Origin: Mustelus asterias
Lineage: Eukaryota
Direction of reading: 5' to 3'
Assembly: GCF_964213995.1 (NCBI RefSeq)
Contig: NC_135801.1
Location: 73,904,001 to 73,968,000, forward strand
DNA length: 64,000 nucleotides
Shown here piece after piece: positions 1-64,000 of the stretch; within the stretch, counting starts at the first letter, position 1; each line of letters opens with the position of its first letter. The notes under the pieces were generated by a model that ran no database searches, had not been told where the DNA came from, and saw nothing but the letters and a program-made list of their open reading frames with translations. The position numbers were made by a program, and so were the translations under genes.

Positions 1-409
1 CACCATTCCTTGCTATCCCTTTCTTGCTCATCCTCCACACAACTTGCACTGCTATCGCCCCATCTCAAGCATTGGCTGCCATCTACAGATGCTCCTCATA
101 GCAGACAAGAGACAATATTAATCATGGAAGAAGTCTAACGTACCAGGTACATGCCACTTATATGTTGTTGTAAAAGTGTACATTCTAATCTCTTGCTAGT
201 GGGGAACTTAATTTGGAGCAGGATCTTAACTCCATCAAGATGGCTTTTTAGTGAGCATGCATGACATTGGACTTCCCAACATTATTCGTGAGGAAGCTTG
301 AGCCACCTTTAACCGACCTTAAACCAACCTAAAGTTTATCCCCACCATTGGGAACTAATTTTTGGCCTCACATCAAATTAAGCTCCATCACCCGCCAATC
401 TTTCTGCTG

Positions 410-960
410 TTGGTGAGAGCCATTTCGATACACTGACAGAGGGAAAGCCTGATTAGTGCGATTCAAACATGGAGTTCCAGGAAAGATGGGTGTGGCTTTG
501 AGAGGTGACAACATGTTCAAGGACTTTTGGGAGAAAAAGAATTTGGAGATGGGGCAGTGGGGTTGGCTTTTTGAGGAGGGGGTGATGACAACAGATTTAA
601 AGGAGAGAGGAACAACACTTGAAGGGAGGGAATGAGTAATATAAGGATGAAGAGGGTGAGTTGGGTGGGCAGCGTTGTAGCGGCAATATGGTCAAGGGAG
701 CAGGAGATGGTTCTCATTTACAAGATGAGCTTGGAGAAGCATTAGGGGAGAAAGGAGGGATGCCCAAGATAGGGATAGGGCAGGGGGCAACCTTAGTGGA
801 AGTTTGCTCTTGTGGGCTAGTTGAAGGGAGGGACGTTGCAGGGGCAGCTGATCAGATCTGTTTGTCTTAGTGACAAAGAAGTCCTTATGTTCCTTGCACT
901 TAATCTTCGAAGTGAGGGTGAAAGGGACAGGGAAGAGGGGTTTAAGAAGATTTGTAGCAG
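410..960 (-). mobile_element. Degenerate L2-clade LINE ORF2 fragment
   Basis: With frameshifts, the reverse complement reads SCSLDHI...PISN..F.SKVLEHVV..HLSWNSMFES..SGF, typical of the pre-RT/RT region of L2 LINEs. Confidence 0.7.
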
Positions 961-3900
961 AGATTTAAACTGAAGTGCCTAATGCATGAAGTTGAATGAT
1001 AAGATGGCAAGTCATGTTGCAAACTTATTCTTATTCCAGAATTCAATGCAAGAACATTTAATCCTACGCACTTAATACCACCAGACCATCTCATCCCACT
1101 TAATTACCTGTGTTACTTAATTTTAACTGCCCATTAAGAGTTTGACATTTTTTACATGCAAGATTATATGTACATTATTAGGATAGTTAGTTGAGCCTTT
1201 TTTATATTACTTGCATTAATGTTCACGGTATAATTACGGAATGTGTTTGCGGGCTGTTGCTTCTGTTTGGGGCACCATTTCTCAGAAATAGTTTTTGACA
1301 GATATCCTCTCCTTATTAACTGCAGCAAAGCTCCCATGCTGCTTAACACTGTTCACCATAAACATTTGATTGTGGTCATTTAATGCACCAAAGCATTTGT
1401 TGTGTCAGATTAACTGTATTTATGTGCTCTGTTCTGCAGTGTTCACCTCTAATTAGGTTGTGGTGCATGTAGCCAGAAGGTGTAAATCTTTCTAACTTTA
1501 TTTAAACAAGTTCCATTATTTGTTGGCACTTTTAAAAAATATATAAATTCCTTCTAATTAAAAGTCAGAGTACCTGAAGCCCAAGCAAATTGAAGGGCTA
1601 ACCAAACTGCAGGGAGATTAAGCACTGCCACTCTGTCACTGGAGGGCAATGGGTGCTGCCATTAGCAGTGTCATCCAGAGTCACTTTTCCAACTAACTTT
1701 CTGTCCTGGATGCAGGGAACGCTGATACCTCCACTGGCAGCTGGACTAATTCGACAATAAGTAAGAGCAACATGAAGAAATGTGGCATTTCTCGAGCAGC
1801 ATGAACATCCATAGCCAAGCAAGTAATTAGTCAAGCTCTTGCTCTGATCAATACCTTCACAATCATCGCTACGGGCCTGATTAGTTGTTAGTGGGAGGGA
1901 ATGATTATAGGATGTGTAGGGCAGATGCCAAATTAACGAGGCCAACAAAAACAATCTCATATTTCTTGTCTGTGAGGTGATGCTAATGCAATCAATTCCA
2001 TTGTGCATTACAGCACAGTTGTGGCATAAGGATGCTGCGGGAATGACTTTTAATAGTTTCCATGGCGATGGGTTTAACTGCCAGTTCAGTGCTGCTGCCA
2101 GCATAACATATGGACATTTTACATCCACTGAAAAATGAGATTGGGAACCAGATTCTAGATTTAGTTAATGCAATTATGGTACACACACAATGACGTTTCC
2201 CTAAAAAGAAATAGACACACACTGTGGCCATATCTCACAAGGGTGTTTTTACATTACTACACAAATCATTCAGAATTGATTAAATCAATTTTATTTAACA
2301 TCTACACTGTAGATACTTTACATTCTGTTGCATATATATATTTATTATATATAAATGTATATATACATGACATCACAAATTACCTTTGTCTTTATTCATG
2401 AGGCAAAGTTAACATGAGCAAGTGGAAAATAATGTATAAATAATTAAATTGCAAATGTCATTGCAAAATGACTAATTGCACAATGCAACAAGTAAAATAT
2501 GTTTAAGCAACTTCAGATCAATTCCCAGTGGAGGCTAGTTTGCAGCGTAAACCTATCCTGAATTAAATGTGGCACTTGATTTGGCCACTTTACTCTGGAA
2601 AACACTACAGTACTATGAAGAATGTAAATGCTACTTGGTGCAGTAATTGGTGCTCTATTATAGTTGGGCCAGCAAGAGATTGTCAAGCCAATGCAAATAA
2701 AAACAAGCACAGTAAAGCACGATGTATCTTATCCGGAGATGTAATTTGGCGCACTGTGGAAAAATTTTTTTTTTTCCTCAGCATGCCCCACCAATGACCA
2801 GAACAGAACAAAAGAAAGTAGATTGTGGTATGGGATACATGGTGGGGGTGAAGTGTCTGCAGCATTATTAATGTCAGTGCATGAATGCCACTGCTGACAA
2901 CGTGCACTCTGTTTGATTCCATGCTATATTTTGTAGAAGCATGCTGGCAAAACCAATCCAGTCATAAGTCGCCTCAGTATTTTCTTCCATCCCACCATCT
3001 CCAGTGAGCTGGTATGTATTTTTCTGTTTTCTTTATCTCAAATCTGTTGGGTGAAATTTAATCAAATTCAAATATTAGAGCTGCAATTTAAGTGAAAGAC
3101 AGTGATCAAGGCATTTGCTATTAATTGTAGAACAAGTTTATTTTTCATAAAGGGGGAAGATTTAGAGTAAGACACTCACTAAGTATGTGTTAATGTCGAT
3201 AACTTAATATTTTCACATGAACACAATTGTGTTCCTGAAATTAATCCTGGGACAGGACTAATCACGCAGATTTACATTTTTCCAACTCGAGGACTTGTTA
3301 AGAATCAAGTGTATGACAAGTGTATAAGTTTGCTCATGATTAATCTTCAATACTATTACACCCACTGTAAAGATGCTATTAGGTTAGTGGAGATAACTGG
3401 CATGAGACCAAAGTGCAGCTGACCAAGAAATACTATAGAAAGAAACTCAGCTCTTTCAGCCCACCCAACAGTATCAGCAATTTTTACTTTGTTAGACATA
3501 TTTCAAGAGTTGGAAGACATGTGGTAGTGAAGGCCTAATGCTCTTAAAGCCTAAGGGGGAAGGACCACTACTAGTGTCAGAGCTGCCTCAACCTTATTCA
3601 GTCAGATAGCCATTTGAAGAATTTGCCACAGATGTCAGTGCATAAATCGACCTTTGAAGCCTCGAAAATCCCTCCAAAAATAGAGAAGGTGAATATAAAA
3701 ATGAACCAGCTTTGGTCAGCACCTTTGTCGTTCACCATGTGGGGTCTTCTCTGTGTTGATGTGTCTTAAACTCTCACGCATCTTCGCAACACAACCCATA
3801 TCACCTACTTGATTGCTTGCACCCAGTGATAAGGCACCGGTAATTAAAAGATTCATTTGTAGGGGAAAAAATTGAGCTGACTACTAAAGCGAGTATAACG

Positions 3901-4169
3901 TGTCTTGGCTGCAAAGGGAGAAGCTCAACATATGTACCAAATATATGCAAAAGCATGAATTTTGGGGCTAAACAAAGAGTTGTCTTATACACTAGGTCAA
4001 GTTAAATGTTGTACTCTAATAGCAAGGATTCTGTGTCATTGATGTGGGCGTAAGACACCTCACAGTAAGAACTCTCCTCAAACGTTTAAACCTTACATGG
4101 GAGAGGGTAGGACTTGCTTGTCATTTCTCAACCTTTGGGCATGGAGAGATCATTTCGAAAGGTAGGATC

Positions 4170-4272
4170 TAACAGTATAGAAGGAGGCCATTTGGCCCAT
4201 CATACCTGTACCAGCTTTTTGAAAGAGCTATCCATTTAATGCCATTTTCCAATATCTCTGCAAATTCCTTCA
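4170..4272 (-). mobile_element. CR1 LINE 3' UTR fragment
   Basis: agaaggaggccatttggcccatc is the reverse complement of the CR1 3' terminal motif seen in other CR1 copies in this window. Confidence 0.55.
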
Positions 4273-4520
4273 AATTAGTTTCACTGGAAATGAGAATCAG
4301 GAGTGATATATAGTGTCTAATTTTCACTTCCATTTCTGCTTATCTTTTCCTCTAGATTGTTCTGTTAACAAATAGCTATCTCAAGTCAATCTCAAGTCCT
4401 TAAAGACAATGTTTGTTACTCAAATGTTGCACATTATATCTTAACATTGTGGCGCTGCAAGAAAGAAATCAAGTGTCATCAAGAGATGCAGACACTGACT
4501 GGCTATGACTGTCCCTGGCC

Positions 4521-4726
4521 ATGTGTGGAAATGCCGGCGTTGGACTGGGGTAAACACAGTAAGGAGTCTAACAGCACCAGGTTAAAGTCCAACAGGTTTA
4601 TTTGGTAGCAATCGCCACAAGCTTTCGGAGCCTTAAGCCCCTTCTTCAGGTGAGTGGGAATTCTGTTCACAAACAGGGCATGTAAAGACACAAACTCAAT
4701 TTACAGAATAATGGTTGGAATGCGAA
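4521..4726 (-). mobile_element. Penelope-like element terminal repeat (pLTR) fragment with hammerhead motif
   Basis: Inverted homolog of the 3' end of the GIY-YIG-bearing copy at 5323-6100, and near-identical to 58821-59000. Confidence 0.85.
4615..4653 (-). ncRNA. Minimal type I hammerhead ribozyme motif
   Basis: Minus strand reads cac CUGAAGA A GGGGC uuaag GCUCC GAAA GCUU gug: core boxes, stem II, stem I CAC/GUG and palindromic AGCU stem III. Confidence 0.75.
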
Positions 4727-4729
4727 TTC

Positions 4730-5161
4730 GAATTTGGATAGGCTCAGTTTGTTTTCATTAGAGCAGAGAAGAAGGCGACCTGATTGAGGTGTTAAAGATG
4801 ATGAGGTGCATTGACAGAGTGTATAAGGAACAGCTGTTCCCATTAGTTGAAAGGTCAGTCACGAGTGTGCATAGGTTCAAGGTGAGGTTCAGGGGAAATG
4901 TGAGGAAAGCCTTTTATCAAGAGGGTGGTAATGGTTTGGAATGCACTGCCTGGGAGGGTGGTGGAGGTGGGTTGCCTCACATCTTTTAAAAAGTATCTGG
5001 ATGAGCACTTGGCACATCATAATATTCAGGGCTATGGGCCAAGTGCTGGCAGATGGGATTAGGTGGGAGTTCAGATGTTTCTAATATGTCAGTGCAGAGT
5101 CGATGGGCCAAAGGACCTCTTCTGCGCTGTATGATTCTATCATTCTATCATTCTATGATTC
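4730..5161 (+). mobile_element. 5'-truncated CR1 LINE 3' end (HER1-like)
   Basis: Encodes RLSLFSLEQRR..DLIEVLKMMRCIDRV..EQLFPL, followed by a 3' UTR and an ATGATTCT-type tail shared with the HE1-like SINEs. Confidence 0.85.
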
Positions 5162-5204
5162 AATCTGCTAAATATTTTATTCTAAGACAGGCCCTTCAGG
5201 GCAT

Positions 5205-5287
5205 CAGGCAATTAAATTTCTCTGAACTGCTTCCAATGCAAGTATATGCCTCCTTAAGTAAGGAGACCAAAACTGTACACCATATTT
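5205..5287 (-). mobile_element. CR1 ORF2 fragment
   Basis: ORF track translation YGVQFWSPYLRRHILALEAVQR matches the CR1 C-terminal motif. Confidence 0.75.
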
Positions 5288-5322
5288 ATCGTGGGGGATG
5301 CTGGTGTAGAGTGCTGGCAGAG

Positions 5323-6100
5323 TCCACGACACCACACAACCCTGCCACAGCAACCTCTGCAAGACGTGCTGGATCATCGACACGGATGCCATCATCTAAC
5401 GTGAGAACACCATCTACCAAGTACACGGTACCTACTCTTGCAACTCGGCCAACGTTGTTTACCTGATATGCTGCAGGAAAGGATGTCCCGAGGCATGGTA
5501 CATTGGGGAAACCATGCACACGCTGCAACAATGGATGAATGAACATCACTCAACATTCACCAGGCAAGACTGTTCTCTTCCTGTGGGGGAGCACTTCAGC
5601 GGTCACGGGCATTCAGCCTCTGATCTTCGGGTAAGCGTTCTCCAAGGCAGCCTTCACGACACACGACAGCGCAGTCGCTGAGCAGAAACTGATAGCCAAG
5701 TTCCGCACACATGAGGACGGCCTAAACCGGGATCTTGGGTTCATGTCACACTATCGGTAGCCCCTACAGCTTGCCTCCTGGTTTTGCAGAATCTCACTGG
5801 CTGTCCTGTCTAGAGACAATACACATTTCTTTAACCTGTGCCTAATGCTCCCTCCACTCACATTGTCTGTATCTTTAAGACCTGATTAGCTGTAAAGATT
5901 CGCATTCTAATCAGTATTCTGTAACTTGATTTTTTGTCTCTGTATGCCCTGTTTGAGAGCAGATATCCACTCCATCTGATGAAGGAGCAGCGCTCCGAAA
6001 GCTAATGGCATTTGCTACCAAATAAACCTGTTGGACTTTAACCTGGTATTGTGAAAACTCTTACTGTGTTTACCCCAGTCCAACGCCGGCATCTCCACAT
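5323..6100 (+). mobile_element. Penelope-like retroelement 3' part: GIY-YIG endonuclease pseudo-ORF plus pLTR
   Basis: Translates as PCHSNLCKTC...NSANVVYLICCRKGCPEAWYIGET...EHFSGHGHS...AEQKLIAKFRTHEDGLNRD: a Cys-rich linker and VVY-YIG motif, with one stop and one frameshift. Confidence 0.9.
5972..6008 (+). ncRNA. Minimal type I hammerhead ribozyme motif
   Basis: CCAU CUGAUGA A GGAGC agc GCUCC GAAA GCUA AUGG; predicted cleavage after CUA at 6004. Confidence 0.8.
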
Positions 6101-6802
6101 AATGGGGAGAAGGCAGGAAAGTAGAGTCAATGATTAATGGTAACCCTCAGGATGTTAACAGTGGGGGATTTAGCGATGGTGACGCCCTTGAATGTCAAAG
6201 GTAGATCAGCCATGATCCTACTGAATGACAAGCGTATGCCATACTCCTGCTCCTTTTCATATGATCTTTGAAGAATTATTATGCAAACCTATTCTTTCAA
6301 TTTATTATATACATACAACTTGATTATATAAATGACATCTGACCATACACGAATGATCCTTCAGTCTTCTCTGCACCCCCACCAAACAAAGTAAGGCTCA
6401 TTAAACGCAGGGGAAGAGTTTCTTCACGTGTATGCTAGTTGTTTTGTAAAAATAATGAGAACATTTCCTCTATTCAGGAAAATCTAAAATGTGTCGTTTG
6501 GAAATTCTTTTGCAATTCCACTGAAGGAAATCTTCCCAGTGTGTTTGCCATTTGGCCAACAAATGTTACTGAGAAGAAATCTTTCCCTATCAGTTTAAGA
6601 ACCTGTCTGTAATGGATCTGTCTATAAACATAATTAACTGTTAACTGTTAAGCTGTGACATGTCTATCAGCTTGATCGATTGTTCTATAATGTGGTTCTT
6701 TCATTACATGTTGGTGTGGTATTAGTTTTCCCTATGTTCTATAAGCTAAGAGAAGCCGACAGTTGATTATCTGCAGTTAGTGCCAACATGCACTATGACA
6801 CT

Positions 6803-6964
6803 ATTAAAAAGCATTTAGACATTTACATGGATAAGATGGGTATAGAGGGATATGGGCCAAATGCAGGCAATTGGGACTAGCTCAGTGTCTTGGAAAAAAA
6901 AGGGCGGCTTGGACAAGTTGGGCCGAAGGGCCTGTTTTTATGCTGTAAACCTCAATGACTCTAG
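6803..6964 (+). mobile_element. CR1 3' UTR fragment
   Basis: Highly similar to the 3' UTR of the CR1 at 14660-14822. Confidence 0.8.
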
Positions 6965-7721
6965 AGTCACTGAGATTTACAGCATAGTTTATACTATGGT
7001 TTTTTCATCACTGCCACAATGCTGCTGATTAAAAATGAAACCGGAAGGTAACAATTTTTAGTTTGTCACATATAACCTAAAAATATGATGTGCTGTATTA
7101 ATTTATGAACACACAGCACATTTGTATGATGTTATTATATCCATTATTTTAATGGGTTAAAATCTCTGTTAATCAAGAAATGCCAATTCATCTGACATAA
7201 AATAACTTGATTTTTTGACTTTAGGATCTGGAACCTTACATTGTAAGGTCAGCACAAGGGTGTGAGACAAAACATGACTCTCATAACTATGTCCCTCCAA
7301 CAGGGTTATGTGCAACCTCTTGGTACCCTTCCACACTCACTCCAAATAGGATAGAGGCTGCTTGAAAAGTTGAATGGCCTTTTCTCATTAGGATTTTCTT
7401 TTGTACCTAAATTCAGCAATGCCCAGGGTGACCCTTCGAATGGCATCAAAGGCTTTTAATGTCTGTATTTTACTTCCAGTTTTGCTCTCCTACCTTTCAT
7501 TATAGGTGTAGTGATTGTCCCTTTGAGGGCAACACAGCAGAGTAAGGGTCACCTGGTTTGGGGGACCAATTGGCACTTAGAGTGGATAGTCACCCAAGGG
7601 GTAGAGTCCTGTTGAGCAGGAGACATGTAGGGAGCTAAATGCAGCCATGAGACTGCTGTTTTCTTCTTCTCATTATTATTATTATTATTCCTTTGTATTC
7701 GCAAATGAAATCCATCAAGGT

Positions 7722-8075
7722 GGGCGGCACGGTAGCACAGTGGTTAGCACTGCTGCTTCACAGCTCCAGGGACCTGGGTTCGATTCCCGGCTTGGGTCAC
7801 TGTCTGTGTGGAGTTTGCACATTCTCCTCGTGTCTGCATGGGTTTCCTCCGGGTGTTCCGGTTTCCTCCCACAGTCCAAAGATGTGCGGGTTAGGTTGAT
7901 TGGCCATGCTAAAAATTGCCCTTAATGTCCTGAGATGCATAGGTTAGAGGGATTAGTAGGTAAATATGTAGGGATATAGGAGTAGGGCCTGGGTGGGATT
8001 GTGGTCGGTGCAGACTCAATGGGCAGAATGGCCTCTTTCTGTACTGTAGGGTTTCTATGATTTCTATGATTCTAT
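7722..8075 (+). mobile_element. HE1-like V-SINE, full length, CR1-type tail
   Basis: tRNA-like head with A box (tagcacagtgg) and B box (ggttcgattcc), V-domain (gggtttcctccgggtg.tccggtttcctcccacagtccaaaga) and CTATGATTT-type tail. Confidence 0.9.
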
Positions 8076-8139
8076 TATGATAGGGTATTATTTTGACATT
8101 GACATGTCGAGTAGCTGGAAGAGAAATGCTGCCTTCATC

Positions 8140-8567
8140 AAGATATTCAGCCATGTGAGCAGAGGCAGTCTATTTAAGTTGCTGGAGAAAATTGGCTGGC
8201 TGCTGGAACTGTTCAATGTGATCTCCTCTTTCCATGACAACATGATGGTTAAGGTCAGTTATGACGGAGGAACATTGGAAACTCTTGAGATTCGCAGTGG
8301 AGTCAGATGAGTTTGTGTTCTGGTACTGACATTCTTTGGAACATTCTTCTCATTGCTGCTGTCAAATGTCATCTACAGAGAGTGTCTCCTTACACAGAAC
8401 AGACAGAAAGCTGTTTGCTTGTGTTTACCTGAGATCCAAGGCAAAGGTGTGCTGAGTCCTCATCAAAGATTTGCTCTAAGTTAGCAATGCTGCAATTGGT
8501 TCTATAACAAGGGACACCTTCAAAGTCAAAGGGGAAACCTCTCTCACACCTCCAAAGAGTTTAGTTT
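8140..8567 (+). mobile_element. RTE-clade LINE RT fragment, 5' part
   Basis: LFKLLEKIG...ISSFHDNM..KVSYDG....EIRSGVR..CVL..TFFGTFFSLLL resembles RTE/BovB-type RT; continues at 10626. Confidence 0.75.
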
Positions 8568-10625
8568 TGTTGTAAAGTGAAAGGTGGGTAAAGGTGCCTT
8601 GACTAATCTTTACCAGTTTGCAGTAAGCCTTTTTAACTCAGGGGCATTACACGGTGAGATAGACAAGAATCAGGTGAAAGCCCAACACAACTTTATTGAA
8701 CACTTTATCAAGGAAAAACAATGTTTATCAGACTCTACTATTGTACTTTAATTAAACTCTATCAATCTCATCACAGGATTCTTCAGTAAGCAGTCTTAGA
8801 TGTATAAATAAATAGTCTCAAATCAACACTGGCTATCTACTTCTGTAACGTGCTTCCCAGGATTCGCTACACCCTATCCACAGGCCCCTATCACTGTTTG
8901 TCTGAAAAAGTTGGTAATACCCATTCAACAAGGCTGAGACAGGCTGATCCTTGGTCTTTGAGTGTTGGCTGATATTTCAGGATCTGCACTCATCAATTTG
9001 GGCTTCCTCTCTCATCTAGGATTGGTTCTGGTCTTCAGGTTGTCTCACCGGATGGCTTTCTGGATCTGGTCAGTCTGATGATGCTCGCCACAAGGTACAA
9101 GGAGCTGGAGATAGTGTGCTGCTCGGCTGCCAGTCAAAGGTGCACTGTGGAGTTGCCCTTGAAGAAGGTGCAAAAGCAAAGAGGGCTGGAACTCCAGGTT
9201 ACCCCTTTTATTCCCCTCTTTGTGCCCTCCACAAAGATTCTGTGATCCATGTCTAATGCTAGCGTTGGGTGGGACAGGAAGATCCAATGAGTTGACTACT
9301 TTCCATATTTGGAGGTCGCAGAACATGGTATTGAAACTTCAATTTTCAGTGTTAACCTTGTCAGACTATGTCCCTGGCCTCCTACTGAGTTGGGTGCCAC
9401 CAGGTCTGAGTAGCATTCTTCGAACAAAGCAGGTTCACTGGTGATACAAACAACAGTTCGTTCTGAAACAATTTGGCCATTATTAGCACCTGGCCAGGCA
9501 GTTCCAGGTCTGTCCTGTTTCGATGGGAAGTTGATTGTCCAAGGCCTGGCTGCATGAAACAAAAATAGGCGGGTCAGTAAGTTGCAATGAGGAAATAAGA
9601 ACCTTACAAATGAATATAGCTAGGTTAGGAGAATGGGCCAAAATGTGGCAGATGGAGTTTAACGTGGTTAAGTGTGAGGTCATGCATTTTGGTGGCAAAA
9701 ATGGGAAGGTGACTTATTATCTAAATGGGGACAGACTTTGGGGTGCTCCGGTGCAGAGGGATCTGGGTGTCCTCATTCATGAGTCACAGTAAACGAGCAT
9801 GCAGTTTCAGCAGATAATAAAGAAAGTGAATGGAATGTTGGCATTTATAGCTAAAGGAATAGAATGTAAAAGCAAGGGAGTATTATTGCAACTATACAAG
9901 GCATTGGTGAAGCTGCACCTGGGGTATTGTGCACAGTTTTGGTCCCCGTATTTGAGGAAAGATGTAGTGGCATTGGAGGCAATTCAGAGCAGGTTCACTA
10001 GATTGATTCCAGAGATGAGGGGTTTGTTGTATGAAGAGAGATTGAACAGTTTAGGCCTATACTCTCTGGAATTTAGAAGAATAAAGGGAGATCAAATAGA
10101 GGTATTCAAGATGATAAAAGGTAGGGATAAAGTAGACATAAAATGGATGCTTCCACTGGTGGGGCATTCTAGGACGAGAGGTCATAGTCTTAGGATAAGG
10201 GGTAGCAAATTTAAAACAGAGTTGAGGAGAAACTATTTCTCCCAAAGGGTTGTGAATCTGTGGAATTCGCTACTCCAAAGTGCGATGGATGCTGGGACAG
10301 TGAGTGAGTAAGTTTAAGGAGGAGTTAGACAGATTTTTAATTGTAATGGGTGGAAAGGTTATGGGGAGAAGGCAGGAAAATGGGGATGAGGAGCATATCA
10401 GCCATGATCGAATAGTGGAGTGGACTCGATGGGCCAAATGGGCCTAATTCTGCTCCTAATTCTTATGAACTTATGAACACCGTCTGTTACAGCTCTGCAG
10501 TTTGCAAATTGCAGAGTCTGGTTAGATTTAAACTTGGCTTCCACATTTCGAGTTTTTAGTCATGCTCATGGAAAAATATCAATATTTCTGTAACAATCCT
10601 GGAGGTCATGGGTCACCTGACCACA
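8568..10625 (-). mobile_element. Solo LTR (about 1.1 kb net) inserted in the RTE and itself interrupted by a CR1
   Basis: TGT...ACA termini with 4-bp TSD GTTT (8564-8567 and 10626-10629). Removing it restores the RTE frame EFSLTIS. AATAAA on the minus strand near 8693. Confidence 0.75.
9553..10477 (+). mobile_element. 5'-truncated CR1 LINE
   Basis: ORFs 9535-9792 and 9799-10311 give WQMEFNVVKCEVMHFG...YCAQFWSPYLRKD, followed by a 3' UTR and TTATGAAC-type tail. Confidence 0.92.
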
Positions 10626-11470
10626 GTTTGACCATCAGCATTAGGAAGACAAATGTCATGGCCCAGGATGTTGCCACACTGCCATCTATCAGCATTGACA
10701 ATGTGATGCTGGAAGTTGTTGACTGCTCCACATATCTAGATTTCACAATCAACAGCAATCTGTCACTTGATGATGAAATCAGCACTGAATATGGATGTAT
10801 AGAACAGCAACCTAACTGAGAACTAAAGGTTGTGAATCAACGAAACCTACGCCCTCAGTGCAGTCCTCTACAGTGGTAAGACCTGGACAACATATGCTAG
10901 GCAAGAGAAAAGCTGAACAGTTTGCACCTTTACTGTCTCACACATATCCTCAGCATTTCTTAGCATGTGAAGTTCACCAACTCAGAGGAAATTGAGCTTG
11001 CTAATTCCATCAGAATATACTCATTGCCAAACCAATGAGGTCCGTGCTGGCTCAGCGACATTCATCAGATCGATGATGGCTGTAAACGCAAAGTTCTTCT
11101 CTATGGTGAACTGGCCACTGGCTCACAGTCTCTTGTTGCCCACACCACCACTATGAGAACATTTGTAAATGAGATATTAAGGTGATGAACAATGAATGCT
11201 GCTAACTGGGAGACAGTTGCTGATGGCCTTGACCACTGGAGGCTGACCGTTTGGAAGGGTTTTGAAAGATGTGAGCAGAATTAAAAAGCTCAGCTGGCTG
11301 AGCAAAGAGCCCAGTGAAAACAAATCAATGAATTGTGCACCTTCTCATCCCACTGTCTTCCTCTGCAGCCAGTGCCAGACCAGAGTGAGGCTCCGGCGTC
11401 ACACCAGGTGATGCTTAACAGAGAGTTGACCACACAGCACGAACCATCATCATATTGCCACTGAGTAATT
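10626..11470 (+). mobile_element. RTE-clade LINE, 3' part
   Basis: LTISIRKTNVMAQDV..LPSISIDNVMLEVVD..TYL..TINSNLSLDDEI, and later LLYGELATG. Confidence 0.75.
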
Positions 11471-11981
11471 TGCCTTTGCACCAAAACTGAGGCGTTAACT
11501 TCTGGGCATCTATACTGGAAATTAGACGTGTTCACGCATCACCTTCCAATTTTGAATTAATTTCTATGTGTAACCAGTGAGTAAGCTTCACCAATGGTGG
11601 GAGGTTTGGAAAATTATGCCCTGTGTGCCATCCTGTTGCCCAAGCACACAAATAGAAGTTTGCTATTTTGGGTGTTGAAGGTGATAAGGGGATAGAAAGT
11701 TGTCAGTATCTGATTTCTACGTTAATAAACTTGGGGCTGCCTACTTCACCTGGTAGTGGAGGAGGGAACTGATTGTAACTGGCAGCAGCCATAGGGAGTA
11801 CTCCTAAATCTGCTGGCTCCACACAGTTGTTTTTTAAGCCCTAAAGCTCACCAGTTTAGTGGTGAACAGTTCTCCGACAACAGCAACAACAACACATGAC
11901 AATAATCAGAGCCCAATGCATGTCAGGCAATTCCAGATAAGTCCTAAGTGAGGTGTTAGGCCACTGGTGTTAAGTATTAAT

Positions 11982-12513
11982 AGTAAGAAGTTTAACAGCA
12001 CCAGGTTAAAGTCCAACAGGTTTATTTGGTAGCAAAAGCCACTAGCTTTCAGAACAGGCTGAACCTTCGTCAGGTGGGTGGGAGTTCTGATCACAAACAG
12101 GGCACAAAGACACAAACTCAATTTACATGAATAATGATTGGAATGCAGACTTTACAGCTAATCAAGTCTTAAAGGTACAGACAATGTGAGTGGAGGAAGC
12201 ATTAAGCACAGGTTAAAGAGATGTGTATTGTCTCCAGACAGGACAGCTAGTGAGATTTTGCACATCCAGGCAGGTTGTGGGGGTTACAGATAGTGTGATA
12301 TGCACCCAATATCCCAGTTGAGGCCGTCCTCATGTGTACGGAACTTGGCTATCAGTCTCTGCTCAGCGACTCTGCGCTGATGTGTGTCGTGAAGGACACC
12401 TTGGAGAACGCTTACCCGGAGATCAGAGGCTGAATGCCCGTGACCACTGAAGTGCTCCCCAACAGGAAGAGAACAGTCTTGCCTGGTGATTGTCGAGCGG
12501 TGTTCATTCACCC
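11982..12513 (-). mobile_element. Penelope-like element 3' fragment with 8-bp TSD
   Basis: ORF 12284-12571 matches the GIY-YIG C-terminus. Flanked by GTATTAAT at 11974-11981 and 12514-12521. Hammerhead core with a degenerate stem II at 12039-12077. Confidence 0.88.
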
Positions 12514-13585
12514 GTATTAATGCCAGGTTTAGGGGATTCCTAGGAATTACCTGGAATAAACATCTGACCAAATATTTTTTACATCACCTGACATTTATCC
12601 ACATGACTCCAGCCATGCATAATTTTCAAATCATTGAAATGAATGGATCAAAAATCTTTTGCAGGCCATGAATCGGACAACGCCCAAGGTCCTGATACAC
12701 ACTTGCATGGCACAGAGCTCTGCATTAAGGGTACAAAATTATGAAATGCACACTTACGTTTTATAGTTCTGTCTGATTTTATAAATAAATGTGGTCAATG
12801 AATTTGGGTCTGTTGAATTGTTCATTGGTATTAAACGTTTTTTGGAGGGAGTATGGAGGAGAATAAGAGGCTGCATACAATCCTGTTACAGTAGCACAGT
12901 TGTGATAATTGTTAATCACAAGATAAGATTTGGATTTCATAACCGAAGTGTTGTTATTCATTTACAGAAACTGTAGCCAGCCAATGAGCCAGAAAACTAC
13001 AAAACTGAGTAACATAAACTAAATATATCTACAGGAAAATCATCATCTAATTTGGACAAAAGAACTGTTCTGAGAATTCACTGACGTATAATTACAAGTC
13101 CCAGATGGATTTTTACTCCTCCTTCTATTGATTTTCAGAAATATGTTTGCTTTAAAAAGTTCATGTACAGCTTTTAATCTTGACATGATTGCCATTTTAC
13201 CTCCAATTCGAAGAGGAAGGGTTTTAGTTTCCCAGGTGCAGTTTTTGTTTGACTGGGGTCATTCTGTACATTACTCATATTCCAATAGAAGTCAACATTT
13301 TAATATTTATGTAACATTTTACAGGTATAAAATAAGACAGGAATATTTTTAGGTTACATTCTTAAGTAAAGAGGATAATATTACAAAATATACAGTATTC
13401 AGACTGCATGACTTTGCAAGTGACATTAAATAGGAAGCATTGTGATAACCAATCTATAAAGTCTGTATGTAAGCTGTTTGTGTAAGATGCAAGACATACT
13501 ATCTATTGAAAGTATTTAGAAGATATACCTGAAAGCATGGGCCCAAAAATCTCCAGTCTTTCTGGTGAACCCCTGTCAAACACAT

Positions 13586-13898
13586 GTGTGGCACGGTGGC
13601 ATAGTGGTTAGCACTGCTGCCTCACAGCGCCATGGACCCGGGTTTGATTCCCGGCTTGGGTCACTGTCTGTGTGGAGTTTGCACATTCTCCCCGTGTCTG
13701 TGGGGGTTTCCTCCGGGTGCTCCGGTTTCCTCCCACAGTCTAAAAGACGTGCTAGTTAGGTGCATTGGCTATGCTAAATTCTCCGTCAGTGTACCCGAAT
13801 AGGCACCGGAATGTGGCGACTAAGGGATTTTCATAGTAACTTCTTGCAGTGTTAATGTAAGCCGTATTTGTGACTAATACATAAACTTTAACTTTAAA
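13586..13898 (+). mobile_element. V-SINE, variant with Rex1-like tail
   Basis: Same head and V-domain as the HE1-like copies, but the 3' part is gtacccgaa...ttcatagtaac...tgtgactaata.ataaacttt. Confidence 0.85.
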
Positions 13899-14825
13899 CA
13901 CGGTTAGTAATTTTGCGCATGACACCAGGATTGATGGCATGATGGATAGTGAAGATGGTTATCTAGAATTGCAGCAGGACCTTGATCAATTGGGCCAGTG
14001 GGCTGACGAATGGCAGATGGAGTTTAATTTAGATAAATGCAAGGTGATGCATTTTGTTAGATGGAACCAGGGTAGGACTTACCCAGTTAATGGGTAAGGG
14101 TATTGGGGAGTGTTATAAAGCAGAGGGATCTAGGGATACAGGTTCATAGCTCCTTGAAAGTGGAGTCACAGGTGGACAGAGTGGTGAAGAAGGCATTCGG
14201 CATGCTTGGTTTCATTGGTCAGAACATTGAATACAGGAGTTGGGACATCTTGTTGAAGTTGTATAAGACATTGGTAATACCACACTTGGAATACTGTGTA
14301 CAGTTCTGGTCACCCTATTATAGAAAGGATATTATTAAATTAGAAAGTGCAGAAAAGATTTACTAGGATGCTACCGGGACTTGATGGTTTGAGTTACAAG
14401 GAGAGGCTGGATAGACTGGGACTTTTTTCCCTGGAGCATAGGAGGCTGAGGGGTGATCAGACAGAGTTCTTTAAAATAATGAGGGGCATAAATCAGCCAG
14501 ATAGTCAACATCTTTTCTCAAAGGTAGGGGAGTCTAAAACTGGAGTGCATACATTAATGGTGAGAGGGGAGAAATACAAAAAGGCCCACAAAGAGGTTGG
14601 TGAGTGTCTGGATCAAGCTGCCAGAGGTAGTAGTAGAGGTGGGTACAATTTTGTCTTTTAAAACGCATTTAGACAGTTACATGGGTAAAGTGGGTATAGA
14701 GGGATATGGGCCAAACCCGGGCAATTGGAACTAGCTTAGTGGTTTAAAAAAAAGGGGGGCAGCATGGACAGGTTGGGCCGAAGGGCCTGTTTCCATGCTG
14801 TAAACCTCTATGACTCCATGACCCT
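13899..14825 (+). mobile_element. 5'-truncated CR1 LINE
   Basis: ORFs 14103-14366 and 14347-14661 (HLEYCVQFWSPYYRKD), followed by 3' UTR and tail. Confidence 0.92.
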
Positions 14826-15042
14826 AAATGCAATAATACCCAGAGCCAAAATCCAAGTTGGGCCCTGAATATACTCAGTATTGGAGTTGCTGCCAGGTTT
14901 CCCACTGGCAACATCAGAAGTAGGTCTAGACTCCCAGTGTTAGATTTTCCCATGTTCTTGGTCACTCAAGAAGACTCTATGTACACTTAGTGAGAATACG
15001 TCTAGTCAGAATACACAGTTACCGAATGGTGGCTGTGATATC

Positions 15043-15724
15043 TGTAGGAGGGAAATAAACCGAGTCGGGCCTTGGAGACCGTGTCGAACTTCAAGAAAAG
15101 TTTTTATTCCACATGCAAGAGGGAGGGCTGAACTCGAGCCTGAAGTCTCAGGTTGCCTGTGAGTCCTCTCTGCCCTGGTTGGTTGATGCAGGTTATTATA
15201 CTGTTTTGAGTCACAAAGATTTACATTAATTCCTCGAGAACAATACAAATTGTTGTTTTAATCTCGTTATACGGACTGCACTGTTCAGTGCAACTTTATT
15301 AATCAGTTTCTTGGGCAGTTCTGTTTACCCAATTATAATGTCAAAGCGTTGTTCTTGCCCAACCGATTTGTGCTGGTGTGTTAATCGCTATCCCCCCCTC
15401 TGCTTGATGATCATGTTTTATGGAAGACTACACCCTCCCTAGACTGGCTGGAGCCTGGCTGTCTTAATGCCGGTTCCCCCATTGTTGTGATAATTCAGAA
15501 CGATCTCCTGCACATTAGAAGTTGATAGCATGCGTTAATCGTTATCTGTCAGCAGATCGGGCCTCTAGCTATCGGCACTAACCCTTTCCTTCCTTCTGGT
15601 GAGGCCTGGCTCTCTGGACTTCCTCAATGTAGCCCTGCCTGTATTATACGTAAATTAAATAAAATATGAACGGACATATAAATTAAAATATAAAAGACAC
15701 AATCCCCGAAATTGCCCTACAACA
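15043..15724 (-). mobile_element. Solo LTR, 682 bp
   Basis: TGTAGG...CCTACAACA termini with 5-bp TSD ATATC (15038-15042 and 15725-15729); AATAAA on the minus strand near 15103. Confidence 0.75.
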
Positions 15725-15869
15725 ATATCCACTTCAAAAGAAGAAATATTTTAGTTACTTATCACTCCCTTTTTAAAATAGACTACTTGGAATAGGACAG
15801 AACACTTTTGGGAGTGGGTTGGGGTTTCGTGGTAAAGGAGCTATAGCTAAGCCGCTTGGGGCATGGAGT

Positions 15870-17099
15870 TTGGAGTTTTTTGAGGAAGTGACAAAAACGG
15901 TTGATGAAGGAAGGGCCGTGGATGTCGTCTATATGGATTTCAGTAAGGCATTTGACAAAGTCCCACATGGCAGGTTGGTTAAGAAGGTTAAGGCTCATGG
16001 GATACAAGGAGAAGTGGCTAGATGGGTGGAGAACTGGCTTGGCCATAGGAGACAGAGGGTAGTGGTCGAAGGGTCTTTTTCCGGCTGGAGGTCTGTGACC
16101 AGTGGTGTTCCGCAGGGCTCTGTACTGGGACCTCTGCTATTTGTGATATATATAAATGATTTGGAAGAAGGTGTAACTGGTGTAATCAGCAAGTTTGCGG
16201 ATGACACGAAGATGGCTGGACTTGCGGATAGCGAAGAGCATTGTCGGGCAATACAGCAGGATATAGATAGGCTGGAAAATTGGGCGGAGAGGTGGCAGAT
16301 AGAGTTTAATCCGGATAAATGCGAAGTGATGCATTTTGGAAGAAATAATGTAGGGAGGAGTTATACAATAAATGGCAGAGTCATCAGGAGTATAGAAACA
16401 CAGAGGGACCTAGGTGTGCAAGTCCACAAATCCTTGAAGGTGGCAACACAGGTGGAGAAGGTGGTGAAGAAGGCATATGGTATGCTTGCCTTTATAGGAC
16501 GGGGTATAGAGTATAAAAGCTGGAGTCTGATGATGCAGCTGTATAGAACGCTGGTTAGGCCACATTTGGAGTACTGCGTCCAGTTCTGGTCGCCGCACTA
16601 CCAGAAGGACGTGGAGGCGTTAGAGAGAGTGCAGAGAAGGTTTACCAGGATGTTGCCTGGTATGGAGGGTCTTAGCTATGAGGAGAGATTGGGTAAACTG
16701 GGGTTGTTCGCCCTGGAAAGACGGAGAATGAGGGGAGATCTAATAGAGGTGTACAAGATTATGAAGGGGATAGATAGGGTGAACGGTGGGAAGCTTTTTC
16801 CCAGATCAGAAGTGACGTTCACGAGGGGTCACGGGCTCAAGGTGAGAGGGGCAAAGTATAACTCAGATATCAGAGGGATGTTTTTTACAGAGGGTGGTGG
16901 GGGCCTGGAATGCGCTGCCAAGTAGGGTGGTGGAGGCAGGCACGCTGAGATCGTTTAAGACTTACCTGGATAGTCACATGAGCAGCCTGGGAATGGAGGG
17001 ATACAAACGATTGGTCTAGTTGGACCAAGGAACGGCACAGGCTTGGAGGGCCGAAGGGCCTGTCTCCTGTGCTGTACTGTTCTTTGTTCTTTGTTCTTT
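15870..17099 (+). mobile_element. Young 5'-truncated CR1 LINE with nearly intact RT coding region
   Basis: ORF 15819-16925 contains [27 protein letters not shown] and FADD; frameshift near 16887; (TGTTCTT)n tail. Confidence 0.95.
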
Positions 17100-17924
17100 C
17101 TTCTAATGGTATTGGTGTCCATCCATGGTATGCTAATGAAGTAACCTGTCCTGCATACTCCAGAGGGGTTAACAGAGGATGCCAGCTCTGAAGGACACAC
17201 CCATCTCATCATTATCAGAATTGCTGTAAGAGTTTTGCACAATAGAGGTATTACTTGTGGAGTTGGTCAACCACATGACACGGTACATTACCATATCAGC
17301 TCAGCAAATTTAATCCTGATCTCTTATTTTACTTAAAATTACAAGTGCAAGGCCAGATTCCCCAGGCAAATTTTACTAAAATTAGTAGCACACTATATTC
17401 TGCAGCAACAATTTTTACTCTCCAGAAAATCCAAATCCATCCAAAATTTGTCATTTATTCTTGCTGAAGGCAATCTTGTATTCTGGATAGAACACATGAA
17501 AAAGCTTGCTGCCAAAGAACTTCTCCAATCTGTAGCCTCTACTCTATGTCTGTAACAACGGGAGGAATTTCACGGAGCCTGCAAGAGTAGGAAATCTGGC
17601 ACGTGAAGTAACTTAATTGGGTAAGATTCAAACTCTCAATTTCCCGATGGCATGCAGAGATGCAAATGGCATGTTGAGCTTCACACCAGTCTGTGGCAGG
17701 ATCATACTTGTCATACATTTCCATGCAATCAATAGTCATTGGCGTAAAACATTTTAAAGTTATGCTGCACTTCAAAATAAAGTCGTGGGAGAGCTAGTGG
17801 AAACAGTCAGTCAAGGAAAGAAAATGAGGGGCCCAAGGGGCAGTGTCAGTACTGCCCAAATGTGGGTTCCCCTCGTGGTGCTAGCTGGCAGAGTCCCCAG
17901 TGAGAGTGATCCTAGACAATGTCC

Positions 17925-18005
17925 TTTATTTTGGTTTGATTTATTATTAGCATACAGTGAAAAGTGTTGTTTCTTGCGCACTATACAGATAAAGCATACC
18001 GTTCA
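17925..18005 (-). mobile_element. Rex1/Babar 3' tail fragment
   Basis: Reverse complement of 19590-19680. Confidence 0.65.
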
Positions 18006-18009
18006 TTAT

Positions 18010-20480
18010 AAATTCTCCTGTTTCTGACTGTAAGGACTTACTTTTGTCTTCCCAAACTTTTTCTCTTCACGCACCTATAGAAATTTTTGCAGTCAGTTTT
18101 TATGTTCTCCGCAAGCTTACTCTCAAACTCTATTTTTCTCTTCTTAATCAATCTCTTCATTCTCCTTTGCTGAATTCTAAACTGCTTCCAATTCTCTGAT
18201 CGGTTGCTTTTTCTGGCCAATTTGTATGTCTCTTCCTTGTATACAATACTATCTCTAATTTCCCCCATTAGTCATGGTTTGGCCACCTTTCCCATTTAAC
18301 TCTTGCATCAGACAGGAATAAACGATTACAGAAAATACTGGAAAATCTCAGCAGGTCTAACAAAATCTGTGGAAAGAGAATAGAGCCAATGTTTTGAGTC
18401 TGGCTATTATTCCAGTTCACCCATGTGCTCTTTGAATGTTTGCCATTGCCCTATCCGTCGTCATCCCTTTCAGTAACGTTTCTCAATCCATCATACCCAA
18501 CTTGCGCCTCAGACCATTGTGGTCTCCTTTATTAGGATTCAGGACTCTCATCTCAGAATCAACTATGTCACTCTCCATTTTGATAAATTTTATTATATTA
18601 TGGTCACTCATCCCCAAGGGGTCTCGCACAACTAAATTGCTAATTATTCGTTTCACATTACACAATGCCCAGGCAAGGATGACCTGTTCTCTTGTTGGTT
18701 CCTCAATGTTTTGGTCCAGAAAACCAGAAAACCATCCTGTATACACTCCAAGAATTCCTCTTCTATTGTATTGTGACAAATTTGATTTGCCCAGTCTATA
18801 TGCACATTAAAATTACAGATATTTCTTTACCGCGTGCATCTCTAATTTCCTGTTTAATGCCATTCCCAACATTCACATGACGAGACAGAGTACAGGAATG
18901 AGATAGAGAATCTGGTGAACTGGTGCGGCAACAATAATCTCTCCCTCAATGTCAACAAAATGAAGGAGATTGTCATCGACTTCAGGAAGCATAAAGGAGA
19001 ACATGCCTCTGTCTACATCAACGGGGATGACGTAGAAAGGGTTGAGAGCTTCAGGTTTTTAGGTGTCCAGATCACCCCCAACCTGTCGTGGTTCCCCCAT
19101 GCTGACACTATAGTTAAGAAAGCCCACCAATGCCTCTACTTTCTCAGAAGACTAAGGAAATTTGGCATGTCAGCTATGACTCTCACCAACTTTTACAGAT
19201 GCACCATTGAAAGCATTCTTTCTGGTTGTATCACAGCTTGGTATAGTTCCTGCTCTGCCCAAGACCACAAGGCACTCCAAAAGGCCGTGAATCCAATCCA
19301 TCATGCATACCAGCCTCCCATCCATTGATTCTGTCTACGCTTCCCGCTGCCTCGGCAAAGCAGCCAGCATAATTAAGAACCCCACGTACCCCGGATATTC
19401 TCTCTTCCACCTTCTTCCTTTGGGAAAAAGATACAAAACTCTGAGGTCACGTACCAACCGACTCAAGAACAGCTTCTTCTCTGCTGCTGTCAGACTTTTG
19501 AATGGACTTACCTTGCATTAAGTTGATCTTCCTCTACACCCTAGCTATGACTGTAACACTACATTCTGCACTCTCTCGTTTCCTTCTCTATGAATGGTAT
19601 GTTTTTGTCTGTGCGTGCAAGAAACAATACTTTTCACTGTATGTTAATACATGTGACAATAATAAATCAAATCAAATCAAACACTAGAGTTTGAGAGTTT
19701 ATATACAACCCCCACTACCCCTTTTTTATATACAATTCCCTTCTGCTTCTTCGTGTTTCTCAGCTCTAGCCATACAGATTCCACATTGCGAGCTAATATC
19801 TTTCCCCACTGTTGCGTTAATTTCCTCTTTAACCAGCAATACAACTCCATCGCCTTTTTCTTTTTGTCTGTCCTTCCTAAATACTGAATACCTGGATGTT
19901 CAATTCCAATCCCTGGTTACCCTGTTGCCATCTTCCTGTAACCCCAACTATATCTTACCCATTTGAATCTATTTGCACAATTAATTCACCCACTTTGTTG
20001 CGACTGCTCCGCACGTTAAGGCACAAAGCCTTAAGGTTTGTCTTTTTAACATGACTTGTTCTGCTCCCAATATTTTTCACTGTGGCCCTGTTTGATTCGG
20101 GCCCTTGATTTCTCTGCCAATCACTTATTCCCCTTTTGTTCTTGTTCTTGATTTTTAACTTTGCATAAGTTCACATCCCACTGTAATTTTAGTTTATACC
20201 CTCCCCAACCACTCCAGCAAACACTGCCCCTCGGACATCTGTCCTGGTCCTGCCCAGGTGTAACCCGTCCAATCTGTACTGCTCCCACTTCCCCCAGGAC
20301 ATGTTCCAATGTCCCAGGAATCTGAAACCCTCCCCCTCACACCATCTGTTCAGCTACATATTCATCCAATATATCCTGCTATTTCTACTCTGACTAGCAC
20401 GTGGTAGTATTCCTGAGACCACCACTTTTGAGGTCTTACTTTTCAACTTACTTCCTAACTCCCTATATTCTGCTTTTAGA
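18010..20480 (-). mobile_element. Old CR1 LINE (ORF1 end, endonuclease and linker regions), interrupted by a Penelope-like fragment (about 18325-18405) and a Rex1 element
   Basis: Minus-strand ORFs read FLDQNIEEPTREQVIL...PLGMSDHNII and KIEFESKLAENIKTDCKNFYRCVKRK. Confidence 0.8.
18877..19681 (+). mobile_element. Rex1/Babar-clade LINE 3' end
   Basis: DETEYRNEIENLVNWCGNNNLSLNVNK.KEIVIDFRK...FYRCTIESILSGCITAWY...RTNRLKNSFF, with an (AAATC)n tail. Confidence 0.9.
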
Positions 20481-21811
20481 ATGGGCAATACACTGCTGGA
20501 CACTAACATGAATGTTCAATAAAAGAGTGAACAAAAAAAAACAATGTTGTTCCTTCTATTTCTTCCACAATAAAGGAATTGTCCCTAACTCTCCTCGAAC
20601 CAGCAATCCGCGTCAGCCGTGACTAACAAATAAGAATGATACACAAATGGATAGAGTGAAATCAGTGTAATGGGAAATATTTACAAGTGAAATTTAATTT
20701 TGAATGACACCCCCTGTACCACTTTTATGCTCTCCAGTCCTGTGTCATTGCCAATGTTAGGCTGTAAAGTTGAGGCCATAATGCAGAGCCTCCCTATTTT
20801 GCCAAGAGGCTCCTTAACAGCCCACCTCTATCTACAGCGTTGTCAGCTGACAACAGGTTTCTTCACTGAAAAACATCCTGCGAATCACATGTGCCTTCTG
20901 TGCACATCGCCAGCACTTTAAATTTTAATTGTAATGGCATGGGAAACAGACAAAAGCTTTTATTGACCTCAATAGAGTCCTGCAATGTGAGCCTTTTGCT
21001 GAAGCTTCTTAATAAAATACTACCAACAATAATACTCCATAACACAAAAGATGCTTATAAAGATTCCATACTCGTAAGTATAAAAACTCCAGGAAATTTT
21101 GTGCGAGATTATCCTAGATTTCAGTTATTGCTATTATTTTCTGCTTACCAACCGACATGAGGATTATTGGGGCACTTTGACCTCAGTGTAAGAATGTAAT
21201 GTACCACTTGCTGTTATTGGGGACATGCAGCAGTGTTTGAGGAGCTAAGTGGGCTGGCAAAGTCTTTTTTTAAGTTGTATGAGCCAAATGCAATTTACAT
21301 AGTAATTCCAATTTGAGATGCCACTTTCTATGACCTCATGCATACAAAGCGTTTTGGGTGGTATGAATATTACTTCATTGATAACAAAAAATGGTTTTGC
21401 ACATGTTTCTTTTATGTAAACACACACGACTGAAGAATGATAATGCTTTTTAATGGCCTCGATTTACAGGTATCAAGCTGTGTAGAACTAGCTTTCGTGC
21501 AAGCTCGGTTGACACATTATCCCATTTCATTTCAGTTTGATGATTTATTCGGCACTTTTCTTGAGGCATATTAGCAATCTAGCAAGCTGTTTTGACATAG
21601 TGCAAATAGAATCTGATGTTGAAGATAACTGACCAAATATATGTTTATGATATGGCTAACGGCAATATGAATCAAAACAGATATTGCTAAATGTCCTTTA
21701 CTTGGTTTTAATTCATTGTAAATGCTATAACTTATAATCACATCTTGAATTTGGAACTGGCCTTGAGATATCAGTAATATGGACTTACCATATTGGATGT
21801 TATATTTTGAA

Positions 21812-22148
21812 GACTATTAATCCAGAAACTCAGCTACTGTTCTGGGGACCCGGGGTTCAAATCCCACCATGGCAGATAGTGGAATTTGAATTCAATTAAA
21901 ATAAAATCTGGAATTAAGAAGCTACTGATGACCATGAAACCATTGCCGATTGTCAGAAAAAGCCATCTGGTTCACTAATGTCCTTCAGGGAAGGAAATCT
22001 GCCGTCCTTACCTGGTCTGGCTTGCATGTGACTCCAGAGCCACAGCAATGTGATTGACTCTCAACTGCCCTCCAAGGGCAACTAGGGATGGGCAATAAAT
22101 GCTGGCCAGCCAGCGATGCCCATGTCCCATATATGAATTTTAAAAAAC
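21812..22148 (+). mobile_element. Second tRNA-type SINE family (gggcaataaatgctggcc tail)
   Basis: B box ggttcaaatcc; homologous to 50548-50875 and 61325-61683; the 3' end is shared with the LINE at 36790-37575. Confidence 0.8.
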
Positions 22149-22540
22149 ATGGAGGTTACAGAGCAAATCTTATTTACATTTACCTGAAGGGGTTGGAATT
22201 GGACAACAATGACCAATGTTACATTAAAAATTACCAATTTAATAGCACTTTGCTCTGTACCCAAGAACGCCTGAAAAACATTCAATATCTTATTGGCCTC
22301 AGATGATTATCAGGGATCTGGGGCAGCCACCTATAAACAAGCATTGGGACCCTTGCATATACCTGTTTTCAGACTTTCCAAAAAATCGGGCTGCCCTTAA
22401 CTGAGTTGATGCTTGGGCTTTCCTGCCATTCCTGCTACTAAGGTAAATTTTGATCAATTCAACCTCTTATCCCTTGAGATCCTGCATACAAGAATATACA
22501 GGATTCTGTAGAGTGTAATACGGTTGACAGGCTCCGAGTA

Positions 22541-23088
22541 TAAGGAGCAACATATAAATGAATAGCCCGAATCTTCTGAGGCGAGGCAATCATCATTGAT
22601 TGCCCCTCTGCTCTGACTTTTCCCACCCTGACACTGCTGCACATCTCTGGCCGAGTCTTCCAAGCCTGACTTGTTCAAAAATGCGGGGCAGAGCTTCTGT
22701 CCAAGAGCTCTGTCAGAGTGCTGTAGTGTCTGGAAGAACTGGGCGTGCCCCCTCTTTATGGCACTAGCTGCTGTATGGTAAGTTTAAATGTCCAGTGTGA
22801 ATTGTAATGAATAGATGAATGGGTTAGGTGGGTAGGATAGCAGGTGGATAGGGTGATCGGGTGGTAGATGGGTGATGTGGTAGGTGAGTAGGGTTATCGG
22901 ATGGCAGGCGAGTGAGGTGGTAGTCTGTAGGGTAGCAGGTGAGTGATGTGGATAGGTGGGTAGGCTTGGAAGACTCAACCAGAGATGTGCAGCAGTGTCA
23001 GAGTGGGCAAAAGTTGGAGCAGAGGGGCAATCAATGATGATTGCCTCGCTCAGAAGATTCGGGCTATTCATTTATATGTTGCTCCTTA
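22541..23088. repeat. Foldback/MITE-like element with 127-bp inverted arms
   Basis: 22541-22667 is the reverse complement of 22962-23088 with about 7 differences by eye. The spacer holds a G-rich GGTG/GGTA simple repeat. Confidence 0.9.
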
Positions 23089-23129
23089 GATGAGAGCATG
23101 TTTGGTTAAAGGCAGATATAACCTGTTAA

Positions 23130-24190
23130 CATAAAACATACAAAATAGGAACAGAAATAAGTCATTTGGCATTTCTTCTTTACGCTAACATTCAGTATGA
23201 CAATGGATGGTCTGCTATCTTAGTTCCATCTTTCTGCATTATCCCCACATCTCTTATTCAACAATTGAGGATCCACAGTTCCCTTGGTTAGAAAATTCCC
23301 AAAGATTCCCAAACCTTGGTTGTGAAGAAATTTCACCTCATCCCCGTCCTAAATGACCAACCCTTTATTTTAAGGCTATGATCTTGTGTTTTAGACTCCC
23401 TGGCTAGGGGAAACATTTCTCACCATCTAACCTATCATGCCCCTTAAGAATTTTATATCTTTCAATGAGATCACCTCTCATTCTTCCAAATTCCAGGGAA
23501 TATATGCTTAGTCTACTTAATCCCTGCTCAGAGGAGTCTTCTCCAGGAATCAATCTACTGAACTTTCACTGTAGCCAGTATAACATTCCTTAGTTGAGGA
23601 GACATAAACTCTAATACGGTACTCCAGGTGTAGTCTCATCAAGGCTGTGTATGATTGCAGTAAGATTTCTCCACTCTTTCACTCCAATCTTCCTGTAATA
23701 AAGGCTAACATACCATTTGCTTTCCAAACTGCATGCTGTACTTGCATATTAACTTGCTGTGACCCCTGTGCAAGGACATCCAAATCTCTCTGTGCATGAA
23801 TATTTCCCAGTCCTCCAGCCATTTAAAAAATGTTCTGCTTTTCTATTTTTCCTTCCAACATGGATAACTTCACTCTTCCTTCCATTGTATTCCATTTGCA
23901 TGTCCTTACCCACTCACTTAACCTGTATAAATCCCTTTAATAGCCTCTTTGTGTCCTCCTCACAGATTACTTTCCACCTAACTTGTGTCATTAGCAAACA
24001 TAAATACAAGGCATGCAGTGTCCTTATCCAAATCATTGATATAGATTGTGAGTACCTGTGAACAAGTACTGGTCTTTCCGATACTCTGCCAGGTACAGTG
24101 AAAATGACATACCAGTTGCATTCTGCTTTCCATCCATTCATCAGTTCCCAATATATGCTAATATATTACTCCTAATCCTATTTACCCAGA
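23130..24190 (-). mobile_element. Old CR1 LINE, 3' portion
   Basis: Reverse complement of the CR1 ORF2 end and UTR, for example actccaggtgtagtctcatcaaggc (RPHLEY region). Confidence 0.75.
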
Positions 24191-26359
24191 TTCAAAGTGA
24201 TTGATCACGAATGGTGCTTAGGTGCCTCAGGATACTCCAAGTCAGTCTTATAACATTGAAAACACGCTTATCTCTCACCCTCAGATCACAGGTGGCCCCC
24301 CCATCAATAATATTCTTTGTCCCTCTCTATCATCATCTGTCCTATTGCTACATCCAAGATAGCATCCAGTAACTGAACTCCTACGCCTCCCTAAAACCAT
24401 TCATAAAACATAAGATAACAAGATTAAAAGAATGCTTACTCAGTGCACCAAGGACAACCTTGGGTGGAATAAGTTTCAGTCTTTAGCTGCCTTATTAACC
24501 AATGATGGTTACCTCAGAAGCCTTGTTCTAAGCTAAAAGATTTGTTCTGAAGTAAAAGCTTTATTCTGAAATGTAAATCTACAAAAGCACTTTGGCAGTG
24601 CACTGTTTCTTCCAAATCTAGGCTTCGTCTGGAACTATTCGTTCATTAACGTGTGTATATTCATAAAATGTTTTACATGAAGTCAGATTGTCCAAAATAT
24701 AATGCCTCTCTCAGAAGTGAGTTTGAAATTGGAGGAAGGGATGTGTGTTTGGGCAAGAGGATGCAGAGTGGAGATCCCACACCCTCCCATCTCCCTCCAG
24801 TTAAGTCCAGGGCAGGGAGACTTGTATTTATCCTTTTCACCAGAGATCAGTTGAGGTCCTCAAGTTGCCACATCCTACCAATGCTGGAAATCTACCAGTG
24901 GCAGTTGGGAAACCCACCATCCAGAAAGACACTGCTGCCAACCCTATTGGGTTTGCCTGCAGCATTCTTGGGGAGGTTCCTGGTTCTCAGGCATTCGGTG
25001 GCCCATTGAAGAACCTGAGCATCTGGAAAGCGAGCCCTGAAGGAAGCCAGCTCCACCCTTGGTGCATCCGTTGGCGAGCCTCTACATAGGCTCCCATACA
25101 ATGTGGGCAGTGGTCACTGTACTCGGTGACACTGCCGGTACTGGAGAACCACCAACTTTTGATTGGCTGGCAGTTCTTGAGGGCAGAGTATCCACCCCAA
25201 ATATGGCTGTGTAGCAATTAAGTAACCCGGGGGGAACCTGGACCCCCGGCGCCAGAGATTTGGCAGCCATTAAGGAAATTTATTCTGTTGAGACTCCAAG
25301 AGCTTGGGTCAATGAGGGTGCCACCAGATTTTGTCATGGAGGTTGAGATACATGTTGCCCATGTTAAATGCTGCCAATTATGGGCTTCATGCTAATACTG
25401 TCAGTCATGGGATTCAGAGGTATTTCAAATGCTTCAGATTTGATTTCAGGGCCACGATGTGAGGGAGGGAGAGAGAGAGAGACAAATGCAACAGATAGAA
25501 GCTCAGCAAACGTCTAACATCAGAGTCCATGTGCAGTGCCAGTCAGGCTTTGCAGCACCAGAGAGAACTGTCAAGTGCATGATAGCTTCAGGATACTTGA
25601 AGCTGACAGATCCATAACAAAACATCTAGAGGCAATCTCTCCAGATGCTTGGACAGCTGTCATTGAGACATGATTGGAGAGGGCTGTCTCCTCCTGCTTC
25701 CAAGACAGGAACAGGCTTGGAGACAGGTTCCCCACAGGGCTTCATTGATCTCATTGGTGCCATTAAAATGTCTTCCTGTTGCTCAGTAGCACACACAAGC
25801 AATGACCAGTTTTTAAAACATGGCAGGAATTGGCACACTTGATGCCACTATCTTTCAAGATGGTTGCAGATTTGGCCCTCCTGCCCGCCTCTTCCAATGC
25901 TTGTACATTAAAACTGAAAGGAACGCAGGGCCAGACTAAGCAAGCAGCATGACACAGAACTATAAACTACAACAGGCCCAGACATAACATTACAGATAAC
26001 CAAAGGTTTGGTGATACAAGAGCCGTATCAGTCCCAACTGAGTCTCATTTTAAGGGTTTACAAATCAAACGCTTTGCACTATAGGAAAAGGTTGTGCCAA
26101 AAACACTGGTGGTGTGAAAGCACATGCTCAAATTTCTGCACACATCTATATTCACATGCACATATACGAACACTCAGGCACATACAGTCAGACACACTTG
26201 CACACATGTATATTCACAATCACACAAACAATACGCGGTGTGTTTTTGTAGAAAGGTTATCAGGAGCAATGTTTGGGCGATGCATGAAAGGTCTGTGGGT
26301 AATCTATTTGTGATGGAAAAGGAGAAGGTACAAACATTAACAAAGTGACCAGAAATAGT

Positions 26360-27410
26360 TCAACATAAACATATTTATATAGCATCCTTAGTACAGCAAA
26401 ACATCGCAAACTGCTTCACGAAAGCAATATGAAACAAAATTTGACACTGAAAGACTTAACAATGCAGATGGTCGAAGGTTTGGTGAATAAGCTGTGTTTT
26501 AAGGAGTATCTTAAACAAAGAGAAAGCAGTCAAGAATTGGAGAGGTTCAAGGAGGGAATTGCAGAGTCTAGGGTCAAGGCAGGATGGTTGCCAATGGTGG
26601 AGAGATGAATATTGGAGGCACACAGAATTCCAGAGTTGGAGGAGTTCAGAGTTTTCGGAGGTCCATGGGGCCGGAGGAGATTGCAGGGAGATGGGGAATG
26701 GTGAGACAATGGAGGGATTTGAAATCAAAGATGGGACGTTTAAAGTTGAGGTGTTGTGGGCCAGAAGCCAATATAGATTAATTAGCACACAGGTAATGAA
26801 TGGGTGAACAGAAATTGGTACAAATTAGAAGGCTGGCTTCAGAGTTTTGGATGAACACAAGTTTATGTAAGTGGAAATTGGGAGGCTTGCCAGATTAGCA
26901 TTGGAATTGTCAAGTCTTTGAGGTAATATGGATCGCTGTGTTTCGGCTTTGAGAACAGCTGAAACAGATTTGGAGTTGGGCAGTGTTCTGGAGGTGAAAA
27001 TAGGCAGTCTTAGTAATGGAACAGATATGTAGGTGTTCAGGAACTCTTTTCATAATCAAATGCAACATCAAGATTGGAAACAGTCTGGCTCAACTGGTGA
27101 CTGTTAAGAATGGCTTAGTCCGCCAAATATTTAGTTTGGAGCAATTTTCTGTTCATTCAATACTGGATGTCAGACAAGTAGTGGACAAATCAGAGATAGC
27201 GGAGAGGTCAACAGAAGTGGTGGTGAGATCAACCTGAGTGTTTTCATCAACAATGTAGAACCTACTGTAATATTTCTCAATAATGTCATCTGCGCAATAT
27301 GCAGGTATAAAATAATGGGGAGCTAAGTGAAATTTCTTCGGGAATCCAGAAGTAAAATTGGGAGAAAGGGAAAAGAAGCCACTGAGAGTAACTCTCTGGC
27401 TACAACTGGA
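26360..27410 (-). mobile_element. L2-clade LINE 3' end
   Basis: Minus-strand ORF CLDPRLCNSLLEPL..LTAFSLFKILLKTQL.HQTF, with an L2-like terminal stem region (tttatatagc...gcttcac on the + strand). Confidence 0.7.
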
Positions 27411-29008
27411 AGGTAGTCATGAGAATGATAGAATCCCTACAGAGCAGAAGGAGACCATTTGGCTCATCAAGTCTGTACAGACTCTGACTGGGCATCTTAC
27501 CCAGGCCCTATCCCCGTACATTTCTGATATCAATGTTTCATTAAGTCTCTTGCAGACAGGGACTGTCTGGATTCTTTAATTCAAGTTGCCATTGCTCTTC
27601 TTCCTGGAGATGCTGCAGTCCCGGCAGCCAATCAGATTGTTCAGCCGTTCCCGAGGGTAGAAATTGCTGTCCACTGCGAGGTGGAAATCTGACCCTTAGC
27701 CTGTTGAACCCGCTGGCAGTGTGTTACTGCTGCAGAACAAACTGTTTTGTATCATTCTGCTCGGGACCTGCACTCCCCTCACCTTGCCCTCACTATGAAA
27801 TCCAGCCCCATGACTTGCTTGATGCATTTATGCTGTGTGGCTAATGCTGCTGATGATCCCAGCAGCAGGTTGGAATGATCCTTGGTCTGGAAGTTGAGGC
27901 CAGTTGTGATCCTAAGAGCTACTGACAGAAAGGTGGCTGTATGCCCACTTGCAACATGTGACAGTATGTGACATGACTCTGTGATAGCTTCCTTTGGAAA
28001 GTGAAGTTGCCCCTCAGCCATATGCAAGAACAATTCTACCTGTATACACTTGCAAGAGCATACCAGCCTGTGGGTGCCATGTCCCTCTGGTGAATCATCA
28101 CCAGCCAGGCACCCCTCCATTACTCTCCCCCTTCATCCAACAAGGGAAGATAGCCCACGAGGGGAAACAATTGTGTGTTGTCTAAAGGAAGTAATAGTAG
28201 GCGCCCAGCAAATAGCACAAAGACTGCAACAAAAGATGACTGAAATGTAAACTGCACCGCTTCACATTTGGACTGAGGTCATTTAAATACTCATATACAT
28301 TTCTGTGATCCTTTGAAACCATCGATGCAAATATGAAATGGGTGTGAATGTAAGGCAGGGCAACTGGAGCAGCAATGATAGAAAATAGGATGTGAGACAT
28401 CATCACGACAATACCTCCTCACTTGTGTGTATTTCCCCAGAACTGGACAGGTGCCTCTGCTGACTGCAGGAAAGATTATGGGCTGGAGAACCAATGTCAT
28501 AACATCAGCATCCCATTTTCCACTGCTACCCACCTGATTGATGCCACAAAGTCAATTGAAGGCCAGCTGAAAATTTTAGGCTCTCCATTCCTGTAGGTGT
28601 ACAGTTTACATCAAACCATTGAAGCATATTCTCTCTATAATCAGCTCTGCTCAGTATAAATCTAGGTTTTGCTTCTGGCTATCGGGTTGACCTCGGGTAG
28701 CCAATCAACTGGAACAAAAAAAGCCATTTAGATTTTTTTTAAAGATCTAAGTCAAAATCAACTTGTATGTTTGTGCTGTTTTATTCGTCAAGCTCATTAT
28801 TTTAAATAATACTTCTCAAATGAAATATAAAAATTGTGGTGTCACGTCCCTTTTGTTAGACTGAACTAAACATATGAATTGCATTTCATTGCTCTTCCAG
28901 CCATTGGTAAGAAATGTATGTGGCAGTTACTTTTAGTATTATGTTCAAATGTATTATATCAAAAGAACATATCCTGCAGCAATCATGGTGCAATTTGCTT
29001 TTTTTTAG

Positions 29009-29096
29009 GCATTACTTGAAACTCAAAACCTCTTGCGAACCCAGGTTCCCAATTTCACCTTCAACCTCGGATATTCTGGAAAATTCTACCACACAG
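29009..29096 (+). CDS. NDST3: NDST3/4-like coding exon, 88 bp (not in the ORF track)
   Basis: ttttttag|GCA...ACA G|gtgaga; translates [29 protein letters not shown], recognisable NDST deacetylase-domain sequence; phases 0-1. NDST3 versus NDST4 cannot be resolved here. Confidence 0.95.
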
Positions 29097-29341
29097 GTGA
29101 GAATGTCGACCAAATAGCAGTTCAATTCTGATTTTGTCACAATATTGAGATGTCCTTATGTCAGGTGAAATATTGTGCATTGATATAATGCTTTTATTAC
29201 TGAGAAAATTGAAAGCTACGTAATACACTGTGCTTGTGAGGGAATTAAAAAAATTATTGATTAAATAGATAAAGGAATGGACCCGAGGCCATAGCTGGAG
29301 AGGCTATGAGAGGTCAATGAGAATTGCTGATAAAGGTTGGT

Positions 29342-29668
29342 TAGAATCATAGAATCCCTACAGTGTAGAAGGAGGCCATTCGGCCCATCAAATCTGCACT
29401 AACCACCATCGCGCCCAGGCCCTATTCCTATAACCCCACATATTTACCCTGCTAATCCCTCTGACACTAGGGTCAATTTAGCATGGCCAATCAACCTATC
29501 CCGCACGTCTTTGGACTGTGGGAGGAAACCGGAGCACCCGGAGGAAACCGACGCAGACACAGGGAGAAAGTGCAAACTCCACACAGACAGTGACCCAAGC
29601 CGGAATTGAACCCAGGTCCCTGGAGCTGTGAGGCAGCAACGCTATCTACTGTGCCACCCCGTATCGCC
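29342..29668 (-). mobile_element. HE1-like V-SINE
   Basis: Reverse complement of the head, V-domain and CR1-type tail. Confidence 0.9.
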
Positions 29669-30324
29669 AGGTTCGGAGAAAGTTTTGAAAAATGGAGAGA
29701 GAAAAGGAGCAATTAAAAATTTGGAAACATTCCCGAAAAAAGGACAGGAACAACTCTCTGAGCAATTAAATGAAAGAGCGGCTGAGTGGTCAGGAGTTGG
29801 GTAGACGGGGGATAGAGGGAGGGAGTTTTTTTTATGGGGAGAGGTTGAACAGAGAGATGATGTCAGGGTTACAATGGGGGAAAGGCTGGCGTGAGAACAG
29901 GGATGGGAGATGGAGAAAAATCTGGAAGCACGGGTAGCTGAGAGAATTCCATATGAAGGCTCTTTCCCCTGGGCCATGGAGTTAAAGATGGAGAGGGAGG
30001 GGGAAGGGACAGAGGGGTGTATTGATCATTGAGGAAAGGAGCCTGGGATTGTCAATGATCATACGATAAGTTGCTGTGGAGGAAGAGATGCAATATTATA
30101 AAACTTGGTCACGCCAGGGACCACCAAATAAATCAAATTAATACAACAACTGAGAGTATATACTCAACAAAATGGCTTTTGAAAAGAGTAGCAACAGAAA
30201 TTTAGTGAAAGTGGAAATTCTGTGTACAGGGGGAAGGTGGTGTTACATCCTTAAAAACCAAGGTGCAATATTAAAGTATAAATAATCAGTGTGACTAATT
30301 CAATTGAAAGGATTTTGCTTTAAG

Positions 30325-30620
30325 CAAAATGATGGAACAGGTGCAACCCATTGCCTGCAATTCCTGCGAACTCCAGGACACTTCATGTGTCCTTAACCAC
30401 ATACAAGGGAGTGCCTCCAGTTGTTGGAATTCAAACTCAGGATTTCCGAGCTCATGTGGGAGGCAGAAAATTTCCTGGAGTGTGCATTCCAGGAGGTTGT
30501 CATCCTGCATCTATGGAGAGGGACGCAGCAAGATGCAGAAATGTAATGGTCATAGGAAGTTTGATAGATAGGCATTTCAGTAACCAGTGTCTATATGGCG
30601 TATTACCTCCCTGGTTCCAG
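30325..30620 (+). mobile_element. CR1 ORF1 fragment (zinc-finger/esterase region)
   Basis: ACNSC-ELQDTSCVLNHI..., then VMVIGS.IDRHF and CLYGVLP, resembling the CR1 ORF1 zf/lz and GDS esterase motifs. Confidence 0.5.
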
Positions 30621-31254
30621 AGCAATGGAGATCGCTGAACATTTCTGAGAGGGGAGAAAAGTATCATCATAACATAGGGGAAAGAAAACATCAAATTATG
30701 TCCCGAATTTTGGACTTTAAGTAAGAGCTGAGAATTATTTTCAAAATGGACACACAAGTCACTGGCTGAATTGTTGCAGGGTGTTTCTCTCAGAGACAGT
30801 GGAACCCCACCCTGTGACCAGAAAGGTATTTCTAAAAGCACCCAGAAACTAATTGTCATCTCTGGTGGAGACAATGGGACATAATGGCCATCCCAACAAG
30901 AGATTTCCTGTCTAATGCCCAAACGGATTTCTGTGGACTCACCTTCCCACTCGCAATATATAAAGGATGGATTAAAAGCCAGCTGACTAATTGCCTCAAG
31001 TTATCTGTGGGTGTGTATGTTATGTGAGAACAAGTGCTGGAAGTTTGACACAGAAGAAAAAGCCAGCAAGCACACACACAGTATCCCTCCAAATAGCCTT
31101 TTTTTATTGGTATATCTTGAATCTCTCCCTCTCTCTTTGACTTCGGAAGACAGTCAGGTCAGTAAGAACCGCAGCTGAAAAGAGAACTAGGAAGACAGAC
31201 TACAGATCCCTGGAATCACAAAACCGGCTATTCGCCTGCTAAAGTCAACTCTAC

Positions 31255-31590
31255 TTGTTCCCAATGGTGGGGGGAGTCCAGAACCAGGGGTCATCGTCTG
31301 AGGATTCAGGGTAGACCATTTAGGACGGAGGTAAGGTGACATTTCTCCACCCAAAGAGTAGTAAGCCTGTGGAATTCATTACCACAGGAAGTAGTTAATG
31401 CCAAAACATTGAATGCATTCAAGAGGTGGCTGGATATAGCACTTGGGGCAAATGGGATCAAAGGTTATGGGGAAAAAGCAGGATTAGGCTATTGAGTTGG
31501 ATGATCAGCCATGATTGTAATGAATGGCGGAGCACGCTCGAAGGGCCAAATGGCCTCCTCTTGCTCTTATCTTCTATGTTTCTATGTTTC
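31255..31590 (+). mobile_element. CR1 3' end
   Basis: LFPMVGESRTRGHRLRIQG...FSTQRVVSLWNSLP, followed by UTR and CTATGTTT-type tail. Confidence 0.88.
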
Positions 31591-31899
31591 CACTGGAATC
31601 TCGCATTGCAATGGCTGCAATGCTCAATCACCTACTCCTCACAAGTCAAGGACTGTTCAGTATGCCATTTTTTATACTCACATACTTTGTACTCAATTCT
31701 CCCTTCTAATCTGTATGAATGTATGTGCATGTGTTTCACCATTTTCTTGTCTTTGCTGATGATTAAGAGTAGAGTGATGTTAGCAGTGATTGGCTGCATT
31801 GTATTTGTTCTGCATTTTGTGGACAGGGGTAACTGGGCAATTTTCCACATTCTCAGATAGTGTTGTTGCTGTACTGGAACTGCTTGGGTAACGGTGCAG

Positions 31900-32315
31900 T
31901 TAGGGTGCAGAATTTACTAAATGATGGAGCATATGGTAGAGCTTATGATAGAAATAACCCTCTGAATGAAGACATTTTTATCAAAATAGTCCGTGGAGTT
32001 CTTAACGTGACTGATTTATGCATGGTAGAAGCAATATACATTCAAATGCATGGACCCATTCTCTGCGAAGAAAGGAATATGTTCAAGATTCATATGTTTG
32101 TGAGTTACCTTGAATCATGGGGAAACCTAGAGGTCCTCACTGCTTTCTTGATGGCTGTACTACTTCCAATCAGAGATGATTTGCCAACCAATCAGCACCC
32201 TTTGTCTTGCTGTATAAATTGTAGCGGTCATTCAAAATTTTGCATTTCTATGTTTGTCCTGATGATTGCAAGATGAAAAACTTCAGCAACATGTCTCTCT
32301 TTTCCTCAATATTCA
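31900..32315 (+). mobile_element. Old Penelope-like element 3' end (different family) with degenerate hammerhead
   Basis: QNLLND..Y...KIVRGVLNVTDLCMVEAIYIQMHGPILC resembles a GIY-YIG C-terminus; gtcCTGATGAttgcaagatGAAAaacttc lies at 32256-32284. Confidence 0.6.
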
Positions 32316-33009
32316 AGGCCAGTTTTCCTCATCACAATCATTTAATTGACCCCATATCGTGAAACTTTGACCTATATTCTCGATTCCGTAGCCAGGGGAA
32401 ACAACCTCTGTGTCTACTCTGTCAAGCCTTTTCAGCACCCTGCTTTTCAATGAGATCACCTCTTATTCTTCGAAAACCCAGAGAATATAGACCCAATCTA
32501 TTCATCCAGGCTCCTTCCTGAAAATTGACATGTCACATATTCTTTCAGATTTCATGCCAGGTTGAAATAGCACCTGCTGTATTACTGGCAGAGGTATATA
32601 AGTTGTAGAGTAGCATAGGATGGTGGCAACCATCCTACATTCTGTCACGAATCGCCTTCTCATAGACTTTGATAATTATATGCCTCTATCAAGCAGGTGC
32701 AGTTGGCAAGACCAGCTAATCAGGGCAGAATTGGTTGTTTACAGAAAAACTGCTGAAGATAATCTTGTTTTTTTTAGATGTCTGGAGATTTCTCAAAATA
32801 GCCCACAGACTTCTGCCAATTTCCAGTGCTGTTAGAGAATCGCCGCTTACATTCCTCATTATCCACAGCAAGACTTGTTTTTAGGGAGAATTCAGGAAAA
32901 TATGTCCAAAACCTGCAAAGTGGGCTTTCCAATGAGGAATCTCTCTTTACATGTTATACATATAAGGTGAAGCGGTGCAACTGGTGGCTGTGAGGGAAGC
33001 CAAATAAAT

Positions 33010-33333
33010 ATAGAACCCTACACTGCAGAAGGATGCCATTTGGCCCATCGAGTCTGCACCGAGCACAATCCCACCCAGGCCCTATCCCCATAACCCCATG
33101 CATTTACCCTAGCTAGCCCCCTGACACTACACTAAGGGGCATTTTGCATGGCCAATCCACCTAACCTACACATCTTGGGACTGTGGGAGGAAACCAGAGC
33201 GCCCGGAGGAAACCCATGCAGACACACGGAGAATGTGCAAACTCCACACAGACAGTCACCGAAGCCGGGAATCGAACCCGGGTCCCTAGTGCTGTGAGGC
33301 AACAGTGCTAACCACTTTGCCACCGTGCCGCCC
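33010..33333 (-). mobile_element. HE1-like V-SINE
   Basis: Full head, V-domain and tail on the minus strand. Confidence 0.9.
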
Positions 33334-33864
33334 CAAATGAAGCAACACCAAAGGGAAGCCCGAACCGTGCTAAAAGGGTATATTGACTGAGATGAACTTT
33401 TCTCATTCTTTCTCATGAACTGTACAAGTGTAGGCTAGGTAAATAGCCCACAGTAGGGTGACATGGACTGCAGCAGAGAAAATAATCAGATCTCTGATAT
33501 TTTATGCTGCTAGTTCATTTCAGGGAGCCACAGGGGAGTTTTGCCAAATTAGCAAGTTCGCTGTATATTCACCAATTCCTTCTGTCTCATTGGTCCCAGA
33601 GATAATAAAAAGAGCAATGAATTTTTTTTCAGATTTATGGATTCCCTAGAAATATGAGGCTGTTTGATTGCATGCATGTGGCATTCCATGTTTGAAATGT
33701 AAATCTCCATATTTCTATCAACTAAGTCGTCATTTCTCTAAATGTGCAAGTCTTTTGTAACCATGGATACGGCTTCTTGCATGTGAATTTACAATGCTCA
33801 GAACTTGCATAATGGCCTGGAACCCCTCTTCTCCCAGCGGGTCAGGGAAAGGGGAGTCATGGCC

Positions 33865-34490
33865 AGAAGACCAGATTTTGAATATTGTGTTCAGTTTTGG
33901 TACTTTTCCGTAAGGAAGGATGTAAATGTGTTGGGGGCGGTTCAGAGGAGGTTTATTAGATTGAGACCTAGAATAAGTGGGTGGTATTATGAGGAAAGAT
34001 TAGACAAACTGTGCTTGTTTCCACTGAAGTTTAGAAGAGTGAGAGGTGACCCTCGATTGAAGTATATAAGATCCTGAATTGCCTTGATAAGGTGGCTGTG
34101 GAAAGGATGTTTCCTCCTGTGGCTGAGTCCAGAACTAGGGGGACAATATTTTAAAATTAGGGGTCACCCTTTTAGGATGGAGATGAGGTGAATTTTTTTC
34201 TCTGGACAGTTGTGCAATTTTGGAACACTCTGCCTCAGAAGGTGGTGGAGGCAGGGTCATTGAAAATGTTTAAGGCGGAGGGAGATGAACTTTTGTGAGG
34301 CAAGGGTTTGATTGGGTTATCGGGACTACTTGGGAATTTTTGTTTTATTCGTTCATGGGATTTGGGCCTCGCTGGCTGGGCCAGTAGGAATGTAGAACTT
34401 GAAACATGTACAGATCAGCCATGATCTTAACGAATGGCGGAGCAGGCTCGAGGGACCGAATGATCTGCTCCTGTTCCTTTTTCATCTGTT
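33865..34490 (+). mobile_element. CR1 3' end
   Basis: RPDFEYCVQFW..VRKDVNVLGAVQRRFIRL plus 3' UTR; a small inverted LINE/SINE tail insert at about 34340-34385. Confidence 0.85.
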
Positions 34491-35059
34491 CGTGCGCAAC
34501 AGGACCCCTTGGAAGTCCCCGTGCAAAGACTGCACAGGAATTGCCTGGCAAGTTTAAACTTTTGGTGGGCAATTACCCTGCATCTGGAACAATCCGAAAT
34601 TCTGATTTAAATCAGAGACTTTGGATGTTTCCGGTTCTCTTTGCAGAATAGGTATCCAAGAAAGGTTAGAAGGATTAAAACCACTTCTCGCTCCTCACTG
34701 ACTCCTCCTGCACTGACGCCTCCCTGTCTAGCCTCCCTATCCTCCTACCAGGCCCGGGTTGGAAGGTCCACTGAGAAATTTGTAATCTCTGACGGAGTAG
34801 CAGTCCAGCCGGCTATGGTTTCCACAGCACGGACGTTTGAGGAGAACTCTTTGCTACTTTGTTAGTCCAGTGCACCTGCTGTATTTCACAAACAGGATCA
34901 AGGAACACAATGGCTGCTGCGTGGCAAAGGTTATCTTTACTCCAGTGCGTTTCTTTTTACACCCCTTTAATACTGGAAGAGCATCTTATGATTTAGTCTG
35001 TTAATTCCAGAAACTCTTTAGACCCAATCATCACGACCTGAATTTGTTTGGTTTTACAG

Positions 35060-35214
35060 GGACGCTTGCAGAGGATGAAGGTGATGATTTGCTGCTAAAG
35101 TACGTGAATGAATTCTGGTGGTTCCCCCACATGTGGAGTCACATGCAACCTCATCTCTTCCACAACGAGTCAGTGCTGGCTGAGCAAATGATTCTCAACA
35201 AGGAGTTTGCATTA
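35060..35214 (+). CDS. NDST3: NDST3/4-like coding exon, 155 bp
   Basis: ttttacag|GG...TTA|gtgagt; (G)[51 protein letters not shown]; phases 1-0, in frame with the 88-bp exon; HMWSH metal-binding motif intact. Confidence 0.97.
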
Positions 35215-35279
35215 GTGAGTATTAATTGGTTTGATAATGTTGTTAAGAAGCTAATTTGAAGAGGAGTAAAAAAGACTAC

Positions 35280-35381
35280 GGCCTGAATTTTACTACCACA
35301 TGGCTCGCAGAACAGCATTCTCCATTGGCCTCGGGCAGGATCTTAGGAGCCTTGAGCGGGCAAGGGTGTAAAATACTGGCC
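35280..35381. mobile_element. Harbinger-type MITE
   Basis: Terminal inverted repeats (TIRs) ggcctgaattttac / gtaaaatactggcc; internally similar to the reverse complement of 61136-61261. Confidence 0.65.
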
Positions 35382-36789
35382 TATTAGTAATGGTATTCTT
35401 AAAGATGCAATTCATTCCAGATAAAATCAAAGTGCCTGAAACATTACACACCTGTTCTTTACATAAATTCAAACATCAGTGTTAGAATTCAAGCGAAGCA
35501 AATATATAAATACATATATGTATACAACTTATCTCCAAAGGACTTTCACTCATTCACCCTCCAACACTCATGCAAGCACAGTTTTTTTAAAAATTATTTC
35601 ATGGGATGTGAGTGTCACTGGCAAGGCCAGCATGTGTTGCTCATCCCTAGTTGCTACAACTGGACACAAGCTCACCCTGTGATCACCAACAATGAGGTTA
35701 CTGTAGATAACCTTAAGATCTTCAAGTTAGGGTGAGCCAAATCTCAATTCCTATCTTTGATCATTCGATACCAATCCCTATTCAGTAATGTGTGGAAGTA
35801 TTAAGGTGAACAGGATAAGAACACAGGAATTAGCAGCATGAGTAGGCCATTACGCTCCTCAAGCCTACTTTGCCATTCGATAAGATCATGGTCGATCTGA
35901 TTGTGGCATCAGCTCCTCTTTCCCATCCGTCACATATAACTCTTGACTCTCTTGTTGACCAAAATTCTATCTACCTGAGCTCTGAATATATGAATAACCC
36001 TGCCTCCTCTGCCCTCTGGGGAAGAGAATTCAAAAGAATATCAACTCTCCAAGAGAAAAAAAATTCCCTCATCTCTGTCTTAAATGAGAGAGTGAGGGAG
36101 GCTTTTCTGGCCTCCCTGGGGGGGTATTTTTCTTGCAGTGGGAGGTGGCATGCTATTCGCCAGTGGTGGGATCCCCAGGTCCCGCTGCTGCCAAAGAGAC
36201 TTCCCATTGAGTGCATCGCATGCCACCGGGAAACGATGGTTGGGGTACACTGTAGGCAAGACCAGAAGATCCTGCCAGCACAAGGAACCAGAAAAGTCTG
36301 GCCCTAATTTTTGAACTGTGTACCCCAGTTCTCAACTCCCCCATGAGGAGAAACATCATCTCAGCATCCACCTATCAAACTCCGTCAGGATCTTATATGT
36401 TTCAATAAGATCACTTCTCGTTTTTCTAAACTGCAATGCGTATAGTCTCAAACTGCTCAACCTTTCTTCATAAGATAAAACTTTCATTTTAGGAATCAGT
36501 TGAGTGAACCTTCTCTAAACTGCTTCTAATGCAACAATATCATTTCTTAAGTAAGGAGACCAAAAGTGTACACAGTATTCCAGATGTGGTCTTACTAAAG
36601 CCCTGCTTAGCTGCTGCAATACTTACCTAACTATATACTCGATTCTCCTTACAATAAATGCTAACATTCCATTTGCCATCTTAATCACTTGCTGTACCTG
36701 CTTACCAACTTTTTGTGATGCTTGTACCAAGGCATCCAAAACCCACTATCATAGTTCTGCAGTCTCTCCCCATTCAAATAACATACCCT

Positions 36790-37575
36790 CACATTGCCAT
36801 CACTGAATCCCCCCACCATCAACATCCTGGGGATACCATTGACCAGAAACTGAACTGGACTGGACTAATCATATAAATACTGTGGCTACCAGAGAAGGTC
36901 AAAGGCTAGGAATCCAGCAAAAAGTAGATCACCTCCTGACACCCCCTTCCCCCCAAAAGCCACTTCCTACAAGGCACAAGTCAGGAGTGTAATGGAATAC
37001 TCTCCACTTGCCTGGATGAGTGCAGCTCCAACAACATTCAAGAAGCTCAATGCCATCCAGTTCAGAGCAACCGGCTTGATTGCTCTTCCTTCCACAAACA
37101 TTCATTCCCTTCACCACCAATGAACAGTGGCAGCCGTGTGTACCATCTACAAGATGCACTGCAGGAATTCAGGGAATTCACCAAGGTTCCTTAGGCAGCA
37201 CCTTCCAAATCCACAACCACTACCATCTACTCGGGGATTTTCACAGTAACTTAATTGCAATGTTAATATAAGCCTTGTTGTGACACCAATAAATAAACCT
37301 TAAACTTTTATCGAGAAGAACAAGAGCAGCAAATACCAGGGAACACCACCACCTTGAGGTTCTGCTCCAAGTCGCTCACCATCCTGACTTGGGAATATAT
37401 CACCATTCCTTCACTGTCGTTGGGTCAAAATTCTGGAACTCCCTCCCACACAGCACTATGGGTGTACCTACACCTCAGGGACTGCAGTGGTTTAAGAAAG
37501 CAGCTCACCACCACCACCTGATGAGCAATAAATGCTAACCTAGCCAGTGATGCCCACCTACATAAATGTATTTTT
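36790..37575 (+). mobile_element. CR1/L2-group LINE 3' end, probable partner of the second SINE family
   Basis: SPTINILG.TIDQKLNW...YKAQVRSVMEYSPLAWMSAAPT..KKL.AIQ; ends agcagctcaccaccacc...gcaataaatgct; contains a V-SINE tail insert at 37230-37308. Confidence 0.8.
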
Positions 37576-38324
37576 AAAAAATACTGATTTTCTATTCTTC
37601 CTCCCAAAGTGGACATGTTCACATTTTCCCATATTATGTTCCATCTGCCAATTTGTTGCCCCCACTTAACCTATCTAGATCCCTTTTTAGACTCTTTATG
37701 TCCTCTTGACAACTTACTCACTATGTATTGCCGTGTCATCAGTAAATTTAGCTACCATACATTCAGTCCCTGCATCCAAGTCATTGCTATACATTGTAAG
37801 TAGTTGAAGCCTCACCACCAATCCCTGTGGCACTCCACTGGTAATAGCTTGCCATCCCGAAAATGACCCAATTATGCCTGCTCTCTACTTCCTGTTAGCT
37901 AACCAATACTCTGTCCATGCTAATACATTATCCCCTTTGATGTGGCCCCTTATGAAATATCTTTTGGAAATCCAAGAACACCGCAATTACAGGTTCCCCT
38001 TTAATTACCTTGCTTGTTACATCCTCAAACAACGCTAATAAATTAATCACGCATGATTTCCTTTCACAAAACCATGTTGACTACGTATGATTATACTATG
38101 ATTTTCTAAATATCCTGCGACCTCCTTAATAATGGATTCCAGCATTTTCCTATGACAGATATTAGGCCAGTTAATCCATGATTTCCTGCCTCTGTTTCCC
38201 TCCTTCCTTGAATAGAAGTATCACATTTGCAATTTTCCAATCCACTTGGACCTTTCCAGAATCTGCAGTCACCTCTTTTCAGACCCTAGGATGAAAGCCA
38301 GGAGAAGCTGTTGGCTTTTACTTG

Positions 38325-38634
38325 GAATCATAAAATCCTGACAGTGCAGAAGGAAGCCATTCGGTCCATCAGGTCTGCACTCACCTCAATCCCAGCCAGG
38401 CCCTGTTCCTGTAACCCCAGATATTTACCCTGCTAATCCCCCGACACTAGGGTAAATTTAGCATGGCCGCACATCTTTGGACGGTGGGAGGAAACCGGAA
38501 CACCTGGAGGAAACCCACACAGACATGGGGAGAACGGGTAAACTCCACACAGACAGTGACCTGAGGTCGGAATTGAACCCGGGTCCCTGGCGCTGTGAGA
38601 CAGCAGTGCTAACCACTGTGCCACCATGCCACCC
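38325..38634 (-). mobile_element. HE1-like V-SINE
   Basis: Head, V-domain and tail present. Confidence 0.88.
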
Positions 38635-40514
38635 CAACTTCTAATGATTTTCCCAGTATCGTTTCATTGGTGATTGTGGGGTTTTTTTCTCATTCCTCTC
38701 TACCTTTTACCTCTTGATTTTCAAGTGTTCTTGGCTTAGGTTGTGTTTGCCTTCATGGAAGACTTATAAAGTAAGAGAAAGAATCATCATTCCTGGCAAT
38801 CACTCAACTGACAACAAGCGGCTTTTTTTTAAAAATGGAGCACATGAACAGAACAGTTGCAGTTTGAGCTTTTACTCACTACTTTTATATTCATGATTAA
38901 AGACAGCTTTCTTCACCAGATCAATCTGCTTGAATTTGTTTTACATAAAACTCATTGCTGGTGTAAAGCAAGCTGCCAATTTACCATCTCTTGATTAATG
39001 CTACTGCATAAGACCCATTTCACCCCAAACAAGTCTTCCCAAAGCTGTAGCTCGGTTTGTGACTTACTTGGCTTATACGCTCTATATTTAAGAATGAATC
39101 CGTTACTGCACTGTATATTTCACTGGAAGTCATGTGGAATGTCCACCAAGTTATCTCTCTTCCAAAAGGCAAACACATTGTGCTGACAGGCCATTGTGTG
39201 TGAACTGTTATTTATTACAGATTACTTAATATACAGAAGCCATATTACCCAATATATTGAATCTGTATAATCTTTAAAATTATGCTAAAATTCCACAGGA
39301 TTTCTCAGGTTTTCTGATATAACTCTGGCAGAGGAATCCCCAGGAAAACTGCATTTCTTAAGGGTTCCATTGGCCACTTGCTGTTATCTTCCAAGACTGG
39401 GGTGATCTCCATGGAATTTCATGGCCAATTATGTTAGAGTCAGTATTTAATGGATTAAAATAGCCTTTTGAAATATATTTTATAAGTTTGACCAGCAGCT
39501 AGATTAGTGTATTGGTAGGCCTTCCTAACATGCTATATAGGGAAATGCCAAATCGAAGTTTGTCCATGAAAGTCGATCCTATCTGCTGGCAGATATGGAT
39601 GAGTGGAAGGGTGAATGATTGAATCATAAACCCACTATGCACTCTATGAGGCACAATGCATTTTGAAGGCCAGGTCTTATTATCATATGATTGGCATGCT
39701 GTACAAGCTGCAACTATAGAGTGAGTAGGCAATTAATAGCTCCGCTGCAGAACAAAGTCAAAATAATGGACTTGAGGTGAGGCAACCACAGGATATGGAG
39801 GGAGGGAATTGCTTGTACAGGCTGTCAGAAGATCAGATTTTTGTGACGTAAAGAACAGCATTTATGGTTGGACTGCTCTTTGCCTAATATCATTGGGCAG
39901 AGCCTGGATACACTCTTTGATCGATGATACCTCAAATTTGGGTGTGTAATATGTGCATCATTGGAGCCTGGTCAGCATATTGAAAGTAGGCTCCCAGCTG
40001 AAATAGATGAGGACTGTAGCTGGCCACGTGAAGGCCACATCAAAGACGTCAAGATTGAGATGAGGGTGATAAATAGTGCACTGCCATTTTCAGCCTGCTG
40101 CGGCTTATTGCCATTTTATGGAAACCATAAGTATTCAAGTAGGATCTTCTAACAGGACTAAAGACCATGAGAAAATTCACAGTATGTATTGAGGTGACGG
40201 TTTACAATTTAACATTGTCAGGGCAGAGCTTCACATGACAGGAGCCCAAGTTTTGAATGTGAACATGAAAATAAATCTCACAGGCTACAAGTTGGGCACA
40301 GTGATGCTGTTTCCTCAAATTCCCATCATGCAGAACTCTGTTCTGGGAATGGCAAATTGTAAATGTTACTCTTCCAATCCAGAGGCTGCCATGATTTAAA
40401 ATGCAATAAGAGGAGCTATTATCAATAGTTAGCTGGTCACAAATCATTCATAATGAGGATTTCAGAGAAACAGATGTCTAGCCAGCTGTTTCTGTTGATA
40501 AAATTGCCAGTTTC

Positions 40515-40809
40515 CGGGTTGAATTCCTACCTTGGGTGACTGTCTCTGTGGAGTTTGAACATTGTCTCCCTCTCCGCGTGGGTTTCTACTGGATGCTCCG
40601 GTTTCCTCCCAGATATGTGCAGGTTAGGTGGATTGTCCATGCTAAATTATCCCTTAGTGTCTCAAGATGTGTAGGTTAGGTCGATTATCCATGGTAAGAA
40701 CACAGGGTTATGGGCGGGATGGGGGAGGTAACTGTGCCTGGGTAAGATGCTGAGTTGTTGCAGATTTGATTGGATGAATGGCCTTCTTCTGCACTGTAGG
40801 GATTCTATG
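40515..40809 (+). mobile_element. HE1-like V-SINE, 5'-truncated and diverged
   Basis: B-box remnant, V-domain and CR1-type tail. Confidence 0.8.
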
Positions 40810-41866
40810 GTAGATCACCTCATTGTGAATGCTTGGCTGACCTTCAAAATTCTCAGCAAGGGGTCTGTTTACACAGGTTGAATACAGAGTAGGTAATGGC
40901 AAACCTTCACTGAAGAAACTGCCACAGAAACAGAAGATGTCAAAGAATTGCCACTATTATTACGTGATTTATTGGTTCTGTGCATTGTGCATACTGGGCG
41001 AGAATGTATGAAAGATGCAGGGGACATGGAAGGAGCATGGGGGTAATGGAAGACATATGGAAGGAGCATGGAAGAGGCATGGGGTGCGTTGTTTACGGCT
41101 TTGGGTTGGCAGAGGTGTGAGGACTAGAAGGCCTGGTGGTCTTCACTGTAACTGGGGCAAAATCCCAAAGAACTGAGGAGGCCTTCTTACCAGCTCACTT
41201 CAGCACTCCCACACCTCTCTGGCTGCCTCTTGGTATGGCTCCACAGGCAGTGAGTCCACCACAAATATATGGCTGATAGGAACCCTTATCAAGAAGACAG
41301 GTCTCCAAGTGGGGAATCAAACTTCCCACCTCATCCACGAAAATCTGACCTTGATCCACTAAACTCTCATTATCCCTGTATCTCTCACTTTCTACATGAG
41401 ACTCTGTGTCCCTGTACCTCTCACTGTTCTCCACCAGACTCTTAGCACCAGACTCTCAGTTCCCTATATCTCTCCAGCAGCCCCTCAGTGCATCTGTAGC
41501 TCTGTTTTCATGAAATCCATTTATCTTTGAGTCCATGGGTGCTAAATTTACAATCTGTGGAATTGTCACATTTAGGATACAGGGTGTTCCGATGCTTATT
41601 GAATTGGTCTCTGCCTATAACAAGGGTGAACTCTCTGGGAGTATTTTGATAGGTCTCCAGATCAGTTCGAGTGTCAGTGAATAACTCTTCTTAAGACAGT
41701 GAGTTTTGGAGAGTCTGCCAGCCAGATGTGTACCAGATCCAGGTACAGGCAGGTCCCACTTAAGTTAAAAGAAGGAAGCAAGGAAATAAGCTCTAAATTA
41801 AAGAAGGAGCTGCAGTTAGTAGACTGACTGTTTACTGTGTATTGCTGGGGCACAGGTGCCCCTTTG

Positions 41867-42169
41867 GAATCATAGAATCCCTACAGTGCAGAAGGAAGCC
41901 ATTCAACCCATCAACCACAATCCTACCCAGGCCCTATTCCCGTAATCTTTCATTTACCCTGCTGATGCCACTGACACTTGGGTTAATATAGCATGGCCAA
42001 TCAACCTAACCCGCACATCTTTGGACTATGGGAGGAAACCGGAGCACCCGGAGGAAACCTATGGGAAGAATGTGCAAACTGCACACAGACAGTGACCGAG
42101 GCCGGAATTGAACCCAGGTCCCTGGCACTGTGAGGCAGCGGTGCTAACCACTGTGCCACAGTGCCGCCC
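41867..42169 (-). mobile_element. HE1-like V-SINE
   Basis: Head, V-domain and tail present. Confidence 0.88.
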
Positions 42170-42426
42170 ACGACGGTGGTGGTATTCTGCTTGACACGGC
42201 CATGGATCTGAAAATGTGATTGTGAGCTAGAGTTTGAGTATACTCAGGAATCCAGGGAGACAGAATCGCAGAAGGTGAGATTCAAACACTGTGAGCTGGC
42301 CCATTGGTAAAGCCCCAAGTGTGAGCAACTTTTTGAGAGAATTACAAGGTCTAATCTTTGAAATTGAGGCTGGGAATTCCTTGTCAGATAGAGGGAGCTA
42401 TTCTCCAGCCCTGTTAGCCCCAAGTA

Positions 42427-43027
42427 CAAATCCTGCTGGGCTGGTGAATTTGGCTGGAGGATTGAAACGGGATTTGTGCCGGAATTTAAACAATTTCCGA
42501 TGCTTCTGGCTCATCCCGGCTGGTGTAATCAGGATCTCGCCCAGAAAGCTCATTTGCATTGATTTTAATCTGATTAGCGAGATTAAAGTTGAATTCAGCG
42601 GCCTCCCAGTGTGCTCCCATGCTTCTCCCTCCCTCCCAGGAGTAAATCATCTGGCCAATTACAACAGGTCTCTATAAGCGGGGAACAGGTGCCATGGACT
42701 CTGAGTGAGAGCAAGGTCAGCATTCACCTCCAGAGCGCCCATGGTCAAAGCATCCATTTCCAGAGGGCGAGGCCTTTGGTGACCCCATATCAGAGTGTCG
42801 CTTACACTTGGGTGGACACTGCTACCGACAATTAGGGGGGCTTGAGGCCGGCGAGGAGCCACCCTTGCTGATGTTTTAGGTACTGTACATGTCATTTATG
42901 GTGTGAATCATCCCGAGCTCAAAAAAAGTCTAAGTTTGAGTAGATTGCAGTCGGGATCACACCAACCCACCCAATGGAAATCGAACCGCATTTCCCACAC
43001 CTCAAAGTTTTTTGGGAGAATTGCGCC
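42427..43027. mobile_element. Probable non-autonomous DNA transposon(s), Harbinger-like
   Basis: Imperfect TIR-like ends ggtgtgaatcatccc (about 42901) and gggagaattgcgcc (about 43027); TSD unclear. Confidence 0.4.
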
Positions 43028-44854
43028 GAGAGTCTCGATGGGATTATTTGACTTGGTGTTTGTGACATTTGGGAGAGTTCTTAATAAATCCATGAACTCA
43101 GTTTTGGTTGCATCTGTCATTTACTCTGTAGTGTAACGTGTTCAACCACAATTTGTTTATTAATTCGCATGTGCCTCATACTCACCTGAATGTTTAAATA
43201 TAAGATACATATTGAAAAATATTTGAACATTCTGAACTTGTAGTAAATTTTGCTTTTGTTTGTTCAAAACCTGTGGAATCTTGTGGCTTTGTTCCAAAAA
43301 TGTGTCTTGAACCTCAGCCATTATCCACTTGAAACAAAACATTATTGGTTCCCAACTGGACTCCCCCTCCCCCCTCCCATATCCCTGGGTCTGAACAAGG
43401 GTCGTAATATTGTTCAACACCAGACTCTCAGTACTCCTGTACTCACACTGTTCACCACCAGACACTCGGTGCCCCTCACATATCTCTCACTGTTCCCCAC
43501 AATACTCTATGCCACTGTATCTCTCACTATTCTCTGTAAAACTGGAACAGCCATTAAAATCGACATTAACAATATAAAAGTATTTACTGCAATCATCTAA
43601 TATCAACGATAAATTCCAAGGAGTGCGTTTATTTGGACTGAGCCTATTTTTGTGGCGATACCAATTTGATTTTTGCCTGTACTTTGATCTGCTATTTTGC
43701 AATGTCATGAGAACCATTGTTTGGCCACGTGGAACAATAATAATCAAGCAAGCTTTATGATGAGATAAAATAGACTTTTATAAGTTTAAACAACGTGGAT
43801 AAGCTGTAGCTTGTCCAGAATATTTATCATTTGAACCCTCTGGCTGTTAAATTTCATCATTGCTTTTCAGAGTGTGCAATTTCTTTATCTATTCATGTAG
43901 GATGATTGCATATGCATTTCTGGCACAGATTATTACAAAACAAGTCCCTAAAAATGTACAGAGCACAGGGCACTGCCCCAATCACATTCTCCTTTAGATA
44001 TGTGAAAAAGGACATCAGTTTACTGTGTTTAATAACCTTTCTCCATCTCAGAGTGAAAATCTGGGATTGGCCAATCTCTTTAAAATTCGGAAAGGTTTCG
44101 ATAGAGTGGTTGCAGAAAGAATGTTTGCTCTTGCAGGGCGGAGCATTACTAGAGGCCATCAATATAAGATAGTCACCTCAAAGTCCAATAGGGAATTTGG
44201 ACAAAATTTCTTCACTCAGTTATAATATAAAACTCATTACCACAGATTGTGGTTTAAGCAAATTGTATATATGCGCTGAGAAGACAATTGGACAGGGGAA
44301 GGGAATAGATGGTTAGGATTATGAAAGAGTCGATGATGCAGGTCACTCGCCATCTTCCTGACCTCTTCTCTCAGGTTAAAAGAAATGGGTAATAACAAAA
44401 TGATTCGCAAAGAGAAAGAATTTGGAAAGATAAAGGGCATTTTAAGAGTCTTCCGTTTTAAATTTCTGTGCAATCCCAAAGCAAAGACATATTGGCCTGG
44501 AACTTATGCTCCCCATCAATCGGTTTGAAGGTGGGGTGACGGGGAGGTCATGAATGATGTAAGATGGCCTTTGCGCCATCTATCTGCCTGTCTGAATATT
44601 TCAGGGGGTGGAGGAGGTAACAGGTGGCCTTCCCACCCTTGGACCTAATAGCCACTTATGGGCCTCATCCCATCTCTATTGGTATTTTACCTGGAGTGCG
44701 GGGAGGCCCACATCATGTGGGAATCATAACAGCTTTAGGGAAGTGTTGGACCAACTTTGGGGGCTATCTGTACCAATCGGAGGAACTCTTCTAAAAGTCT
44801 TCCTCGCCTGATTAAATCTTACTCACCCCCTCCTCCCCAGTACTCTTGAACTAT

Positions 44855-45105
44855 GGACGGCATGGTGGCACAGTGGTTAGCACTGCTGCCTCACAGCACC
44901 AGGACCCGGTTTCAATTCCGGCCTTGGGTGACTGTCTGTGTTGAGTTTGCAGGGTTACGCTGATTGGCCATGCTAAATTGCCCCTTAGGAGTATTAGCAG
45001 GGTAAATTTATGGATTTACGGGGATAGGGCCTGGGTGCTGGCTCGATGCTGGGTCAATGGGTCAAATGGTCTCCTTCTGCACTGTGGGGTTCTATGATTC
45101 TATGA
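44855..45105 (+). mobile_element. HE1-like V-SINE with internal deletion of the V-domain core
   Basis: The head joins directly to gggttacgctgattggcc; the gggtttcctccggg core is missing. Confidence 0.82.
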
Positions 45106-45769
45106 ACTCGCCTTCTACCCCACCCTGAGAAGCTGTGTTAGCATGCAGAATTTCAGAAATCCGGTATTTCTGCTTGCAGCCACAAAACATCATTTTGGGT
45201 TACTAAGTAAAGACCAATGCAATACGTTTAATCATTTCCTACCTTGTTTTCTCATGACAAGTGGAATCATTTGAATATGGAAACAGTATCATAAGATGGA
45301 GTAAGAATTGTACAGTTATTTCCTCTTTAGATTAAAAACTTTATCAATAGCAAAAAATTGACCTCTATTAAGACCTTTGACTATGAGGAAAGTGATTATC
45401 TATGTTGGAAAAGTAGCAAACGTGGCTGTTCATCACCTATATTTGCCCTCCAACTGAATTGGCTGGAGGCGGAGCTGGAGGCTGCGGCAGCTAAAAATTT
45501 ACAATAGAATAAACATGGCACTGTCTCAACGACTGGAGTAACAAGGTGGTTCTACAGCCAGCTCCTTCAGGGCTTGGCAAGCCATGCATGCTGCCACTAA
45601 TAGAGCAGAGAATAAGCTGTATTGTCTGACTGCACTTGTAAACCAGAGTTAATTGTCTGGCTGCATTTGTAAACCATTGACGGAACTCACTATCATTGTG
45701 TAAGATTTGTTTCTACAGTGAAGCCTAAGGTCATCATTAATCTTCATCATTCATATTTTTCACCTTCAA

Positions 45770-46370
45770 TCGGGTTCTATGGATTTTCCTAAAACGTTCA
45801 ATAAGGTACCACACAAGAAGCATATTGTAAAGACAGTGGTTCATGGAATTAAAGGTAACATTTTCACGGAGATAGGCAGGTGGCTGGAAGACAAAATAAA
45901 GCGTATTTCAGACTAAAAAGTTGTGGAGAGTGTGGTTCCTCAGGAATAGTGCTGTTCCCATTACTATATACATGAATAAGCTGGACTAAAATAATATTGA
46001 AACTTATTGATTTCACATTGGATGGGTATAATGAATTGTGATGGAGATTGTGAAAGACTGCAGGAGGACTTAATTCAGCTCAAAACGTGGGCAGGTAGAT
46101 GGGAAATGCAGTTCAGCAACATAAAATATATCAGAAAAATTCTTCACACCAGACGGTGATTAGAATATGGACAATGCGCTGTTTTGAAGCAGAACTCATT
46201 AATTATATTTAAAAGGGCATAGAGTGTTGCTTGTAAAGAATATAAAGAGTATGGGGAACAAATGGAACTGTGGTCTTGCACTAGATTGGCAATGCAGAAA
46301 GAAACATTAGTGTAAGCTTGACAAGTTGAATAATGGCCTATTTCTGTGCTGTCACATTCTAAGGTCTTAT
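45770..46370 (+). mobile_element. Very old CR1 fragment
   Basis: YMDF.K.FNKVPHK-like sequence followed by a degenerate UTR. Confidence 0.6.
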
Positions 46371-46376
46371 CCCATT

Positions 46377-46685
46377 GAATCCTTACCGTTCAGAAGGAGA
46401 CCATTTGGCCCATTGAGTCTGCACCAACAACAATCCCACCCAGGCCCTATCCCCATATATTTACCCTGCTAATCCCCTGACACTAGGGTCAATTTAACAT
46501 GGCCAATCCCCCTAACCCGCACATCTTTGGACTGTGGGAGGAAACTGGAGCACCTGGAGGAAACCCATGCAGACACGGGGAGAATGTGCAAACTGTACAT
46601 AGACAGTGACCCAAGGCCGGAATCGAACCTGGGTCTCTGGCACTGTGAGGCAGCAGTGCTAACCACTGTGCCACCATGTCACCCT
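46377..46685 (-). mobile_element. HE1-like V-SINE
   Basis: Head, V-domain and tail present. Confidence 0.88.
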
Positions 46686-46850
46686 GTTGTAAGAAATTGT
46701 GCAAAAAGAAAAGAGACTTGAAAACTTTGATTACCAGAGCTGAGCTTGCCTTATACTTGATTATGAAGGACTAGGATAAAATAAATAGTGAGAGATATTG
46801 ACCACTAATCAGTGAGTTGATGTTCAGCTCCCATTTTAACCCTGTCTCCC

Positions 46851-47158
46851 TGATGCACGATTAAATCACTCGAGAGGCTGGATCGTACCCGGGAAATAAA
46901 GGCTTTTATTAGTAACAAGAATGGAGCATACTGTACAACAATACAATCCCAGACTAAAGGGTCACCCGGCAGTGCAGTGACCTTTATACTCCTACAGGTA
47001 GGCGGAGCCAACCGGAGTGTACCACAGAACAATACCAACAGGTAGAACACCCCAACCCTAACCCCAACAGTGACAACAGTAACATATGTACAAGTACCCA
47101 TAGTGCTGACCATCTATGGTTCAGTACCCATAGTGGTAACCATCTACGGTTCACCACA
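46851..47158 (-). mobile_element. Solo LTR, 308 bp (probably Gypsy-type)
   Basis: On the minus strand TGTGGTGAACC...GTGCATCA, with TATAAA preceding AATAAA; 5-bp TSD CTCCC (46846-46850 and 47159-47163); internal 30-bp tandem duplication. Confidence 0.85.
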
Positions 47159-48659
47159 CTCCCCAAAACAGGAAATTGGTTAAAATAGCAGTGCAATCCC
47201 GATGCAGCCCCACTTATCACCATTTTAACTAAGTACCTAGAAGAAGGGCTGTGGCAGCTGCCACGCACAGGCAGTGATCATATCAATATGTTAAATTCAG
47301 AATATAATTCGGACCTCAACAATATTTTAACTAAACGTTGCAGCAATGGCGCGCAGGACAGACCCACTCGTAAAATTGGGTAGTTGTCAGAAAAGGGGCA
47401 ATAAAATTAAGTGATTTCAAAACATTTGTGTTTCTTTTTTTGGTCAGGAATGCATATCTAAGCCTCTCAAAGAAACCATGGGCCTCCATTGCCATGGGAG
47501 TAACCCCTCCCTCCCCCCACCTTGACCAAATATCACCCAGGAGGAAATATCCTCCCAAAAACAACACCCGCCAGCTACATACCTGACTACCAGTAGGTTC
47601 CTAGTGCCTAAAATCACACTCCTGCTCACCAGCCAACTTGTACTTCCCATCAGATTCACTCAGATGAGGTCCTGGGTTCAAATCTTCCGGGGCGCACCAT
47701 TTGTAAGTATGGACAACTTGCCATCCGGTCTGGTCCATCCCCAAACAACTCCTAGCAAGAGTTCATCTTTAAAAAATATTCTTTCACAGGACTCGGGTGT
47801 CACTGGCTGGACCAGCATTTATTGCCCATTCCTAATTGCCCTGGGGAAGGTGATCTCCCTTAAACTGCTGCAGTCCATCTGGTGCCTTCTCAGCTGAGAA
47901 TATGCAAATTTTAAATAATACCAAAAATAATTAAGAGGGAGTTTAGCAAAAATGTCTTTATGCAGTAGGTGGTTAGAATGAGGACTTCTCAGTTGCAAAT
48001 CTTTGCTGAAGAAATGCCCATAAATTTCTTAACAGGGAGTTATGGACATTTGCTTGAAAAAGAGTAACTTAGAAGGATATGGGGAATGAACATGAACCTA
48101 GGATTACACCAAGTTGCTCAGGTGGAGAATACACCAGTTCAGACTTGACTAGCCATATGGCTCATTTCTGTTCTGTGACATTCCATGAAATATGAACATT
48201 ACACTGCCTTCAAGGAATTATTGCTCAAAGGTAAAAAAAATCTGTCACACACAAGTGTGCTGAACTGTGTAGCATCTGCAAAGGGCAGGGACCTGAAGAT
48301 TCTTGATGGAAAACAGAAAGAGGCCTGCTTTTCCCCAGAATCAATAATCTACTGGTAAAATTGTAGGAATGGAAATCATTGTATATTAAAAGTGTTTGCA
48401 GAATTTTGTTACTGTGTTAATAGTTAAGGAAAAAGACAGGAATTCTGCACATTGTTGTTCTTAAAACAGAAGGGTTAATTTTAGATCTTGATGTCTGGAT
48501 ATGTTGCCACCCCATTCACTTAACTTTCTTATTGTGCATTACATGTTAATTTAATCCCATTTTCTTGCACAGACTGTCTCAGGAATATCTTTTGCAGTAT
48601 GATTCTGCCTCAAATGAATAGACTAAATTGTACTGTAAATTTGTTGGAATTAGGTAGAA

Positions 48660-48905
48660 AGGAGTTTGCACATTCTTTCCGTGTCTGCGTGGGTTTCCTC
48701 CAGGGTGCTCCGGTTTCCTCCCATAGTCCAAAGATGTGCGGGTTAGGCGGATTGGCCAAGCTAAATTGCCCCTTAGTGTCAGGAGGACTAGCTAGGGTAA
48801 ATGCATGGGGTTATGGGGATAGGGCCTGGGTGGGATTGTGGTCGGTGCAGTTCCGAAGGGCTGAATGGCCTCCTTCTGCACTGTAGGATTCTATGATTCT
48901 ATGAT
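48660..48905 (+). mobile_element. HE1-like V-SINE, 5'-truncated
   Basis: V-domain and tail present, head absent. Confidence 0.87.
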
Positions 48906-49189
48906 CATCACTGAGCATAGCTGCAATATTTTACATGTCCCTCAGAGATGACGTTCAAAATCAGTTTACATCTGAGCAATCTAATATTTGTCTTAGTTTA
49001 ATTTTCATGTGTTGTTTTCTTTATTATTAACTCCTATTCTTAGTTTGTCCTTTTTTTTGCCAGGAATGCAAATTAGCATTTTTCTTTCTACACTTCTCTG
49101 TTTCATACATTTTAGTTCCTTTTCCTTTGGTGTTTTTTTTCTGATGTTTGAGCCCATTTGATTTCCAATATTATTTTTGATTTTTTGCC

Positions 49190-50150
49190 TGAGATTTGGG
49201 CAACATGGACAAGGCTGCATTTATTGCCCTTCTCCAAGGGCGGTGGTGGATTTTCTTCTTTAACTACTGCATCACTCCTGTGGTGATGGGGGAGACAAAC
49301 AGTATTAAGTTGGGAATGACATGATTTTGGCTCAATGACAATGAGTTAATGAGGATATATAGAAATCATAGAAATCATAGAAACCCTACAGTGCAGAAGG
49401 AGGCCATTCGGCCCATCGAGTCTGCACCGACCACAATCCCACCCAGGCCCTACCCCCACACATTTTACCCACTAATCCCTCTAACCTACACATCTCAGGA
49501 CACTAAGGGACAATTTTTAACCTGGCCAATCAACCTAACCCGCACATCTTTGGACTGTGGGAGGAAACCGGAGCACCCGGAGGAAACCCACGCAGACACG
49601 AGAAGAATGTGCAAACTCCACACAGATAGTGACCCGAGCTGGGAATCGAACCCGGGACCCTGGAGCTGTGAAGCAGCAGTGCTAACCACTGTGCTACGTT
49701 AGCATGGTGTATGACTTGGAAGTAAAGTTGGAGGTTTTTTCAGGATTTTACTGCTTTGGCCCTTCATGGTGGTAGAGATACTGCTAGGTGCTTTGAGGCA
49801 AGCTTGGTGCACCCTGTGGAAAGTACACATTAAAGCTGCAGTCAGGGAGGGAGCGAATACTGATTCCTGTGGTAGAAGCACTGGCCAAGCAAACTGCTCC
49901 ATCTGGATAATCCTGAGCCTCTGAGTATTCAGGTGAATGGTGCGTGTCCAATAGCAGTACCAACTTTTGCCTTGTAGATAGCGGTGAGGCTTTGAGGAAC
50001 GAAGAGGTAAGCCACCCATTGCAAAATACACTTCTCCGCTTCTCCATCAGTGTTAATGATACGACTCGGTCAGTTCAACGTCTGGTCAGTGATGACCACA
50101 GGATGTTGATGGTGAGAGATTAACAATGGTGATGCAATTAAAGATAAGAA
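49190..50150 (-). mobile_element. Old CR1/L2-group LINE 3' end interrupted by a SINE
   Basis: Diverged reverse complement of 36790-37575 (gcatttattgccc...ggtggtgg; ggtcagtgatgaccacaggatgttgatggtg). Confidence 0.6.
49359..49697 (-). mobile_element. HE1-like V-SINE, young subfamily
   Basis: Close to the reverse complement of 7722-8075, including diagnostic gcttcacagctcc and the ATAGAAATC-type tail. Confidence 0.9.
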
Positions 50151-50156
50151 GGCTCG

Positions 50157-50492
50157 TGGCATCACGGCGGCACAGTGGTTAGCACTGCTGCCTCACAGCG
50201 CCAGGGACCCAGGTTTGATTCCAGCCTTGGCTGACTGTGTGCAGAGTCTGCACGTTCTCCCCACGTCTGCGTGGGTTTCCTCCAGGTGCTCTAGTTTCTT
50301 CCCACAGTCCAAAGATGTGCGGGTTAGGTGGATTGGCCGAGCTAAATTGCCCTTTAGTGTTCCAAGATGTGTTTGTTAGGGTGACTAGCAGGGTAAATAC
50401 ATGGAATTATGGGCCTGGGTAAGATGCTCTGTTGGAGATTCATTGTGGAGTCGATGGGCAAAATGGCCTCCTTCCTCACTAGGGATTCTATG
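50157..50492 (+). mobile_element. HE1-like V-SINE
   Basis: Head, V-domain and tail present. Confidence 0.88.
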
Positions 50493-50547
50493 AACAAGAC
50501 CTTTTCTTGTTGAAATGGTTGTTTCCTGGCACCTACCAGAGCAAGGT

Positions 50548-50875
50548 GAGGAAATGGTGACACAGTGGTAATGTTAGTGGACTAGTAATCTGGAGACGCA
50601 GGCTAATACTCTGGGTACACAGGTTCAAATCCTACCATGTTGGAATTTAAAGTCAATTAATTAATAATTCTCAAATTGAAAGCTAGTCTCAATAAAGGTG
50701 ACTGTGAAACTGTAATCGATTGTCGTGACGGTCCATCTGGTTCACTAATGTCCTTTGGGGAAGGAAATCTGTCATTCTCACCTGACCTGGCCTACATGTG
50801 ACAGCAGATCCACACTAATGTGGTTGGCATTTAACTGCGCTCTGAAACGGCTTAGCAAACCACTCGGTTCAAGGG
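50548..50875 (+). mobile_element. Second tRNA-type SINE family
   Basis: A box tgacacagtgg, B box ggttcaaatcc and body ccatctggttcactaatgtcc. Confidence 0.78.
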
Positions 50876-51189
50876 TGATGCTTATATTCTATGAAATAAT
50901 TTTTTAAACGTCAGCTGGTATTTGCCAGCTCAAACCTGGATTTTGTCCAAGTCTGCTGCAGTTTGGAACGCGTTCCCTCATTATGAGAGAAGTTTTGCTA
51001 ATCACTGTAGAACGTCCAGCACACAGCTGAACACTTGACTTTGCGCTTTTTAAAATAATTTCAGCACTGTTTCTTATTCCCGTCTGTTCCAATTTTGTGT
51101 TGAATCCACTGAGCCCGGAATTTCTGGGACATACAGCTCAGAGTGTGAACAATGTTCACTGGGGAAGACAAGTTTGGAGGAGTTCCTGT

Positions 51190-51545
51190 AATAAAAGCAA
51201 AATACTGCAGATGCTGGAATTCTAAAATAACAACAGAAAATACTGGATAAACTCAGCATGTCTTTGATTTGATTCATTATTTTCACATGTATTTGTATGC
51301 ACTAAAAAGTATTGTTTATTGTGCGCTATACAGATGTAGCATACCATTCATAGAGAAGGAAAGGAAAGAGTGCAGAATGTAGTGTTACAGTCATAGCTAG
51401 TGTGGAGAGAAAGATCAACTTAGTGCAAGATAGGTCCATTCAAAAGTCTGATGGCAACAGGGAAGAAGCTGTTCTTCAGTCTGGCAGCATTTATGAAGAG
51501 AAACAGAGTTAACGTTTCGAGTCCAAACAGCTCTTCGACAGAGGG
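51190..51545 (-). mobile_element. Penelope-like terminal fragment interrupted by a Rex1 tail (about 51264-51478)
   Basis: aaatactgcagatgctggaa...ctggcagcat...gttaacgtttcgagtcc. The minus strand has degenerate CUGUCGA...GAAACGUUAAC. The insert is the reverse complement of 19470-19680. Confidence 0.7.
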
Positions 51546-51787
51546 GTTCCTAAATGACATCCTTACAAGATCTCTAGGGAATATGTCACCAGCCAAGTGC
51601 CGATGGGAGTTCTATTGAAGCCCTGGGGAAAGTTGCAGTAACTGGTTTGGCCGACGACTGACTTTATTAAAATATCTAACAGTTCCCATAGCAACCCTCA
51701 GATAAGTAGAAAAGGTAAATACTGCAGATGCTGGAAATCTGAAACAAAAAACAGAAAATGTTCAATTGGTCAGGCAACCTCAGAAAG

Positions 51788-52099
51788 GAATCATAGAATC
51801 TATACAGTGCAGGAGGAGGCCATTTGGCCCATCAGGCCTGCACCAACAACAGTCCCACCCAGGCCTTATCCCTATAACCCCAAATATTTACCCCACTAAT
51901 CTTCTTGACGCCAAGGGCAATTAGCATGGCAATCCACCTAACATGCACATGTTTGGAGTGTGGGAGGAAACCAGAATTCCCAGAGGGAATCCATGCAGAC
52001 ATGGAGAGAACGTGCAAACTCCACACAGACAGTCACCCGAGGTCAGGATTGAACCCGGGTCCCTGGCGCTGAGAGGCAGCAGTGTGCCACATGCTGCCC
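51788..52099 (-). mobile_element. HE1-like V-SINE
   Basis: Head (small deletion near the A box), V-domain and tail. Confidence 0.85.
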
Positions 52100-52103
52100 A
52101 AAA

Positions 52104-52172
52104 TGTGAAGTGGAGATTGAACCCCAGACCTCACACATGTAAAACATACACTCTTCCACTGAGATGCACCCC
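52104..52172 (-). pseudogene. tRNA-Ala-like pseudogene
   Basis: GGGGTGCATCTCAGTGGAAGAGTGTATGTTTTACATGTGTGAGGTCTGGGGTTCAATCTCC aligns by eye to vertebrate tRNA-Ala(UGC); anticodon mutated to TAC and acceptor stem broken. Confidence 0.7.
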
Positions 52173-52182
52173 GACAAAGCAT

Positions 52183-52255
52183 GACGTGAACAAGGACCTG
52201 AACCCTGGAGCTTCAGATTAAAAGTCTAATGCTCTACCGACTGAGCTGTAACAGC
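52183..52255 (-). pseudogene. tRNA-Lys(UUU) pseudogene
   Basis: AGCTCAGTCGGTAGAGCATTAGACTTTTAATCTGAAGCTCCAGGGTTCAGGTCCTTG closely matches vertebrate tRNA-Lys-UUU; the acceptor stem does not pair. Confidence 0.85.
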
Positions 52256-52562
52256 ATGCCACCTCCTGCCATGCGAAACACACCATGGAGAGGTCAGCAA
52301 ATCCACCCCTCCCATCCCTCCCCCCTCACCCCCAGCACACTTCTGGCTGGAAATGTGCAAATAGTTCCTGCCCGCTGGAATGGGGTAACAACCCAAATTG
52401 GGCACGGTATGGACCAGTTTCTCAGACAAAGGGTGGAATTTTCCCAAACGTGACCAAGTGTCAGATTCTGACTGAAAACTGGCATGATTCTCCCAGAGAA
52501 AAAGGCAGCTATTCCAAACAGATCCTCCCACATTTTTCCATTATAAAGCTAAGGGGAGAAAA

Positions 52563-53212
52563 GGGGGGCATGTTTTGTGCCATCATTGTCAGGGCAGGGC
52601 CTAAAGCTGCCAGCAGGCCCAACTCCACAGATATTGGGGCATCCTTTGTAAAGGGCACCCCCATCTCAAAACCACATTAAAGACCCCGCCTCCCCCCGGA
52701 TCACCTCTCCACCGCCACCCCCCCACGTGAAGCGGGCCTCCATTATGGAGTCACCTATAGGTACTATAGTGCCAGGTTGGCGTTGCCAGGGACAGCGTCC
52801 TGCCATTTTCTGACCATGTGGAGTCTGCACGTTCCCCCCGTGTCTGCGTGGGTTTCCTCCGGGTGCTCCGGTTTCTTCCCAATGAAGGCCCCAATGACCT
52901 CTGAGGCCCCCAGTGTGGACATCACATCTGGTGGTCTTGTTTGGAAACCAGTAGTGATTCCTGTCGGCGTTGCATCATGGGTTGGAAGATATGATGTTCC
53001 TGGAAGATACGGTTATAAGCCGGTTTTGAAATTTTTCAAAATGTTTAAATGAATGTTAATCAGGTTAACACCCTCGCTGTGCATGAACCAGATGACCTCA
53101 CTGGTGAGGGACAGAGATCTCCCTGCTGTAAATCCCGTTATGCCACTCTCGTGAGAGTTAGCAGTCGTAACAGAACTTGTGTCTGTATCGGGCAGGGCTA
53201 GACAATTTCCCC
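52563..53212. mobile_element. Probable non-autonomous DNA transposon containing a V-SINE fragment (52817-52880)
   Basis: G-run start (ggggggcatgttttgt) and C-run end (acaatttccccc) form imperfect TIRs, with an isolated V-domain inside. Confidence 0.4.
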
Positions 53213-54172
53213 CGACATGTCCAATGAAGTTATTGGCATAGTAGAAGAGAGCCTTTTTGTAACTTGTAGCTGCAGAACCCAATGTATGAATGCTAATCCA
53301 GAGCTTAGTACTGTTCAGAAATTCTTCCCCTTTTCCTCGGAACTGACATTCCCTTGTGATATAATCTTAAGAAAATAAATCTGTCAAAAATGTATTGTGC
53401 ATTTTACGTTGTAAATACAAACATTTTAACCAAATTTTTGTTTATCTTAAGACAGATGCTTTCTGTGAAATCAGAAAAAAAAGGATATCTAGATTGGATA
53501 TGAATATGTGAATGATGAAAAAGAAGGGAGATTGATAATTAAAATCCTAAAGGGAATAAATCAAATTAAAATACCGTGGTGTGTTTTTTTTTTAGTTGAA
53601 AGCCTGTAAGTCTCTATCATTGACTGTGTGATGTGTGACCTTGGTGCTTCTTGTTTTAATACTGCATTTAATCAGTGTTAGGTTTCTTTTTGGGGAATCA
53701 AGCTCAAACAGATCTGCTTCACACTTTAGCTGGTGACTGGCATTCACTAATCATGTCTTAATGTGTAATTATTGCTGTTTGTTACTTCCAGCAGAAGGAA
53801 TAATTAAAATTTAAACAGTGTGCCACTTCAGTGCTTTTTTCCCCAAACATATTCCTCCACAACCCAGCACTCTTTGATCTCTGATCACACGATAATCATC
53901 ATTTTAATGGGGTCTTATCTATTAACCTTGCAAAACATCCAGAAGGTATGGCCCATGCTAATGGAGGTAGGAAGAGCAGAGCACATTCAGTTGCAAAAAC
54001 AAAATGTGAGATCTGGGGGGGGAAGATTTCTCCCCTGTCTTCAGTAAAACTTGTGTTGGCTTTGCATCGTTTAATGTCCAGCTGTTAGGTTTCTGGTGAA
54101 ATTAGATTTTTAATCATTCTGTGCCCCCAAGAGTATTTCTAGACGAGCTGACAGATGCTGTTCTGTTTACAG

Positions 54173-54358
54173 AAACATGGCATTCCCATCGACATGGGCT
54201 ATGCCGTGGCACCACATCACTCTGGAGTCTATCCAGTCCATGTGCAGCTCTATGAGGCTTGGAAGAAAGTGTGGGGCATCAAAGTGACCAGCACTGAAGA
54301 GTACCCACATCTGAAACCTGCACGATACAGACATGGCTTCATCCACAGTGGCATCATG
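54173..54358 (+). CDS. NDST3: NDST3/4-like coding exon, 186 bp
   Basis: gtttacag|AAA...ATG|gtaaga; [62 protein letters not shown]; phases 0-0. Confidence 0.97.
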
Positions 54359-54423
54359 GTAAGATTGTCTCTATAGAAATATTAGAATATTGAATTATAC
54401 GATATTTGACCAAACTGTCAACT

Positions 54424-54720
54424 GGGCGGCACAGTGGTTAGCACTGCTGCCTCACAGCGCTAGGGATCCGGGTTCAATTCCCAGTTTGGGTCACTGTCTG
54501 TGTGGAGTTTGCACGTTCACCCCGTGTCTGCGTGGGTTTTCTCCGGGTGCTCCGGTTTCTTCCCACAGTCCGAAAGACCTGCTGGTTAGGTGCATTGGCC
54601 ATGCTAAATTCTTCCTCAGTGTACCCGAACAGGTGCCGGAGAGTGGCAACTGGGGAATTTTCACAGTAACTTCATTGCAGTGTTAATGTAAGTCTACTTG
54701 TGACACAAATAAATAAACTT
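54424..54720 (+). mobile_element. V-SINE, variant with Rex1-like tail
   Basis: Head and V-domain, then the tail ttttcacagta...tacttgtgacac.aataaataaactt. Confidence 0.88.
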
Positions 54721-55343
54721 CTTTTGTAAAAACTGCCACACCGTTTCCATTAGTATAAATCTACAACTCTAAAGCTAAAAGGCGACCATGCATTCACTTG
54801 AAAAAATTAGACAGTTTCTCGAGATGCATACATTTTATTTCCTAGTTGTACACATATGATAGCTGGGACTTCCAATTTGTTTGCTGAATTTGGGTCAAAA
54901 ATAGTGAAATCAGCTATGAGAAAATATCTGCTTTTTTGGATAAAATTTGACAGCAACATGTAATCAGAACACCAAGTTTAACTGGATTTTATCACCATAG
55001 CAATGTTGGAAATAAATACTTTTCATTGAAACTGTTTTAGAAGAAGAAATTACCTACTTCAAACAAGTAAACACTCAGAACTGTCGTCACAAAACATAAA
55101 GCTAATGAGAAGTAACATGAATCATCAACCACATTCCCAGCATCTCTTCCTTCACACAACTTCATCCAGCTATAGTTCCGAGGGATAGATGGCTGAAAGG
55201 CTTATTCCACATTAATATTGTCAATCAGTATGAAGAGAATACAAATGTTAAATAAGAACTAAATACTACGGATGCTGGAAATCTGAAAGTGCTGGAAACA
55301 CTCAACAAGTCTGTCAGCATCCATGGGGATAGAAACAGAGTTA

Positions 55344-55652
55344 GTTTAAAGTTTATTTATTAGTGTCACAAGTAGGCTTACATTAACACTGCAAGAAGTT
55401 CATGTGAAAATCCCCTAGTTGCCACACTCCGGCGCCTGTTCGGGTACACTGAGGGAGAACTTAGCGTGGCCAATGCACCTAACCAGCACGTCTTTCAGAC
55501 TGTGGAAGGAAATTGGAGCACCCAGAGGAAACCCACGCAGACACAGAGCGAATGTGCAGACTCCACACAGACAGTGACCCAAACCAGGAATTGGACCCGG
55601 GTCCCTGGTGCTGTGAGGCAGCAACACTAACCACTATGCCACCGTGCTGCCC
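55344..55652 (-). mobile_element. V-SINE, variant with Rex1-like tail
   Basis: Reverse complement of 54424-54720. Confidence 0.88.
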
Positions 55653-55993
55653 ATTTTGAGTTGAATATGAGTTTTTATCAGAACTGGAGAAACTGGTGGA
55701 TTTTATGCCATTGAAAACGGTGAGGGGGAGAGAGAACAAAAGTGAAGGTTTGGGATAGGGTTAGGGGTGGGAGAGATTAAATGGCAAAGATGTCATGGAA
55801 CATGAGGCAAAGGGAGTGATAATGGTTGTAGTAAAGAAACAAAACATTTGTACAGAGGGAATGTGAATGAACAGCACTGTTCAAAAGTAGAAACATGTAA
55901 AACAGAGTTAAGACCATCATATGGCAAAAAAACAGAATGAAAATGGGGGACAGAGACAATGCTATGAAATTGTTGAACTCAGTATTGAGTCTA

Positions 55994-56216
55994 TGATGCA
56001 CCATCAATTATGCAAAGACTCGTTGTTGCTAAATAACAGGCTTTTATTTACGAAAGAATTGGAGCACACCCGAACCGATAGCTAATCCGAACTGAGGCAA
56101 AAGGGGTGGAGAGCAGTCGCCTTTATACCCAGAGAAGGGCGGAGTCCCAGATTGAGGCAGCAGGGGCGTGTCCAGGCATATCACACAAACAGACAATATT
56201 ACAGTGGTTCACCACA
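55994..56216 (-). mobile_element. Solo LTR, 223 bp
   Basis: Same termini as 46851-47158 (TGATGCAC...GGTTCACCACA on the + strand); 5-bp TSD GTCTA (55989-55993 and 56217-56221). Confidence 0.85.
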
Positions 56217-56937
56217 GTCTAGAAAGCTGTAAAGTGCCTAATCGGAAGATGAGGTGGTCGTGGAGTTTGCATTGGGCTTCACTCGAGCATTGCAGCAGGC
56301 CAAAGACAGACAAGTGTGCAATTTATCTTTGATCTTTTGGCAATCTCTCTGCAAATGGTGAAGGAAACCTCAAAACCTTTATCGCCTCTAGTCATGCGTC
56401 ATTCATTATATCCTGATAACAGTTGTTATGAATAAAACCCTCAAGACAAGATGAGAGGTTGTTCCAGAAAACTTCCAAATAGCAAATAGTTTGCCATATA
56501 AGCACGCAACTCATCACTCTATTGCCCCACCTCTTGTCGCTATCATGGGCTCATCTGACTTCACAGTGTATTGGGAGAGTTTTTAATCGAACAAACAAGA
56601 ATCACACATCCTGTACTTTCAGCAGAAGCTGAACAGCACAGTCAGCCAAATTGTTCTCTGACACATTAAACCCTAAAGCATCTGGAAATTAACAATTTTG
56701 ACGATTTAATTGCTTTTAGCTGCAGTTAAATCCACAAGACATTTTCAAATAAAAAGAAGCAAAAACCTTAATCATATGTGATTAAACCAAATCCTAATCC
56801 TTTATTTTTATGTGTGCACAGCTAGGGTATCTTAGAATACTCCAAATAACTATGTGTTTGATTTTTATGTGCTTGTTTACCTTTGTAAAATAAACTTGGT
56901 TAATCTTTTTAACTTGGACCAAAATATGAAGGACTGG

Positions 56938-57995
56938 AAATCATAGAATCGTACAGTGCAGAAGAGGCCCTTTGGCCCATCGAGTCTACACCAACACGTG
57001 AGAAACACCTGACTTCCCACCTAATCCCATTTATCAGCACATGGCCCATAGCCTTGAATGTCATGACATGCCAAGTGCTCATCCAGGTACTTTTTAAAGG
57101 ATGTGAGGCAACCTCTACCACCCTCCCAGGCAATGCATTCCAGACTGTCACCACCCTCTGGGTAAAAAATGTTTTTCTTCACATCCCCCCCAAACCTCCT
57201 GCCCCTCACCTTGAACCTATGTCCCCTTGTGACTGACTCTTCAACTAAGGGGAACAACTGTTCCTTATCCACTCCGTCCATGCCCCTCATTATCTTGTAC
57301 ATCTCAATCAGGTTGCCCCCTCAGTCTTCTCTGCTCCAATGAAAATAAACTGAGCCTATCCAAACATTCTTCATAATTTAAATGCGTCCCAGGCAGCGTC
57401 CTGGTGAATCTCCTCTGCACCCCTTCCAGTGCAATCACATCCTTCCTATAATGTGGTGACCAGAAATGCACACAGTACTCCAGCTGTGGCCCACCAAAGT
57501 TCTATACAACTCCAACGTGACTTTCCTGCTTTTGTAATCTATGCCTCGACTGATGAAGCAAGTGTCCCACATGCCTTTTTCACCACCCCATTAACTTGCT
57601 CTTCTGCTTTCAGAGATCAATGGACAAACACTCCCTTTGTTCCACATAACTTCCTTATGTCATGCTGTTCATTGAATACTTCCTTGTCAAATGCTCCTTC
57701 CAAAGTGTATCACCTCACACTTTTCAGGGTTAAATTCTATCTGCCACTTATCTGCCTGTTTGACCATTCCGTCTGTATCTTCTTGTAGCCCAAGATACTC
57801 AACCTCACTGTTAACCACCCGACCAATCTTTGTGTCATCGGCAAACTTACTAATCTCACCCCCGACATAGTCATCAATGTTGTTTATATAAATGACGAAT
57901 AATAGGGAACCTAGCGCAGGTCCCTTTGCTATGCCACTGGACACTGGCTTCCAGTCACGAAAGCAGCCTTCTGTCATCACCATCTGCCTCTTACA
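56938..57995 (-). mobile_element. 5'-truncated CR1 LINE (HER1-like)
   Basis: ORFs 57687-57983 ([11 protein letters not shown]) and 57021-57302; same subfamily as 4730-5161. Confidence 0.92.
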
Positions 57996-58820
57996 AATGG
58001 GTGTGTTGGCATCAGAGTTCAGATGTCTAACATCTTAACCCCGCCCCCACCTCACACAAACATGCCCATTTTGGGGGAGGCTGGGGGGGGGAGGGGTTAA
58101 GATTCTATCCACCCAGCCCCTCCCCCTTTAATATTTCTGGTTACAATGTTGTCAGGAAAAATAGAGTCGGGTTAAAAAAAGCAGTGGGTAGCAATATTGA
58201 TCAAAGATGCTGCTGGAGCCCTGGAAAGGGATGATATATTTCAGGATTCAAAGGCAGAGGTTGTGAATTTCAGCTTCTTAGCTCCTGGCTTTTCAGGGCA
58301 ATAAGTTCACTTCTCGTTCCAAAATGATGTTTGTGGCATTTGCACTTGTCCTTCTGGCGTGAGCCATCTCCACTGTTTTGCTGAAGGTGTTAGCACGCAC
58401 AGGGAGTGTCGCCGTAAGAATGCAGAGTGGGCAGATCGTGAGGTCAATCAGTCTGTCATGCTTATTTGATACCAGTGTTGCTATTTTGGAACTCAATGCT
58501 CCAACTAAAGCACACATTTAATATTGTACAGTTGAACACGCATTCAGCAGGATGAGGGATCACACCCCTGGCGGCTGGATTTAAAGGGATTATTAACTAA
58601 TTTTAGCGTGGTTGGCTGATTGATCCCTATCGGCTGCTGTTGCTGTTTGTAGTACTGCTTGGTGGTTTCTGGAGTTGTTTGACATGGCTGCGTCTACGGG
58701 GAATGTGACACATGCTGAAGGACTTTATTCTGAATTCAAGGATTGTGCGCAAGCTACTTTCTCCCAGACATGGGTGCAGTAGTATGCATTTCTCTGACTC
58801 CAGAATGACAGTGAGAATAT

Positions 58821-59280
58821 AGTAAGAAGTTTAACAACACCAGGTTAAAGTCCAACAGGTTTATTTGGTAGCAAAAGCCACACAAGCTTTCGGAGCTCCA
58901 AGCCCCTTCTTCAGGTGAGTGGGAATTCTGTTCACAAACAGGGCATATAAAGACACAAACTCAATTTACATGAATAATGGTTGGAATGCGAATACTTACA
59001 ACTAATCAAGTCTTTAAGAAACAAAACAACGTGAGTGGAGAGAGCATCAAGACAGGCTAAAGAGATGTGTATTGTCTCCAGGCAAGACAGCCAGTGAAAC
59101 TCTGCAGGTCCAGGCAACTGTGGGGGTTACAAATAGTGTGACATGAACCCAATATCCCGGTTGAGGCCATCCTCGTGTGTGCGGAACTTGGCTATCAGTT
59201 TCTGCTCAGCGACTCTGCGCTGTCGTGTGTCGCGAAGGCCGCCTTGGAGAATGCTTACCCGAATATCAGAGGCCGAATGC
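58821..59280 (-). mobile_element. Penelope-like element 3' fragment
   Basis: Homologous to 11982-12513 and to the reverse complement of 5610-6065. Confidence 0.88.
58881..58917 (-). ncRNA. Minimal type I hammerhead ribozyme motif
   Basis: cac CUGAAGA A GGGGCU ugg AGCUCC GAAA GCUU gug. Confidence 0.78.
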
Positions 59281-59339
59281 AAGCAGAGGTGACACAGAAC
59301 ATGGCAAACTGTTGGGAGAAATGTGGGATAAGGGCTGTC

Positions 59340-60262
59340 AGCATGAGGCTATATCTGCCCAGTATTTTTTGTAGAACAACCCCTTATCAACAAGGTGCAA
59401 TGATTCGGATGCTTCTGCTTCACTATGTTCTCACTGAAAGCTGCCAGGAGCTGCAGCTACATCTTCAACCTCAGAGCAGGGGATGGACAGCATTGCCAGT
59501 AGCTCTGAAGGTGACCGTGACTATGAACTAGTGAGCACCAGGTTTCTTCCAAACTGGAGCAGGTGATACTTGTAAGATCTCCCAATCTGCCATCCATTGT
59601 TACTTAATTGTTGCCATTGAAACTCTGTATAGCAAGAAAGCTGAATACACTTCATTTTCTCTGGTCAGAGCGAAGTAAGTGGAGCAAACAACATAGCTTT
59701 GTGAGGATTTCAGGCTTCCCGAAGGTTCAGGGAGCTATTAACCATACCCATATCACTTGGTGACCACTGAATGTCAACTCTGATGGGTCTTTTTAAGTTT
59801 AAAGTTCATTTATTAGTGTCACAAGTAGGCTTACATTAACACTGCAATGAAGTTACTGTGAAAATCCCCTGCCACACTCCGGTGCCTGTTCGGGTACACT
59901 GAGGGAAAAATTAGCATGGCAATGTACCTAACCAGCACATTGTTCGGAGTGTGGGAGGAAACCCACACAGACACAGGGAGAACGTGCAGACTCTGCAAAA
60001 ACAGAGAACCAAACTGGGAACTGAACCTGTTTCCCAGGCGCTGAGAGCAGCAGTGCTAACCACTGTGCCACCGTGGTGTACCACAACTGCAAGGAATTCC
60101 ACTCCCTCAATGTCCAGTTAGTATGTGATCTCATACATGATGAATCATGCAGGCCAATGTCCTGTATCCTGGCATTAGTCATGATGCCTTCATCCTGCTG
60201 CAGTCTGTTATCAACTGTACTTGAGACAAAGCAGAGGGTGGCCACTGAGTGACCAGGGCACT
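59340..60262 (+). pseudogene. PIF/Harbinger (HARBI1-like) DDE transposase relic, split by a SINE
   Basis: ALPVALKVT..N**APGFFQTGAGDTCKISQSAIHC; ISGFPKVQGAINHTHI; after the SINE, YHNCKEFHSLNVQLVCD, YPGISHDAFILLQS and GWPLSDQG. Confidence 0.85.
59793..60075 (-). mobile_element. V-SINE, variant with Rex1-like tail
   Basis: Same tail as 55344-55652, with internal deletions. Confidence 0.85.
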
Positions 60263-61135
60263 TACACTTTAAACCAAAATTTTAAATACAACTCTCCCCA
60301 TTCTATTTTTAATTTCAGGCAGGAACTCTTTTTTTACATTACAGTTTCTCAAGTTTCCATACAAATCTCCTGGAATCAAACCAATGTGTGTCTCAGCTGC
60401 CAAGGACTTACGGTGGTTTTCTTTCCTTTCCCAGTAACATTCTGAGGTGAGGGGTTTCTTGTGGATTCACCCATTAGCGTCTGACCAGCCCTACATTAAT
60501 GTCTCACAAATTTGGATTTTTGCAGCTGGAGCATGGGCCTCACTTTCAGTTTTCGCAAAGTGACTCCAAGTCCGAACCTGGTTCCTGGTGGCCCTCCGCT
60601 TCTTGCTGGCAGGTCCACTTTTTGCCTTCTCCAAGCTGTGACAGACACAAACTGCCTTCCAGACTGACTGCCTCACAGACTGGTGAAAATAGCAGACATC
60701 CAATAAAACCAAGAAACTTTCCTAAACCCCACAGCCCATCTCCAACTCAACAGGACACACCTGGCCTGTCCCAGAAATGCAGATGAATTACCTTTAAAGC
60801 TAAGTTTGATCTGGAAAAATATATGGATAGTTTAAAACTTCCCTTTGTTTACGATTCTTCTCACTGGGGAAATTACTTGAATCATTTAATCCCCTGCACT
60901 GCACTCCACCCTGCCACCTCTCAGTTTGTACCTTAACTTCAAGTCTTCTCCATCGATGCCTACAGACAGCCCATCCCCTCAAGAGCTTTTCAAAGATGTC
61001 ACTATAATCCCAGCTGTGAATGTCTCTCACTAACATCCTCGCAATGCAATAAGATTTTCCCTTTGATCTGCAACTCCAGGCCTATGTGATAAGCTATCCA
61101 GAACAATCTTTCTTTCCTCCATATTTAGAATCCCA

Positions 61136-61261
61136 GGCCGGTATTTTACAACTTCGCTCGGCCAAGGCTCGGAAAATCCCACCCGAGGCCAACGGAGAAT
61201 TCCATTCTGCGAGCCGCGCCCGCGCCGATTCCGGGGCAGGCGTGCCGGTAAAATTCCAGCA
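61136..61261. mobile_element. Harbinger-type MITE, 126 bp
   Basis: TIRs ggccggtattttac / gtaaaattccagca; 3-bp TSD CCA; CpG-rich, suggesting a young insertion. Confidence 0.75.
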
Positions 61262-61324
61262 CCAGTCTCGCAAACCAGAACATTGCCATTTAAAACAAAA
61301 GCTACAATCTTAAAATATATTCAT

Positions 61325-61683
61325 TTTTTTTTATTAATTCGTGGGATGTGCATATGGGTGTCGCTGGCTGGCCAGCATTTATTGTCTGTCCCTAGTTGCC
61401 CTTGGAGGCAGTTGAGAGTCAACCACATTGCTGTGGCTCTGGAGTCACATGTCGGCCAGACTGGGTAAGGATCGCAGATTTCCTTCCCTGAAGGACATTA
61501 ATGAACCAGGTGGGTTTTTTTTCCGACAATCGACAATGGTTTCATGATCATCAGTAGATTCTTAATTTCAGATTTTTTTAAAAATTGAATTCAAATTCCA
61601 CCATCTGCCATGGCGGGATTCGAACCCAGGTCCCCAGAACATTAGCTGAGTTTCTGCATTAGTAGTCCAGCAATAATACCACT
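61325..61683 (-). mobile_element. Second tRNA-type SINE family
   Basis: Reverse complement of 21812-22148. Confidence 0.82.
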
Positions 61684-62011
61684 CGTAAGAAGTCTCACAA
61701 TACCAGATGAAAGTCCAACAGGTTTATTTGGTATCACGAACTTTTGGAGCACTTCTTATCAATATCACTCGGCCACCCCCTCCCCATTGAATCTTAAAAT
61801 TGTGCATTTGCAACAAGTGCTACACTAGTGGCTTCAGTTGGGGAGTCTGCAGGTGGCCTTGCAGGATGACCTTGATCAGCTCTGGCCTTGGAAGGCCCAG
61901 CTTCAGACTGCGCTACCTCAGCATGGGCGACCACAGTCTGTGCTGACTGGTTGACAGGCAAGGGCACTGCAGAGGCGATAGGAGTATAAATACTGTCTTC
62001 TTGAGAGATGA

Positions 62012-62262
62012 TATGGAGACAATACACATCTCTTTAACCTGTGTTGAATGCTCCCTCCACCCACATTGTCTGTACCTTTAAGACCTGGCTGGCTGTAGAG
62101 ATTTGCATTCTAATTAGTATTCTGTAACTTGATTTCTGTGTCTGTGCACTGTTTTAGAGCACATTTCCACTCCATCTGACGAAGGAGCAGTGCTCCGAAA
62201 GCTTATGGTATTTGCTACCAAATAAACCTGTTGGACTTTAACCTGGTGTTGTGAGACTTCTT
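62012..62262 (+). mobile_element. Penelope-like pLTR fragment with 12-16-bp TSD
   Basis: Matches 5810-6062; flanked by tcttcttgagagatga at 61996-62011 and 62259-62274, where the first bases overlap the element end. Confidence 0.88.
62172..62208 (+). ncRNA. Minimal type I hammerhead ribozyme motif
   Basis: CCAU CUGACGA A GGAGC agu GCUCC GAAA GCUU AUGG. Confidence 0.8.
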
Positions 62263-62542
62263 CTTGAGAGATGACAGCTGAGTTGTACTGCTTGGGAATG
62301 TGCCACCCTGACCTCAGCAATCCTAGTAATATTGGAGGACTGATTGCTGTGCCACTGTGACGTCCTGCAAACCCCAGCCAACTGTAGCGGGGGTTTCGCA
62401 GATGTTGGGGGAGAGCACCAAGCAGGGGAACTGTTCAGCCCCTCCCTGCAGGGAGCAGTGTCTTTAGCAAGCTGAAGGGCAGACGCAGATGCCATGAGGT
62501 GAGGGAGAAAACAGCAAGGACAGGTTAAGGATTTGAGTTGTA

Positions 62543-62668
62543 GGGTGGAATTTTACAGCTTCGCTCATCCCGAAACCATAAAATCCCACTCAAGGTCAAC
62601 GGATCTTCCCATTGTCCGCCCCTTACCCGCTCCAATTCCCGTGGTGGGCGGGTGGTAAAATTCTGGCT
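62543..62668. mobile_element. Harbinger-type MITE, 126 bp
   Basis: TIRs gggtggaattttac / gtaaaattctggct; 3-bp TSD GTA; homologous to 61136-61261. Confidence 0.75.
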
Positions 62669-63542
62669 GTAGTGTGGTAAGAGACAAGGCTAAAGGCTAT
62701 GAATAGGTCGGGGCTGATGGTGGCTAAAGAGCCAGAAATGGGAATTAGAGACCTGGTCAAACTAACTGGCTACACCTCCACTTCTGAGAAGCCATTTTGC
62801 GAGGGAGGGAGCAGGGCAGCACCAAGAATCTGGAGCATCGGCCATGAATATTCACTGTAAATGGCATATTCATTTAAGTTAAGCTTAACTTGAGAGTTAA
62901 TATGGCTTTGATGCCAGTGAAATAAAGGAAACTTTTTCTTTAACCTTTGTGCAGTCCATGCACTTAAATTGCATGTCACACAACAGTGGTATTTGCAGGC
63001 ATAATGACAGCAGCCTGACCTTTCCTGGTGGCAAAATGAGTTTGCATGAACTCTGCTTCCGCTGCAGCACTCGGACATTGTGTGGCTTCTGCCTATACTG
63101 CAATGGAAGCTGAGACATTGGTCATCAGGTGCGGCTTTCTGGTTGGGTCTGTGAGTGTGCAGATGGAACTGACCCCCACGTCTACCCTGGAAAGGATGGG
63201 CCCCAAGCTCTATGCAGAACCCTCAAGGTGGGTGGTGCCAGTCTCTCCATGCTTCTTGACACAGAACATGTGCTTCCTGGCAGACCCTCAAACACATCAA
63301 GCATTTGTGTGTGCGTACCCATTAACCTTCTTCTGTAGGCCGATTCAACAAAGTTTCCATCCGAATCCTCAGCTCCAGAACTCTGGCAAGCTAGCACCTC
63401 TGCTGTCCTTGTCTCTTGCTGTAGCTGCCAAATGTTCCCCATTCCCTAACTACATCTAAGTGACCCTCTGATTTACGCACAGTATCAGTATTTGAGCTTG
63501 TGGTTTTCTGTGTGAGCGAGTGAGGGTATTTCTATATCATCA

Positions 63543-64000
63543 TGCGGATTAATCCGGGATAGTCAGCATGGATTCGTGAAGGGCAAGTCGTGCCTCACAA
63601 ATTTGATAGAATTTTTTGAGGAGGTAACTAAGTGTGTTGATGAAGGTAGGGCAGTTGATGTCATATACATGGATTTTAGTAAGGCGTTTGATAAGGTCCC
63701 CCATGGTCGGCTTATGATGAAAGTGAGGAGGTGTGGGATAGAGGGAAAGTTGGCCGATTGGATAGGTAACTGGCTGTCTGATCGAAGACAGAGGGTGGTG
63801 GTGGATGGAAAATTTTCGGATTGGAGGCAGGTTGCTAGCGGAGTGCCGCAGGGATCAGTGCTTGGTCCTCTGCTCTTTGTGATTTTTATTAATGACTTAG
63901 AGGAGGGGGCTGAAGGGTGGATCAGTAAATTTGCTGATGACACCAAGATTGGTGGAGTAGTGGATGAGGTGGAGGGCTGTTGTAGGCTGCAAAGAGACAT
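63543..64000 (+). mobile_element. Young CR1 LINE RT region, running off the window end
   Basis: [23 protein letters not shown]...[13 protein letters not shown]...[13 protein letters not shown]...FADDTK in an open frame. Confidence 0.95.

Follow-up and report, generated by a model that had tools for sequence, protein, structure and literature searches.

The 64,000-nt stretch of the genome of the shark Mustelus asterias that we analysed (hereafter the window) carries several short motifs resembling the minimal hammerhead ribozymes of Penelope-like elements (PLEs), and the question raised by this locus is whether they are self-cleaving RNAs and, if so, which transcripts they would process. Minimal PLE hammerheads have been reported in Neptune, Poseidon and Xena elements of fishes, coelacanth, Xenopus and reptiles, and are described as cleaving weakly and only as multimers (dimers, trimers), according to the available text of PMC4209133; the dimer model is summarised in the accessible part of PMC6765202. 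Whether the minimal hammerheads of animal PLEs cleave in vivo, and for what purpose, is stated to be open in the available sections of PMC4209133, PMC8557442 and PMC11167929.

Minimal hammerhead motifs in the window

The first-pass annotation listed four intact motifs (5972..6008 and 62172..62208 on the plus strand, 4615..4653 and 58881..58917 on the minus strand) and a partly decayed one (12039..12077, minus strand), and all five are found at these coordinates and on these strands. A loose pattern, CTGANGA-N5-30-GAAA, gives 15 matches in the window against 6.0 expected. The full descriptor, which consists of the core, a stem II of at least 4 bp, U-H and a stem I of at least 3 bp, retains exactly the four intact motifs and has no match in any of 100 dinucleotide shuffles; the other 10 loose-pattern matches (for example 21925, and 61520 in a SINE) fail this structural descriptor and were rejected. 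The core CUGANGA ... GAAA ... UH is present in type I order in all five motifs, and in all five stem III consists of A-GC-U, the reduction to the palindrome AGCU that had been noticed at first reading.

In the copy at 5972..6008 (+), a minimal type I hammerhead, stem I pairs 5972-5975 with 6005-6008, the core CUGAUGA (5976-5982) is followed by an extra A at 5983, stem II pairs 5984-5988 with 5992-5996, and GAAA (5997-6000) runs into the palindrome AGCU (6000-6003). H17 is A6004, and the predicted cut lies 3' of it, at the site already proposed. The predicted H17 positions of the other copies are 62204 (+), 4619 (−), 58884 (−) and 12043 (−); in the last of these, the copy at 12039, the core is retained and stem II has decayed from its subfamily form GGGACA/UGUUCC. 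A weak candidate for a distal extension of stem I past an internal loop spans 5958..6016 on the plus strand (5958-5964 with 6010-6016); it shows one double change between subfamilies, and other subfamilies show broken pairs. In the subfamily consensuses, the younger subfamilies appear to have a 7-nt tandem duplication just after the cut relative to the older ones, and this duplication supplies the 3' strand of the candidate distal helix.

An Rfam scan of the window found no hammerhead family at E ≤ 10, as would be expected for hammerheads without helix III. Identity with a canonical type I hammerhead was rejected, as there is no Rfam model match and loop II varies freely.

The first-pass list omitted a sixth stub (61685..61760, −), located inside a tRNA-like SINE, which retains the 3' half of an older subfamily's hammerhead, in decayed form, and the 3' block. 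It also omitted a decayed motif at 51511-51541 (−), which belongs to a second, older hammerhead-bearing repeat family in which an ACGU palindrome replaces AGCU; this second family is mostly decayed, and further copies occur in the sampled loci L145, L152, L161, L163, L166, L170, L177, L229 and L230. Elsewhere in the window, a tRNA-like match at 52191-52247 (−; Rfam RF00005, 38 bits) adjoins a repeat of a SINE-like family of ~340 bp, of which the window holds more than 15 copies, and an inverted repeat (22541-22667 and 22962-23088; 127 bp, 94.5% identity, with a 300-bp core between the arms) is unrelated to the PLE.

The source element and its truncated copies

The full element was recovered by walking upstream through genome copies and then fetching 12 long candidates. 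Its unit is 3,016 bp with an ORF of 892 aa, which is intact in three of the 12 long copies, and two motifs in direct orientation ~3 kb apart are present in nine of the 12, with repeats 95-99% identical. Full-length copies have one hammerhead in each pLTR: the predicted cut lies 97 nt before the start codon, and the upstream motif recurs 3,016 nt later in the downstream pLTR. Partial tandems have repeats of variable length (97-1,007 bp), and in one full-length copy (L261, near 113.05 Mb) the start of the 5' repeat is at +2, counted from the predicted cut.

The ORF contains an RT domain (PF00078, above the cut-off) and, at its C-terminal end, a GIY-YIG domain (PF01541, E = 4.5e-4, just below the cut-off), and inspection of the translations reveals a CX4CxxC linker before the endonuclease and two Cys between the GIY- and YIG-like motifs. 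Linkers of the CX4CxxC type are reported for Neptune and Nematis in the available text of PMC8557442, and the combination of a C-terminal GIY-YIG with CCHH and CX2-5CxxC linker, a Neptune/Nematis feature, is present in the shark element. These protein motifs, rather than a tree, point to a Neptune-type PLE. Proteins named from Mustelus, Scyliorhinus and Heptranchias share 84-93% identity with that of the element, and a PDB sequence search with the 892-aa protein gave no match at E ≤ 0.01. That the motifs are type I minimal hammerheads belonging to a shark PLE, as initially identified, thus agrees both with their anatomy and with the shark origin of these protein relatives. As a separate observation, the identity of 84-93% extends across distantly related sharks, yet it is only 43-45% to turtle relatives; slow evolution or transfer among sharks may lie behind this.

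As far as the available text of the earlier reports goes, the element resembles the Neptune/Nematis EN+ PLEs (Craig et al. 2021, PMC8557442; Arkhipova et al. 2013, PMC3846280) in its C-terminal GIY-YIG and zinc-finger-like linker, and also in 5' truncation, partial tandems, a head-to-head inverted arm, a tail on one end only and target-site duplication. Similarly, it shares a hammerhead near the ORF start and a tandem organisation with PAc, a Poseidon element of the green anole (Frangieh et al. 2024, PMC11167929, in the sections available). In contrast to PAc, the shark element has a Neptune-type CX4CxxC linker, and its ORF starts 97 nt after the cut, with the long 3' end at the start codon, whereas the cut in PAc is placed 26 nt inside the ORF.

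The abundance of the element was estimated from an unbiased sample of 140 evenly spaced 10-kb stretches of the genome (1.4 Mb; L111-L250), in which it covers 3.1% of bases. The sample contains ~97 insertions and 53 descriptor matches of the element family, which scale to about 250,000 and about 140,000 genome-wide, respectively; the latter, a number of core-intact motifs, compares with 4,000-9,000 in coelacanth and Xenopus as given in the available part of PMC4209133. For the AUGG subfamilies, one exact 24-mer has 49,395 occurrences in the genome. Among 154 distinct long 3' ends from all loci, ten subfamilies with two or more members were distinguished, and copies diverge by 1.4-4.3% from their own subfamily consensus, with CpG-type decay. 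The element is very abundant and probably recently active in the shark genome. Literature searches on hammerheads and Penelope-like elements in sharks found no description of this family, which Repbase, Dfam or supplements may list, and sharks are unnamed in the examined text and two supplements of PMC4209133. Hammerhead retrozymes are reported in one chondrichthyan genome (Li et al. 2026, preprint 10.64898/2026.07.22.740005, in its available text), and these non-LTR retrozymes, like the shark motifs, involve type I hammerheads derived from PLE pLTRs. Retrozymes are described there as short, non-autonomous tandem units with a ribozyme in each, whereas the shark copies are dispersed, 5'-truncated copies of an autonomous element; retrozyme identity was rejected for the window copies, which are dispersed and map to the 3' end of a 3-kb coding element.

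All five window motifs sit in the 3' pLTR of 5'-truncated, non-coding fragments of this one PLE. The motif at 5972 belongs to a 5'-truncated copy of 787 bp (5318..6104, +; −686 to +100 relative to the predicted cut), which retains the C-terminal linker and GIY-YIG endonuclease at 5325-5757, with an in-frame stop near 5380 and a frameshift near 5672; the endonuclease part is 88% identical to the protein of the intact element over 91 aa. The coding part is followed on its 3' side by the pLTR, the hammerhead and a tail of ~39 nt ending at the position of the ORF start codon, and a 27-bp inverted scrap of the RT region of the same element (5288..5314, −) lies at the 5' junction of this copy. The intact hammerhead at 4615-4653 is in a stub with a tail (4520..4727, −; −104 to +100). 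The two copies were considered as a head-to-head pair, and this was rejected because they are of different subfamilies, both have tails and no common target duplication was found; the 4520-4727 stub is a separate insertion. The remaining fragments have no tail: one carries the decayed hammerhead 12039-12077 (11982..12515, −; −473 to +61), one, of the CUGAAGA subfamily, carries the intact hammerhead 58881-58917 (58821..59280, −; −395 to +61), and a stub carries the intact hammerhead 62172-62208 (62014..62262, +; −191 to +58) and has a 16-bp target-site duplication whose first copy is at 61996. The copies at 5972 and 62172 are included in the AUGG subfamilies.

The proposal that the window copies themselves process element transcripts did not hold, since each of the five is 5'-truncated and has neither an ORF nor a tandem partner. 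They are thus unlikely to process anything and are best regarded as inert, ordinary by-products of the family, and hammerhead function, if any, would belong to full-length source elements outside the window.

Constraint, covariation and predicted folding

Constraint was counted in the 66 copies that keep the 5' flank among 111 anchored arms of the unbiased sample, the remainder being truncated inside the motif. The core is intact in 57 of the 66 copies. N7 is C, A, U or G in 22, 24, 19 and 1 copies, and H17 is A, U or C in 20, 40 and 6 copies and G in none (0/66). The extra nucleotide between 9 and 10.1 is A in 66/66; the pair G10.1-C11.1 is G-C in 57 and G-U, by CpG decay, in the other nine; and in the AGCU palindrome (15.2-16.2, with no closable helix III) the G is kept in 65 and the C in 63. 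Loop II varies freely (AGC, AGU, UGU, AUU, UAG, UGG, UAA), and the conserved loop II nucleotides that make the helix I-helix II contact in canonical type I hammerheads were not found among the unbiased copies. The min-HHR of Cervera and De la Pena (2014, PMC4209133) is likewise described, in the text available, as type I without closable helix III and with a short helix I, with an extra nucleotide between 9 and 10.1, the pair G10.1-C11.1 and a palindromic 15.2-16.2, and as located in pLTRs, mostly as solitary motifs in truncated copies and with rare 3-kb tandems. The shark motif thus appears to possess every sequence feature listed there for minimal PLE hammerheads; it differs from the Schistosoma min-HHR families of the same source in a helix II of 5-6 bp versus 7-8 bp.

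The core is kept in all ten subfamily consensuses, against variation in 73 of 152 columns of the upstream UTR. Since the block 3' of the motif likewise changes little (7 of 48 variable columns), conservation alone is no proof of catalysis. In contigs of four runs from other organisms, differences of more than 5% are located at N7, H17, the loop, the covarying stem I pair, the stem II wobbles and the flanks rather than in the core, with one exception in a single contig at 5976. An apparent variability of 1 in 11 core columns was rejected as a gap artefact of MAFFT, and a candidate 3' splice site (CAG) 43 nt upstream of the cut was dropped as it is absent from several subfamilies.

Base pairs were counted by parsing each copy separately, because MAFFT placed the 3' strand of stem I wrongly when subfamilies were aligned together. 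Pair 1 of stem I is C-G in 43, U-A in 21 and other in 2 of the 66 copies, and pair 3 of stem II is A-U in 36, G-U in 24 and G-C in 3 unbiased copies; one subfamily has a G-C to A-U change in stem II, and another has an added pair. The five window copies are not independent, because they fall in four subfamilies of one element, and about three subfamily-level events on the subfamily tree account for the compensatory double changes. With so few events, covariation is supportive rather than a significant test. The stem covariation noted in the first-pass annotation is therefore real but shallow, the change of U-A to C-G in stem I being one subfamily-level event at one pair.

Dimer dependence, which had also been put forward, derives from the literature, and the folding model does not bear it out: the active dimer, at −19.1 kcal/mol, has no edge over two monomers (−19.2), and an inactive duplex is favoured (−29.1). 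For three window copies the model predicts a competing hairpin just 3' of the cut, and monomer folds are unremarkable (z from −2.6 to +0.4, the lowest value being that of a non-hammerhead fold of the decayed copy). As read from sequence, the motifs are real and correctly recognised, belong to the already described type of PLE hammerhead and are predicted to be self-cleaving.

Copy ends and the predicted cut

In the 1.4-Mb sample, the 3' ends of 64 of 141 arms lie near +60 and those of 70 near +99, both past the predicted cut. These positions match the two internal RT start sites and the tail of the anole element, as PAc also shows two 3' ends 30-40 nt apart that define a tail, and copies that pass the cut (PMC11167929, in the sections available). 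More than 90% of the arms reaching the cut site continue upstream across it, which indicates that the usual template was uncleaved or religated RNA; no more than a minority of templates would be cleaved. In the 1.4-Mb sample 5' ends do not visibly cluster at the cut, the 5-nt bin there holding 5 of 101 arms.

The layout that the Neptune/Nematis reports describe can be quantified here: of 44 head-to-head pairs, 43 combine an end near +60 with one near +99 (P = 2.5e-12, binomial), and 37 of the 44 show a target duplication of 10-17 bp, versus 17 of 1,892 in a mismatched-flank control. The 5' ends of the two arms are within 10 nt of each other in 15 of 37 (shuffle mean 3.7, maximum 11). The head-to-head layout fits priming from both cut DNA strands at two internal start sites. 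At L145 and L238 the arms of one insertion may come from two subfamilies, which would imply two template RNAs. Two loci on different contigs (L032 5573-7574 and L045 5483-7477) have a common PLE-CR1 junction, with 94.6% identity over 2 kb, suggesting that the element inserted twice at the same CR1 site. Short and long arms alike are often 5'-truncated between +35 and −60, and truncation further upstream is ~3-7-fold lower; the drop occurs at the same template position in both arm types and may reflect a transcription start or a structural barrier.

Whole-genome pattern counts required three non-element bases upstream, and shares were corrected for flank composition. In the CUGAAGA subfamily, 1,410 boundaries fall at +1/−1, versus 197 at −4/−5 and 198 at +4/+5; after flank correction, and with denominators scaled from 23 sample copies, the shares are 7.1% at the cut versus 1.1% (−4/−5) and 1.9% (+4/+5). 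Among the first 100 listed CUGAAGA matches, counted by eye, the base at −1 is foreign to the element in 75, and 34 belong to one type of fold-back junction, so that the flank correction overstates the share, which is ~4.7% without them. The CUGAAGA peak falls on the scissile bond itself, with 0-1 nt of microhomology. In the AUGG subfamilies, 747 boundaries are at +1/−1 (3.5%) versus 243 at −4/−5 (1.3%); however, the +5/+6 control has 1,647 (6.4%), mostly fold-back junctions, and exceeds the +1/−1 share. Nine of the first 50 among 3,300 fold-back junctions have one form that is compatible with a first strand ending at −1 to +3. The excess at the cut site thus holds in the CUGAAGA subfamily and is ambiguous in the AUGG subfamilies, which include that of the 5972 copy and in which the peak is not unique. 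For PAc, in contrast to the genomic 5'-end excess in this one shark subfamily, RNA-seq had no read ends at the cut (PMC11167929, available text).

These observations are probably best explained by minimal type I hammerheads in the end repeat of a Neptune-type PLE that would self-cleave slowly after H17, and only in full-length tandem transcripts. The two motifs of a tandem unit would pair via the AGCU palindrome, and the element protein probably helps cleavage; the PAc ribozyme of the anole is reported to need protein and to be dispensable for insertion in vitro (PMC11167929, same sections). We infer that reverse transcription would start inside the RNA at +60 and +99, mostly on uncleaved RNA, and that a minority of RNAs would already be cut, so that the enzyme would run off at +1 and leave the excess of copies beginning at the scissile bond. 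Cleavage would shorten the transcript or take it out of use, setting a leader of 97 nt before the ORF, and would not be required before insertion. The chances are evenly balanced that roughly 2,000-3,000 CUGAAGA insertions are such run-off copies of RNA cleaved in the germline, with a share that differs between subfamilies.

The fold could instead be kept for a non-catalytic job (binding of the element protein, pairing of two element RNAs or RT stopping), with the +1 excess marking a point at the base of stem I where the polymerase stalls or fold-back is frequent. High truncation of arms of either length throughout the region between +35 and −60 would agree with this, as would the other sharp junction hot spot at +5/+6 and the anole element, in which core mutants left insertion in vitro unchanged and no reads ended at the cut (PMC11167929, as available); Cervera and De la Pena also left other functions possible in the accessible text of PMC4209133. 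We nevertheless consider this explanation unlikely, as variation in the motif is limited to positions where catalysis tolerates it, including the avoidance of G17 (0/66), and as the CUGAAGA peak coincides with the scissile bond, at 0-1 nt of microhomology. Somewhat less probable again is the circle model proposed in PMC4209133 (available text), under which both motifs are cut and ligation yields a 3,016-nt circle as the main template, so that reading across the cut would reflect religation. The partial tandems, whose repeats differ in length (97-1,007 bp) and are 95-99% identical, suit copying over more than one turn, but linear tandem transcripts would give the same layout; moreover, the two motifs of L252 carry different loop haplotypes, both recurrent elsewhere, which is impossible from one circle (one of nine two-motif copies), and in vitro the dominant substrate is unprocessed RNA (PMC11167929, sections available). 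That the window copies are domesticated and act on a host transcript, or that the motifs are chance look-alikes, is very improbable: some of the about 140,000 core-intact motifs genome-wide will lie in host transcripts, but the window copies are 1.4-4.3% off consensus with CpG-type decay, lie on both strands, are already broken in one of five and bear no mark of selection, and the absence of descriptor matches in 100 shuffles excludes chance.

For slow cleavage of tandem transcripts, the preferred reading, the fresher clue is the few percent of CUGAAGA copies that begin exactly at the predicted cut, which are likely a record of cutting in living cells. With intact ORFs, at least ten subfamilies of natural ribozyme variants and about 250,000 insertions, the question becomes testable by 5'-end counting and at the bench. 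If this reading is true, the shark genome would hold a fossil record, at single-nucleotide resolution, of the cutting of a Penelope minimal hammerhead in the germline, and its subfamilies would provide a natural in vivo activity series for a class of ribozymes whose activity in cells is not shown in the available text of PMC4209133, PMC8557442 and PMC11167929.
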